DNA of 64,000 nt from Corallochytrium limacisporum Hawaii (taxonomy: Eukaryota > Protista > Pluriformea): NCBI GenBank assembly GCA_002811645.1, contig PDIP01000008.1, positions 110,097-174,096 of the forward strand. The letters run 5' to 3'. Of this stretch, positions 1 to 64,000 are shown one piece after another. Position numbers and translations under genes: made by a program. The notes beneath the pieces are model-generated. The model ran no database searches, had not been told where the DNA came from, and was given only the letters and a program-made list of their open reading frames with translations. Each line of letters begins with the position of its first letter. The first letter of the stretch is position 1.

Positions 1-1526
1 AATGTTGCAGGGAATCATGACATTCTCCGAGTCACGGTGGTCTAACTTTAAGCATTGGCTGCGGTTGCTAATAATTTTATTGTGCGTTCCCGTCGTCCAA
101 GCTCACCCTATAGCCTCGTTGAGACTACGCTACATGTTCTGCGAGCGCTGTTCCCCACTCTCCTTCGTATACGTTCAGAGTTTTGTTTCCTTACCACGTA
201 AGAGAAACCGGTCGGGGTGAGCGGCTTCGAGACCTCGTGTCGCGCCGGAGATTTTCTGGGTTTGTTGGGGAACAAAGAAGGTATCGTATGTGGCGACACA
301 AAGGGACCCTCGAGGGGTTCTGGAGGACGGCAAACTGTGATTGGCACCTACTTAGACTTCCTCAAGGTTTATGCTAAGCTAGTTTGCTAAGGAATTTCTA
401 TGGAAATGGAAAGAGTTCAGTCAAAACGTGCGGAGTATAAAGATACCCCTTTATTTCCCTTTGAGCTCCCGCGGGCGCATCCTTGGAGGAGGAGCGACAC
501 AGATAAAGCAAATTCAAACACAATGGGGCTTGGTATAATTTGTGCCCATATGCTGGGTCACAGTGCAGCAAGGACATTCTGACCAGATGATGTCAATGGT
601 AGCACACCACTATTGCACATGGAGGAAGCAACGTGTACTGAGAAGAAAAATTTTATCTCGTTGTTCTTCTCTCTGCTCCGTGATGTTCAGGTAGTATTCA
701 GGGTCGTCTTCCCGTTGCTTTCGCTGTCCACTGTTGCCCTAGCTAGTTCCTGTTGTAGGCGGTGAAACCGTGTGGTGCGTCACTATTTATTCAGTACATC
801 CAATATGGGAATTTGAATGGACGGGGTCAAGCGCGGAGACGACACCATCAATGTTTGAGGCGGTGTGTGATCCTTGTCGGTGGCGTCAGCGCCAATTTAT
901 TGGCTGAAAGCCCTCTCCCTACTGTCGCTCGCTTCAGCCTCCCACTCATGTCATCTCGTCTCATTCTTATGTATACCAGGTATTAAGCTGACTATGCTCC
1001 TCGTGCTCGTAGCTGAGTCCAAGCTGAGCTCCGCCCATGCCTGGTTAAGGCAGCCGAAATGCGCTGTAAGCGTTTCTTCGTTCCTGCGCAGAAATGAGAT
1101 TGATTTGCTGCATATATCGGTAGAGAGGAATCGCGGGCCCCATCGAACTCCAAGACCGACTTTCCGAGTTACCTATGAAACCCGAGATCGAAGGGCAATA
1201 GGCAATATGTGCAAATCCCCGGCAAGACGGCAAGCCCGAGCACTTTTCGTTTGTGAGTGCGCTGAAGATCCTACGCAATCCGAGGGAAAACTTCAGGAAC
1301 CAACAATGCAGCATAAGAGTTGGGGACCTCGCGGAGGGCGTTGATGGGAAGAGGGGAAAGGGATGTTGTCGAGAACCCCCTTCCCCAGACCTGCTGCCCT
1401 AGGAGCCGACCTGTATACAAAGTACCGACGAACTTTTGAAACGGAAAACCGCTGGTCCCAGCGAAGGGCGGGGGCCTCGGCAAAACTGCGGGTGCGACCA
1501 TTGTTGCGTGAAAGGTGCTGTGGTGC

Positions 1527-1596
1527 AGAGAGAGAGAGAGAGAGACAGAGAGACAGAGAGAGAGCGCGACAGAAAGAAAGAGAGAGAGGGAGAGAG
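1527..1596. repeat. (GA)n-rich microsatellite upstream of the histidine kinase
   Basis: gagagagagagagagacagagagacagagagagagcgcgacagaaagaaagagagagaggggagagag seen directly. Confidence 0.9.
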
Positions 1597-2362
1597 GTCC
1601 CGCGCCAGAGGGGAAGAGCGACTTCTTTTTCTAGTTAAGTTTCAGCTAGCAAAATTCCTTCCATTGTTCAATTCCCCAACCCCACGGAGTCGATATGTGC
1701 AAGTGAGACCACTGCGAGCGTGCCCTGTTGCACGAGCATTTCCGAATTCCACCTCTTTCCCCCTCCCCCTCTTGGAACTCAGTGTGTACGACATTCCCCT
1801 GCCCCCACTTGTTTCTTCCTCAGTACTTTGGTCTCATTGCTTTTTTATTCTTCATTCGAAGGCTGGAAAAAGTTTTTATTTTAGTCCAACCGCTGTGGTG
1901 ATTCGTCTGTCCGCCGGTGGCCCTGTATGGGCTTCCCCCCTGTTTTTTCCGTTTGGTAAGCCGAGGATTGGGGCGGGGCTGCGTCACTGCCCCTTCTGTT
2001 TTCTCCTCCTTTTTCTTCTTGATTCTACAGCTCTGCATGGAACCGGTTGTCGGACAACGGAAGAATCAACAGGGGTATCAATTAATGGGACCCAAGAACA
2101 CACCTGTACACCGCACCGACGAAGTTGACCGTGAACATCCGAGCTCGAGGCTCACGAACGTTTTGGTGTGTGCTCCGACGAAACAGAAAACCAGTGCTGG
2201 TTCTTTGCCTAGCGAGTACGGAATACGAAAGTTATGGTTCCACACTCCCTGGGTATTTTGAGGTTCCGATCACCGCAACAGGTATGGGTGTGCTTTCCTT
2301 TTATCCGCACTGTAGTTACTTACAGGGATCAGTTTTCGGGTATATACACATGAGGAATAAAA

Positions 2363-5149
2363 ATGGACGAGCATAGCATTCAAACAGCGTTGCTCTTTAT
2401 TGTGACTCTGCTGCTTGCATTTAACATTTTGCAGCAGCAGCGGAGCTCCCGGTTGATCCAGAAGGAAGGGACTGCAGAGAAACTGGTGGAGAGCAAGTCC
2501 CATGCTTCGAGCAAGGCGCCGGAAAAGGTAAAGCCCGCACAGCGCACGGGTGGCATGTGTCCTGTGGGAGCGGGTGGCAAGAGCAGTGGCTACCGCGGCG
2601 CAGAGGCTTCTTCGGAGTACTGCCCGCCAGAGCTGATGTTGAGTATGGAACAGCGCAGGAACGTTCGTGGTCGCCGATGGGGTGGTGCCTCGAAGGTTTC
2701 TCGCATTGAGGACCTTCTGGTTCCTCAGGACTTGACAAAGTTTGGTCCTGATGACCGCACTCGCACCATTGCCAGAATTATGGGTGCCATTACCCGCGCT
2801 CACGGACTGCGCGTGAACAATGAGTCACGAAACATTGTCTTTGATATTGTCTTGGACGAAGTTTTACAGTTGTCAAATTCAGAATACGGTTTTATTGGCG
2901 AGTGGCACCAGGCACCTGAGGTGGAAAGGCCGCACTTACACACATATTCAATCACCAATATTGCATGGACCAAGGAATTGAATGCCTTCTACCGGGAGCA
3001 TATGGAGTCGGGTCTGTATTTCTACGATTTGAACAATTTGTTCGGCCACTGTCTCATTTATGGTATGCCAATCATCTCGAACAGTCCCGCTGAGCACGAA
3101 CTCTCTGGAGGTCTGCCAGTTGGCCATCCTCCTCTTAACGCTGTGATGCTTTTGCCTTTCAAGGACAACGCCGGGCAAGTCTATGGGTGCATTGGCATTG
3201 CCAACCGTCCCGGTGGTTACAACGAGGATGTGCGCGACTTCCTGAGCCCTTACATTACTACCATTGCTCAGCTCTTGCGTTCGTACCGCCAGGATCGCAA
3301 GGCGGAAGAATCCAGGAAGGCTATGGACCGGCAGAGTGAACGCCTAAACGCGGTCATCGAAGCAGCCAGCTCAGGTATTTGGGAAATCGATATGGAAGAT
3401 AACAACAAATTCTATGCCTCTGCGGCTACGTACAGAACGCTTAGCATGGACGTCCACCAGAATTCGGAATTCAGGGGGTTGAGCATGTTTGAAGCCTGCG
3501 CCGTAGATGCCAAAGAAATTGAGGCTCTGCGCGCTTTCTTTGGAGAATGCGGGAAATTTAACGATGATCCGTTGACAAATACTCGACCGAGGTGGAACGA
3601 GCACATTATCCGCATGTCCAACGCAAAGACTGGTGCGGAGCAGCACATCCTGGTGCGTGCGAACACCATCGTTACCAAGGACCCCAAAGTACGCATCTCT
3701 CGCATTGCCGGTAGTATTGACGATATCACACAGAAGCTTGAAATGGAACAGGCAGTAATTCGGGCCTCAAACGCCAAGTCTGAATTCCTCGCCAATATGA
3801 GCCACGAGATGCGCACTCCTCTGAACGCCATGCTGGCAGGGTGTGACATCATTGATAGCAATAGCAGCAGCAACGAGGTTCACGATATTGTCAACCTCAT
3901 GCGGGTCAGTGCGAATCACTTGACTAACCTGGTCAATGACGTCCTTGACTTTAGCTCTGTGGAGTCTGGCCGGATCAAGTTTGATTGGGGTCCAGTGGAT
4001 GTCCAGCAGCTCCTGGCTGCTGCTCTGGATATCGTTCGCCCGCAGGTCCGCGACAGCGTCAACCTGGACATTGTTCTGACAACACCTGTGAACAAGGTGA
4101 TTCATCTGCCTCATACACGGGTTCTTCAGGTTCTGATCAATGTGCTTAACAATGCTGCCAAGTTTACTCACTCCGGCAATATTTCTTTGATTGTCGATGG
4201 TGCACCAGAGCTCATTGAGGGTCTGGAGCTCAGTGAAGAACATCCGGAGGTAATTCTATTCAGCGTCAAGGATTCTGGCATCGGTATACCCCAGGAGAAG
4301 CTCAATGCCATCTTCCAACCGTTCACCCAGCTAGACATGTCCTCACAGAAGAAGTACCGGGGTGCTGGCGTGGGTTTGGCTGTGTGCAAGAAGATTTTGA
4401 ATACTATGGGAGGAGACATTCGGGTGTCCAGTGCTCAGGGTGTCGGTTCCACGTTCTACTGCTATTGCCCATGCAAGTTTTTGGGTGAGGACAAGTTGGT
4501 TCGGGGATCCATTTCCATGATTCCCCGTGTCACTGCACAATATGAGTCTGACTGTCTTGCTAACATTCGCCGCATGTCCTACGAAGCGGACTCGGAGACC
4601 CAATCTACGTCCAATTCGATTCCGAACTCGAGCTCCAATTCCAAGGCATACAGCTCAACTGAGGAGACTGACGGAGATTCTGGATATTGCGATGACTTTT
4701 ACACTGCCGATGTGCTGGTCGCAGAGGACAACAAAATCAATCAGAAAGTTATCACCAAGCTCTTGGACAGTGCTGGCATAACTAGCTATAAATGCTCGAA
4801 CGGAAGCGAAGCTGTCAAGGCGGTGCAGGCCAGGGTCAACAACCCGTTCAAAGCCATATTTATGGACATCAACATGCCGGTCATGGATGGAATTGAGTCC
4901 ACTCGTATCATCATGAGTCAGTGGGACACTTGGACTGGTGACCGCTCTGTGTCCCGTCCCAAGATTGTTGCCTTCACTGCCAGTGCCTACCGAGAAGATG
5001 AGGCCAAGTGCCGAGAAATGGGCATGACTGCTTTCCTGCCTAAACCTGTTCGCAAGGAAGACGTTCTGGCGGTACTGCATCAGCTCAACCTGACCGCCAC
5101 AGGCCCTCGTCTCAGCTTTGCCGAGACTGCCGATATGAACTCCACTTAA
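2363..5149 (+). CDS. Hybrid sensor histidine kinase/response regulator (N-terminal TM, GAF, PAS-like, HisKA, HATPase_c, receiver), 928 aa
   Basis: H-box AKSEFLANMSHEMRTPL (H481); N-box QVLINVLNNAAKFT; G1 VKDSGIGI; F-box IFQPFTQ; G2 GAGVGL; receiver VLVAEDN..FMDINMPVMDG (D835)..FTASA..FLPKP; GAF segment SEYGFIGE..TNIAW..GLPVGHPPL; hydrophobic residues 9-22. Confidence 0.95.
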   Translation: MDEHSIQTALLFIVTLLLAFNILQQQRSSRLIQKEGTAEKLVESKSHASSKAPEKVKPAQRTGGMCPVGAGGKSSGYRGAEASSEYCPPELMLSMEQRRNVRGRRWGGASKVSRIEDLLVPQDLTKFGPDDRTRTIARIMGAITRAHGLRVNNESRNIVFDIVLDEVLQLSNSEYGFIGEWHQAPEVERPHLHTYSITNIAWTKELNAFYREHMESGLYFYDLNNLFGHCLIYGMPIISNSPAEHELSGGLPVGHPPLNAVMLLPFKDNAGQVYGCIGIANRPGGYNEDVRDFLSPYITTIAQLLRSYRQDRKAEESRKAMDRQSERLNAVIEAASSGIWEIDMEDNNKFYASAATYRTLSMDVHQNSEFRGLSMFEACAVDAKEIEALRAFFGECGKFNDDPLTNTRPRWNEHIIRMSNAKTGAEQHILVRANTIVTKDPKVRISRIAGSIDDITQKLEMEQAVIRASNAKSEFLANMSHEMRTPLNAMLAGCDIIDSNSSSNEVHDIVNLMRVSANHLTNLVNDVLDFSSVESGRIKFDWGPVDVQQLLAAALDIVRPQVRDSVNLDIVLTTPVNKVIHLPHTRVLQVLINVLNNAAKFTHSGNISLIVDGAPELIEGLELSEEHPEVILFSVKDSGIGIPQEKLNAIFQPFTQLDMSSQKKYRGAGVGLAVCKKILNTMGGDIRVSSAQGVGSTFYCYCPCKFLGEDKLVRGSISMIPRVTAQYESDCLANIRRMSYEADSETQSTSNSIPNSSSNSKAYSSTEETDGDSGYCDDFYTADVLVAEDNKINQKVITKLLDSAGITSYKCSNGSEAVKAVQARVNNPFKAIFMDINMPVMDGIESTRIIMSQWDTWTGDRSVSRPKIVAFTASAYREDEAKCREMGMTAFLPKPVRKEDVLAVLHQLNLTATGPRLSFAETADMNST

Positions 5150-5435
5150 TGTCTGTGTCGAGACCACATTTCCATGCATATCACATATCTCCTATTGAAA
5201 GTTATTTCTCGACACACAGGCACATAAAGCATTCACATAGAATCATAAAATATACATCATGGCCATTGCACTATACATGCATTTCTGCTTTAGTGGATGT
5301 ACGCACCTCTACATTGGCCTGGCCCGGCTTCTGGCCAGCCAACTGTTCACGATGCTGCGCAATTCGCCAAAGAAAGGCGAAAGATTAACGAAAAAGGGAT
5401 TCCCCCGGGGAGGAGAGGGAGGGGGATCGACGGGA

Positions 5436-5463
5436 GTCATCCCATCGTCATCCCATCGTCATC
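5436..5463. repeat. Short tandem repeat (gtcatcccatc)x2.5
   Basis: gtcatcccatcgtcatcccatcgtcatc seen directly. Confidence 0.7.
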
Positions 5464-5626
5464 TAGCTGAAATGGCGAAAACTCATCGATAGGTATGCTT
5501 TCGTGGCAAGCTACTCGACGAGTGCCTTTGAGAGTAGGTTTGGAAATATTTATGTGCCCTTAATCTTGAACGTGCTAAATTGTTCCACTGAAAGCTGCGT
5601 GATCCATAAACGCTCAAGGTCAAATC

Positions 5627-6160
5627 ATGAACTCTGAACACAAACAGTTGAAAGGCTTAACGGCTGCTGATGCCTACAAACTTTGGAAGGAAATCGATCC
5701 TGCGCAGTGCAAGTTGGAGAGACTCAATGGTCGCTATAAAGCTGGAATTTGGACGCTCCCAGGTCTCAGCCATCAGACTACAGTCAGTGTCATGAACGTG
5801 GTCATGGACTGGGCCGGTCTGAAGGGCTGGTGGGGCAAGCAATTTACTGGCGATGGCCGTGGCATCAATATCTGCTACCCGGACGCAGATAAGATCTTTC
5901 AGCGTACGAAGAGTCTTGAGAAGCGCTGTCCTATGCACATTGTGGTACAACCATCACTAGTCGACGGAAAGCCTTGCGTTTGTGTCCAATATCGCAAGGA
6001 AGATGGTGCCTTTGCCCCTTGGACTGGTGTGTACGATGAGCTACGTCCCTTGGATGACGATACTTGGATTGGTATGGCGGCCCTCAATTTTGGTGGAAGC
6101 ACCTTTGCATGGGCCACAGCCAATCCGTTCCTGCTCGAAAAGGTTGGCCCGGCGGAGTAA
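5627..6160 (+). CDS. Small bacterial-type protein, GXWXG/DUF4334-like family, 177 aa
   Basis: ATG-initiated ORF with L.GRY, GWWGKQF..G.GIN, SLVDGKP..V.Y, PW..VYDELRPLDDDTWIGM; resembles recalled bacterial uncharacterised proteins. Confidence 0.6.
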   Translation: MNSEHKQLKGLTAADAYKLWKEIDPAQCKLERLNGRYKAGIWTLPGLSHQTTVSVMNVVMDWAGLKGWWGKQFTGDGRGINICYPDADKIFQRTKSLEKRCPMHIVVQPSLVDGKPCVCVQYRKEDGAFAPWTGVYDELRPLDDDTWIGMAALNFGGSTFAWATANPFLLEKVGPAE

Positions 6161-7241
6161 ACCGCCTCGCATCTCGGCCAAGTTTGCTCAGTGTCCAGGC
6201 CCTCTTTGACACCAAAATACAATCCTTGTCCCCAACGGTGTTGATGGATGACTTATTCCTTTGATTTAGAATAGAAGCAAAGGCATCCCACACCGCCCTC
6301 CCCCCTCACGAATCCATGACCATTTCCCTCCCCTCCAGTCCCAAATGAAGATCCTGCCAGAGTGCGATTGTATCTCAGATGCCCACCCGCTACCGTCCCT
6401 GGCGACCCGTGCTGTCTAACGCGGCCGGAGGGAAGGGGGAGGAAAGGAGGGGGCTGGCGCACCGCACACAAAATAGCACACGTCCCTCTTTTCAGTCGCT
6501 GCGAGACCAAATAAAGAAAATTCCGATGCCCTTTGAGAGACCCGAAGCTTTGGCTTCCCGTTTATTTTGCGGCGGACTGAGGGTGGATCTCGGTTAATCT
6601 GGTCCATTTCTTGTTTCCTCCGACGGTTTGTCCTCTTTATCGACGTTTCCCTTTCGTCGTGGCCCGATAGTGGAGCAGTGACACATAACGGGCAGGGGAA
6701 GCAAAATGAAAGGGTCGAAACTTCCCGGTGGAACCAATATTAACTTGTTGCGGGGTATTCTGCTATGTATTCTTGGCGGGGGGTTGTTAGCAATAGAATG
6801 AATGCGTAGTAGCAGCGTATACGTCTCAGTCGCGGTGCACTCAGCAAGCCCAGTGTCCCCAACCACGCACCAACCCCAACCCAAACACAAGGGGAGCGAA
6901 CGCGCGGGGACTGAATTTTCCCTTTGGCAAGCCAGGGGCAGCGGGTGAGATTGGAAACCCCGGAGTCTCAGAAAGGAAGGTCTTTGGAGTTCAAGATTTT
7001 GTCGAAGAATGCTGAAAAGAGCAGCTATAAAATGGTAAATGCTATGACTTCATTATGGTTATAAGAGAATAATCTGCAAAGAGGGATCCTCGTGTTGAAG
7101 AATTGCTAGAGGGTGATGGCACTTCGTCATCTAATATACGACAACGACAAACCATTGTGAGGAGTTTGTCCTCGGAAAATCAGGTATGGTGGACCCTTCG
7201 TAGATCATGTCTTCATAAGGGATGAATTGTAGTGTATAAAT

Positions 7242-9503
7242 ATGTTAAGGTCTGGGTCCTCAGCGAGCTTCCAGAAGTTGAGGTCTGGTATTTCAAACGG
7301 TGGGTCGCGAACACATTCGCGGCAAGGTTCTGCTGATATCGGTGGCGCCGCCAATGTCAGGCTGGGCAGCGGACAAACGACCCCACGGGGGGATCGTGCC
7401 TTTAGTAGTCAGCTAGGCTATTCGACTGGGACTGCTTCCCCGCTGGCTTTATCACAGGCACCGCAAAAGCCAACAGAGACGAGAATTGATGGCCTTGGCA
7501 CCCTATCAGGAAACGGACAAGACTGGGACTACATCACACCTGGAAACCAGAATGAGCCAGCCAACTACGATCCGACGGGCAAGTCCAAACACAAAATAGG
7601 GCACAAATTGAAAAGATTTAGGTCTCACAGCACGAGACTCGGAGCAGCCTGGCGCAGGCGCCGGCCGCTCTATATTTTGGCACTTATTGCTGCCATTATG
7701 ATGCTATTATACATTTACTGGGATGAATTCGTAAAAACGACGGAAGCATGGTCATGGGACTACGAGGTAGGGTTTGTTACCTCGGCCCCATCAGGAGACA
7801 AAAGTCCGCATAACACTCAACACTTCCCAGACACAGAATTGCCACAATTTTACGTCATCATCGACGCTGGAAGTAGTGGGAGCCGCATCCACATTTATGA
7901 GGCGACCTATGACGAATCAGGTGAATTGGAGGCCCTAGAAGCGATGCGGATCGGAGACGACAGGGAGATGGCAGTGTTAAAGATTGAACCGGGTCTTAGC
8001 TCGTACAGCCAAACACCAACGGATGCTGTTACCAGTCTCAAGGAACTCATTGACTATGCTGAAAACCTGATTCCAATTACTGATTTGCCAAAGACAAATC
8101 TCTACGTATTGGCGACGGCGGGTCTACGCCTTCTGGACGACAAGACTCGATTGCGCTTGCAAAAAGCAATCGAAGATGAGTTACCACATCAGACTGCAAT
8201 GAAATTGGTAGAGGTGGACACTCTCGACGGACAGTGGGAGGCTGTCTATGCATGGCTAAGCTTCAACTGGATGCAGGGTAAAATTGTCAAGGAATTTGAG
8301 AACAAAAATACTCACAGTCTCCCTGGCCAAAATTTTCCATCAGGACATAAAACGTGGGATGAGATTAGTAGCTTTCCGGTTATTGACATGGGGGGCGCCT
8401 CCGCGCAAATTGCAATGGAAGTACCCGGGTCACCTGGGAAGCTCGACCTGGATGAAAATGATCCCGTTGTCTCACTTCAGCTGAGCTCTGATCATCCAAC
8501 GTACCGCCTCTTCATTCATTCCTACATTCGGTTCGGGGCTAATCAGGCCAGAAAACGTTATCTCAGGTGGCTGCTGGCCAAAGAGTCAGGGAAAGGAAAC
8601 GCCCAAGGAGACGCTGGTTCACGCATTCATGGCGACAGCATTGTTCTCAAGGACCCATGTCTGCACCCCGATCGCAGTGATGATGAGGAAATTGACAAGC
8701 TGAAAGTTAGTGTTGAAGGGACTGGAAACTTCTACCAATGTGCTGAAAATCTGAAGTTTCTCTTTGACAAAACCGCTCCATGTTCTAACAAGCCCTGTGC
8801 ATTCAATGGCGTGCATCAACCCGAGCTCCCATGGGGAACACATGAGATCTTCGGCATCAGCGAGTTCTGGTACACTTCTTGGGATGTATTCCACTTTACA
8901 GGGCCCTATGACGAGGACACATTCGTCAAGGCGGCTGAGGCATGGTGCCTCCGTGACTGGGATGCTCTAGTGGAAGAGTACGATGCTGGTCTTTTCCCAA
9001 CTGCAGGCCGCACTCGTTTCCGTGATCAGTGCTTCAAGTCTGCCTGGATGCACACTTTCTTACACTATGCCTTTGAAATGCCAAAGTCCGCCACCTTCCA
9101 CCCCATTAGCAAGGTCAACGGTGCGGAAGTGTCCTGGACCTTAGGAGCTCTTTTGCACCGCATTTATGACGGGATCACTGAAGCTCCAGTGGATGATGAG
9201 GATGAAGGCGGTGACGCGGAGCAAGAAGTCGCGTTGCAGCGCAAGAAGCAGCAACAACAACAGCAAGAAGGCACAGGAACAACTGATGAACACTTTGCCG
9301 ACGGTCCGGTTCCCCAGTTCCTCGGTCTTGTGTGGTATAATTGGATGGTCGTTTGCACCATCGTAGGCGTTGCCGTCTACATCTGGCGCCGTAGGCAGAG
9401 GAACACCATTAGCCTGCCCACTCACGCTGATGTAAACAACGGTGGCATCAACGGAGACCCATATCGTCAGATCTATGAGCGCGGATCCATGTCCTACATT
9501 TAG
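7242..9503 (+). CDS. GDA1/CD39 nucleoside triphosphate diphosphohydrolase (ENTPD4/7- or Ynd1-like), two TM segments, 753 aa
   Basis: Apyrase conserved regions IIDAGSSGSR, ATAGLR, GQWEAVYAW, DMGGASAQ, WTLG; hydrophobic helices near both ends; RFRDQCFKSAW motif. Confidence 0.92.
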   Translation: MLRSGSSASFQKLRSGISNGGSRTHSRQGSADIGGAANVRLGSGQTTPRGDRAFSSQLGYSTGTASPLALSQAPQKPTETRIDGLGTLSGNGQDWDYITPGNQNEPANYDPTGKSKHKIGHKLKRFRSHSTRLGAAWRRRRPLYILALIAAIMMLLYIYWDEFVKTTEAWSWDYEVGFVTSAPSGDKSPHNTQHFPDTELPQFYVIIDAGSSGSRIHIYEATYDESGELEALEAMRIGDDREMAVLKIEPGLSSYSQTPTDAVTSLKELIDYAENLIPITDLPKTNLYVLATAGLRLLDDKTRLRLQKAIEDELPHQTAMKLVEVDTLDGQWEAVYAWLSFNWMQGKIVKEFENKNTHSLPGQNFPSGHKTWDEISSFPVIDMGGASAQIAMEVPGSPGKLDLDENDPVVSLQLSSDHPTYRLFIHSYIRFGANQARKRYLRWLLAKESGKGNAQGDAGSRIHGDSIVLKDPCLHPDRSDDEEIDKLKVSVEGTGNFYQCAENLKFLFDKTAPCSNKPCAFNGVHQPELPWGTHEIFGISEFWYTSWDVFHFTGPYDEDTFVKAAEAWCLRDWDALVEEYDAGLFPTAGRTRFRDQCFKSAWMHTFLHYAFEMPKSATFHPISKVNGAEVSWTLGALLHRIYDGITEAPVDDEDEGGDAEQEVALQRKKQQQQQQEGTGTTDEHFADGPVPQFLGLVWYNWMVVCTIVGVAVYIWRRRQRNTISLPTHADVNNGGINGDPYRQIYERGSMSYI

Positions 9504-9626
9504 GCAGAAGGTGTTCAACATACATATACTGATACTCTGTGTAGTAGTAATCTCTGGTTTGTCCCTTGCCTGTGAACAGCTGCCCATTGCTTACAGTTTG
9601 GGTTTCGAACTAAGACTGCCAGGGAG

Positions 9627-11309
9627 TCATACGAAAGGTTGAGGCTTGTCGCCCACACCACCAGCAAGCTCATAGGTTTTCAAAGCCACGGTCACAGCAA
9701 GTTCGTCGCACTGCTCCCGGGTCTCGGCTTCTGCGTAAACACGGACGACGTCTTCAGTGCCGGAAGGACGCACGAACGACCGACCCGACGGGTATTTGCG
9801 GACAATCTCGTCGATAGCCTCCTGCAAACCTTCCGGGGTCACAACTGTCTGCTCGGCATTCGTTGTCGTGATGGCGGTGCGATCGGCAACGCGAACCTTC
9901 ATCTGACGATTGGGTAGGTCGTTGTACTTGGAATTCCATTCAGAAAGGGACCATCCTTTCAGGGCCAGGCAGGCCTCGACCAGCAGGATGTCAGACAGAG
10001 CATCACCGACAGTCTCGTTGATGACCCGAACCAGAGCGCTCAGAGTCTTGTAGGCAGTCTTACCCGTATCGTTCAAAGCATTGACGTCGACACCCGCTAG
10101 ACGCTGCTTGGTAGCAGGGCTGAAGATGACTGTACCGTGGCCATTGGCCTCAAAGTACACGCCGACGTCGTGCTTCACTGCCTCGTGGTGAAGGTGCTTA
10201 ACACCCGTAGGAGTGAAAGGGGCCTGCAGTTTCAGTTCCTGGGTAATGTACTTAGTGCTGGAACCGTTTGCGTAAGCAGTCTGCACGACGGCGATTTTTG
10301 TGTCAAGGCCAATGGCAGTGAATAGATCGGTCAGGGCCGTAGCAGCGAGGGTGGCAATCTTATCACCGTCAAGTAGGCAGAATTTTCCATCATCATTGAC
10401 GTAGTAGTAGACCACGCGGTCGGCATCACCGTCCAGGGAGGCGGCGCGGTCACCAGGTTTCAGATCCATACCGGCAGGTGCTTTCTGGCCGACTTTCACG
10501 TAGTCAGCACCGCAGTCGTGGTTCAGCTTACCTGTGGTACCATCGTTGTAGACAGTGATCTCCAGCACTCCCGCCAGCTTTTCTCCAAAGGCTCGGGCCT
10601 TGGGTGCTCCGACACCGTTAGCCGCATCAATCATAAGCTTCTGCGTCTTGTGGGCGGCGGCAGTGACACCCGTGTCCAGTACCTCTTTGTAGGCTGTGCT
10701 GAGCTTGGTGAAATATCCTTCTTCAGTCGGCTCACCATACTCTCCATTAGTGTTCAAGCAACATACGATGTAGTGCAGCTGTGGAGTGGTGACGATTCCA
10801 AGATCCTGCACGGTGCCACCAGTCGCTTCGATGCCAGCGACGCACTTGGCGAGCAGAGCCTCGCCTGAGGGCCGAGTATCGCGACCCACGACGACTAAAG
10901 GCTTCACGGTAGTGTCGACTTTCTGGTCTTCAATGATTGATTTCACTACGGCCTCGACCCCGTCGGCGGAAGCGTTGGCCAGCTGTGTGGCACAGGCTTC
11001 CCAACTGGATTCGAGCATCTCCCCCAAAGGGTCGACAACTTTGACACCATTGTCTTCCTCAGGGTTGTGGCTAGCTGTGATCATTACACCAATACGCTTA
11101 CCACCTTGGGCCTGGGAACGAAGGGCAGCCAGGACACCGATGCGGAACATTGCTGGTGGTAGCTTGTCGGCATGCATGCGGAAACCCGCCGTACCGTACG
11201 TGTACTTGAGACCATCAGGGATGGGATTGTCCACACAACCGGCTTTGATTTTGTCACTCATCTCTTCAGTCAACTTGAGCAGGAGTATTTTATTGTTGGT
11301 ATTGTCCAT
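9627..11309 (-). CDS. PGM3: Phosphoacetylglucosamine mutase (AGM1/PCM1); the ATG at 11261 is an alternative start
   Basis: YGTAGFR; catalytic ITASHNPEEDNG; metal loop DGDADR; YFEANGHG; FVRPSGTEDVVRVYAE. Confidence 0.97.
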   Translation of the reverse strand: MDNTNNKILLLKLTEEMSDKIKAGCVDNPIPDGLKYTYGTAGFRMHADKLPPAMFRIGVLAALRSQAQGGKRIGVMITASHNPEEDNGVKVVDPLGEMLESSWEACATQLANASADGVEAVVKSIIEDQKVDTTVKPLVVVGRDTRPSGEALLAKCVAGIEATGGTVQDLGIVTTPQLHYIVCCLNTNGEYGEPTEEGYFTKLSTAYKEVLDTGVTAAAHKTQKLMIDAANGVGAPKARAFGEKLAGVLEITVYNDGTTGKLNHDCGADYVKVGQKAPAGMDLKPGDRAASLDGDADRVVYYYVNDDGKFCLLDGDKIATLAATALTDLFTAIGLDTKIAVVQTAYANGSSTKYITQELKLQAPFTPTGVKHLHHEAVKHDVGVYFEANGHGTVIFSPATKQRLAGVDVNALNDTGKTAYKTLSALVRVINETVGDALSDILLVEACLALKGWSLSEWNSKYNDLPNRQMKVRVADRTAITTTNAEQTVVTPEGLQEAIDEIVRKYPSGRSFVRPSGTEDVVRVYAEAETREQCDELAVTVALKTYELAGGVGDKPQPFV

Positions 11310-12247
11310 TCATAACGCCAGGTTCTTTTTGTCTGATCTGCCATCAGTCAAGTAACTCTCCACCCACAGCTCTTGTACAATGGAGTTCCCGGACAACCCA
11401 ATGATCGCTGCGTGTCCGGCCCCTTTCGACCGTTTGATCTGATCATTTCCATAGTTGCGGTTCGGTGGTATTTCGCTTACTTTCTTTTTTTTTTGTTTTT
11501 GTTTTTTCTTCTCGGCGCAGAGAGAGGGTTTTGGCAAAAAAAAAATCATTGGCTTTTTAGATTGGCCCCCTCCCATCCCAGAGGAGGGGGGGGTGGGTGG
11601 TACTTGGGCTCTCCGCAGTACTCGGCATACGGCGCGGAAAACAAAAGGGAGCGCGCACGGTTCTATGAGCGGGAAAGAAACAAAAAAAAATACAAGAAAA
11701 AGAGACAACAAAAAAAAAAAAGAGAGAGAGAGAAAAAATTGGGCTTAAGGCGGGGGTGAAGGTGTAGAGATCTAGTCTCCCCCCCCGGGGGGGGGAGGGG
11801 GCCTTGGCTTCTCGCCACAATGGAAAAACCCTTCTTCCCCGACCGGCCGATTTCCTTTTTTCCGGGGTCGGCTTCTTCTTCAGTGGGGACACACTTGCCC
11901 TTACTTTTTTACTGAACGAGGAAAGAAAAACCCGTCCCTGTTCGGACCCTGGTTGGGTAAGGCCCGGTTGAGGAAAGTGGGGGGAGGGGGGGAGCGGGAC
12001 AAGAAAAGCTGGGCCGGGCCAGTGAAAAGGTCTCCCGTCCTCGTCCGACCGTGGTGGGTGGCCGGCACGAAGGGACGGGCAGGTAGACTCTCATGGCTGC
12101 CAATGCTTTCGGGGTGATAGCAGCCGTAAACCACGCTCATGTCAGTAGCAAATTGTATGGAACAGAGATAAATGTGTATGAAATATTGCTGATGATCGAA
12201 AGACGTAAAATCACCAATGGTTTGATAGTATTCCGCATACCCACTAG

Positions 12248-13336
12248 CTACTCCGGAGGATGTGCGTAGTCCATGACCTTGCGATGCAGACGGTGTTGCA
12301 ACCGTTGGCTGCGGTAATATGCACGCAGGAAGTGTTTTACTCCGAAATACAGCAGCCCGCCAACCAAAGTGCGGTGAAATTGTGTCTGAATGCGACCACG
12401 GAAGAGCACGCTGCCTATGGTAGCAGCAATCGTGGGCAACGCGAGCGCTTCAATAATTCCACGGGCGAGAGGGACCCGGTCGTTTGAATCAAGCACCTCT
12501 AGGAGCATCTCTTCGTCCTCATCAGTGATGCCTGCTGCCGCCATGTCCTCCCGAATGACCTCTGCCTGTACCGCCCGTGCGTAAGCGGCATCGTCGGTTC
12601 CGTCCTGTTCACTGGTCTCAAAGTTAGCCTGCTGTACCGTCCCCTGCCGCTGCTGTCTTCCTTGCGCCGCCTGTGCGTCTGCAATGCGAGCAGCAAGATC
12701 ACGTCCACGAGGACGTTGGCGTCGTTGCTGTCGATGGACACCCACAAGCATGACTGGGTGGATGAAGTTGGGAATCACAAGCATGCAAGGAATCATGGGC
12801 AAAGTTGTAAACAGAACTGCGGGATCCATGCGCTGCAAGAGTTCCAGACCCTTTTCCGTACCAATGATCTGGCATATCGCAAAGCCTCCATATGTGACTG
12901 CACTGAGGTACATAGTACTGAACATCATACCAATTGCAGCCAAGGGGCTTAATGCGTTGGCGGCCGCATCCAACACGTCAATAACCTTGACAAGTGCGTC
13001 ATCCTCCGTGCTTTGAATAAGGTACTTTACCTTGCATTGCGGGCAAGATACTGATACGCTAATATTCCCTTCTTGCTTTTCGTCGATCCATCGCTGTATG
13101 CACGCTTGGTGGACCCACCGGGTCGAACCCTTACACAGACATGGCTGTGCCCAAATCTTCCTGGTCTCTCGGCTGCGAGGAATTACCTGCTCCTCACCAA
13201 GACATACCCAGCAGGTCCGTGATTCTGTTGGTTGAAACGCAAAGCGCTGTGCTTCATCGGTCTCCATGTCTGCGTGGTATGCAAATCCTCCGCGTTCGTA
13301 TTCTAGACGTTGTCTCTCCAGCTCAGCTTCGTCCAT
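12248..13336 (-). CDS. MARCHF5: RING-CH E3 ubiquitin ligase, MARCH5/MITOL-like (first ATG at 13336; the ORF-track start at 13375 is TTG)
   Basis: CWVC..PCLCKGSTRWVHQACIQRWIDEKQ..CPQC; four hydrophobic segments; ALALPTIAATIG and RTLVGG as recalled for MARCH5. Confidence 0.9.
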   Translation of the reverse strand: MDEAELERQRLEYERGGFAYHADMETDEAQRFAFQPTESRTCWVCLGEEQVIPRSRETRKIWAQPCLCKGSTRWVHQACIQRWIDEKQEGNISVSVSCPQCKVKYLIQSTEDDALVKVIDVLDAAANALSPLAAIGMMFSTMYLSAVTYGGFAICQIIGTEKGLELLQRMDPAVLFTTLPMIPCMLVIPNFIHPVMLVGVHRQQRRQRPRGRDLAARIADAQAAQGRQQRQGTVQQANFETSEQDGTDDAAYARAVQAEVIREDMAAAGITDEDEEMLLEVLDSNDRVPLARGIIEALALPTIAATIGSVLFRGRIQTQFHRTLVGGLLYFGVKHFLRAYYRSQRLQHRLHRKVMDYAHPPE

Positions 13337-13449
13337 TGCAGCGAATAAGCCAAATATGACACCACTGGTTCCCAAAATTGATGGTTAAATTTATTATTTA
13401 AATCTAAGCCTTCACACCATCTTGATTCCGCCTCTTTCTTCTATATTAT

Positions 13450-13560
13450 GTAAACACCCGACCAATAGTCGCTGTTCGCTTGACTTCTGGTCACGTCACG
13501 TCATATTGCCATAGCAAGTTCTTCTTTTGAATACCTTTTTTTGAATACCATTCAAAAGAA
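13450..13560. promoter_or_regulatory. Motif cluster in the divergent MARCHF5/SLU7 promoter
   Basis: GTAAACA (13450), CCAAT (13462), GTCACGTCACGTCA (13490-13503), TTGCCATAGCAA (13506-13517), 11-bp inverted repeat 13522-13532/13550-13560. Confidence 0.4.
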
Positions 13561-14405
13561 TCTTCCCTTGATCGCTTCTGTGAATACGAAGCACATGAAT
13601 TTAAAGGTAGAATAGGGACAACCGGATGGGTGTCCAAACCTTTGTTGGTCCAAGTGCTATCTTGCCTTCAGATGGCTTCTGCTGAGCTATTCTCCACTGC
13701 GAAGAATTGAACCGTGCACCTTCCCCCGGCTACCCTCACCCGACTGGGGGCGTGGCTTCGGTCTGGTACTGAAAGGCCTCGGCTTTACTGCTTCTTTGCC
13801 CCAGAAACTCAGAAACTCGCTCAGACGAACGGCTGGAGAGTGGGGCAATGGGGGGGGTGGTTTAACGATAGGTCCTGGACTTTCAAAGTAACTCGTCTGG
13901 GGTACTCAATCCTGCTGCAATTTTTCGGTATTTAGTCTATATGCCTGCTTCAGTTCTCATGCTTGATGTCGTCGCGATAAATATGACTTTCTATGGTTGA
14001 CAGCATTTCGTCCGTCATATGTCCGCCTCCCTTTCTTAGCCAAACTTCCTCCTCTTGATCACCAAACCAGCCCGCAGTATTTTAATCCATTTAAATATTT
14101 TGTTAGGGGTTTGCTAATTTCCATGGGTGCGGAACGGGTGAGGGTGAGTCGGTCTCGCTGATGGCCCGCGGCCCGTGACGGTGTTGGCGTGGACTTTTGG
14201 CGCGGTTCGCAGGTGATCCCATGTGCGGAATCAGCCGAAGATATTTGAAGACTGGGATGTGGGAATTGGATATCAGGCAGTTTTCTGTTATAGAACAATG
14301 GGCAAACCAAAACCGCAGGGAACAATGAGCACAATAGCTAGATTTATGGCTTTCATTTGGTAGGGACTACCCCATACCAGAATCAAGACTGGAGCGCTGC
14401 TCAGA

Positions 14406-16031
14406 ATGAATCACGGGGACGATACTGCGCCACGGGCTCTCTCAAAGCGTGAACAACGGAGACGCGATTATGAGCTAGATGAAGCACGTAAGGCTGGCAC
14501 AGCCCTTCCAGAACGTGATGAAAAGGGTGAAGTGATCAACCCGCACCTGCCTAAATTTATTCGAAGTGCGCCTTGGTATGCGGATAGAGGCCATCCTTCT
14601 CTTAGCCACCAACGGAAAGATAAGGGGGCAGAGAGTGAAAAGAAAGAAATTGAAGCCGGTAAGAATGGGCTTTGGTACAAACGTGGACGAGAGGCCAAGG
14701 ATTTCTCCGATGTTGGAAGCAAGTTCCGCAAGGGAGCTTGTGAGAACTGCGGAGCAATGGGACACAAACGGAAGGACTGTCTTGAAAGGCCCCGCAAGCG
14801 CACAGCAAAAGGCATGGGAACCACTCTCACAGCAGAAGATATGGCGCAGCCGGAGATGACGCACACTTTTGAGAGCAAGCGTGACCGTTACGCGGGATAT
14901 GATCCGAAGCAGTACAAGAGCGTGGTACAGAAGTTTGCATTGTTAAGGAAACTAAAGAATGACATGAAGAAGGATGGTCATGATAAACGAGAAGCAGATG
15001 AAGCTGAAGATGTTTTCAGATTGTTGGAAGGTGAAGATCCGAACGATTCCGAGCTGCGTGCCATCCTGGAGGAATTGGCGGAGATTTCGGAAGGGTCTGA
15101 TGATGACGAAGAAGACAGGGAACGTTGGAGCCAACTGACGGACGCAGAACGGCAAGAAATTGATGCGCTGAGGGCCGGGAGAGGAAAGGAACACAACCTG
15201 CGCCTCCGTGAAGACACTGCCAAGTATCTTCGCAATTTAGATCCAGATTCTGCACACTACGATCCGAAGAGCCGTAGCATGCAGGAGGATCCGTACTCGG
15301 GGAAGGACACCGCCTCAGCAATAGCTGCTTACCACGGCGATAATTTTGAAAGGTACACGGGGGAGGTCAAGAAAGTCACAGAGCAACAGGTTCTGGCCTG
15401 GGAGCTTGCGGAGAAAGGTAAGCTGCAAGCTGACCTGTTTGCGGAGCCGACCAGGGCGGCACAGAGCTTAGCGCATGTAGTCGAAGCCAAGGAAGAACGA
15501 AAACGGGAGATTGCTGATGCCATTCGGGAAAAGTACGGTGATGGCGGCGGTGCAGTAAAGCGACCATCAGCATCTGCTGAAACAGAAGAGCCAGACACTC
15601 ATGGCCATACAGAACAGTGGGCCTCCTGGAACGACACGGAGGGTAATCCAGGGTATGCTTGCTGCCACAATATCATCAAGAACTCTATTTGCACCGGACA
15701 GGCTGGCCGGAAAGCGCAGACTGCGCAAGTGGCTATGCAGGAACAGGCCAAGCAAGGACAAGAGCAGCAGAAACCGAAGTCATTGGTGGAGGAGCATGAG
15801 GAACAGTTAAGGAAAGGTTTGGTACAGACCAAGACCATTCCTGCTGATGCCACATATGCTGACTTCCACAGCAAGCAAGGCAGTGATAGTTACAATGAAA
15901 TGGAAGTCCAAGATGCAATGAAGCGCCTGCAAGACAATACAGTCACCACGGACGAACCAACACATGCTGAGCTTGAAGCGTATCGACGGTTGAAGCAGGC
16001 GAAGGACGATCCCATGGCCGTAAAGAAATAA
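14406..16031 (+). CDS. SLU7: Pre-mRNA splicing factor SLU7, 541 aa
   Basis: INPHLPKFI..APWY; zinc knuckle FRKGACENCGAMGHKRKDCLERPRK; KRDRYAGYD; NLRLREDTAKYLRNLD..YDPKSRSM; GYACCH; C-terminal DPMA. Confidence 0.95.
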   Translation: MNHGDDTAPRALSKREQRRRDYELDEARKAGTALPERDEKGEVINPHLPKFIRSAPWYADRGHPSLSHQRKDKGAESEKKEIEAGKNGLWYKRGREAKDFSDVGSKFRKGACENCGAMGHKRKDCLERPRKRTAKGMGTTLTAEDMAQPEMTHTFESKRDRYAGYDPKQYKSVVQKFALLRKLKNDMKKDGHDKREADEAEDVFRLLEGEDPNDSELRAILEELAEISEGSDDDEEDRERWSQLTDAERQEIDALRAGRGKEHNLRLREDTAKYLRNLDPDSAHYDPKSRSMQEDPYSGKDTASAIAAYHGDNFERYTGEVKKVTEQQVLAWELAEKGKLQADLFAEPTRAAQSLAHVVEAKEERKREIADAIREKYGDGGGAVKRPSASAETEEPDTHGHTEQWASWNDTEGNPGYACCHNIIKNSICTGQAGRKAQTAQVAMQEQAKQGQEQQKPKSLVEEHEEQLRKGLVQTKTIPADATYADFHSKQGSDSYNEMEVQDAMKRLQDNTVTTDEPTHAELEAYRRLKQAKDDPMAVKK

Positions 16032-16095
16032 AGAAATTAGAACTACATGCAATTTTCGTATGTTTTTGGACTATTTGGTGCGGCTTAGTTCACTA

Positions 16096-18948
16096 CTAAT
16101 CGAACGGAATGACAACGGAACGGTATCGTACGTAATCGCGAATGATCCAGAATGAGGAGCGGATCTGTTTTTCCGTATGGCTTTCTCGCATGGATGTAAA
16201 GAATTGGTGCTTCACACGTTCGCTCACCACGAGATTGTCAATCTCTTCCAGGATCCGCTGCAGAATGGCGTCAAAGCGTCGCTCAATGATTTGGTGAATG
16301 AGCCACAGTAGCTCCGCAATGTCCACCAGGACGTACCGTGGCAAGTCGAAGGCCACAGCAAGGAAACGACGTATCAGGCTGTAGTCGTACTGCTTTAGAA
16401 AATCGGTCGTGACACCGAAGGTGATAGAGCTTGCACCGCCATCGTTGTTTAATCCTTCGGACAGAACCTTGGAATACAGTTCGCATACACTGCCGTTGGC
16501 TTCCCGGTGGTCCATGCACACTCCGTGATAGGCCAGCTGCATGACCAACGCGAACAGATCGCTGGTCATAAAGTCTACGGGATACCACTTGAGCATCTTG
16601 CACTGCAGACGGAAGAAGTCTTCGACGACATGCGGACTGTTGGTGAAGTCTTCCAAGCTCTGAAGTTTGCCAAACACCTGCTGGCACATCAGGCGATGCA
16701 TGTCGAGCAGAGGCTGCCGAAACGTATCACCGTACGGTCCGAGTACGTCCATCAGTGTACACGCGACGTAGAGGTAGGCACTCTGACCACTGGCATGGTA
16801 TGCTTTGGCTAGAAAATCGACAAGCGGCATGAAGAAATTCTGGGCTAAGATACCCAAGTTCTTGATCAGGTACCGAATGCATCGGCACAGATTCTCTGTC
16901 ATCCGCGTCTCATTTGTGTACAATTCAGCTGTTTTCTCAAAGTAAGGATACAATTCCTCGGCAAGCGCGACCATAGGATTTTTTTCATGGCTGCGCTGTT
17001 GTGCAGGTGGGATCTCTACGCTCCGAAAGATGTGGCTCAGCGAGTACAGTACATTCTCCAATCTTGTCTTCTCTCGCGACTTGATCCGTTGATCGTTGTC
17101 CACCTGACTTGACCACTGTAACAGCTGCACCAAATCAGAAATGAAAGGACGACATAGGTCATTGAGAGCGACCTGCATTTGTTCAGGTGGCATATGCAAA
17201 ATGACAGCCATGGTACCCTCCAGTGCGTCATTGTATTCCGCTGGTGAGACATGCGACTGCTCAGCGGCGGTCAGGAAGTGTTTAACCGTGTTCAAATGCT
17301 GCACAACGTTGGCACGGCTGGACAAGAGTACTCTACGTAGAGCGCGGCAGCTATAGTGTTGCAGGTCCTTCACCTGGACTGTCATGATACAGATCTGCAG
17401 GAATTCGCCTACGAATTCGCTGTGTGTACGCAACCAATCGTCCAATCGACCGAGCAACTGCAACGAAGTCGCTCTCAGGCATGGGTGATTTCCATCCTTA
17501 GCAAACGACACTGCAGTGGCAAAGACATCCCGTGCCATGCGCGACTGATCCGCATCAATCATGGTGATGATCCACGAAATACAGAAGAGACGCGACTCCA
17601 CAAGTTTCCAGTGTACATTTCCTGCGGTCAGTCCCCCAGCATGGCCATTGCTTACGCCTTGGAAATTGTTCAGAAGTAGTTGGATGCACGGTTCCACGTC
17701 GACCATTAGCACGCAATCCTCTAAGATCTCCGCTGCTTTCTCGCGCCGGTAGACAGCTTCGTCGTTCTTTGACAGAATCTTTTCTACGTCCTCCGGTAGC
17801 TGAACCAGGTCAGCCAGCGTCAGAACCAGCTGCTCAAAGTAGGGTCGGAAAGTGGGGATCACCGCCGGACGATTTGCATCGATTCCATTGGCCAACTGGT
17901 ACCAGAATCCAAGACATACTTCACTAATCTCGTAGTCTCCATACTTCGTACACACCAGAATCACCTCCACGATCTCCAGCCAAGCTTCCGAGGCTTGATC
18001 AATAATCATGTCTACAAAGCTCTCACCAAGATCGCAGAAAACCACAGCCAGATGCAGGATGGTCTCCGTGTCTTCTTCGTTTATGGCCTTAGCCAGATTC
18101 TGCCGCAGGCTCATGACGGCAGGCACAATCTTTGCCATTAACGGATCGTATTGCTGACGATCGTCACAAACGTACAAAATAGCAGAAATGGCCTCACATG
18201 CCGCATCCGTGAGCATCGGCAAACTCACAGCTTCAAAAGTAAAGGAAAGGATTGGAGATTCAGCTAATTGTACAATCTCCAGGCACTCGTATCTTACCCA
18301 AGCAGCCAGACAGCGGAACAGAGCGCGATAGTTCGCGGCAAGTGTTGCCTCATCAAGCGAATTTCCTTGTGACGGACTAAGTGCTGAAAAGCACTTGTTC
18401 ATTGTGTCTAAAGCCTGGTTGCCGAAGCGATACAACTCATCCCGGAACTCATACCGCCGCTCATCATCAACGCGCACCTTGTAGTTACCAGTCTCATCCG
18501 GCAGTGATAGTAGGAGTTCGATCAAAGGCAAGAACTCGGAAGTGTTTTGGACCTGATTGAAAAGACCCAAAACTGGTCGAATGGGTTCCTTCCAATCCTC
18601 AAATTGCAGCGCAAGGTCTGCCACAGCAGGCGCCAACTGCCTGATCAGTATGGGCTCCGTACGGTTTCCCGGTTGCGTAACAATATGCAACAGTGAGTCT
18701 CGTAGGGACGGCAGAGACTCCTTGGGCAGCTCCACAAGGTCGTCTTCTATTTTCCGTCGCATGGTCATTGCTGCAAACACTTTTGCATCCAAGGGTACAT
18801 CAGTTGTGTTCAGAATTATGTCGCAGACCTGCCAGGCCTCTTGCGACTTCTGTACCTGCTCCAACCATGTCTGTACACTAACGTCACCGCCATGCATACG
18901 CTGCAGCGCTGCGAGCACTTCTTGCGCCTGAGCGTTTGGATCTGACAT
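16096..18948 (-). CDS. TNPO3: Transportin-3/Mtr10 (importin-beta family, SR-protein importer); first ATG at 18948
   Basis: WLEQVQKSQEAWQ..FAAMTMRRKI..LP..LRDSLL; ADLALQ..W; ENLCRCIRY; PHVVEDFFRL; HEAT-like composition over about 950 aa. Confidence 0.88.
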   Translation of the reverse strand: MSDPNAQAQEVLAALQRMHGGDVSVQTWLEQVQKSQEAWQVCDIILNTTDVPLDAKVFAAMTMRRKIEDDLVELPKESLPSLRDSLLHIVTQPGNRTEPILIRQLAPAVADLALQFEDWKEPIRPVLGLFNQVQNTSEFLPLIELLLSLPDETGNYKVRVDDERRYEFRDELYRFGNQALDTMNKCFSALSPSQGNSLDEATLAANYRALFRCLAAWVRYECLEIVQLAESPILSFTFEAVSLPMLTDAACEAISAILYVCDDRQQYDPLMAKIVPAVMSLRQNLAKAINEEDTETILHLAVVFCDLGESFVDMIIDQASEAWLEIVEVILVCTKYGDYEISEVCLGFWYQLANGIDANRPAVIPTFRPYFEQLVLTLADLVQLPEDVEKILSKNDEAVYRREKAAEILEDCVLMVDVEPCIQLLLNNFQGVSNGHAGGLTAGNVHWKLVESRLFCISWIITMIDADQSRMARDVFATAVSFAKDGNHPCLRATSLQLLGRLDDWLRTHSEFVGEFLQICIMTVQVKDLQHYSCRALRRVLLSSRANVVQHLNTVKHFLTAAEQSHVSPAEYNDALEGTMAVILHMPPEQMQVALNDLCRPFISDLVQLLQWSSQVDNDQRIKSREKTRLENVLYSLSHIFRSVEIPPAQQRSHEKNPMVALAEELYPYFEKTAELYTNETRMTENLCRCIRYLIKNLGILAQNFFMPLVDFLAKAYHASGQSAYLYVACTLMDVLGPYGDTFRQPLLDMHRLMCQQVFGKLQSLEDFTNSPHVVEDFFRLQCKMLKWYPVDFMTSDLFALVMQLAYHGVCMDHREANGSVCELYSKVLSEGLNNDGGASSITFGVTTDFLKQYDYSLIRRFLAVAFDLPRYVLVDIAELLWLIHQIIERRFDAILQRILEEIDNLVVSERVKHQFFTSMRESHTEKQIRSSFWIIRDYVRYRSVVIPFD

Positions 18949-19398
18949 CACGTTTATTTGTACTATGATGGACACTCTCGGGAGTGTCTCTCTACTATGT
19001 GATCATATTGAAGCCGTGCTCAATGACGCGCATATCGGCAGTGTGGTGTGCATGGGTCCTTCGTTTGAAGTTTCCCTTGCAGATTATTATCTCAAGACAG
19101 GCGCCTGTAATAAGTAGCAACACACGAAAGACCTTTGTCTGAAGCGGGCACCATTGTGTTCATCGAATGCCACGGGGTCTTCATTGTGTCGTCTCAGCAT
19201 GGCGCACCCGTCCGTACCTTCTCCGCCGGCTAAGAGACCGACCCTCGCGGGACTAAAGCTGAACCTATTGCCGCCCATATTGAATTCCAATTAATGACTT
19301 TAAAATGTTAGGGGTCATCTTATTTGATACGGTGGGACATTGAGAAGGGATAGTGGACATAGTGGGGGGATGCGAATGAGTCCCTAAAGTTCTTTATT

Positions 19399-21276
19399 TC
19401 ATCTACCAGCAGCCATGTTGTGCCAAACAACCGCAGTGTCCTGCTCGGTACGGATCGGAATGTTGGACTTCAGGTTGAAGATCCGGCTAAGAATGAGCGA
19501 GAAGAGCTCACGAATGTTGATACCATCCGCGGCACTGCAAAAGATAAGCACGGCATTCAGTTCCTTGGCAATTGCCAATGACTCTTGCTGCACCTTGATG
19601 CGTTCGGCATCCGGTAGCTCGATGAACTTATCGTACTTGGTGCCCGCAATGATGGGCGCTGCATTGGGGTTGCCCGACATGGCCAATTGGTACCAATCCT
19701 TTAATGCCTCTAGCGAATACGGCTCACTGAGATCATAGACGTAAATCAGCGCCTCCGATTCCCGCGTGACTGTCGGGAAGCTGACCTTCTTAAGAGTCAT
19801 CTCTGTACGCAGCCCAAGATCCCAGATGCTGAAGAGCACGGCATTACCGCGGATGACAATCTTCTTTTCGTAGTTTTGTACCCGCTTGGTAGAATTGTAG
19901 GTGCGATCGAAATTCTGCGAGATGAAGCGATTGATGATGGATGTCTTACCCACTCCGTGGTCACCCAGAACTCCAACTTTGACAATGATTGCCGGCCGGG
20001 CAGCTGAGCTCATATTTGAAGTCAAGGACGTGATGGTGTTCTGCCGAGAGCTTGTATCTGAAGTCGATGACGCGGGAGATTGACTACCCGGTTGTACCTT
20101 CTCCACCAGAGAGGTCAACTGGTTGCCCTCTGCGCTCTTCCTCAAGTTCAAACTGTTGTTCTTTGACTCTGCGTCGACGCCACTGTCCGTGGAACTCATG
20201 GAAGTCTGTGCACCTACCGCATTATTGGCCGCAGCAGCGGCTTGTTCCTTGGCTAGCTGCGCAGAAATGGCAACACCTTCTTCTTCTTTGAGCGATATTG
20301 TGGCCTCACTGATCACATCATCGAACATATTTGTGACCTTGTTCACTTCATCTTCCTCAGTAGTGGGCGTGTCTATGCTTTTGGTAGTTCCAACCGCGCT
20401 CTGCTGCTCTGCGACAATGCTTTCCAGCTCCTTCATGATCTCATCTTGATCAAGGCTCATTTCCCGCAGATCAGGATTCTCCATGCTAACATCCCGTGTT
20501 GATGATGCATTGGATGCCGCCAAAGTGGACTGTGAACCAGACGTGTACCGAATATTGCCTGCTGCCTGGCTGCTCACATTGCTATGAAGACTGCCCTTCC
20601 TTCCTACGAGCGTTGCGTTGCTGTCTTGTGTTTCTAGCGGGGCTTCTTCCGGAATGCTTTGTCTGCCGCCATCCTCTGCAGATGAATTCCGTTTCGCCAT
20701 TGCTGCTCCGGCGCGTCTGCTCACAGTCGTGTAGTCCTTTTCCTTTATACCCGCGCTGTTGTCAGACAGCCATTGCTGGAGGCCCTCAATCCAGACCTGG
20801 GTATTATCTCCTGAATTCCTGCGCCATACAGAAGGCGGAGGAACAACAATTTCATTGCCTTCAATGCTTAACTCATCGACAGCAAGATTTTGTAGGTACG
20901 GAGGCAAGTGTGTGATCCGGTTGTAGCTCATGTCTAGCTTCTTTAGTAGCGCCATCCATTCGGGTTCCTTAGGAGGCCATGTTGCTACCTTGTTATGTCC
21001 CATAAGTAATACTCGAAGGTTCCGCAGCTGCGAAATTTCATTGGGAATTTCTCTTAAGCGGTTCCACCGCAGATCTAGCTTGTATAGCAAGTGTAGGCTG
21101 TTCAGCGAAGCTGGACACTTCTTCAGCTGGTTCCTGCAGACGACAAGACACTGTAAGTGCTCCTTTAACAGACTAACCTCTGCAGGGATGCTTTTTAAAT
21201 TCTGCCCGGACAGATCCAAATCCTTGGACTTGCCTTCTTTGGCTTCACGCAATTTGCGTGATACTGCGCTGCCCAT
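19399..21276 (-). CDS. N-myristoylated LRR protein fused to a C-terminal Tem1/Spg1-like small GTPase domain, 625 aa
   Basis: MGSAVS start; 5-6 LxxLxLxxNxL repeats; S/T/E-rich linker; KVGVLGDHGVGKTS, FSIWDLG, YVYDLS..SL..LKDWY, GTKYDKF, LIFCSA..GINI. Confidence 0.85.
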   Translation of the reverse strand: MGSAVSRKLREAKEGKSKDLDLSGQNLKSIPAEVSLLKEHLQCLVVCRNQLKKCPASLNSLHLLYKLDLRWNRLREIPNEISQLRNLRVLLMGHNKVATWPPKEPEWMALLKKLDMSYNRITHLPPYLQNLAVDELSIEGNEIVVPPPSVWRRNSGDNTQVWIEGLQQWLSDNSAGIKEKDYTTVSRRAGAAMAKRNSSAEDGGRQSIPEEAPLETQDSNATLVGRKGSLHSNVSSQAAGNIRYTSGSQSTLAASNASSTRDVSMENPDLREMSLDQDEIMKELESIVAEQQSAVGTTKSIDTPTTEEDEVNKVTNMFDDVISEATISLKEEEGVAISAQLAKEQAAAAANNAVGAQTSMSSTDSGVDAESKNNSLNLRKSAEGNQLTSLVEKVQPGSQSPASSTSDTSSRQNTITSLTSNMSSAARPAIIVKVGVLGDHGVGKTSIINRFISQNFDRTYNSTKRVQNYEKKIVIRGNAVLFSIWDLGLRTEMTLKKVSFPTVTRESEALIYVYDLSEPYSLEALKDWYQLAMSGNPNAAPIIAGTKYDKFIELPDAERIKVQQESLAIAKELNAVLIFCSAADGINIRELFSLILSRIFNLKSNIPIRTEQDTAVVWHNMAAGR

Positions 21277-23745
21277 GTTGTTGGCTTATATTTTGCTACT
21301 TTTCCGCTGTTTTAGTATCCTAGGTCATGGTTCGACCCATTTCGCTACCATTTCGTCAATTTATCATTCACAATTGGATCAATGGAGCATGACTTGACCA
21401 TGAACTGAGAGTCAAGTACCGTGTGTGCATGTTCTGTTTTGTCTACCACCCTGTCGGACTCCTTCAAAAAGATATTTCTTGTCTGAAACACCATGTCACT
21501 GGAAACTTTAAATGAGAGTTTTGCCCAGCAGCGAGTGCATCGTTTCACGTCCAATTACAAAAAATGAAACTAAATGCAATCGGAAACATTGTAAGCTTGT
21601 CACAAACATAGAAGCAGCACAGCAGAGCGAAGCACCTCTAAATTAAGAACCCCTGTTCACAATGCGAGGCAGGAAAAAGGCCTGAACCAGACTGAGCCCG
21701 GATCACACGGACCTCATTTCTTGCCCAGTTGAGCGAGGGCCCCTCGCCCCTCTCCTTTCGCCCCGGAAACCCACGGTCGCGCACAGCAGCAGCGATAGCC
21801 GCACCACTTCGCCGAAGTGTCACATAGAAAAGTAGCAGACCCGAAAATGCAGGCCCATACACTGGGTAACGAGACATTAAACTGGAAAAAGTAAGCGGGA
21901 AAGAAAATAAGGGAAAAAATAGAGTGGCCGAGGCACACACAGCAAGAAAAGAAAAGGCAAGAAGAAAGAATGAACGGTTTCGCGCTTTTGAGGCCCGCGC
22001 GAAAAAAAGGGAATCGAAAATTCGGGCCGGCCTTTTTCTCAAGGTGTTCGCCTCCCTGCGCAGGGAGAGTCGAAAACCTCCTTCTTATCTATATGTCATT
22101 TCCAACAATCATCATAAATGCTAGGACAAGCTCTCTGGCTTACGCTTTAGCCGCCTTCCCAGAATCCCCCCACACTCTTGAACGCCATGGGGTTCCCCTC
22201 GAGCGATAACGTAGGTGGGTTCTGTACTGGAATGCATGCAGGTGCAAGCCAAATGAAGTGGCACACGCACACGCACACACACACCCACCCGATGTGCTAC
22301 ACCGGGATGTAACCGATTCTGCGTATTCGCGATGGATAAAGTTGCCAAAAGAAGAAATTAGACAGAACAAATTCGAAACGTCCCGCTAACGGTGTGTTCT
22401 GTAGTTTCAATGGTACACGCAGAAGGTATTGCCGCGAACCCGACACGGCAGCATGACTGAGAATCGCGGCAGCGGCCACCAGCAGTAGCGGCGGGCACCG
22501 TCCGAGGACGAAACTAACCAATTTTTCGTAAGCGAGAGAGGGTAGAAATCATCCACCGAGACAAAATATTGGCCAATGCTGGCGCGCGGAGGGAGAATTC
22601 GTGGACCACTGCCGACAAATGAACAAAAGGTAAGCGGGAAGGGGATAGATGAGCTGCGATGGGAAGCTGCCGAAACCCATGCTTCCCTTTTACTTGATCA
22701 TCTTTTGAACTGGGCTCCGGTCGTTTGCGATGCACCACTTGGACACTCGGGTCCACGATGCATTGATTGAGAAGGAAAGGCAGGGCTGGACCACACGGGA
22801 AGGTCTGAAACACTTGATCAAAACACCAAAGAATGCTTGAGAACCTACTACCAACAGGGACACCACAATGAAGTAGTTAACAATCGATTACTTTAGGAAG
22901 AGGGTCCTTCAGCGGGAGGGAAGCAATGGGGTTCCCTCCGACAGACAAACAGGGGACTATGGCGGAGAGTTTCCCTGCCCCCCCGTGACAAGGGGACTTC
23001 GCTGTTTTCTGAAACCCCACTCCCGCCCCCGTTGGGTGCGGTGGGGAGGGGACCCAACTGTTTCAGTGTCCGAACCCGTTCGGGTTGCTTCGAAAACTTC
23101 AGTGTTTCAACGTGAGAACTGGGTTTAGGACGAAAGACCCTACGGCCGCCGTGTGAAGGGGGGGTGAAGCTGATGTCAACGAAGGGTGACGCTGCGACGC
23201 GGTCACAGCCTCATAATTTCATACAGTTAGTACTGAAATTGATCAATCCTCCAACGACGGTTGGGGGGGGGTTGTTGTTGTTGGTGGGGGGCGGGAAAAC
23301 AAGGAGGCGGGGAGGAGGAGAGTGTTGTCTTGGCTCCGATCCGTACGCGCATCGAATGCTGAAATGGCGTGGGGAGGGGAGTCCACTTTCGTGCTAACCG
23401 GGCCCCGGCCATTTGAATTCAATATACGGAAACACCGGGCGATTCGGGTCTGTGCAGGAGCGAAGGAGAAAAAGCCGGCGGACGGGTGGCGCGCGCCCGG
23501 GTTTGATCGTGAAAGTGTCGGCGGGCCACCAGAGTTTGCGAGCTTGAAGGTTCGCCTCGCCACACACAGGAGACACAAGCTATCTGACATTTCTATGTCC
23601 GGAAGTGAAAGACGTCGTGGAGTCTAGACAACCATGAGGGCACCATTATGGTGTTAACTGTATGGTGGTCAAGTTGTGATCTAATTTTGCAACTGGGAAA
23701 TCATGACATAGAACGAGTTAGTTAGTCCTTTGACCCTCAGCTAAG

Positions 23746-26202
23746 ATGGAGAGTGCTGCGCACCCCTTCATGTCTATGGAGACAGCTCTGTTGTATCCAG
23801 AGGAGCCAAATTTTGTCTGGGATGATTGCAGCGTTTTCATCAACGAAGCCAAACCTGAGTGTTTGATTGAAGTACAGACGGGGAGGCTGCGGACATGTAA
23901 TTTAGAAGTCGATGTGGTGCAGAACGCATCCACAAGAGCAAGCAGAAAATTCGACAAGGCACCAGTGAGAGTCACTGGTGATTCCGATACCACAGTCACC
24001 CCACATGAGGACAATCTTCGAGGGCGAAGTCGAACCATCTCACTCCCGATGGAGAAACCACTTATCAATGCAGCACTGTCACCGGATTGGATGCTTCTTG
24101 CTTTGCAATTTACGCCAAACGAGGTCTGGGTTGCAGGATTTGATGGGGGCCATGTCCAAGGTGCTGACGATTCCGCGGATCTGACGGTCGGGACCAAGGG
24201 TGTCAAGTTGCGCACAAACGTGCAAGGGGGCCACAACGCACGTATCCTTGGCTTCTTGTGGACGTTTGTGAACGAGCTAGTCATAATCACAGACAGGTCC
24301 GTGGAATTGTTTCAGATTATTGTGCAAGGTGATGGGAGGAAGAAAGCCTTGCCCACGAAATCGTACTCCCTGTCGGTGTCATGGTACCGCTACAGTGCAG
24401 AGAGACATGTACTAATGATTTGCGGTAACCCAGATGGCAGCCTCTTTGTGCCGATTCAGTTCAACTGTGGAACTTGCCACAGACTTATGAAATTTAATGT
24501 GAAACCAACAGTGAATCGATTCGGCACGGCTAAGCCGCGCGCACCGATGATGTTCTCAGCTGGTCTGAGTTCAGTGTGCAACATTTACGGCCAACTTTTG
24601 GGCGTCTTTGTTGTACCCATCGGTAGAGAGGAGCAAACAGCTGAGATGAAGAGCAGCAGAATGAGTCCAAATGCTGATGAGTGGCCAGTAAACCTCATGG
24701 TTTATAAGATCACCCAGGTGCAATCACAACAGATCTTGAACTTCCCGTTGCCAATTACAAAGGTGCGCAGTTTGTGCATTATGGACAATCTGGTGATTGT
24801 CCACGGCCAGCATGCAAGCATGGCCATCGATCTTTTTGACGTTCTCTACTCAGGACAGCTCACGTCCGCTCTCAAGCTTTGCTCCGATGTGACTTCACTG
24901 CAGCAGAGTACAACACATGATGCTCAGTCTGGTATTGCCAAACCATTCATCAATGCGAACACTACAGTGGAGGCTATCCTGGACCACGCCCTGAACACCC
25001 CAGAGAATGTGGTAGAACCATTGAAACACAACACTCCGATACTCATGGGTCCTGCACCGGTCTTCATGACACACGCGCGTGGAAGTCTTGCAGGACTGGT
25101 CACCCCATTGAAACAGGGAGATATGGACGCCTCGTTCATGTCATCTCACATTCCGCACATCCAACACTATGCCTTCCTCGGCCATGCTGCGGCTCTTGCT
25201 GCCTCAGAGGGTCATTTTGCCTGGTTCGAGCTCGACTTGTGGGCGGCAGAGTTTTATGTCGTCGACCCCTTGCAGGTTGTGGCTTTCCACATGCGGCGAC
25301 GAAAAGGTCGACCAATTCTGCGTGCATATCTTCTGCAGCAAATGAAGGATGTGGTGCATCTGAACAACCCGGACCATTTAGATGATTTGTCCGCGATCCT
25401 GCGCCTGGTTCTGGCTGCGCCTGCGGATAAGGCGTCATCACGGGAAAGCAGTGACCTGCGCTCCACGGATTCGGAAGTGACTCCCATGAGTCTAACCCGC
25501 GGTAGTTCCGCTGCACACTGGGAGCAAGGAACGACCAGCAGACTCGGGCTCCTTCGACGCCGAGCGACTCAGTACATGACGGCACGAGGTGTTAATCCAG
25601 GCTGGCAGTCAAGTCCTTTAGATCTAATTCTCGTGTACGTCCGTGGATTGGACCTAGACAGCATTATACTTGACGTTGTCTTGCCAGCATCACGTGTGAT
25701 CAGCAAGGTTGAGGAGGACGAGTATGACTATGATGCTGTATGGCTCGTCCTCATGTGCTCGACAGTGATGGAAACTAGTCTCCTTGTCAATGACGGTGCG
25801 GGATGTCACGTGTCGCAGGAGACCATGGCAAAGGTGCGCAGGCTTCTTCACAAGGTAGACAAGGACGATATTGCATTGCAGCTGGCTGCCATGCTCCCGA
25901 CTCAGAGTGATACCACTGAAATTAATCGATACCGCCGCGAAGCTCTGCAGTCCGTTTTCAACAAACTGAGCGTGGACACACTCATTTCCGGCGACGTTCC
26001 CTCAGAGCAGCTCCTGACGTGGACACAGGCGCAATTCCGGCAGGCCCAGGACGAGAACGATGAGAAACGCATGCGTGATATCATTGGCTTTGTGGAGAAA
26101 AGCGGACTCACTGATCGTGCTAGAGAGATATACAACACCGAGGCACTCCAGTGCCTACGAGATATGCACCACGAACTCAAGGCGATGCAGATGCAGCATT
26201 AA
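23746..26202 (+). CDS. RMC1: Regulator of MON1-CCZ1 (C18orf8/Mic1)-like, 818 aa; divergent C-terminal half
   Basis: NARILGFLWT..ELVIITDRSVELFQ..KSYSLSVSWYRY..KF matches recalled C18orf8 NANILGFCWT..EIVFITDQGIEFYQ..KSHNLNVNWY; DNLVIVH motif. Confidence 0.75.
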   Translation: MESAAHPFMSMETALLYPEEPNFVWDDCSVFINEAKPECLIEVQTGRLRTCNLEVDVVQNASTRASRKFDKAPVRVTGDSDTTVTPHEDNLRGRSRTISLPMEKPLINAALSPDWMLLALQFTPNEVWVAGFDGGHVQGADDSADLTVGTKGVKLRTNVQGGHNARILGFLWTFVNELVIITDRSVELFQIIVQGDGRKKALPTKSYSLSVSWYRYSAERHVLMICGNPDGSLFVPIQFNCGTCHRLMKFNVKPTVNRFGTAKPRAPMMFSAGLSSVCNIYGQLLGVFVVPIGREEQTAEMKSSRMSPNADEWPVNLMVYKITQVQSQQILNFPLPITKVRSLCIMDNLVIVHGQHASMAIDLFDVLYSGQLTSALKLCSDVTSLQQSTTHDAQSGIAKPFINANTTVEAILDHALNTPENVVEPLKHNTPILMGPAPVFMTHARGSLAGLVTPLKQGDMDASFMSSHIPHIQHYAFLGHAAALAASEGHFAWFELDLWAAEFYVVDPLQVVAFHMRRRKGRPILRAYLLQQMKDVVHLNNPDHLDDLSAILRLVLAAPADKASSRESSDLRSTDSEVTPMSLTRGSSAAHWEQGTTSRLGLLRRRATQYMTARGVNPGWQSSPLDLILVYVRGLDLDSIILDVVLPASRVISKVEEDEYDYDAVWLVLMCSTVMETSLLVNDGAGCHVSQETMAKVRRLLHKVDKDDIALQLAAMLPTQSDTTEINRYRREALQSVFNKLSVDTLISGDVPSEQLLTWTQAQFRQAQDENDEKRMRDIIGFVEKSGLTDRAREIYNTEALQCLRDMHHELKAMQMQH

Positions 26203-26290
26203 TTATGGGCACTCTGAGTAAAGAATCGTATTTACAGTATCTATTTCAGTACGTTAGCAAACGGCATGTGACTGTGAACCGCAAGGTCCT

Positions 26291-27589
26291 TCACTCTTTC
26301 TTGTTCCCTTCGCCGTCTTCCGCATCTGGTGTCTCTGTGGCCTCTGGCTCCTCCATCGCAGGCAGCAAGTCTACCGCACTGCCTCCATCTACCAGGGCCG
26401 GAAACGAGGACAACGTCTTGCGCAAGGCCTCCATGTTAGTACTGGCAGCTGGAGAAGCTTCACTTTCTTCACTCTCTTCCGTATCAACGTTGAGGGCATC
26501 AACAAGGGTTTGCACGTAGGTGCCAGTTAAGGTGGCTCCGTTGTTGCGGCCGAGCATATGCAGGCCCTCCTCGACTTGGCCCTGAAGCAACAGAGCCGCG
26601 GCTTTGTACAGTTCGTTGGCTTCCTGATGCTGCTGTGTCTCTAACTGAACTCTGCTGAGCACATCAGTCACGGCTTTCAGATGGCTTCCGTCTCTCAGGC
26701 GCAGCTGGGCATCAGCAATGACAAGCAGACTGTCCTCGCTAAGGGCGTCCGCAGGCACCGCATATATTGCCTGCCCGACAATGCGATCAAGGGCGGTGGA
26801 ATCTCCACTCGTCTCTTTGGCCTCAGCTTCTTCCGAATTCTCACCTGCAGTTGGTTCATCGCCCTCCTCACTCTGAGCCTTTGGTGGACTAACGAGAGCA
26901 CTCGCAAATACAGCCGCCTTGTCGCGGTTTCCGTGGATGACCCGCAAGAGTGCGTCGACCTCGGCAGCGTCACACGGACTGGCCTGGCGGGCTTCAGCGC
27001 GGTACTTCAGCATTTTCAAGCTTGCTCGGATAGCCTTGTCGCTGATATGAGCTCTGGATTCCAGAGCCTGCGCCAGAATGAGACCGTCTTCCTCACGCGG
27101 CAGGAAGTAGCCGAACTTCAGCGGTTCCGTTAAAATGTCGACTGCCTCCCATGACTTCTTTGCTCGCAGGTAGGCACCTAGCATGGCGGCTGCCGTCCTT
27201 TCATCGACAAGATGGTACTTCAATCGCCAGCTGCGCGCAATTTTCTTCAGACTTGACAAAGCTTTGTTGCCTTTTGGTCCTTCCTCAACACTCTGCCACG
27301 CACGGAAAAGGATGTTATTTGGCACGCCCGTGTCAGCCAGGCCACGGCCCTTCTGTTTGCTTGGCTTTCCTTCGAGCTTCTTTTCCAAATATTCAATGTC
27401 TTCTTCTAATGTGGTGAGTTCATGATGTCTGGAAAAAGATGTGTAACGATCAGCTCCATTGAAATCAGCGGAGGTGGGCTCTGCAGTTAATTCCACGGGA
27501 ACAGCCAGAGACATTGGGCGTACCCAAAGCGAGCTACTGATTCCTCGGGAAACCCGGAATCGGACTGCCGTTTGCGGCAGTCTAAGCAT
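26291..27589 (-). CDS. Probable mitochondrial helical-repeat protein, possibly PPR/mS27-like, 432 aa
   Basis: R/S/L-rich, acid-free N-terminus MLRLPQTAVRFRVSRGISSSLWVR; helical pattern with AVDILTEPLKFGYF reminiscent of MRPS27 (weak). Confidence 0.55.
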   Translation of the reverse strand: MLRLPQTAVRFRVSRGISSSLWVRPMSLAVPVELTAEPTSADFNGADRYTSFSRHHELTTLEEDIEYLEKKLEGKPSKQKGRGLADTGVPNNILFRAWQSVEEGPKGNKALSSLKKIARSWRLKYHLVDERTAAAMLGAYLRAKKSWEAVDILTEPLKFGYFLPREEDGLILAQALESRAHISDKAIRASLKMLKYRAEARQASPCDAAEVDALLRVIHGNRDKAAVFASALVSPPKAQSEEGDEPTAGENSEEAEAKETSGDSTALDRIVGQAIYAVPADALSEDSLLVIADAQLRLRDGSHLKAVTDVLSRVQLETQQHQEANELYKAAALLLQGQVEEGLHMLGRNNGATLTGTYVQTLVDALNVDTEESEESEASPAASTNMEALRKTLSSFPALVDGGSAVDLLPAMEEPEATETPDAEDGEGNKKE

Positions 27590-27900
27590 AGCGTACTGTA
27601 GATGTGCTGAGTACTATTTAGACTGTACCCTAAACTACTTAGTATGTTCTCTTGAACTCAAGTGCTGCCGTTCTTCCACTTCTTTACTCTCGTTCCACCC
27701 ATATCATATAGATCTTCATATGAACGCTCAATCCGGCTAAAAATCATAAAATTTAAGATACCTGTCACCTCTATACCATTGAGATCCTATGCAACACACC
27801 ATCACCTGCGATATGCGTCATGGCAGACACTCGTTCCAATCCCAGCACAGCGGCCCCTTCCCATGGGTGTGTGTGTGTGCAGAACTCCCCCTCCCCCCCC

Positions 27901-28229
27901 NNNNNNNNNNNNNNNNNNNNNNNNNNNNNNNNNNNNNNNNNNNNNNNNNNNNNNNNNNNNNNNNNNNNNNNNNNNNNNNNNNNNNNNNNNNNNNNNNNNN
28001 NNNNNNNNNNNNNNNNNNNNNNNNNNNNNNNNNNNNNNNNNNNNNNNNNNNNNNNNNNNNNNNNNNNNNNNNNNNNNNNNNNNNNNNNNNNNNNNNNNNN
28101 NNNNNNNNNNNNNNNNNNNNNNNNNNNNNNNNNNNNNNNNNNNNNNNNNNNNNNNNNNNNNNNNNNNNNNNNNNNNNNNNNNNNNNNNNNNNNNNNNNNN
28201 NNNNNNNNNNNNNNNNNNNNNNNNNNNNN
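27901..28229. other. Assembly gap (329 N), preceded by a C-rich tract
   Basis: Run of N preceded by ctcccccccc. Confidence 1.
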
Positions 28230-28575
28230 CCTTCCGCTTGCTTCCCCCGCCCTGGCCGACTACCAAACTCCCTCCCATCCGTTGAGCGGGACCGTTGTAC
28301 CGGACAATTTCATTTTCGGTTCCCCGCGCGATGTGCCCCGGGAACAAAAACACTTCCGACAAGGGTGGCGTAGGAGACATTGTTGCCCCACTGCGCGCTA
28401 TTGGAAATGACGGGTACTTCAGTGCTATAGCGCGGTGAACATAAAATTTTGTAGTGCTGACATGGTTGTGACATGAAGGACACGCCCAGAAGTTGGATTC
28501 ATCGACGTAGAGTGCAGGCAACAAACATGTTTGCTGGGTACATCTCGAAAATAACATACGCAATATAACGCAGAT

Positions 28576-29289
28576 ATGAATATAGAGGTATTGCGCGCAG
28601 AGATGCGCAAGCGCACCATAAGCACCAATACACAGGAACGAAAGGCCACAGAATCACGTACAAGCACAACACAAACAAACACGCAGCAACCATTGTCATC
28701 CGCAAGGTCAAGAAGGGTCGTGGCTCATTCGTCAAGTACAGAGACTGGCGGTACGCGGGAGCATAAACAGTGTATCAAATGGCGAGATGAAGCAGTTAAG
28801 AGCAGTCCCATTGTACGCGGACTGATGTTTGCCATGAAGCGTCGCGGTTGTGGTGTTGGTGAGGCCAACCTGCTTTGTGAGCCGTGCTCAGAGTATGTTG
28901 GTGGTGGTTTTAGTCTTGACGATGGCATAATTTTGTGTGAGAACCGCCTAATCAGCCAAGGTCATGCCGCTGATACATTAGCTCACGAGCTGATTCATGC
29001 ATTTGACCATTGTCGAGCAAAGGTGAACTGGGATTCCTGTCTTCATCACGCTTGCAGCGAGATCCGTGCTGCAAATTTGAGCGGTGACTGCAATTTCTGG
29101 CGTGAGATTTCCCGAGGCTATGTCGGTATTGGTGGACACCACAAGGAATGTGTCAAGCGGCGGGCATACCTATCCGTCAAGTTGAATCCGAGCTGCACAG
29201 AGCAACAGGCAAAGATTGCAGTCGACAATGCGTTCGACACTTGCTTTAAGGATCTCGCTCCCTTCCTTGAGATCCCTCGTAAACATTGA
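28576..29289 (+). CDS. ATP23: Mitochondrial inner-membrane metalloprotease ATP23 (peptidase M76); start may be 28603
   Basis: GGF..GIILCEN; TLAHELIHAFDHCR (HExxH); HHACSEIRAANLSGDC; CVKRRA.LSV; CFKDLAPF. Confidence 0.95.
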   Translation: MNIEVLRAEMRKRTISTNTQERKATESRTSTTQTNTQQPLSSARSRRVVAHSSSTETGGTREHKQCIKWRDEAVKSSPIVRGLMFAMKRRGCGVGEANLLCEPCSEYVGGGFSLDDGIILCENRLISQGHAADTLAHELIHAFDHCRAKVNWDSCLHHACSEIRAANLSGDCNFWREISRGYVGIGGHHKECVKRRAYLSVKLNPSCTEQQAKIAVDNAFDTCFKDLAPFLEIPRKH

Positions 29290-29462
29290 ACATCATCCCT
29301 ATCATATTACAATCATCGTGCTTCGCCGTCTTGACGATGGCATCAGTTTTTGAACATTCTTACATAGAACACCTATAAACATGGTCAGATTTTCAAACTA
29401 AGTCTTGGTTTATGTATATTGAATGGATGGTCTTTCGATGCTATAGTGACCGCATGTCATAT

Positions 29463-29969
29463 CTAGAAGCGCGGTGGCCGAGCACGACTGTTTTCTTTAT
29501 AACTCTTATCCCTAGAGTCATCATTTGGCAAATCTGATTCCTCTTGCAGGCGGTCCATTGCAGTGATTGCCTTCAACACTGTACGCTTGTTTGTCTCTTG
29601 AATTTCCCCACCGAGCACCAGTTCGTCAAGCACGAAGTAAGCCTTTTCGAAGTTAAAGATAACATCGAGTTCACAGACGCTACCAAAATACTTATCCAGT
29701 GTTTCTACAAACCGGTGCACAATCTCAAGAGTGATTAACTCGTTGTCGCCATCTTCTATTCCAACACAGAAATACAGGGACGCGTAACGCTTGTACACAA
29801 TCTTGAATTCCTTCCACTCTAGGAAATTACACATTTTTGGTTTCCGCGCCAGAATCGTAGTTGTCATCTCCCTCATAATTTTCTTCTTTTCCTTCTGTGT
29901 GTAGGCATGGTACCACTTCTGCAATCGACACTTGCCTTGTCGGCTAAACAAGAGGATAAAATCGATCAT
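29463..29969 (-). CDS. AP1S: AP-1 adaptor complex sigma subunit, 168 aa
   Basis: [20 protein letters not shown]; [12 protein letters not shown]; [41 protein letters not shown]. Confidence 0.97.
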
Positions 29970-31674
29970 ATTGGCTGTTGTCAGTCCCGACGACGACGAT
30001 GCACACTCGTCACACGCTGGATATCCTCAGGGCGTCACCGTGTGATGGTGATATGAGAGACATCACAGGTGACATTTACTGCGTCCTTTTTCTAGCTTCC
30101 AATATGAAATGAAATCTCTACTTTTTGGTGACACGCAATGTCCAAGTTCGATGTTCTGTTGAGATTGGGTGAGATGACCGCTAGCTGATGAGAACGGAAA
30201 AGCCAGCAGCGCAGTCCAGGGCCAGAGGCATAACAACGGAGATGCAACCCCCGGTCACCGGCCCTCGATACTTTCACTACCGCTCCCTACCCGACTCCTC
30301 GCTTTCAAGGCATTCTCAACCGGGCACAGCAACCTCCTGAAAGCTAAATATGAATCAAAACAATCAAATCAAGAAAATGTGTATAAATGTACTTAATATA
30401 TCGCATCACCCCTTGATTCATATATATTTGATTGGATTAAAATTATCATATAATGTTCGCAACATTTTGGGACATGATTATTCGGATTATAATGAGAGCC
30501 ATTTCGTTAGTTGCCCTATTTTCCAACCGACCGATGGGCCAGCAGCAGCACCCTTGCCTTCCCCAAACTCCCCCTCTCCCCCAAGAAATTAGATGCCACA
30601 GCTCCGCACCTTCCTGAAGCCAAAATGGGAATAATCTATACTGAATATATGGGATATTGAGACCCCCGCGCACGGCAAAAGCAGACCCGGCCACACGTGA
30701 TTTTCTGTCACCGTCGTCACCCATCCCAACGGTTTGATGGTAGTGTCCCGCCAATGGCGGGTTTCCTCAGGAGCAGGTACCACGCACTCAACTCCATACA
30801 TTTACATTAGAAATAGGCGATTGGGCCGAGAGAGAGACCAGGCGCACCTGTCACACACTTGGCCATCCCCTTTCCGCCGGATCTGTCGAGAAAAAAAAAA
30901 AGGTGATGCAGAATGTGTAGTGGTACGAGAATTCAGGTAATATGTACGTGACCCTGTGGTACGATAAACTTTCCCAACATTGGCTATCCAACACCACAGC
31001 ATAGGGCACACTCCGAAATTCTCCTTTTTCTTACCGGGCCGTAGGGGTGTGTGTGTGGATCCCCTTTCGAAACTGTTCAAATGCCCTGGATTCTGTTCCA
31101 TATATTTGGTATGGGAATTTACATATTTCACGGCAACGTCAGATTGGTGGTCCCACTGCCTTGTGCCGACGCGGCAGTTGACTCGTTCTGGAAATGGGGG
31201 AGGGGTCGTGGGGCAAAAAAAAAAAATGGAGAAGAATGCAAGAGAGAAACTGCCTCCACTCTATCGCTTATTGGGAAGAAAAAGTGGGTTCCGATTAGTG
31301 AGAAAATGGGAGTTTTTTCCTCGTTACCCCGTCTCCTTGCATTGTCGACCCACGAAATGCGTTGGTCCAAGTACTATGCCGTGACACATGAGTTGTGGTG
31401 ACCACCTCCAATCACAGTTCCGAAATAGCAAAATTGCTCAAGAGAGTGCGCCTGTGATCGCTGGTGTCGCATACAGGTCAGTTGGAACTTTACGAGTGGA
31501 ATTTTGCACGGGACTATCACAATATTGTGTTAGTAGAGGTGATATGGTTAATGTCTCTTCGCGCAACATTCCTTCAGGGCAAGGTTAACAAGGTACTAGA
31601 AGTGCAGAATTCGTAAGATCAGCACGCATTTTCCCCTTCAGTATTCACGGAATCATCATTTATACAGAATCACG

Positions 31675-32430
31675 ATGGCTGTCAGAGAGAACGCTGCCGA
31701 GGTCCAGCGCGTTCTGGATGCGAAAGACTACTATGCGGTATTAGGCATTGAAAAAGGAGAGACAAATGAGAGTCTGATTCGCCGAAAATACATTCAGATC
31801 AGCCGGGCAATCCATCCGGACAAGAACGGAAATGATCCCGAGACTACACAAGCTTTCCAGAAGCTCAGCAATGCCTACTGCACTCTAAAGGATCCTTCCT
31901 CTCGTCGCATATATGATTTGGGTGGCGCAGGCGCCAACGTCAATGCTGAAGAGGCTCTATCTGAACTCATGGAACAACTATACAAGGAATTTGTGGCGGG
32001 TCATTTTGAGGAAATCCTTCGGGTAATTGACCAGGTGAACGCACAGAGCCCTGAAACTCAACTTGACAGAGAAAGTGTACGGGAACTTCTTGAAAGGAGT
32101 CACGAGGTCTTCCATTCCGTTGACAGCGCATACAAGTTTGTGAAGCCGGATCTGCTCGAGTTTAGCGCTGCCTACCAACAGATGGGACAGTTGAGTTATC
32201 TGAACGTTTTGGGCCGGGCGGCTTTCATTTTTGAGCTGTGGATTATCATTCTGGGCGTACCCTTGAAGACTGAGAAATTGCACTGGATACTTGAGAACAC
32301 TATCAACCTCATTATCTTTCAACTGGAGCTTGCTCGCGATACCTGTCGAGGTGCCAACAACATGTTCTCCGCTGCTGCGTCTGGTCTCTTTGGATCATGG
32401 GAAAGCGAAGCCGAGGTCACCAACTACTAA
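31675..32430 (+). CDS. DnaJ (class C) domain protein with a hydrophobic C-terminal segment, 251 aa
   Basis: DYYAVLG..IRRKY..IHPDKN..AFQKLSNAY..LKD..RRIYD. Confidence 0.88.
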   Translation: MAVRENAAEVQRVLDAKDYYAVLGIEKGETNESLIRRKYIQISRAIHPDKNGNDPETTQAFQKLSNAYCTLKDPSSRRIYDLGGAGANVNAEEALSELMEQLYKEFVAGHFEEILRVIDQVNAQSPETQLDRESVRELLERSHEVFHSVDSAYKFVKPDLLEFSAAYQQMGQLSYLNVLGRAAFIFELWIIILGVPLKTEKLHWILENTINLIIFQLELARDTCRGANNMFSAAASGLFGSWESEAEVTNY

Positions 32431-33044
32431 GAAAGCTTTCATGACATTGCTATCGTAGAATTAGCCACCATCAACTTGCACTACGGGACTCAACACTGAT
32501 GGGTTACCCCGACATAATGTACATCATGGCAATTGCCAACACATTCGTATGAATCCAACATATCGCATAATATCGGCTAGAAACAATGCATCCATTGTCG
32601 GTCAATATGAACATCACATCAATATACTAGCATCATACCCGTTACCATCATCGTGAGATTGCCTGAACTCTCCTTTCCATTGCCTCTAAATTTCACTCAA
32701 CCTCTCTCTCCCGCTTCCTTAATTGAGCCACTTGGAAGGGCAGGTCTCAAGGCGTATGAAACAGCTGGCGCCAAAGATTCGGGCCCGTGCGGCGGTAGAG
32801 GCGCATTTTTTGCGACGGTGCGCATGCGAGACGATGTGACTCACTTTCTTTCCGGTTTCTTCGCTTGATTTGACTACAAACAAGCTATTTGAATTGTTAT
32901 GTTCTGTATTTAATTGAAAATGGGTCGTATAAGACCATTGTTTGGTACCACTTACGGAATAGCAACAGTTTGCAGGGGGCCAATCATGTATGTGTTTCGA
33001 CAGACAACAAGACAATTAGTACGAAGAAACGCAGACAACCAACC

Positions 33045-35417
33045 ATGTTGAGAAAAGGGACACAAGGCCCATCACCCAGGAGGCCGATGGGTCAGTCTGA
33101 TCCCAATGTTGATAAAGTAATCAGCAACTACTTTTCAGGACAGCGCCGAAGCTCGCGACAGTTTCATTTAGGTATGGGAATACTGTGGCTTTCAGCTGCA
33201 ATAGTGGTTGCCATGTACGCACACGGGGCGCAGCCAGATACTTTGAGTAGCTTAGCAGCTTTTATTTTGGAGACTTTGGGGCTTAACGTCGCCTTTTTTA
33301 GGTCCCTCGGCATCACACAACTGCTCCTGAAGCAGATCACCTTCCTAACCAACCTGTACTCCCTTGCTCTCTACTGCGCATCTGCGTTCTCGGTCTTCAC
33401 AGCAGGAGCCCATCTTTGGCTCAGCGGATCCCAGGGCGTAAAATCTGCTCCTCTGCCCCTTAGTGACCAACAAAGAGCCCTGCTGGGACTGGGTGCCAGT
33501 CAGTCTACACAGCCGCACGCAGATGTGCAAAGTCCGAAAGGGGTGTTTGCAAGGGAAAAGAGTTCTGGGGGACGTTCGCCAACAGGACAGGCCTATCGTC
33601 ATGCGGAAATGGATCACCACTGGCGTGACGGTGGTGTACATCTACCTCCGCGCTATGTCAGCCACCCGCGCTCGGCTATCAAACCCATTGTTGTGGGCGA
33701 TCGATTGCTTGAGGGTCATGATGCGAATCAGAATGCGGTGGGTGATGGAGGGAATCAACAGGTCACCACCGCTACCGGGCCCACTGCCGTCAACCCAAAT
33801 GTCGTGATTGGACAGCCCTTGAATCCGTTTGGCTCAGCATCACCAACCTACCAGGATCAGCAGATCTATAGCCCCGTGAGCCCATACACCTCTCCTCTAC
33901 GCCAACAGATGAACCAAACTGGTGGTTATCAGCAGTGGGTGAATCCAAGTGCACAATATCAGAGTCCATTTCAACAGGGCCAGTTTCAGGTCTACCCATC
34001 ACCAGGCTCTCCAGGTAGCACACAAGGGAATCTACAAGGTATGACTGGTATGGATGGCAACCGTCCTTTCCTGCCAGCATACAGTCAGATGAAGACGCAA
34101 GCATATGGATTTGATCTCCAGAGTCCCACGTCTCCCACGTTGGACAAGGGCGACCTTGCGGTGTCTGCAAAGGATATGGCTGCTGACGTAACGCTGCGAG
34201 ACCTCGGAGTCAGCGCCCGTACCCTTGAGGAATGGTGTAACCGCTTGCGAATCTGGCTGAGTGCGAGAATCTTCCGACCCTTGGCGGCAAGCTTTGAACT
34301 ACTGCAGCACCGCGATGAATTGAGAAAGGCTGTACAAGAGGGCAAAATGGATGTTCAGTCGGCCACCAACTACTTAGCATCCATAAGGCACCAGCTGGCG
34401 CGCAGCTACGGCTTGTTCCAAGAAGTGCAGCTAAACGAAATTCCAGAGACTGACATATTCATTGAGGACGAAGCCCGTCTGCAGCTCTACCTGGATGTCA
34501 GTCATGGCCGTGCCACTGCCATAGAGATTGCAAGGAGAATCATCGAGCTTGCCCGCGGAGATCGTCTGGCTGCGTACCGTTGGGACCACACTGTTGGCGA
34601 AGACTCGTCGCTGACCTCCCCAAGCTATCGCTCCGATTTCCGCCCTGGAAATGGATTGCGGCTTGGTCTTGGCAAGGGTGTGCCCGAAACAACGGCGGAT
34701 GCCAATGCCGCTCAGAGCCGCAAGGGTCCCAGTGATGCTGATTTGGTCATTCATTTGTTTAGCACGTACATGGACATCAAATTGCCATCATCCGGTGGTC
34801 TGAGCTCTCCGAACCGGGGCAACCTTAGTTCTAGTAGTATGCGTCCATTCATGTCAACCTATGTCCTCGACCAAAGCCTTGGTGGCGACAATTTTGAATA
34901 CTCGGAGTACGGCATCGCTACCCTCGGCAATTCTCTACAGAGCGTTGCCCGCATTAGGCGAACTTCGAGTGGACAAAAGTCACGGCCGTACTTTGATATC
35001 TTGCCTCCAGCTTCCGAGACGCACACCGGAAAGAGCTCGAAAAAGCCGACTGGCAAAGAGAACGACAAATCACACAGCAATGCAAAGTCGCCAACTCTGA
35101 CGTCCAGTGCAGTGAAGTCACCGTCTACGGGAACGGTTACCGCAGCCACCGCGTCACAGGCCAAAGAAGTTAAGGTCTGGGCATGTCACGAAGGTCGCAA
35201 GAATGCCCTCGAAGTTATCTGCTTGTTCTTGTACTACTATAAGACGAAGAGAAGCGGTTTCATCCAGAATTTGAATATGACAGGTCCATACACGGGCCTC
35301 ATGGATGTCATTGATCCTTCTGCTTCAGTCCATGCCGGCACCCAACGTCTGATGTCCTCCACAATCATAGCGGGAGAACCCCGGAGTGCCACGAAGGGGC
35401 GACCATCGCATACATAG
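33045..35417 (+). CDS. TMEM209: TMEM209 (CytochromB561_N family) nuclear-envelope protein; first ATG at 33045
   Basis: N-terminal TM helices then LSDQQRALLGL; SP-rich disordered region; LEEWCNRLRIWLSARIFRPL; RI.ELARG; PSDADLVIHLFSTYMD; GRKNALEVICLF. Confidence 0.8.
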   Translation: MLRKGTQGPSPRRPMGQSDPNVDKVISNYFSGQRRSSRQFHLGMGILWLSAAIVVAMYAHGAQPDTLSSLAAFILETLGLNVAFFRSLGITQLLLKQITFLTNLYSLALYCASAFSVFTAGAHLWLSGSQGVKSAPLPLSDQQRALLGLGASQSTQPHADVQSPKGVFAREKSSGGRSPTGQAYRHAEMDHHWRDGGVHLPPRYVSHPRSAIKPIVVGDRLLEGHDANQNAVGDGGNQQVTTATGPTAVNPNVVIGQPLNPFGSASPTYQDQQIYSPVSPYTSPLRQQMNQTGGYQQWVNPSAQYQSPFQQGQFQVYPSPGSPGSTQGNLQGMTGMDGNRPFLPAYSQMKTQAYGFDLQSPTSPTLDKGDLAVSAKDMAADVTLRDLGVSARTLEEWCNRLRIWLSARIFRPLAASFELLQHRDELRKAVQEGKMDVQSATNYLASIRHQLARSYGLFQEVQLNEIPETDIFIEDEARLQLYLDVSHGRATAIEIARRIIELARGDRLAAYRWDHTVGEDSSLTSPSYRSDFRPGNGLRLGLGKGVPETTADANAAQSRKGPSDADLVIHLFSTYMDIKLPSSGGLSSPNRGNLSSSSMRPFMSTYVLDQSLGGDNFEYSEYGIATLGNSLQSVARIRRTSSGQKSRPYFDILPPASETHTGKSSKKPTGKENDKSHSNAKSPTLTSSAVKSPSTGTVTAATASQAKEVKVWACHEGRKNALEVICLFLYYYKTKRSGFIQNLNMTGPYTGLMDVIDPSASVHAGTQRLMSSTIIAGEPRSATKGRPSHT

Positions 35418-36156
35418 GAAATTATTCATAACATATGTTTCCACTTTCAATAGATAGCGGTATGATAAAATCATCGATGGCCCCCCCCCATCCTCCAACT
35501 AGTACAGTGCCATGGCCAGACACTATAGGTAAAAAGGCCACCCATTTTTCGTTTCCGCGGCTGAGATCCAAGATCGTTTGGCGGGTTCGTGTCAAACATT
35601 GCATTCCCCTCTCTCCCCCCTTCCCCGCGAGCCGAAAGGAAGGGCGGGGGGTAGGAAAGGGGCTTGAGGGCGACGCCTGGCGTTCCGATGCGTAAGGACC
35701 GATCGAGGGGCTGAGTGGAGAGCGCTGGGCGTGAATGTGGGGGGTTGGTTGGTTTTGGGGCGAAGGTGGTGAGGGGGTTTCCCTATGAGGGCGGAATGGT
35801 ATGGACCCATCCTGAAACCCGCCATATATTTTCGTGAGTGCCATTCCTCCATGGCCGCACGCACACTGGGAGTGACGACTTGTGTTGGAATGGGTCATAT
35901 CTGAAGGTATTTGTAGAGATCAACGAATGCATCGTATCCACAGGGATATCAAGGACAGACAGGTCCCAAGGTAGAAGGCAGTGGTAATCGGTATTGTGTG
36001 GTGTGGTGATCTTGCGCCTGGAAAAAGTTTACCACGGAAGAGGATCTTATTCGGTACGACAGGAAGGGGGTTCACAAATATGCCATGAATTTGTATGAAG
36101 GCCTCGTATAGACCGGATGACATATCGGATAGAGTAGCTGCAAACAGACTATGTAG

Positions 36157-37497
36157 ATGACGGAGCAAGGAACTACGACAAGCGGGAGCGTTGGCTCCCT
36201 CAGACAACGCCAACCGCAACAGCACGAACAGAAGCATTGCGAAATCGCTTGCGAGAGTCCTCGTGGCAGTCTATTCGACAGTCCACGGGGTAGTAAGCTG
36301 AGCACTCCTCGGGGTAGTAGGGGGTCGCAGGACATCATGGCAAAACTTCCCAAGACGTTGGCTGGGAAGTCTGCCGGTCCGACGCATGCTGTCGAGGAGA
36401 CCAGCACTGACGGCCCTGGTGTTCTGTTTGAGCCATTTGTGCGTCACGAGCCAGATTGGGACGTATGGGAATATTTTCGCACATTTATTTGCATGTTCAC
36501 GCTCTTGCCCATCCGGATTCTGGGGATCGCGTTTTGTCTCACCCTCGCATCGCTTCTCGCAGCAATTGCTGCGATTGGAATAGACATTAAGAAGTACGAA
36601 GACAAGCCCCTGCCGATGTGGCGCAAGGGCATCTTTACTTTCATCAATCGAATCCTAGCAAGAGCGTGTCTGTTCTTCTTTGGATGCCAATGGATCGAGC
36701 ATCATACAGTAGACACCCTGAATGTCGATGGACGGATTATTGCTCGTGCGGCGTCTTCACCAAAACAGCGGCCGCCTTTAATTATTAGCAACCACCTGAG
36801 CTACCTCGACATCTTAGTTTTCATGGTGGTCTACAACTGCAGTTTTGTTGCTCAGGACAGTGTCGGAGACCTGAGAATTGTGGGAAAAGTCGCACGTGGA
36901 ATCAAATGCCTCTTCGTTGGGGGACCGAATCAATCAGGTCAGTCCGTCACTCAACGCATCAACGAACGTGCCCAGGCGATTACTGCGGAACCAACCGTGA
37001 TGCCGCGCCTGCTTGTGTTCCCGGAGGGCACCACGGAGAATGGTAGGGCCTGGATTCGGTTCCGCAGCGGAGCATTTGTCGGCGGACATGCCGTCCAGCC
37101 TGTCGTTCTTCAATTTCCGTATGGTCGCTTTAGTCCAAGTTGGGAAAGCGTGAGGACACCGTATCACTGGTTTCGCATGCTGACACAGTTCCACAACCGG
37201 GTCAAGATCATCGAGATGCCCCCGTACGTACCGAACGAAGAAGAATTGGACAACGCTAAGCTCTACGCAGACGGTGTGTGTAAAGCTATGTGTCAGATTG
37301 GCAGGGTGAAGGCAGTCAACGCGACGCGGGATACGAAGCTTAAGGCCTACCATCCATTCCTCCTCGGACAGCTGACCTACGATGAAGCACAGGCCATTGC
37401 TATCGACAATAGCAAGATGAACTTCGAGCGATGGCCTCCATCTCAGAATCCATTCGTATTCTGTTCCGGAGAGGACACACGACACAGCAATACATGA
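36157..37497 (+). CDS. Lysophospholipid acyltransferase (LPCAT1/2 or LPEAT type, PlsC domain), 446 aa
   Basis: SNHLSYLD (HxxxxD); FPEGTTENG; FRSGAF..VQPV; TLLPIR TM segment; TQFHN..PPYVPNEEE. Confidence 0.92.
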   Translation: MTEQGTTTSGSVGSLRQRQPQQHEQKHCEIACESPRGSLFDSPRGSKLSTPRGSRGSQDIMAKLPKTLAGKSAGPTHAVEETSTDGPGVLFEPFVRHEPDWDVWEYFRTFICMFTLLPIRILGIAFCLTLASLLAAIAAIGIDIKKYEDKPLPMWRKGIFTFINRILARACLFFFGCQWIEHHTVDTLNVDGRIIARAASSPKQRPPLIISNHLSYLDILVFMVVYNCSFVAQDSVGDLRIVGKVARGIKCLFVGGPNQSGQSVTQRINERAQAITAEPTVMPRLLVFPEGTTENGRAWIRFRSGAFVGGHAVQPVVLQFPYGRFSPSWESVRTPYHWFRMLTQFHNRVKIIEMPPYVPNEEELDNAKLYADGVCKAMCQIGRVKAVNATRDTKLKAYHPFLLGQLTYDEAQAIAIDNSKMNFERWPPSQNPFVFCSGEDTRHSNT

Positions 37498-37615
37498 GAA
37501 TTGTTCGTTCCTGGTTTCTCGAGGCAGAGTTGTCGAAATTGACAGCTGGAAGAGTAACGAATGATCCAGTAATTCATTTTATATTTAAATCTTAAATTAG
37601 TTCCTTACTCTTGCG

Positions 37616-40600
37616 TTACTTCAGGTCAAGGGCCTGGGACAATAGAGCGCGCTCTTCGGCAACATGAGTTCGCTTGTTGCCAGTAGCGGTGGCGGCAGCA
37701 GGGGCACGGCCGGCGTACTTGACCTCAACACCGCCGTGGCTCTCACTTTCGCGCAGGGCAGTATTGAAGCGGGGACGCACGTAGGCCCAGGCACCCTGGT
37801 TCTTTGGCTCCTCCTGGCACCACCAGATCTCAGCGTTGGGATAGTCGTTGGCCTGCTTGGCGATGAGATCGAAGGGGAAGGGAGAGATCTGCTCTAGACG
37901 GGCAATGGCAATATCCTTGATTCCCTTTTCCTGGCGTTGCTTATAGAGATCGTAGTACACCTTACCGCTGCAGAAAATCAAACGCTTAACATCCGGGGAA
38001 GCGCCGACTTCCTCCTCGTGAATGACACGGCGGAAACGGGTGCCCTCGGTCATATCCGAAAGTTTGGACTTCGCCAGAGGGTGACGCAAAAGCGACTTTG
38101 GGGTGAAGACCACAAGAGGCTTGCGGAAATCACGGTGGACTTGGCGACGGAGGACGTGGTAGTAGTTAGCAGGGCTAGAACAGTTCACAATCTGCCAGTT
38201 GGAGTTCTGGATCTGTGCACGGGTGTTGTGGTGCATGTCGGGGATGACGTCGGGATCCTCGTCGCACTGCTGCAGGAAACGTTCCATGCGAGCGCTGGAG
38301 TGCTCTGGGCCCATACCTTCGTAGCCATGGGGTAGGAGCATGGTCAAACCGGACTGCCGCAGCCACTTGGCTTCACCACAGCTGATGAACTGATCAATGA
38401 TAATCTGGGCACCGTTAACGAAGTCACCAAACTGGGCCTCCCAGCAGACCAAGCTATTCGGGTTGGTCATGGAGTAACCAAGCTCGAAACCGAGCACAGC
38501 GTACTCGGACAGGGAAGAGTTGGAGACTGTGTACTGTGCCTGGTCGTCGCTAAGATCGGACAGAGCGCAATAGAGACTCTCGTTTTTCTGGTCGTGGAGA
38601 ACATGGTGGCGCTGGCTGAAAGTGCCACGTTCAACGTCCTGGCCGGACAGACGTACGTGGTTGCCCTCAAGCAACAGTGTGCCGAAAGCCAAAGCCTCAC
38701 AGGTAGCCCAGTCGAGACCCTCACCGGCCTCGATGGTCCTCTTGCGTGCCTCCAATATGCGGCGCAGACCGTTGTGAATACTAAAGTCCTGAGGGTAGCT
38801 AGAGAATTTCATTCCGACCTGGCGCAGGGTGTCTAAGGGCACACCAGTATTCCGAATACGAGCCAGCTGCTTCTTGGACTTGAAACCCTCCCACTTGGAC
38901 TCGAGCCACTCCGAGATCTTGATTTTCTGAGTCTTACTGCGGTCATAAGCCATACGGCACATCTCATTGTATCCCGTAATTTCCTTCTCCTGTTCCTCCT
39001 TTGTCATGACTCCCTCCTTCAGCAAGCGCTCCTTGTAAATATCCAGAGTGGGGGCGTGGCTGCGGATCTTCTTGTACATTAGAGGTTGCGTGAATGCGGG
39101 CTGGTCAATCTCGTTGTGTCCATGGCGACGGTAACAGACCAAATCAATGACCACATCCTTTCCGAACTGCTGCCGATAGTCAACAGCCAGTTCACTGATG
39201 TACGTAACAGCCTCCGGGTCATCAGCATTGACGTGGAAAATGGGGGCGCCCACAGCCTTTGCAACGTCCGTGCAGTACGGTGAGGACCGAGAAAAGCGAG
39301 GATCGGTGGTGAAACCAATCTGGTTATTCACAACCATGTGGATGGTACCGCCGGTCGCGTAGTGGGGCAGATCAGCCAGGCCGAGAGTCTCATAGACGAC
39401 GCCCTGACCGGAGAAGGCAGCATCACCGTGCAACAGCACGCTCATGCACCGCTTGCGCTCAAAATCCTTCTTGTAGAACTGTTCAGCACGTGTCTTACCC
39501 TCCACAACCGGATTCACCGCTTCCAAATGAGATGGATTGGCGACCAGGGACAAATGCAACTGGTTTCCATCCTTGGTGGTGATATCCGTGGACATGCCCA
39601 AATGGTACTTAACATCACCGGATCCTTCCTCATCGGGCTCCATATCGGACTTGAACTCGGCAAACAGTAGTTCAAGAGGCTTGCGTAACACGTTATTCAG
39701 CACGTTCAGGCGACCACGATGAGGCATACCGAATACAAGGTTGGTCATGCCAGCCTGTCCGCAACGGTCAACCAGGGCACGCATACCTGGGATAAGGGTC
39801 TCACAGCCCTCAAGACCAAAGCGCTTCTCAGCAGAGAACTTGTTCGCCAGGAAAGCCTCAAACCCGTGACCCTTAACCATGCGACGGAAAATCATGCGGC
39901 GGTCATCCACTGAGTACTTGTACGGCTCCGGGACCTCCAGCCGCTCCCGGATCCAGTTACACTGGTTCTTATCACCGATATGCATGTACTCAACACCAAT
40001 ATGTCCACAATATGTTTTGTTCAAGTTGTCAATAATTTCTCCGAGAGGGCGAGGGGTAGCATCACCGAGGAAACCTGAATTATCGGGAATGCCGAAAACA
40101 AACTCCTCCTTTAGGTCAGCTTCTGTCAGACCGTAGGTGCGGTAATCCAATTCCTTAGGGGTTTCCATGTGGAACTGGGCAGGATGCCCAATTCCAAGGG
40201 GATCAATATCAGCCTTCAGATGACCACGCACCTGATAGGCACGAATAAGCATGCTAACACCAATGTACTTCTTGATCTCGTCACTCGTCAGAGTTCCCGC
40301 GTGAGGCAGCCTCATGACATCACTCTCCGCAGTATCCCGAACGTGAGCAGAGGTCTGCAGTGCTGGAGGCGTTTGAACGGCACTGGCAGGAGCCAGACCG
40401 GCCTCAACGTTCCGGAAATACGAGGCCCAGCTAACGTGTACGCTCTTCGGGTCCTGCTTCCACGCGCGGTACATTTCCTCAACATAAGGACCCGAAGACC
40501 CGTCCAAGAAGCTCTCAGCTGAGTGAGGAGGCTTAGCGGCAACAGCTACCTCCTGTCCCGTCTTGCTAGAAGTTGTCACCGAAGCACGCTGAGCTGCAAT

Positions 40601-40717
40601 GCCAACAACCCGAGCAGCGATGAACTTGCTAGATCCCGCTGCTTGCGGTCCAAACATGGACTGCGCTGCATTAGCCAGGCGAATGCCTGACCGTAACGTT
40701 GACATGGAGAATACCAT
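37616..40717 (-). CDS. OGDH: 2-oxoglutarate dehydrogenase E1, mitochondrial, 1033 aa
   Basis: ESFL.G.S..YVEEMYRAWKQDP; KRFGLEG; GMPHRGRLN; GDVKYHLG; TPP motif HGDAAFSGQG..NNQIGF; WEAQFGDF; WCQEEPKNQG. Confidence 0.99.
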   Translation of the reverse strand: MVFSMSTLRSGIRLANAAQSMFGPQAAGSSKFIAARVVGIAAQRASVTTSSKTGQEVAVAAKPPHSAESFLDGSSGPYVEEMYRAWKQDPKSVHVSWASYFRNVEAGLAPASAVQTPPALQTSAHVRDTAESDVMRLPHAGTLTSDEIKKYIGVSMLIRAYQVRGHLKADIDPLGIGHPAQFHMETPKELDYRTYGLTEADLKEEFVFGIPDNSGFLGDATPRPLGEIIDNLNKTYCGHIGVEYMHIGDKNQCNWIRERLEVPEPYKYSVDDRRMIFRRMVKGHGFEAFLANKFSAEKRFGLEGCETLIPGMRALVDRCGQAGMTNLVFGMPHRGRLNVLNNVLRKPLELLFAEFKSDMEPDEEGSGDVKYHLGMSTDITTKDGNQLHLSLVANPSHLEAVNPVVEGKTRAEQFYKKDFERKRCMSVLLHGDAAFSGQGVVYETLGLADLPHYATGGTIHMVVNNQIGFTTDPRFSRSSPYCTDVAKAVGAPIFHVNADDPEAVTYISELAVDYRQQFGKDVVIDLVCYRRHGHNEIDQPAFTQPLMYKKIRSHAPTLDIYKERLLKEGVMTKEEQEKEITGYNEMCRMAYDRSKTQKIKISEWLESKWEGFKSKKQLARIRNTGVPLDTLRQVGMKFSSYPQDFSIHNGLRRILEARKRTIEAGEGLDWATCEALAFGTLLLEGNHVRLSGQDVERGTFSQRHHVLHDQKNESLYCALSDLSDDQAQYTVSNSSLSEYAVLGFELGYSMTNPNSLVCWEAQFGDFVNGAQIIIDQFISCGEAKWLRQSGLTMLLPHGYEGMGPEHSSARMERFLQQCDEDPDVIPDMHHNTRAQIQNSNWQIVNCSSPANYYHVLRRQVHRDFRKPLVVFTPKSLLRHPLAKSKLSDMTEGTRFRRVIHEEEVGASPDVKRLIFCSGKVYYDLYKQRQEKGIKDIAIARLEQISPFPFDLIAKQANDYPNAEIWWCQEEPKNQGAWAYVRPRFNTALRESESHGGVEVKYAGRAPAAATATGNKRTHVAEERALLSQALDLK

Positions 40718-43652
40718 GACTGAATTCTTTATTTATTCCCGGATGGTCAATGAACCATCACTGAAGTTGAATGTTGTGTACAAGATAAGTGATAGGGAAT
40801 GTTGCAGAACTTTCGTCACTCAGTGTATTACGGATGGAACGCTTCCAGTACCTGCTTGTTGCCCTTCAGAATCAAAAAGTTTTGAAAGCAAGCCGGAAAA
40901 AAGTTCTTGCCCATCGTGACATCATGTAACAGCCGGCATACCGCGAGACTCCATGGGCCTCACGACGCAACCAATCTTTTACATGGACCGCTGAGACTGG
41001 TGGGACTACAGTCCGTTTCGGTTGCCCTCGCACACAAAGTCACACCGCTTTTCCTGATGCTTTGTCGAACTTTCCTGCTTCACAAGTTTCAGTGTTTTGG
41101 ATCAAGTCCTCATGTGAATGAGGGCCAGTCGAGGTGGTTTCTGCCTGCATGGAACGAAAGCATCGGCCGTGGGCCCCTCAGCCTCCCTTACCGTCACTTC
41201 GTAAATTGCAATCTCCACTAGGGAAAAGGGGGTGGGCGGGGTCAGGTAGAGAAAATTTTGCGAAGGAAATACTTCCTTCAAGTGAACAAACCTTGCCTTT
41301 TGCCAGTACTCAGTCTGTTGCGAAATTGTCCTTCGTGAGCTCCAATGATGAAGATTTTGTCCGGACGACCAGTACAAAAAGCTTTGATGGCCATCGAATG
41401 AAAAAAAAACAGGGATTGCCCGGGGGCCCGAGCCGGGGTGACAGTCTCGAGATCCTTACAAACTTTTGGTGGCACACTGTCACCAATGCAGGCACACACA
41501 CTTGTCCGACCTATTTGGGACTGTGTCATAGCCGAACTTCAGCAGTGCAACTGTACAGCACACGTTCCTCCAGAGCATGCAAATGTAGGAGAGTTGATAC
41601 CGGTGTCAGATTTGTTTATGCAGCATGGCCGACGGCGAGCATTTGAGCTGCAAAAAAACCGGACCATTTTTTGGGGGCTCCTCTGGGCCACGATGGACAC
41701 CGTAAATCACATACTCTACCGCAGGATACCCACGCGAAAGCTAGTACCCCTTATTCGCTACTGACCTCTTCGTTTTTCCGTTCTCGATAGAGCTCCCTCC
41801 CTCCCTGCAGTCCCAGAAGGGCAGGGAGATCCAAAACAAAAAAAAAGTACCCAGACTTGTACCAAGAATTGGTAGTGCTTGCGGCGGAGTCTCCCCTTTC
41901 CCTTGACAACACTATAGGTTCAATACGGCACGAAGGATATTTTTCCTTTTCATCGGTATACCGGTCGGTGGGCGCAAATGCACAAGTCTATGCGAATAGC
42001 CTAGGTCAAGTACGATGTGACCGGGGTACCGTAATGGATCGTCCCCTGTTTGAAAGCCGCATTTTTGTGAGCATATGAGACGATTGCACGCGCTTGCTTT
42101 TGTGGGTGTGTCTGCTCTGCAACATGTGCCAGGTGTGTTGCGACTCCTCATTTGCACTGCAAGTACATCGATCCTTCGGATGTGAAGAACCCTGATCCTC
42201 GCTACTAGACGCAAGCCATCCTGCTGAGCATGTTCGGAACATGACTGGGATCGTGCATTCAGAGTCCGGAGACACAGGCAGGATGACGATGATATGTCCA
42301 AATTGAGGGTGTGTCTCCGCTGGTCTGGGAAGCAGAAAAGTGCTGCCCCTGTTCGTCATTCATGCATAAGCGTATGTAATATACAACCATGGGCGATCCG
42401 TAGCAGCGTGAAATGGTAGTGGTGCGTCAGCACCGTCGTGGGTTCTTTTTCTATATTCTGCGTGGGCTGCTGTTCGGTGGGTTGCGCGTGCGATTGAACG
42501 GCGAAAATCACAGTATATTCATTATGGAATCGACAACAATTCACGATCAAAGCCCGGCCGCGTTGGGCAACTTCGGATATGGAGAAGAAAGACCGGAGTA
42601 GAAAAATGTTTAGAGACATGTTGTGGTTGATTTACTATGCGTTGCTGACCTGTTGTGTAACTCTTCATCGGAAAAAGGAGATCGTAGGACACGATTACCG
42701 AGCGAAATGGGCGACGGAGGAGCACTTGATGGATAACACAGTTCATAGTATAATACAAAACATATAGTATGTAGATCTCTTTCTTTTTCTCCAAACGGTT
42801 CGGCGACAGACGGAGAGTTACGTTAATGCAAAAAATTTTTTTGTTTAGACCTAAGACTGTTTGGGTCTACGGACGATGATGACTAAGACTGAGCCCCTAA
42901 ATTTATGATTTGTTTAATTTACCATCGGAAACCCCTGCTGCCGGCTCCTGCATACGGGCATCGTCGAGGTCGCAGCATCACACACACCAACGGTCATCAC
43001 TCGACGCTTTCCTTGACATCTTGGGATGCTACTCAGTCCGTGAGTAGCGCACAGCCGCCCAGGTTGAATTGAGAGTTCCCGTTAGCAAAAGGTATGGGAG
43101 ATGCCTGCAACAAACCATGGTGCTCCCTGCCAGCCAATTGAGATCCCGAATGCGCCGAACAAAAATTTCCGTTTCTTTCGATAATTGCCCTGTGTGACAA
43201 CAGAAAAACGCAAGGGCAGTGCGGGACTGTTCGATAGCGAATGTACCGAACGGCACCGGTCACGATTCAACTGGGCTCTGCACAAGGAGGAGAGTCCGGA
43301 CGGGCTTTGTTCGGCTGGCCGCCTTGTCCGCACCAGCGGGTGGTGCATCGGGCACTTTGAGACCCCTCACTGTCCTTTTTGCGTTCGGTGACCGAATTTT
43401 GTGGTGTCCTTTAAAGATTCCTTTTACAGACCTCTCTGCTTGAACATATTTCAAGACGTGTTTGTCGATTTGGAAGTGAATATCAATGATCAGTGTTGGA
43501 TAACACCGCAGGGATTCCTGCCACCCAGTTCCGGTGACAGAGCGACGCCGACGCGAATGAGGTAGGTGAGACCAAACGCCGAGATCTATGTGAGCCTATT
43601 CAATGAGACTGCTCGTAAGAGAGCGAAGTGTCCCAACGGAGAAATAGTAATT

Positions 43653-44585
43653 ATGTCGGAAAAGGGAGATGAATTCTACGACGTGGCTGAGGTGCACTCC
43701 CCGGAGGTATCTGCGGAGCCTAGTTCCATCGTCCCAAACGGCGAGAGCAGACTTCCACCTGCTTTAAAGACCATAGGTCCTGTTGGAACCGTCACAGGCT
43801 CATTGTTGCGGCGCTTGAGTAATTCAATACCGGATGTGAGCGAAGAAGAGGGGAAGGAAGCAGAACACAAGAATGAGCCCGTGAAACTTACAGATGAGGA
43901 ACAGCAGTCCACACGGCTGCTTCAGTCCATTCTCACACCAGGCCCTCGACGGTACCTTGACAAAACATATAAGAATGCCTTAACTGGTACAGAAATCGTA
44001 GACTTTCTCATTGAATACGATGAGAGTCATCTCTACGGAGGTGAGCGGGCTGAGGCAATAGCTTTCGGCCAACGACTCATTGATGCGGACCAATTGAGTC
44101 GTTTAGAACGAACAAAGGGCTTCGAAGATACCCAGCTGCTCTACAAGTGGGCAGATCCAAAGAAGCGCAGGGGCAGTGTACAGATGAGGGCAGGTCGAGA
44201 CGTATCAACAGGGAAAGTGGAAACTGTTTTGAAATCCATGATTGTGCAGGTCAATCCGGAACTGAATCCTTACGTAGAGCAGTTAGACTTAGCTTGGAAT
44301 GCATACAAGGATACGTGGACGGCTCAGATCAAGGAGATGCAGTTGAAGGCAAAAGAGGATGCTATTAAAATCAAGGAGATAGAGGAGAAGATGAAACATC
44401 TGGAGCTCAGCTCTCAGATTGCTTCACAAGGTGCGAAATTAACAGCAGAGGCTGGTACACAGTCTACAGCTGATGTGACGGAAGACTTGAAGACATCTTC
44501 CGAAATGCAATCTTCGCCCGAAGCGAACACATCTTCTGAGGTGAAAGCATCGTCCACAACCGAAGCGACTGCTCCTCCTTCGTCG

Positions 44586-44616
<31 letters not shown>

Positions 44617-46289
44617 GTAGTGTTCCACCGCCTCCGCCTCCACCGCCTCCCTCTGCTAGTGCTCCACCACCTCCACCACCTCCACCTCCGCCACCTCCTT
44701 GTGGTGCTCCGCCTCCGCCTCCACCTCCGCCTCCTAGTGGAGCACCTGCGCCTCCTCCTCCTCCGGGCGGAGGCCCACCACCACCTCCTCCGCCGCCTGG
44801 AGGTCCTCCGCCTCCGCCTCCGCCGCCAGGAGGTCCACCGCCTCCACCGCCGCCTGGTGGCATCCCAGCGGCTCCAGTTGCCCCTGTACCCCCTAAGCGT
44901 GCTGTTGAACGCCAGGACGTCAGGCCGACACAGAAGCTGAGACCTTTGTTCTGGAATCGCATCGTGGTCACGGAGGACATGCTGAAGCAGGCAGAATCCA
45001 AGGATGAGAAGCTGACATGGGTGCAGGTTGAAGATCTCGACTTGGATTTGAAATCGTTTGAGCAACAGTTTGCGATCAAAGCACCTACGAAGAAAGAAAT
45101 TGTGGCTCAAAAGATGAAGGCGCCCACCTCTCACCAGATATTCGACAACAAGAGATCTCAGGCCATTGCCATCATGCGCAGTGCTTTGCCGCGCGACGAC
45201 GACGATATCAGGAAGGCAATTCTGGAATTGAATGATAACCTGCTGACCCAGGAAAATGTGCGGTCCCTGATTAACAACGCGCTCACCGGAGACGAATTGC
45301 AGCAGATGCGAGACCATGAAGCCAGTGGGACGAACCTGCCATTGGACAAGCCGGAAGCGTTCATGTACGGTTTGAGCAAGGTGCCTCAACTTGGGGCCCG
45401 TCTGGAATGCTGGCTCTTCAAGAAAACCTTCAGTGAGCGCACGTTCGAAACAGAGGGACGAATTCGGGATGTGCAGGCAGCCTGCACAGAGCTTAATGAC
45501 AACGATAGGTTGCATCGGGTATTGGCCATCATATTGAAACTTGGTAACTACATGAATGCGGGCACTAATCGCGGCACGGCAGATGGTTTTAACCCTAGCA
45601 TCCTTCCCAAGCTAAAGGATGTGAAGGGCAGCAACGGAAAAATCACTGTGCTTGACTATATAGCGAACACGTACACAAAGCTCTATCTGCAGGAAAAGAT
45701 TTCGGAACTCCTCGGGGGCGAAGATGCGTCGAATGTCAAGAAGGCAGAACAGGTGATGCGTGATGGCATGCCTGTACCCGATGCCCAGATCATGACCACC
45801 GCTGCTCGCGTTAAACTAGATGACATTGAAGTAGACGTGCAGCGCCTGGACAAGGACATCAAGGGTGTCGAGCGTATGATTGAGAATGTTGTGGAGCAGA
45901 GTCCAGAGGAGCACGTGGAGCCATTCAAGTCTGGAATGTCTCAATTCATTGACGACGCGAAAGAGACGCTGAAGGAGCAGCTATCAGAGTTTAGTACTCT
46001 AAAGGCCAACGTGCAGAAGATCCTTAAGGGTTACCTGGTCATGGATAGCATGGTTCAAAAGCAGGACCTTGCAGAATTCTTTGACGTGTGGGCCCAGTTC
46101 TGCGACCACTTTGGGGAGGCCTGGAAAAGCGAGCAGAAGCGAGTCGGTAAGTTCCTCTACGAGTCCATGCAGAATCGCAAGCTTGCGCGTCAACGGGAGG
46201 TGAAGACCAAGAAAGCAGGCGAGTCAGGCTTAAAGATGAAATTCAGGGAAAGAAGACGGAAGGCAATGGAAAGAACCTCTGGAGAATAG
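43653..46289 (+). CDS. FMN/Cappuccino-type formin with N-terminal DEP domain, FH1, FH2 and basic tail; first ATG at 43653
   Basis: DEP: YKNALTGTEIVDFLI..AEAIAFGQRLID..FEDTQLLYKW; poly-Pro FH1; FH2 LRPLFWNRI..KRSQAIAIM..LDKPEAF..GNYMNAGTNRGTADGF..LPKLKDVK; AWKSEQK. Confidence 0.9.
44573..44894 (+). repeat. Coding (CCN)n repeat encoding the formin FH1 poly-proline tracts
   Basis: About nine runs of ccaccg/cctccg separated by G/S/A codons. Confidence 0.9.
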
Positions 46290-46363
46290 CACCTACTTTT
46301 TAAATCTCCCATATCGTGAATTCTGCTTTGTAAAATCAACTTCTTTAACCAATATTAAGTCGT

Positions 46364-47608
46364 TTACTCTCTCTTGACACGCTTCCCATCTTTCCATGTT
46401 TTGCTGCGATGCTTTAGCAGGAACGGATGGTGGGCCAGCGCATACGCAGCTTTGATCCGCCGCACCGGGTCAAAATCGAAGCAATGATGTAAGAGATCCT
46501 GGAAATTGCGCACGTCCGTGCTGTCGCAGCCCGCAGCCTTGACAATACGAGCATTAAGATCATTGACATGTCGGTGTTCCTCGTACACAAATATGCGACT
46601 CTCATCGCTGTCTTTGGGATGCCACACAAAGTTACCGCTGTCTACGTCAAAGTGCTCCCGACTGAATTTCCCCTTGTTGATCAACCGCTTCGGAATACGC
46701 CCAAGCCCTTCCTGCATAAGGCGCAGCATATCGTTGTTGTCATGCCCTGGAAAGAGCACGGTTCCCGTGAAAAGTTCGTAGAGTGTGCAACCTGCGGCCC
46801 ATACATCAATCGCCGACCCAGCAACATCCAGCGGGGCACCTATGATAATTTCGGGACTGCGGTAAAAGCGAGACACCACCATTGCATTCTGGGGGAGATT
46901 TTTTGCTCTCTCGGCGGTGCCAAAGTCGCTGAGCTTCACCTTCGCTCCCTTGCGATCGACCAGGAAATTATCAGGTTTAACATCGGCGTGCACAAATCCA
47001 CATGAATGCAGAAGACGCAACGCTCGAAAGATCTGTCGCGCGTACAAGCGCACTGCGGCCAGCGATATTCCTTTGCTTAGGCCCATCTCTCTCAGCAGCT
47101 GCCGGAGATCCTGTCCCAGCAATTCAAATATCAAGCACAAGTGGCCTTGATGCTCACACTGACCATAAATACGCAAACATCCGGACTTGCCCTCTTCATC
47201 AGCATCTCTGAGCTTTTCAAGAATCTTACATTCTCGCTCACCGGTCCTTCGATAGGACGTTCCTTGCCGCATGATCTTGACTGCCAGTTCTTCTGACTCA
47301 CTTGACCCTTTGATATCATTCACTCTGTAGACAGCGCCAAAAACACCTTTGCCCAAGGTCTCGACAACCTTGTAGCGGTCAGCAATTAGGTCACCTTCCC
47401 GTGCATCACAAAAACCTTCTGCAATGTCTTCTTTCGAAATGGCCCAAGTTCTCGTGAAGGTGACCATATCGTGAGAGGATTCTCTTGTATCTTCATCATC
47501 GTCTTCTTCAGCAAACATATCAAGGAAGTCCTCCCCGTGATCATTCTCGTTTGCGTTTGTTTCGGTGCGGGTTCGCTTGACCCCTGAGCCAGCTTCGCCT
47601 GCTGTCAT
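46364..47608 (-). CDS. PRPF4B: PRP4 kinase-like CMGC kinase, short form (414 aa); first ATG at 47608
   Basis: GKGVFG; AVKI; TGERECKILEKL..AD; HLCLIFE; GISLAAVRLYARQ; HADVKPDN; DFG; VSRFYRSPEII; LFPGHDNNDML. Confidence 0.85.
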   Translation of the reverse strand: MTAGEAGSGVKRTRTETNANENDHGEDFLDMFAEEDDDEDTRESSHDMVTFTRTWAISKEDIAEGFCDAREGDLIADRYKVVETLGKGVFGAVYRVNDIKGSSESEELAVKIMRQGTSYRRTGERECKILEKLRDADEEGKSGCLRIYGQCEHQGHLCLIFELLGQDLRQLLREMGLSKGISLAAVRLYARQIFRALRLLHSCGFVHADVKPDNFLVDRKGAKVKLSDFGTAERAKNLPQNAMVVSRFYRSPEIIIGAPLDVAGSAIDVWAAGCTLYELFTGTVLFPGHDNNDMLRLMQEGLGRIPKRLINKGKFSREHFDVDSGNFVWHPKDSDESRIFVYEEHRHVNDLNARIVKAAGCDSTDVRNFQDLLHHCFDFDPVRRIKAAYALAHHPFLLKHRSKTWKDGKRVKRE

Positions 47609-48091
47609 GTCTTGTCTTTTTGGTAAATGGAAGTTTGATCTACAAGTAAAACCCCCGGCATTTCGACACTTTATGTTTCGGACGCAATTTCTCCTGACAT
47701 GGAACACTTTTATGCGCAGTCACTCTACATGAAGTACCCGCAGAGAGTGCATGGCTGCAGAGTATGTGCGCATGGGTCTGAGCGTCCCGACGGGCCTGCC
47801 CCCTTCTACCCCCTTGGGGGAGAGTCCGCGAGAGGGCGGTTGCGAATCCAGAGTGGGGACAGTGCGGAGTGAAGGCCTCATGAACGTATGCATACCCGTG
47901 CATACCCCAAACGTAGACACACACTTCAAGATATTACAATGGATCTATTTACAGCTTAGCAGTACTATTACATTTCCCTTATTGAATCAGGCGATGATGT
48001 GATGGAATACACAGAGATAAGGAGTGAGGAATGGGAATAATGGAAATTCGGGAAAGGTGCGGATTAAGAAGCATGTGTGTAGGGTGTGAAC

Positions 48092-49777
48092 ATGGGTGAA
48101 GGGGATCATCCACGGGAGATTCCCGGCTTCATATATGATCCCAGAACCAAGAAGTACTTTGCCGTGCCTCGGGGTGGCGCGGGGCGATTGGCTCATGCCG
48201 GTGATGCAAAAGTTCTCAACCAGGTACTTGATCGTGCACCGAGTGGATATCAGCAGCAGATTGGACGGGTAAAGCAGGGGCGGAAACGACGACAGCGAAA
48301 GGAGAAGCACAGCAATGTGCAAATCAGAACCAAATATTGCAACATAGACAAAGGAGCACCAAAATCACTAGTACAAGAAGCTTTCCAGGCACTGGAAAGA
48401 CGCCGGCACATACTTTTCCCGTCCGCACGGTCGCGCGCTGATCGTTTGGCCGGAAGACTGGATGTGTACTCTGCCGTGTTCAGAGAGATGGGTGCAGGTC
48501 GCCAGTGTCGATTTAACCAATCCCTGACGCAGACACTCTTCATGAGCCATAGCAAATATTGTATTGGTCAATGTAGCCCGCACCGGTGTCGGACCGGTCG
48601 GTTGATCTCTCACCGATGGAGCTACAACTCCGGATTCAACGGGAGGCCTGGGATCGCGCAACGCATTCACATCACACAGGATTCCGGAGCAGGGATCAAG
48701 TGCAAGACTGCCATTGCGTATGGATACAAGGGGCAAATAACTGCTACCGATCTTGTTAGGCTCCCTGGATCGACTTCGACCGAACCGAGGGCCACCATGT
48801 TGTGTAAGACGCCATCTGGACTGCAACCGATTGAGGACTATTACTATGGGCTTCGGTCTCTTCGATGCATTAGTTGGAGTCCCAAGGGACACTTCGTCAC
48901 CGCAGTCACGGGAACCCCGGGAAATGCACAGGAGAGCTGGAGGGTTCATGGCTTTGGGTTCCGCCGTCGGGCCCCAAATGCTCTGATCACTGCCTTAAAG
49001 GTAGGTTACGATGATGTAACTGATCATTTCGTAGATGATCGGTTGAGTCAGACTTCGATTGCGGCGGCCTGGATTTATCTAGCCACAACAAGAGGCCTTT
49101 TGCAGGTGCCCATCGGCGCAGATGATAGTTCCTACTTCCGCGTTATTCGGACCATGAAGTCATGCTCCGTGGTCAAGCCATTTCAGGTGGATAATCCGCA
49201 CCTGCTGCTGTTTGGGTCCAAGAAGAACCTCGGCATCGTTGACATCAGAGACCCCGGAGTACCTCGGGCCGCCACCAGAAGTCAATTTGAAGTATCAAGC
49301 ATGTGCAATCTTGGACAATTCCCCGAGAGCAGACGCAACCCGTGTGAAATCATCCATTCCGACCGAGGTGGCAATGTTGCACTCTGGGATGTGAGGCATA
49401 TGAAGGGCCCCAAACTGCAATATTCCGTGGATCGATCAGACGGTAGCATTGATAGGAAGGTCGCTATGGATGCGTTGGAAGAGAATTTTGCAATATGCGG
49501 TGCTGACCAGCGTACTCGCATCTGGGCACTGGATAAACAGTACCCGATCATGACATCAGAAATTGTCAAACTAGACGGCGGAGCTCCAATTCAGGCTGCA
49601 TGGGCCTACGCACCCACCACTCCGTGCGACTTCGATTCGCGTCCCTTTGAAGAAGCCGCTTGCTACGGCCGAAGACAGCCGCTCCGTGATGATCATGGCA
49701 GTCCTGGCACAGGTACTGTCTGTGTCTTCAACAAAGATATGCTCTACACAGAGCTACAATACCCAAGGTCGATCTGA
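48092..49777 (+). CDS. DCAF4: DDB1-CUL4 associated WD40 factor DCAF4/WDR21-like; first ATG at 48092
   Basis: N-terminal EIPGFIYDPRTKKYF signature; DWD-like boxes GIVDIR and ALWDVR; GADQRTRIWAL. Confidence 0.8.
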   Translation: MGEGDHPREIPGFIYDPRTKKYFAVPRGGAGRLAHAGDAKVLNQVLDRAPSGYQQQIGRVKQGRKRRQRKEKHSNVQIRTKYCNIDKGAPKSLVQEAFQALERRRHILFPSARSRADRLAGRLDVYSAVFREMGAGRQCRFNQSLTQTLFMSHSKYCIGQCSPHRCRTGRLISHRWSYNSGFNGRPGIAQRIHITQDSGAGIKCKTAIAYGYKGQITATDLVRLPGSTSTEPRATMLCKTPSGLQPIEDYYYGLRSLRCISWSPKGHFVTAVTGTPGNAQESWRVHGFGFRRRAPNALITALKVGYDDVTDHFVDDRLSQTSIAAAWIYLATTRGLLQVPIGADDSSYFRVIRTMKSCSVVKPFQVDNPHLLLFGSKKNLGIVDIRDPGVPRAATRSQFEVSSMCNLGQFPESRRNPCEIIHSDRGGNVALWDVRHMKGPKLQYSVDRSDGSIDRKVAMDALEENFAICGADQRTRIWALDKQYPIMTSEIVKLDGGAPIQAAWAYAPTTPCDFDSRPFEEAACYGRRQPLRDDHGSPGTGTVCVFNKDMLYTELQYPRSI

Positions 49778-49863
49778 ATGTATAGTTGCATCTATTAGTT
49801 GTTTAGTATTTACTTTCCTGTTATGGGCCAGGGCTGTAGATGTGGACGTCCCAGTCTGGTCCT

Positions 49864-52518
49864 TTACTCTCCAAACTTGCCGTCGAAGCCGATGAAACCA
49901 CTAAGCAAAAAGATCGGGAAGAAAGATTTCTTCTCCAACTTGCTGCACCAGTTCCATGCCGAGGTCAAACGACCGTCTATACAACTGCCAGCATCGAAAT
50001 AGTTGGAAGCACCACTGCCGTCGAATGCATGACGGCAAAAGTCGCCGAGAATGGTCATACGCAGATTGTCCGGTCCTCCAAAGCGTTGATCGATGTACTC
50101 CGCCAGGAAGCTATCCTTCATCAGTTCCGGAATGTAGTCGATGGCCTGCACCACCGGCCCAAGGACACGAGGAATCTGTGTGTACTTGTCAATAAAGATG
50201 AGAGCATTCGGCACGTTGTGATCACCCATATGAATGACACTGGAGCCCACCCAGTGACCAAGCTTCCGTTGGGCGTGCTGCACAAGAATGTGCATAGCAC
50301 GGGAGGTTTGCGGAGCGGGTTGCACGCGCTGGAATCCCTGGCCAGTGTCAAGCAGACGATACTGCTGATGGTAATTCGACGCAAGAAGGTCGTTCTCGGC
50401 TGTGAACCAGAGCATAAACATTTCATGGGCCACGTCACGCCAAAGCATTAGACTCTGTTTCACAAACCAGTATTGTCGGGCATGATCATGAGTCAGCCGA
50501 GCACCCTGCCGCCCGGCATAGATAGCCAGGGCGTGCTTTGGGTCCTCGGGTTCCCGATCCGGGTGGTAGTACCGCTCGAGCAGCTCTAGCATGAGATCTA
50601 CCGGGCGCCGAGCCTGGTTGAGGAAGCTGTGGTTGTCGGCAATCGAGTACAGTGCACGGCGCACGTCATCGCCAGTAAGACCGTTCCGTGAGTACTTGTG
50701 TGCCAATTTTTCAATCGCCCTTTCCTTTGCCTTGATCTTGCGTTGGATTTCGTAGCGAGGCACACCCCGCGGAGCCAATATTTCTGCAGTCGCGACTGAG
50801 ATCAAGGGATCATCAAAGAAGTCATCACAGTCGTGCCCCTTCATCAACCGGTAGACTGTCTGGATATCAGTCACGAGCTGGAAGCCAAGCAAGTCTTGGA
50901 TTTCCTGCTTCTGGGAATCCATCAGCAAGTAGATAAGCTTGCCATAGTCATTCCGCATCTTCTCAGGATTTAAGATCTTGTACCGTCTGCCAACTTCAAA
51001 GACCATTTGAAAGAATTCTGCATTCTCCCGGAAGTCCTTGTCTTTTACAAGCTCTACGCCCTGATTGTAGTCACTGGCTACTAGAAGGCCGCTCAGGATC
51101 GCACATATGTCCATGAGCTGGGCATAGATACGCTTATTCTTAGACTTGTAGCTGATGATGTCCACTTTGTCTGTGTACTCAGACACGTTCAATGCCGCTT
51201 CAAGTAAGCGTAGGAACTTTCGCTCCTGTAGAGTGAGACGCAAGGGAATGTACTTGGATCGCTCCCTGAACCAATTGCCATCGTGACTTTCCGCATACAT
51301 CACCTCGTCATCATCAATGTGGCGATCACCGACTTGGTCGGCATTGATCTGCTCTACCAACTGATCAGCGGTGGCTTCCACACCATCGCCTTCTTTGTCA
51401 TCAGCAGGTGGTGCCACCGTCTCGGTGTTAGCAGGTGCAGTGGCTGCCTTCAGTTCCGAGGCCTTCTCACTTTCATCAAGCCCGCGTAGGACACGGATGC
51501 GATGTTCCCGCCGCTTGCCGCGACGATGTAGTGAGTAAAAGCAGACTTCACACAGCAAATCTCCACAGTCGTGACAGAAGACTCGAGCAGGTTGATCGTC
51601 ACATTCAATGCACAGTGGGTTACCATCTTTGGTGGCTTCACGATTGTGTGACAGAAGCTCATCCTGCAAATGCTTCTCGATTTCCTTCTCCAACTCTTCT
51701 GGATAGTCGCCTGCTTCCAAGATTTCGGCCAGACTATAGCCCGTACCGGGACCGCGCGAAGTGCCCTTAGTTTCTTCCTTCGCACCGTTCAGCTTATTTC
51801 TATCGGTTTCGTTGTTGTCAGTCATATTTGTCGCCAGACTATTGAGAGTGTCAGTATCCTCTGTCTTCACTTTCACTACCGCCGTAGTCTCAATGCCGGA
51901 GTCACTGACTTCACCCTTTTCCGTGGTGTGTGATTCACTTTCTCCGTTTTCAATGCTTAAAACAGATTCCTGTTTCTTTCTTTGTTCCGATGTAGCAGAC
52001 GAACGTGCCTGTTCTCTGATCTTTGCACCTTCCTCTTCACGCTTCACTTGCTTTCTTTGTCTAAGGCCAGCAAAATAGTCACTGCGGCTTAGTAACCCTG
52101 CACGGAGGCCAATACTTGCGACGCCAGGTACACTCTCGTCTTCGTGTTCCTGGTGGACGTTGAAATCGTCGTCTTCTTCGTCGTGTGACCTTCCGTAGCG
52201 ACTTCGGTTCCGCCCCGGAGTAAACAATCCCAACGTATACAATAAACCAAGAAGGAGGAAGACTGATCCAAACACTATACTAGCAATAACAACAGTGTCA
52301 AGACTGTCTTGATTACCGTTTGCAATGTAGCGACCACTGGTGTCTTGTGCAACAGGATTTCCAATGCTGTCCCCGGTATAGTCGACCGATCTGTTTCGTG
52401 ACTTTGTCCTCTTATACTTTGTCTTTCCCTTCAAGACGGTGGGCTCCTTCTCGGATTTGTACGTTCCGTTCTCCTGGGGTTGCTGACCTTTCCGTCTGTC
52501 ACCCGAATTCCCTGTCAT
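49864..52518 (-). CDS. TM + B-box + UPF0652/DUF2009 protein, 884 aa
   Basis: TM VVIASIVFGSVFLLLGLLYTLGLF; B-box CIEC..CHDCGDLLCEVCFYSLH..H; YIPLRLT..ERKFLRLLEAALNVSEYTDKVD; GARLTHDH; HMGDHNVPN; AGSCIDGRLTSAWNWC. Confidence 0.85.
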   Translation of the reverse strand: MTGNSGDRRKGQQPQENGTYKSEKEPTVLKGKTKYKRTKSRNRSVDYTGDSIGNPVAQDTSGRYIANGNQDSLDTVVIASIVFGSVFLLLGLLYTLGLFTPGRNRSRYGRSHDEEDDDFNVHQEHEDESVPGVASIGLRAGLLSRSDYFAGLRQRKQVKREEEGAKIREQARSSATSEQRKKQESVLSIENGESESHTTEKGEVSDSGIETTAVVKVKTEDTDTLNSLATNMTDNNETDRNKLNGAKEETKGTSRGPGTGYSLAEILEAGDYPEELEKEIEKHLQDELLSHNREATKDGNPLCIECDDQPARVFCHDCGDLLCEVCFYSLHRRGKRREHRIRVLRGLDESEKASELKAATAPANTETVAPPADDKEGDGVEATADQLVEQINADQVGDRHIDDDEVMYAESHDGNWFRERSKYIPLRLTLQERKFLRLLEAALNVSEYTDKVDIISYKSKNKRIYAQLMDICAILSGLLVASDYNQGVELVKDKDFRENAEFFQMVFEVGRRYKILNPEKMRNDYGKLIYLLMDSQKQEIQDLLGFQLVTDIQTVYRLMKGHDCDDFFDDPLISVATAEILAPRGVPRYEIQRKIKAKERAIEKLAHKYSRNGLTGDDVRRALYSIADNHSFLNQARRPVDLMLELLERYYHPDREPEDPKHALAIYAGRQGARLTHDHARQYWFVKQSLMLWRDVAHEMFMLWFTAENDLLASNYHQQYRLLDTGQGFQRVQPAPQTSRAMHILVQHAQRKLGHWVGSSVIHMGDHNVPNALIFIDKYTQIPRVLGPVVQAIDYIPELMKDSFLAEYIDQRFGGPDNLRMTILGDFCRHAFDGSGASNYFDAGSCIDGRLTSAWNWCSKLEKKSFFPIFLLSGFIGFDGKFGE

Positions 52519-53351
52519 TTAACCTGGCATAGCTAATGCTGGCACAAGTCCGCAGAGTCTTCCAGAACAGTGCCATTGGACTTGTACGAATCGTCCACGG
52601 GCATATCCGAAACTGTTGATGTTCTTAACTAGCTTCGGCAGTTTTCGTGCAACACCACACGCGCCATTATTTCTTTACACCAACACGTACGAGTCAAACG
52701 TAAGCACCGAGAAATCTCCAGACACAGGTCACAGAAAGTGTTCGCGAACTGCCGTCCCCGCTATCGTGGAACCGCAGAGCGGATTACGCCCCACCACACT
52801 CGCGAGGGCCACATTCCCCCTCCCCAATTTCCCCCCCCCCTCCCTCCTCCTTCCCCTGGCGGGCCCTTCTTCACCCTTCGCGGCCAACACTTCCCCTTTT
52901 TTCCTGTGCCAAAGCTGCGACCACCCTGGCACACCCGTGGGTGGGGAAATTGGGCTTTGTGCGTGTGTCGTGTGTCTTGCGTGTGCTGTGGCAGAGGGGC
53001 CCCTGGGTAAAACCTCCCTGCAGTGGCAGAGCCCAGCGTTTGGAGCGCAACCGCTAAAAACCGCCCCGTCCTTCCCTCTGCCCTTCACCGAAAGGCGCGG
53101 GAGCCAGTACTGGCTTTCCCGTGTGTGTGTGTGTACACTCCAAAGCGCACCACCGCAAACGAAGGAAAAAATAAGAAAATTCACAAAGCTCCGTATTTTG
53201 AATTGAGATCCCTGGCAAACACACACGCCCTCCCTCGCTTCCCCCACCGTTTTCGCACCTAAGCGTGGACCTTTAACGGCACGCTCGGCTACTTAGTGTG
53301 TGATCTTAATTCTGGGGGAGTCCAATTTCAATCCGCAGTCACTGAAGGCAG

Positions 53352-53467
53352 TACTACTACTACTACTACTACTCCGGTGCCTTGCGCCCCGTCCTCTGCC
53401 ACTTTTTCCTGGACATTTTCTTCCGACTCACGAGCGCACTCACACACACACACACTCTCTCTCTCTC
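53352..53467. repeat. (TAC)7 and (CA)n(CT)n microsatellites in the divergent intergenic region
   Basis: tactactactactactactac at 53352; cacacacacacacactctctctctctc at about 53441-53467. Confidence 0.85.
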
Positions 53468-54634
53468 CATACTCGCAAGTCCTCGCTTGCAAAACAGCCC
53501 ACGAACTGAGGAGTGCCTTGCTGCTGCTCTCGGACTCGGTCTCCGATCAATCGGCTTGCGCTTGGGGCACCCTTTGCACCCCAGGGTCCCCTTGCCGTCC
53601 CCGTATTTGGGAGTTTCAGTACCGAGGACTGGGTACCATACTCACCCTCTAAGAACTACTGAGATTTGATACTGTGTCCCAAGGGTAATAGGTGCTCATG
53701 GAAACCAAGAAACACCAGTGAGAACCACTCCTCCCTCCTCCCTCTGCCTTCTAACTCCCAGGGTCGGGCAGCCAGTCAGCCAGCGATGGTACAAGAACGG
53801 AAGGCCCTTTATCACCATCCACCCGCTGGTAGTTCCGTGCGGGGTTGCCGCCCCCCCCCTCCCCTACCTCGCACTTGCGCGCCTCTTTAGACTGGGAGTC
53901 GAAAGGAAAAGGGGGGGAGGTTGTTGACCGAAAGCCCCCCCCCCCTCAGCCGGGCTGCGGGGACGGGAGGGCCCCTCGGAAACGCAAGCAGCGAAACCTC
54001 CCCCACCTCCCGCGGGAGCTGGGAAGGAAACCCAAAAAAAAATGGGGAAAGAGAAACCCCTCTTGGAAAGGAAGCGAAGAGGACGAACCTGGGGCCCGGA
54101 GCCCTCCCGGGGCGGGGGGGCCGCCGCCTGGGCCCACCCGAACTCATTAGACGACCAACCGGTTCACCGCTTCCACACAATGAAGGTGTTCTGTTTGTGT
54201 ATATGCGTACAACGGTTCTCAATGTTCGTATGTGCCCGTAGCGACAGGGCGAGTTAGGGGCTCCCCTCATCCCCGGGCGCCATGTATTCTTGAATGGGAG
54301 CTCGGTGTCAAGTGCACCGAAAATTCGTCCAGTGCTTGTTGTCCCAAGGATGAAGGAGTCGTCACGAGTTGTCAATCTTGGTTTTGGACCAGAAAGGTAC
54401 GTGAGGCGATTCTGGGACATGGATATAAGACGGCGGGTGCTGCGTAGAGTTCGTAAGGAACGACGGGTCTCACATAGTGTCCTCTTGTGGTTCAGGGAAT
54501 TGAATAGTCAGTACGAAGGTGAATGCGGAGAATAATGGTTGCGTGGAATTAGTCGTGGAATTAGTCACCGTATGGACACCAGCGGAATCAAGCGAATTCG
54601 CGCTCTCGGAAGTTGACCCTAAGAATTCTGATCT

Positions 54635-56074
54635 ATGTCACCCTGGAGGATGCAGAGCAAGAACGAACAAACGCCGCTTCTCGGCAACATTTCCGTAGAT
54701 GATGACAGGGACGGGTCCTCTTCAGTCTCATATCTTTCTGATGATAACAATTTACTAGGAGTATACGGACCACAAACATATGAGGACTCACAACAGGTTG
54801 TAGACCTGCCGTCATTGCACGATCTTGGCGACTACATTGAGGTCGAAAAGCGGGGGAAGAGTAGTATTCAGGGTGCAGTGTTCAATTTGACCAATGTTAT
54901 TTTGGGATCAGGTATTATTGGGTTCCCTCATGCCTACGCAGAAGCGGGACTGCTGGTCGGATTGGGACTGCACATCTTCATGGCCTGGCTAACTTCTGCC
55001 TCCCTTGACATGCTCATTAAGGCAGGCCTGCGGTCGGGTAAATATGACTACGAAGAGCTGGCCCTGCACTGCTTTGGACGCACTGGCTATCTTTTGAACC
55101 TTTTCTTCGTGTTCCTGCTGGATTTTGGCTCCATGGTTACTTACGTACTGATCATTGCGGACACACTCCCATCAATCGCATACTACTATACTGGATTCTG
55201 GCTGTTTGATCAGCGGTCGTACTCGGTATGGCTGATGGCCACACTGATCATGCTGCCCCCTTCCTTGCTGCGGCATTTGCACGAACTAAGTGTTGTGAGT
55301 TTCATGAGCGTGGGCAGCGTTATGTTTATAATTGTGGTAATTGGACTCGAGGGAATTGCCATGCGGAGTGCATGGGATCACCACCCACCGACGGTGGATA
55401 AGCATATGGAACTCGTCGGGCGCCACATTTTCAGTGCCGTTGGCATCATGGCGTTTGGATTTGTCTGCCACGATGTGGCTTTCCTCGTCTTCCGGTCCCT
55501 CAAAGAGCCGACTATGCGGAAATGGCGAAAGACCACGAAGGGAACCGTTGGACTCGCTTTCCTTGCGAGCCTGGCAATGGGTCTGTTCGGCTACTTTAGT
55601 TTTTTCTCGCATGCCAAGGGTAACATCTTGAACAATTTTCCTCATCATTTGGTGTTGGTCAATGTGACTCGTGTCCTCCTCGGTTTGACCATGATCATGG
55701 TGTTTCCAATGAATCTATTCGTCACACGCCATGTCCTCAAAAAGTGCTTTGGGTACAGCAGTGCAGAGGATCTGTCCACAACGCTGCACTTCGGGTCCAC
55801 ATTGGTACTTTTTGGTGCGGCAGTGGCCATCGGTACCTTCGTCCGGGACCTGGGCAAGGTACAGGCCCTGGTGGGTGGACTAAGTGCTGTAGCCGTAGCG
55901 TATATCATGCCTGCCGCGTGTGTCTTGATGGTGAGCAAACAGATTGATGGTACAATCTGGCTCTGGAGGAACGCGGAGTGCTTCCTACTGCTATTGATTG
56001 GTGGGTTCACCATGGTGCTGAGCACCACTGATGCCATTATCGATATCACAGCAATGGTTGTGAAGTCCGAGTAG
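54635..56074 (+). CDS. Amino acid/auxin permease (Aa_trans) transporter, SLC38A11/AVT2-like, 479 aa
   Basis: AVFNLTNVILGSGIIGFP; YEEL..FG; IIADT; GIMAFGFVCH; GNILNNF; about 11 TM helices; N-terminal EQTPLL dileucine motif. Confidence 0.9.
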   Translation: MSPWRMQSKNEQTPLLGNISVDDDRDGSSSVSYLSDDNNLLGVYGPQTYEDSQQVVDLPSLHDLGDYIEVEKRGKSSIQGAVFNLTNVILGSGIIGFPHAYAEAGLLVGLGLHIFMAWLTSASLDMLIKAGLRSGKYDYEELALHCFGRTGYLLNLFFVFLLDFGSMVTYVLIIADTLPSIAYYYTGFWLFDQRSYSVWLMATLIMLPPSLLRHLHELSVVSFMSVGSVMFIIVVIGLEGIAMRSAWDHHPPTVDKHMELVGRHIFSAVGIMAFGFVCHDVAFLVFRSLKEPTMRKWRKTTKGTVGLAFLASLAMGLFGYFSFFSHAKGNILNNFPHHLVLVNVTRVLLGLTMIMVFPMNLFVTRHVLKKCFGYSSAEDLSTTLHFGSTLVLFGAAVAIGTFVRDLGKVQALVGGLSAVAVAYIMPAACVLMVSKQIDGTIWLWRNAECFLLLLIGGFTMVLSTTDAIIDITAMVVKSE

Positions 56075-56223
56075 CATTTATGCCGTCGTTTTGCATGGAA
56101 CTGTACACATGTTTTGTCTTCATATTTCACATAACATAGGTACATTATAAATAGGTATACAATAGATAGATGAGACTACAAGTGCAACTTATGTTGGCAG
56201 TTGCTTTTTTTTGTTGGTTTATC

Positions 56224-59200
56224 TCACTGTTGCTCCCACACACTGCCGGAGAAATCAGCTCCCTCCATTTTGGCATTTGCGAATATGGCTCGCCGTGCAT
56301 CCATTCCTGGCTTCAGCGGCTCAGCCGGCGCAAACGTACAGTTAAGGAACTGTGCGCGCCTGACATCCGCCCTGTGGAACGAGCAGCCGCTGAAGTCTGC
56401 ATCCTCAAAGCGTACACCCGCCAGTTCAGCACCGGTAAAGTTGGCACCCGTGAAAGCAGTACAAAGGGAGAACTTTGCCTTCAACAGACGACAACCCTTG
56501 AAGTCCGTGCCCTCGAAAAAGCACTCGTTGAAGATGACTTCCAGCATTTCTGCGTCCACAAAGCGACACCCGCTAAAGTCCGCTTTGCTGAAGTGGCGAC
56601 CGGATAAGTCCGTTTCGTCAAACACAGCTCCGGAGAAGCTCGTCGTTTCTGTAAGCATAAGACCGCGCATGTCTGCACCTTTGAACGACGAACCCTCCAG
56701 ATTACAGTTCTTGATCACAACGTTGCTAAACTGTGCCTGCAGGAAGTCCGCTTCGCTCAGGTCCGCGTTCACAATGTTCACATCAGTAAGATCCTGGTTT
56801 CTGAATGACATCATCTGCATCTCCGGACTGTCAACGACCTTCCATCCAGTCAAATCGGCCTTTTCGAGGTCCAGGGAACGCAAACGGCATTTGGTCATGA
56901 CCACATTGCTCAAATTGGCCCCCTTCATGTCCGCATCAATCAGTGTACAACCAGTCATATCAAGTCCAGCGCAATTACTGCCCTGCATGATGCATTTTCG
57001 GAACGACGTGGCATTGCACTGACTGCCGCGTAGGTCCACAGCACACATGTCGCTCTGCTGCAAGTCACAGTCACACAAGTCACAGTTGGTTAACACGCTG
57101 CTACGCATGTTTGCACCTTTCAGCCGAAGTCCCCGGAAACTCAGTTGGCTAAAGTCAACGTTGCTGAGACCAGATCGCAGGTTCTGGCTGTTCACGACGC
57201 GGTTCAATTCCTCCTGTGAAATAGTCTTCTTAGGCCCAGTCATTTGCCCGGCACTTGTGCCCCCCTTGCTGCCGCGGGCAGCTCCGAAAGCGTTCATTAT
57301 CTGATTCACGGGGGTCTTGTAATTGCCACTTTGGGGTGGATATCCACCCTTCCCAGTGGTGCCAGGCTTGCCAAAGGTATAGCCGAACTGTGCCGCTGCT
57401 CCTAGCCCCTGCTGTTGCTCTCTGCCTGATCGTGCGCTTCCCAGTGAGGCGAGATTGGGCCCGCTGGTGTTGAGACCCAGAGCAACGTTCAGCGCCCGTG
57501 CTTCAGGGTCATCCACTACTTGTGGCGTTTGTCGCGGCGGCAGAGCAGAACCTGGTGCCTGTGTTTGCTGCTGGGCCATTCCCATAGTTGCTGATTGCTG
57601 CATGTGGTTCTGCTTTGCCAGCACCTGGTCTTGGATCCGCTTGGCGGAGGCTTTCAGTGCTGATAGACCGTAGAAATCCGCTTCACTCATGACGTCCTGG
57701 ATCAGATTCCAACTGTCATCAATGCGACGATGAAGGTCGTAGCCTCGCAAGTAATCCACCACAATCCTGAACAAGTCTGGGCGGCGGTCGAGGAATATCC
57801 GGCCGTTTTCGTCGGCTTGCACATCGAGCACGCGTATATCGCCGAGGGCTAGCGCATGCAATTTCGATCCGTTTACCTTCGTGAGCGTCTTCCAGGACAC
57901 ATCAATGCGTTCTCCGCCCACGTTCATGGGAAGAATAGCATTCATACCACATTGAGCTCTGTCTCCGAAACTCTTAAGGAACTCTGAGATGAATTGGCGC
58001 GATTGGATAAGACTCACAAGATCGTGGATCTCAAAGAACGTAGCAAGTTCCAGAATCGAGGACTGAGCTTCACTGATCTTCCGGTACACAGCCTCAATAC
58101 TATCATCTCGAAGGTAGGAGAGTAATGCGTTGAAATGATCCGGATTTCTGTCGTAGAAGAGATGACCTTCCCCATCGATAAGAAATGTGGAATCCTTGAC
58201 AGTAGCCCGCGTCGTCATGGAGCCAGTCTTTTTCTCTCTCTGATGGGTCATCCGCATGTATGCAGTAACATCGCGAGCAAGACGACTTCCTTCATTGCAG
58301 CAGAGCACCAAGTGGTTGGCATTAAATAAGCGTCCGCCAACATTGATTGTGATCACCTTGGCTGGTGGATTAATGCGCTCTTCCTGTTGAATGCGGACTT
58401 TCTCTTCAAATAGCGGCCGCAGGCGGTCTCGAACCCCGTGAACGCCAAAGTAATCCATCTCCAGAAGAATTTTTGTTATTGTGGGCGCATCGCACTTGGC
58501 CATTTCCTGTACAGCCTCTTCAGAGTTACTGAGGTACTGGCATATGTAAGAGAAGACCTTGGGATCCCTGTACAGTACAATTCGCCCAAAGGTATCCACC
58601 GGCACAGGCACCTTCTCGCCGCTCTCCTCGTCGTCAATGACGGGTGCTTTCTTGCCGATACTAATGTCCAAATACTGTCGCAAAATGGAGTACTCGTAAG
58701 TGGTCTTCTTGCATCTCAATGCCCGCTCGGGAATGACGAATTCGTCACCGCGGACGTTGAATACAACGGCATGCCTGGGGACCAGACCAGTTGATGTAGT
58801 TTCAGCCCCTCTGTTGCCCTTCCAGAGGTAGGTCAGTAGTGTTTGTACCATACCTCCAGACTCTTCGTCTTCTGTTCGGCCAAATTTTTTGTTTGTTGAT
58901 TTTACTGACCCAGATCGGGACGGTGAGCCGTGCTGAGACACATAGGCCATCAACTCACTTACTTCCTGGGCCGTGTAACCTCGGCCCGGGGAGTCACCAT
59001 CGCGATGAGTCGCGAACAGCGGCTCCCGACTCTGTCCTCGTTGGGATCTTTGCGGAGATGGCTCCCGAGAATGAGCCCTTGACCCGGAAATTGATCGATC
59101 TGCAATACTGGTCGAGCGACGGAGCTCCAAACCGGGGGCATCGCCAGCGCGGCTTGGCATGCTGCGCGCACTATCTTGAGCTCCCCCGAGCATCTGGATG

Positions 59201-60807
59201 AGGACCTCTTGTTCGTCATCTAATGGGGCGGAGTAGTCTCCACTCTCAGTCTCCCGTTCGCGGAAATTTAAAGGCACACGCAAACTTGATTTGGGTGACA
59301 GCTTTCCAGGATCATGTCCAGAACCATCAGATCTAACCCTCTGCGCACTGGATCGTCCACCACGTGTAATCATTGGCGGCTCGTCATCTGCGTCTGTAGC
59401 ACCACTATTGCGCAGAGAAGGTACAGCAAGTGTGAAAGCCCCGGGGGACCCTTGGCTTGCCTGGCCTCGAATGTCATACCCTGAGCGGGATCGGTTCTGT
59501 GGTGCAGCGGTGGCCAACGGAGACGCCCCTCCGCGGCGAAGCGGAGGTGGTTCATCTACATCTCGAGTGGACATCTTTGAAATCTGAGGCTTCGTGAACA
59601 AGCTTGTCATCGGTGTAGGGCCAGTTGGTTGGGATGATTTCGTACCAGCACTGCCAGGTGGTGGCTTGAAAAGGCCCTCCAAATTCATTGCGCTACTCCG
59701 TTGGCGTGTCAGCGTCGGTGGTGGTCCCTTAAACGTCTGTGTGGATTCTTCATTTTCCTCACCGTCACTGTTGCGAGCAGTGTTCTGATCGTCGTCATCA
59801 TCATCAACAACATCGGCAAGTTGCGCCAGATTAAGAGTGGCAAAATCCATTGCAGCTGATCTCGAAAGCCCAGACGACCTCTCTCTTCCACCCCGACGAA
59901 TTGGAGGCGGCTGCATGGAATCCTCTTCCTCTTCCGCAGGGGGTTTTAATGCAAGCGGGCTAAGGCCCTTCGCACCCAACACGGGCTGCGAACGTCGGTG
60001 TCGTGACATGTCTTCCTTCCCAGGCAATGTGCGCTTAACGGTACTCTTGCTGCAGCTTTGGGTCTCAACTTTGAACCGATTCGGAGACCTTGAGGCAGAG
60101 TTTTTATGATGCAACGGCCCGGTTTGTGGACTAGATTGCGATGATGTGCGTGTAGTAGATTTCCGCCGCCGACTGTGAATTGGACTTGTGTCAGATGGCT
60201 TGTGCCTACCTAAGTGTGTGGTTCGTAAGAAGGAATAAAGAACAAAGGGTGCTCCTACAATGCATTCAAGTGCCCAGTCAGCACTCTTTAAGGCACGTTC
60301 TAAGAAGGTTAGAGGGCGTGACGATGCGCTGAAGAAAAAAGTAGATTGCTTCTTTGTACGAGATAAGTAGCAACCCCGCTCAAAGAATAATGTAACACCC
60401 TCTCGAGTGCCTAATGGTTTAAGTATGCCTTTTCCTTTCTTGAGAGGCCGGGGAACAAGCTCAAAAGGAAAATCTGATAACTTGTTTGTGTCTTGATCTG
60501 ATTCTGGTTCCTCACCACAAAGTAACAGGTTCTTTTGGAGAACGTGAACAACCTGGACTACGAAGGCAGCAATAAGGTATGCAAGGAAAAGTTCAACACT
60601 ATAGCCCAAATAATATACAAATGAAAGTAATATACCGTCACGGAGCCTACCGAGCCAGATCCGGGAGTCTCTGGTTAGAGCGAATTGTACCGTGGAAAGG
60701 AAGTTCAGGCGCGTTTTATTTGAACTTGGCCCTTTTGGTGTACTGCACTCACTTGATACACCGCTTGTTGTTTTTCCAGAATTATCTGCGTCAGGGGCGA
60801 CATTCAT
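56224..60807 (-). CDS. KCTD9-like protein with three T1-type BTB/POZ domains and a long C-terminal pentapeptide-repeat solenoid, 1527 aa (start uncertain; alternative ATG at 60009)
   Basis: Three NV(R/G)G..F ... (Y/L)RDP/DRNP/DRRP..F..(I/L)..YL..EA.FF/FY units at about 58770-58440, 58356-58020 and 57937-57660; A(D/N)(L/F)xx pentapeptides from about 57170 to the end. Confidence 0.88.
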   Translation of the reverse strand: MNVAPDADNSGKTTSGVSSECSTPKGPSSNKTRLNFLSTVQFALTRDSRIWLGRLRDGILLSFVYYLGYSVELFLAYLIAAFVVQVVHVLQKNLLLCGEEPESDQDTNKLSDFPFELVPRPLKKGKGILKPLGTREGVTLFFERGCYLSRTKKQSTFFFSASSRPLTFLERALKSADWALECIVGAPFVLYSFLRTTHLGRHKPSDTSPIHSRRRKSTTRTSSQSSPQTGPLHHKNSASRSPNRFKVETQSCSKSTVKRTLPGKEDMSRHRRSQPVLGAKGLSPLALKPPAEEEEDSMQPPPIRRGGRERSSGLSRSAAMDFATLNLAQLADVVDDDDDDQNTARNSDGEENEESTQTFKGPPPTLTRQRSSAMNLEGLFKPPPGSAGTKSSQPTGPTPMTSLFTKPQISKMSTRDVDEPPPLRRGGASPLATAAPQNRSRSGYDIRGQASQGSPGAFTLAVPSLRNSGATDADDEPPMITRGGRSSAQRVRSDGSGHDPGKLSPKSSLRVPLNFRERETESGDYSAPLDDEQEVLIQMLGGAQDSARSMPSRAGDAPGLELRRSTSIADRSISGSRAHSREPSPQRSQRGQSREPLFATHRDGDSPGRGYTAQEVSELMAYVSQHGSPSRSGSVKSTNKKFGRTEDEESGGMVQTLLTYLWKGNRGAETTSTGLVPRHAVVFNVRGDEFVIPERALRCKKTTYEYSILRQYLDISIGKKAPVIDDEESGEKVPVPVDTFGRIVLYRDPKVFSYICQYLSNSEEAVQEMAKCDAPTITKILLEMDYFGVHGVRDRLRPLFEEKVRIQQEERINPPAKVITINVGGRLFNANHLVLCCNEGSRLARDVTAYMRMTHQREKKTGSMTTRATVKDSTFLIDGEGHLFYDRNPDHFNALLSYLRDDSIEAVYRKISEAQSSILELATFFEIHDLVSLIQSRQFISEFLKSFGDRAQCGMNAILPMNVGGERIDVSWKTLTKVNGSKLHALALGDIRVLDVQADENGRIFLDRRPDLFRIVVDYLRGYDLHRRIDDSWNLIQDVMSEADFYGLSALKASAKRIQDQVLAKQNHMQQSATMGMAQQQTQAPGSALPPRQTPQVVDDPEARALNVALGLNTSGPNLASLGSARSGREQQQGLGAAAQFGYTFGKPGTTGKGGYPPQSGNYKTPVNQIMNAFGAARGSKGGTSAGQMTGPKKTISQEELNRVVNSQNLRSGLSNVDFSQLSFRGLRLKGANMRSSVLTNCDLCDCDLQQSDMCAVDLRGSQCNATSFRKCIMQGSNCAGLDMTGCTLIDADMKGANLSNVVMTKCRLRSLDLEKADLTGWKVVDSPEMQMMSFRNQDLTDVNIVNADLSEADFLQAQFSNVVIKNCNLEGSSFKGADMRGLMLTETTSFSGAVFDETDLSGRHFSKADFSGCRFVDAEMLEVIFNECFFEGTDFKGCRLLKAKFSLCTAFTGANFTGAELAGVRFEDADFSGCSFHRADVRRAQFLNCTFAPAEPLKPGMDARRAIFANAKMEGADFSGSVWEQQ

Positions 60808-63800
60808 CTGGACCTTTCGTCATTTCTGTGCACTTCATTCTTTTCTCTTACTTTGTAACTCTTTCGCTTAATAAAGGACTTGATCACTTCCTCTCTTGCC
60901 TTAATGACTGGAAACTAAGACAATAACCATTCCCGCACGGCCGTACCATTTTATGTACCAGCCATTGAAAATAACAAAACAATAAAATTCAATGTCACTA
61001 TGCAGATTTAAAGACGAAGGACCCGGTGCTATCCATTCAACCGTCCATGCGCAGTGCCTGTTGTGGTGGTACGCGACAGACCCGCAGCAGCCAGCACACC
61101 CATACCAAACGGCCGGAAGTGGGGGCCTCAATTTCCGGAAAGACCCCACTCCCCTATTGGACGAATACGACACGGCCAGACTGGTACTTTCACTACCACT
61201 AGAAAAGACGCGGGAAGACTTCGAACGGAGTGGGGAGGCGGTGAGTGACGGATAGCTGGAGACTCGGCCGTTGAAAGGGGGGTTGAGAGGGAAGAGAGGG
61301 GGGTTCTGAAAGTCGTGGGGAACCAACCCCCCCACCCGCTTCTCACTAGGGTTACCCGCGTACATTCGGTATGGAAAGGACCAGAAGAGAGTTTACCCAA
61401 GGGGATCTTAATCTAAACTGCTCAAACCACCCGTTGCTGACTAAGGCGCCGAGAGGAGGGCCCCAACCAACCGCCCGCGGGGCAGAGGGGGGGGGGGGCC
61501 AGTGTGTTTATTTCTACAGTTGCCCAGAGCGATTCGCATATTTTTGTCCGCTTGGGACCAGTTCAAAATAACTGACAACCTATACCACACCGATCTCATT
61601 AGTTGAATTAAGTCATCACCTCCAACCTTGTTCCCCTTCGAAACTGTATTAGAGTTCAACAAATGGACCTGGGAAAACATCGGTTCCTTCTGTTAACATG
61701 GAGGACCTCCCACTAACCAAACCGAGGCAACACTTTATTGGTGTTTCGTCCGCCATCGGCTACGCAGCATGATGGCCAATTATTTCAGTGCCAACCCCCT
61801 GGTGTCATCAATCTAGAAAGCATATCAAATCTTATTGGAATATGCAGTATGTACCATGGGTGTGAAAAGTAGGGCAGATGACTGTTGCAGGATAGCATTT
61901 CGGACTCGGACGTAGGGTGAGAATGTGACGGGGCCCGGGAGCCAATAGTAAATGTTGCCGATGGGTGTCAAGTAACACCTCGTAGCTTTCGGAAGCAACA
62001 CATTAGGTTCGTGTTTTTCTGGTGGGATTTTGGACGCAATTCACGCCCGGATGTCATAGAAACCTCCGGTCACAGTTGCTGATGAATATGATGAAAGAAC
62101 CATCTATTTTTGACCCAACCGGTCATTGACTTCATGACGAAAAACTTGTATGGCAACTGAGTGGAGAGATCAACACATGTCAGAGAGCTGTCCCTCTGAA
62201 ATATCTACTCCTTGTCGCTTACTCGCGTTGCGTCACCAGAGGATTCCGAACATAGTTCGTCAGTGTCCCACTGTCCCCCCATGTTCTCCGGACTGAAAGT
62301 ATCTCCGAAGATTTGCCACGCCCAGTTGAGACAATCACAGGACAACAATGTGGAAGGAACCCTCCTTGTCCTACTGTTCTACCTGTGCCCAAAATGGTAG
62401 ACCAGTTTCTGGGTGCTCTCTGCGTTCAGTACTGGACTTGCATTTTCCGACGTGCTCATTCCCGTACTGGGTCACTGAAAAGAAAAGTGTCCCACTGAAA
62501 CTTGAAAGGGAGTGTCGACATCAGGTGTCTTTTGCTCTATGTCAGTAGATGGTAGACTTACGTATACTGTGGCCACCTCATCAGAAGCACCCAGGGACTA
62601 GTGCGATTTCCAGTGCAGGTGCTCCAATGTCAAAAAGTGGGCGTGCAGACTGAGCGTGTCGTGGACTTCCGACAAACTCTTCCATCATTGGGATGTGGGA
62701 ATGGGAAGCGAAAGAATTAATAACTCACTCCCTCTACCTTCTGTGACGCATCTCATTTATAGTCGGCATATTCCAAAGCGGATAGGAGCATGCCAAACAT
62801 AGCACATCTGCAAACCACAAAAGAAAGCAACACGCTTCGTATTGAAGTCCTCCGGTGTACTACCTGCAGACAATGCATGTGTTTACTATTTCATTACCCC
62901 CTTACATGGCACTCAGCTCCCTGAATGAGGTTACATACCCCTTCTCTTGTACGGTCAACTTGCAGACTCAGTGGAGCATGATGCACTGTATGTGCATCAT
63001 TGCTGTGTGTGGTAGAAACCTGTACTCCGTGCTGGGGATAGAGCAGCAATCTTGGATGCCCTCAACACAATGGTGATGATACATCACATAGATATTCGCT
63101 GGCGGTTTTGGAAACCCTGCCCACCCGGCGCTTTCCATTTATCTTGCTCAGTCTTTTCCCTTGCCCGCCGGCCTATGCGATGACACAAGCGATATCGTGT
63201 GTGTATACAAAATAAACAGCTTAACTCGCATCTGTTTAACACCAGCGTAGCGCATTCTGTTCGTATACAAACACGCTTATTGTCGGCTACCCTCCCGCCG
63301 CCCCTTCCTGAGGACTATAGAACACTGCAGGGTAGTACGACAGCCCAACCCACCCACACCACCCGACCCAAAATAACCTACTTTAGTATCCCTTCTTTCA
63401 AGTGCGGGCCGAGATTATGCCAGTGTTGTCAAATACTCCGGTGAAGCCCCCTACTCCCGTCCCCCTTGCCGCTGCAGCAGAGTAATTTTGGCGGCGAGCC
63501 AGTGACGCTCCGCAGAAGTATGGGTATCAAAATTTTCAGTTCTCTGTAGTTTCCCAAATGGACATTTCTGGTCACAATAAAGATGAGCTTCTATGGCAAG
63601 CAATTGTGATAGCCCTCGGAGAATTCGGTACTGAGTCCGCCGCTGCTGCATCTCCAACCCCGCTCCGCGAATAATGAAAATTTCGACCTGCTTGACAAGA
63701 TTTGTGCACTGTCACGGTTTTCACATTCTGCTACTTATTGAACCAATATTTTTCCTTTCGTAGCACCCTCCGGGCCCGCTTTGGGGGGAGAGCGAGATCA

Positions 63801-64000
63801 ACACTATTGTTCGTCCAATCTAATGATGTTGTGTCATCAGAATCTGGAGCATCAGCACTTGTTCTGCCTCCAAACCTGTTCGATATTCCACAACGGCTCA
63901 GAATCCGTTAATACATACCACCCTCTGTCTCATAATATTAGGCCGAATCTATTCAAATCACATTCATTCGAATCCCGACCGCTGTGGCGGGAAACATTTT

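Follow-up and report, generated by a model that had tools for sequence, protein, structure and literature searches.

In fungi and animals, leaky stop codons are an established means of dual targeting, used by glycolytic and redox-shuttle enzymes. Nucleotide-sugar synthesis is, to our knowledge, considered purely cytosolic outside kinetoplastids. The synthesis of UDP-GlcNAc proceeds in four steps, of which the second-last is catalysed by AGM1 (PGM3) and the last by UAP1, which uses the product of AGM1.

A number of peroxisomal isoforms are known to arise by readthrough: Pgk1, Tpi1, Art1 and Rpe1 in Ustilago maydis, LDHB and MDH1 in human, IDH in fly and a pyrophosphatase in worm (PMC4207609; PMC4359377; PMC5133446). 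The core readthrough motif is UGA CU, in Ustilago as well as in HeLa cells, and an A at the third position of the following codon only boosts it (Stiebler et al., PMC4207609). In HeLa cells, readthrough amounts to 0.27% for UGA CUU G versus 0.6-2.3% for UGA CUA contexts (Schueren et al., PMC4359377). The other system of direct relevance is the glycosome of Trypanosoma brucei. There, phospho-N-acetylglucosamine mutase (PAGM) was located by experiment both in glycosomes and in the cytosol (PMC3465800); the UAP of this species (TbUAP) is glycosomal (PMC2414269) and bears an atypical peroxisomal targeting signal (PTS1), -SNM (PMC7909634); and all nucleotide-sugar enzymes tested were glycosomal (PMC7909634).

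Here we analyse the end of an AGM1 gene from the unicellular holozoan Corallochytrium limacisporum, located in a window of 64,000 nucleotides (assembly GCA_002811645.1, contig PDIP01000008.1, positions 110,097 to 174,096, forward strand). A previous reading of this window, made from its letters alone (hereafter the sequence-only reading), had proposed that the gene ends in a leaky UGA-C stop followed by a cryptic PTS1, and that a minor peroxisomal isoform results. We consider that this interpretation is probably right, mainly because the enzyme that follows AGM1 in the pathway, UAP1, has a gene end of the same type.

The AGM1 gene and its end

The AGM1 open reading frame (9627..11309, minus strand; Table 1) is uninterrupted and intronless, in a genome of 24.1 Mb and 286 contigs that is intron-poor. 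An in-frame ATG at 11309, 16 codons upstream of the start retained here, would give a product of 560 aa. The Pfam domains are AMG1_II and AMG1_III together with PGM_PMM I and IV (PF02878, PF21405, PF21404 with 178 bits, and PF00408), and the Candida albicans AGM1 structure 2DKA matches the ORF with E 1.6e-155. The motifs TASHNP, DGDADR, EANGHGT and RPSGTED, which correspond to the catalytic Ser, metal, sugar and phosphate loops, align to 2DKA and are invariant in 20 orthologues. The predicted product is an intact cytosolic phosphoacetylglucosamine mutase of the alpha-D-phosphohexomutase superfamily.

Table 1. Features at the end of the AGM1 gene and its convergent neighbour (positions in the window)
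Feature	Position	Strand	Details and basis
AGM1/PGM3 coding sequence	9630..11261	minus	544 aa (P0001); four-domain Pfam architecture, 2DKA match
Stop codon TGA of AGM1	9627..9629	minus	sequence read
Post-stop codon CTC, whose first two bases complete the UGA-CU core context	9624..9626	minus	motif according to PMC4207609, PMC4359377
In-frame extension of 11 codons, LPGSLSSKPKL	9594..9626	minus	linker of Gly, Ser and Pro, with Lys at -4 ahead of PKL
CCC AAA CTG (Pro-Lys-Leu), PTS1-type tripeptide	9594..9602	minus	sequence; function of PKL from literature
Second stop TAA, directly after PKL	9591..9593	minus	sequence read
GDA1/CD39 nucleoside phosphatase gene, convergent to AGM1	7242..9503	plus	Pfam

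At the end of the gene the minus strand reads CCT CAA CCT TTC GTA TGA CTC CCT GGC AGT CTT AGT TCG AAA CCC AAA CTG TAA, which agrees letter for letter with the stop, extension and second stop first reported. The second stop lies only 36 nt past the first. The sequence-only reading had also singled out this gene as the only one with a TGA-C stop and the only one whose extension ends in a PTS1-type tripeptide, and we find the same when reading past the stops of the 21 long ORFs of the window that do not overlap.

The stop codons of AGM1 and of the GDA1/CD39 gene are 123 nt apart, and the 3' UTRs of the two genes share or overlap this spacer. Because convergent stops on this contig are typically separated by 60-180 nt, a poly(A) site 36 nt or less past the AGM1 stop would be unlikely. 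In an AlphaFold model of the protein (mean pLDDT 88), the C-terminus consists of a helix (515-533) followed by a coil of 11 residues, so that the 12 residues added by readthrough would prolong a tail that is unstructured in the model. No stimulatory RNA structure was detected downstream of the stop (z = +1.9 versus shuffles).

Stop context and targeting signal

The AGM1 stop presents the UGA-CU core, with C at +4 and U at +5, and departs from the UGA CUA (G) consensus in having C at both +6 and +7. The sequence-only reading had taken UGA-CUA as the best context and counted the CTC found here against the prediction; it was right that A at the third position adds to readthrough, but this base lies outside the core (PMC4207609). 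The extension is short and ends in a PTS1-type signal, with PKL immediately before TAA, a Lys at -4 and a linker of Ser, Gly and Pro.

The tripeptide PKL is listed as a working PTS1 for human, yeast and Penicillium, and fungi use it repeatedly, for instance in SidF/SidI (PMC3709128). In HSD17B4, replacing AKL by PKL changes the apparent affinity for human PEX5 from 2.54 to 1.92 only (PMC6770196). The sequence-only reading had called PKL a recognised but weaker PTS1; its binding to human PEX5 is nearly as good as that of AKL. The genome encodes PEX14 (56.9 bits) and three RING peroxins of the Pex2/10/12 type, and the contig of AGM1 also carries an ORF of the acyl-CoA dehydrogenase family that ends in an overt -SKL. 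These genes point to a host equipped with a PTS1 import system.

Frequency of such ends by chance

The local sample comprised the window and a further 200 kb of its contig (C275). These 264 kb contain 108 ORFs with a length of 150 aa or more. TGA serves as a normal stop, closing 39 of them (36%); five ORFs end in TGA-C and two in TGA-CT. Extensions ending in [SAPCG][KRH][LMI] are found once in each of the frames 0, +1 and +2 (about 1%), and the in-frame over off-frame enrichment of PTS1 ends, to which the sequence-only reading had looked for support, is absent from these 108 ORFs.

The chance rate of PTS1-like extension ends was obtained by first-order Markov simulation of 3' flanks. Among simulated flanks, 0.74% end in [SAPCG][KRH][LMI] and 0.31% in the strict form [SAC][KRH][LM]; their median extension length is 13 codons, next to which the 11 codons of AGM1 are unremarkable. 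A TGA-CT stop combined with a PTS1-like end is expected in about 1.5e-4 of genes, or ~1 case per ~7,500 genes, the latter number being an estimate from ORF density. As one such match is expected genome-wide, the AGM1 device taken alone is within chance, a caveat that the sequence-only reading had attached to its own proposal.

The main alternative is a coincidence, in which some random reading frame of the 3' UTR ends in PKL after a TGA-C stop and any extended protein is absent or without consequence. The simulated and off-frame rates, the ordinary length of the extension and the suboptimal context CUC all agree with it. So does a test of reading phase across the genome; its pattern, TGACTA N{3,33} MRN CTN TRR, had 217 matches versus 397 for the reversed control. 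Among the 100 of the 217 matches listed, those with [KRH]L, a true stop and no internal stop numbered 10 in phase versus about 21 in the two other phases; when [SAPCG] was imposed at -3, these figures fell to 3 (ARL, AKL and PRL) versus 6, with no in-phase excess, in a test that is blind to ORF context (gene stops versus other TGACTA sites) and of little power. We nevertheless regard chance as a rather unlikely account of AGM1, on two grounds developed below: it would pick a random gene, whereas AGM1 sits directly upstream of UAP1 in the pathway, and the sole other TGA-CT gene of the 264-kb sample also ends in -KL. The AGM1 device is non-random only when considered jointly with UAP1 and with this local TGA-CT association.

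The second TGA-CT gene of the local sample

The other gene with a TGA-CT stop encodes a protein resembling NAD(P)HX dehydratase (NAXD), with a Carb_kinase domain. Its stop reads TGA CTA CAT and is followed by the extension LHGSNIGSLRTWQKL, which ends in -KL. Short extensions ending in [KR][LM] are thus observed for both TGA-CT genes of the 264-kb sample, versus 1 of the 106 other ORFs (Fisher p = 5e-4); if AGM1, which prompted this test, is set aside, the comparison becomes 1/1 versus 1/106.

The AGM1 and NAXD-like extensions have TGACTNCNTGGCAGT and AGTCTTAG in common (shuffle p about 0.009), and the 15-mer TGACTNCNTGGCAGT occurs 4 times versus once in the control. A general 'stop-L-x-G-S' cassette, to which AGM1 (LPGS), the NAXD-like gene (LHGS) and UAP1 (LQKGS) might have belonged, was considered and rejected, with only one further in-phase site found (LSGSPTRL on contig C259).

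The shared stretches TGACTNCNTGGCAGT and AGTCTTAG could reflect a constraint at the level of nucleotides or of the linker that has nothing to do with PTS1, and UGA-CU stops leak whatever comes next. Both observations would suit a reading in which readthrough is real and the extension serves another purpose than import, whether as a degron, through altered oligomerisation or activity, or as neutral noise at a leaky stop. We hold this to be very improbable: the AGM1 extension ends precisely at a PTS1 tripeptide preceded by a basic residue at -4, UAP1 and the NAXD-like gene likewise combine such a residue with a tripeptide straight before the next stop, and no other motif is recognisable in the 11 residues of AGM1.

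UAP1 and the other enzymes of the pathway

Three genes of the genome match the Pfam UDPGP domain, and one of them, on contig C173 (G000:C173, locus L024), is UAP1. Its ORF of 477 aa matches the mouse and human UDP-GlcNAc pyrophosphorylase structures with E 4.5e-150 to 9e-148. The gene ends in TGA CTA CAG, and the extension LQKGSRGSSTSGNKNTSRL (19 residues, ...NTSRL) is followed by TAG. The two other genes are UDP-glucose pyrophosphorylase paralogues, and no such readthrough tail was seen when their ends were read.

UAP1 thus resembles AGM1 of the same genome in its TGA CT, its Gly/Ser-rich linker, its basic residue and its PTS1 before the next stop. It differs in having the optimal CTA, the canonical SRL and 19 residues instead of 11, AGM1 being the weaker of the two in both context and tripeptide. 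By analogy with the contexts measured in human cells, readthrough of AGM1 (CUC C) is expected to lie below that of UAP1 (CUA C).

At about 1.5e-4 per gene, it would be very unlikely for two consecutive enzymes to share a TGA-CT stop and a PTS1-like end by chance. For a chance match to fall on the enzyme adjacent in the pathway to one with the canonical form, we estimate a probability of roughly 1e-4 to 1e-3, hindsight allowed for. The signal does not extend to the beginning of the pathway: GFAT, the first enzyme (G000:C176:26059-28089(-)), ends in VTVE TAA GAC, without the device. Because this stop is a tight TAA-G, dual targeting could concern the later steps at most. The genome contains 26 genes with a GNAT domain, the domain family of GNA1, whose step precedes that of AGM1.

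Orthologues

The closest matches to AGM1 are animal proteins with 54-57% identity, and no relative above 55-57% identity was found in protein, assembly or metagenome collections, the metagenomes yielding none above 55%. The sequence-only reading had proposed to look for conserved TGA-CT plus PTS1 in related genomes. Among the distant orthologues available, 4 transcript contigs and about 16 AGM1 loci from metagenomes, neither a TGA-CT nor a PTS1-like extension is present, and none of 119 animal AGM1 orthologues has an overt PTS1. Distant orthologues without the device are also what would be seen had it arisen by chance in this species. The AGM1 device would be lineage-specific at best.

A predicted peroxisomal branch of UDP-GlcNAc synthesis

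For the predicted minor peroxisomal isoform of AGM1, the pairing with UAP1, the UGA-CU motif and the literature on PKL weigh in favour, and the chance rate taken alone, the CUC context and the distant orthologues against. The proposed mechanism is as follows. The AGM1 UGA, placed in a UGA-CU context, would terminate inefficiently and would now and then be read by a near-cognate tRNA as Trp, Arg or Cys; if UGA CUU in human cells is a guide, this may happen in a few events per thousand, below the per-cent range. A ribosome moving past the UGA would append LPGSLSSKPKL, and the new C-terminus, with its flexible linker, basic residue and PKL, would be carried by PEX5 into peroxisomes. UAP1 would use the same device in a stronger form (UGA CUA ... 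SRL). The outcome would be a minor peroxisomal copy of the conversion of GlcNAc-6-P to GlcNAc-1-P and UDP-GlcNAc, beside the main cytosolic pathway; such a copy of the last two steps is likely because UAP1 has the same device as AGM1.

The presence of the device at two consecutive steps turns isolated matches into a prediction at the level of a pathway. If true, this pair of hexosamine-pathway enzymes extends leaky-stop dual targeting to nucleotide-sugar synthesis and could reveal a peroxisomal use of GlcNAc phosphates or UDP-GlcNAc. If true in a corallochytrean, it also means that UGA-CU/PTS1 is used across opisthokonts, beyond fungi and animals. Corallochytrium can be transfected.

A broader reading places peroxisomal AGM1 and UAP1, produced via UGA-CU, within a wider hidden readthrough peroxisomal proteome that would include enzymes of metabolite repair and housekeeping, for example NAD(P)HX dehydratase. 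The two enzymes would form an opisthokont parallel to trypanosomes, and UGA-CU/PTS1 would date to or before the animal-fungal divergence. To this broader reading we give equal chances of being right and wrong.

Comparison with known systems

The mechanism that couples readthrough to a PTS1 is already known, and what is new outside trypanosome glycosomes is the enzyme, the lineage and the pairing of two steps. We found neither AGM1 nor the corallochytrean lineage on any of the published readthrough-PTS1 lists searched, and AGM1 and UAP1 have no entry in the supplementary candidate tables of PMC4207609. The sequence-only reading had presented peroxisomal import of a UDP-GlcNAc/hexose-phosphate mutase as not known to be described. 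This holds only in part, T. brucei PAGM being at once glycosomal and cytosolic (PMC3465800); our literature search found no report of AGM1 in peroxisomes outside kinetoplastids, opisthokonts included.

The isoforms made through UGA CU(A) in Ustilago, human, fly and worm share with AGM1 the UGA-CU and a short extension (about 7-20 residues) closed by a PTS1. Their parent proteins are abundant cytosolic metabolic enzymes, as is the case for AGM1, and no downstream RNA structure is needed. AGM1 differs from them in its third base, C instead of A, and in its +7 base, C instead of G, from which a lower level is expected; its tripeptide is PKL, compared with SRL, SKL or CRL in the known readthrough isoforms. 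Moreover, chance was excluded for the latter through conservation, whereas the nearest relatives of AGM1 are only 55-57% identical.

The resemblance to T. brucei glycosomes lies in the enzymes themselves: PAGM corresponds to AGM1 and UAP to UAP1, in an organelle derived from peroxisomes. In Corallochytrium, a putative signal is found behind the neighbouring enzyme UAP1 (TGA CTA ... SRL) and none behind GFAT. Trypanosomes are distant (Euglenozoa), and in them the organelle houses most or all of the pathway, whereas a minor share is predicted for Corallochytrium. The means of entry also differ. In trypanosomes the location was determined by experiment and involves no readthrough, TbPAGM having no recognisable PTS and TbUAP an overt -SNM, whereas the Corallochytrium case is predicted from sequence. 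Even so, the dual organellar and cytosolic distribution of TbPAGM is the outcome that a leaky stop would also give.

Results and discussion

Besides that of AGM1, the only TGA-CT stop in 264 kb of contig C275 (the window and a further 200 kb) belongs to a NAD(P)HX-dehydratase-like (NAXD-like) gene, where it reads TGA CTA CAT and is followed by an in-frame extension, LHGSNIGSLRTWQKL, closed by TAA. The terminal QKL is non-canonical as a PTS1, and from the sequence it is possible that readthrough into this extension gives an isoform for NAD(P)HX repair in peroxisomes.

The AGM1 and NAXD-like extensions are alike: TGACTNCNTGGCAGT is found in both at equal offset, followed in each by AGTCTTAG in identical codon phase, and AAR CTG TAA closes both. 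The inner part of their alignment is better than 99.1% of shuffles, and a 15-mer from the comparison occurs four times in the genome versus once for its reversed control. This likeness could stem from shared origin, convergent selection on a linker, or coincidence.

Other gene ends were inspected. An ORF in the window stops in the context TAG CTAG, beyond which lies a hydrophobic-rich open extension of 36 codons. GFAT, the first enzyme of the UDP-GlcNAc pathway, ends in the universal VTVE followed by a tight stop, TAA GAC, and no readthrough extension device was found there. An overt canonical PTS1 (...NRSKL) terminates an acyl-CoA dehydrogenase-family ORF on C275, whose product is likely a peroxisomal beta-oxidation enzyme. 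Convergent genes on this contig are tightly packed across the 264 kb, with a median stop-to-stop gap near 136 nt and a minimum of 4 nt, so in many cases a 3' UTR must extend into the UTR or coding sequence of the adjacent gene. At the other end of AGM1, there is an in-frame ATG 16 codons ahead of the start in the database (MDNTNNKILLLKLTEE-MSDK...). Initiation there would make the protein 560 aa long; no obvious targeting character was seen in the 16 extra N-terminal residues.

Coordinates of gene ends, extensions and candidate sites (L010 and L015, stretches of C275 with their own numbering; G000, this genome)
Feature	Position	Strand	Remark
AGM1 extension	window 9591-9629	-	
AGM1 upstream start	window 11262-11309	-	
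ORF end and extension	window 12137-12250	-	ORF ends at 12248
NAXD-like gene	C275:89387-90511	-	outside window; Carb_kinase domain
NAXD-like gene end and extension	L010:9339-9389 = G000:C275:89339-89389	-	
Acyl-CoA dehydrogenase-family ORF	L015:1-1251 = G000:C275:193914-195251	+	445 aa
GFAT	G000:C176:26053-28089	-	685-aa open frame
Candidate TGA CTN site	G000:C13:41931-41975	-	
Candidate TGA CTN site	C25:157989-158027	+	
Candidate TGA CTN site	C26:52259-52306	+	
Candidate TGA CTN site	C35:53155-53193	+	
Candidate TGA CTN site	C259:154106-154135	-	LSGSPTRL

Across the whole genome, TGACTA N{3,33} MRN CTN TRR has 217 matches versus 397 for the backwards-read pattern, which suggests that this genome is depleted in the forward pattern, perhaps in the TGACTA at its head. 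Among the matches listed in this and another pattern search, five TGA CTN sites on other contigs, at which the TGA is a putative gene stop only, carry short in-phase open extensions ending in ARL, AKL, PRL, HRL and TRL. The HRL-ending one, LQGSLPDLHRL, is similar to the LPGSL... of AGM1.
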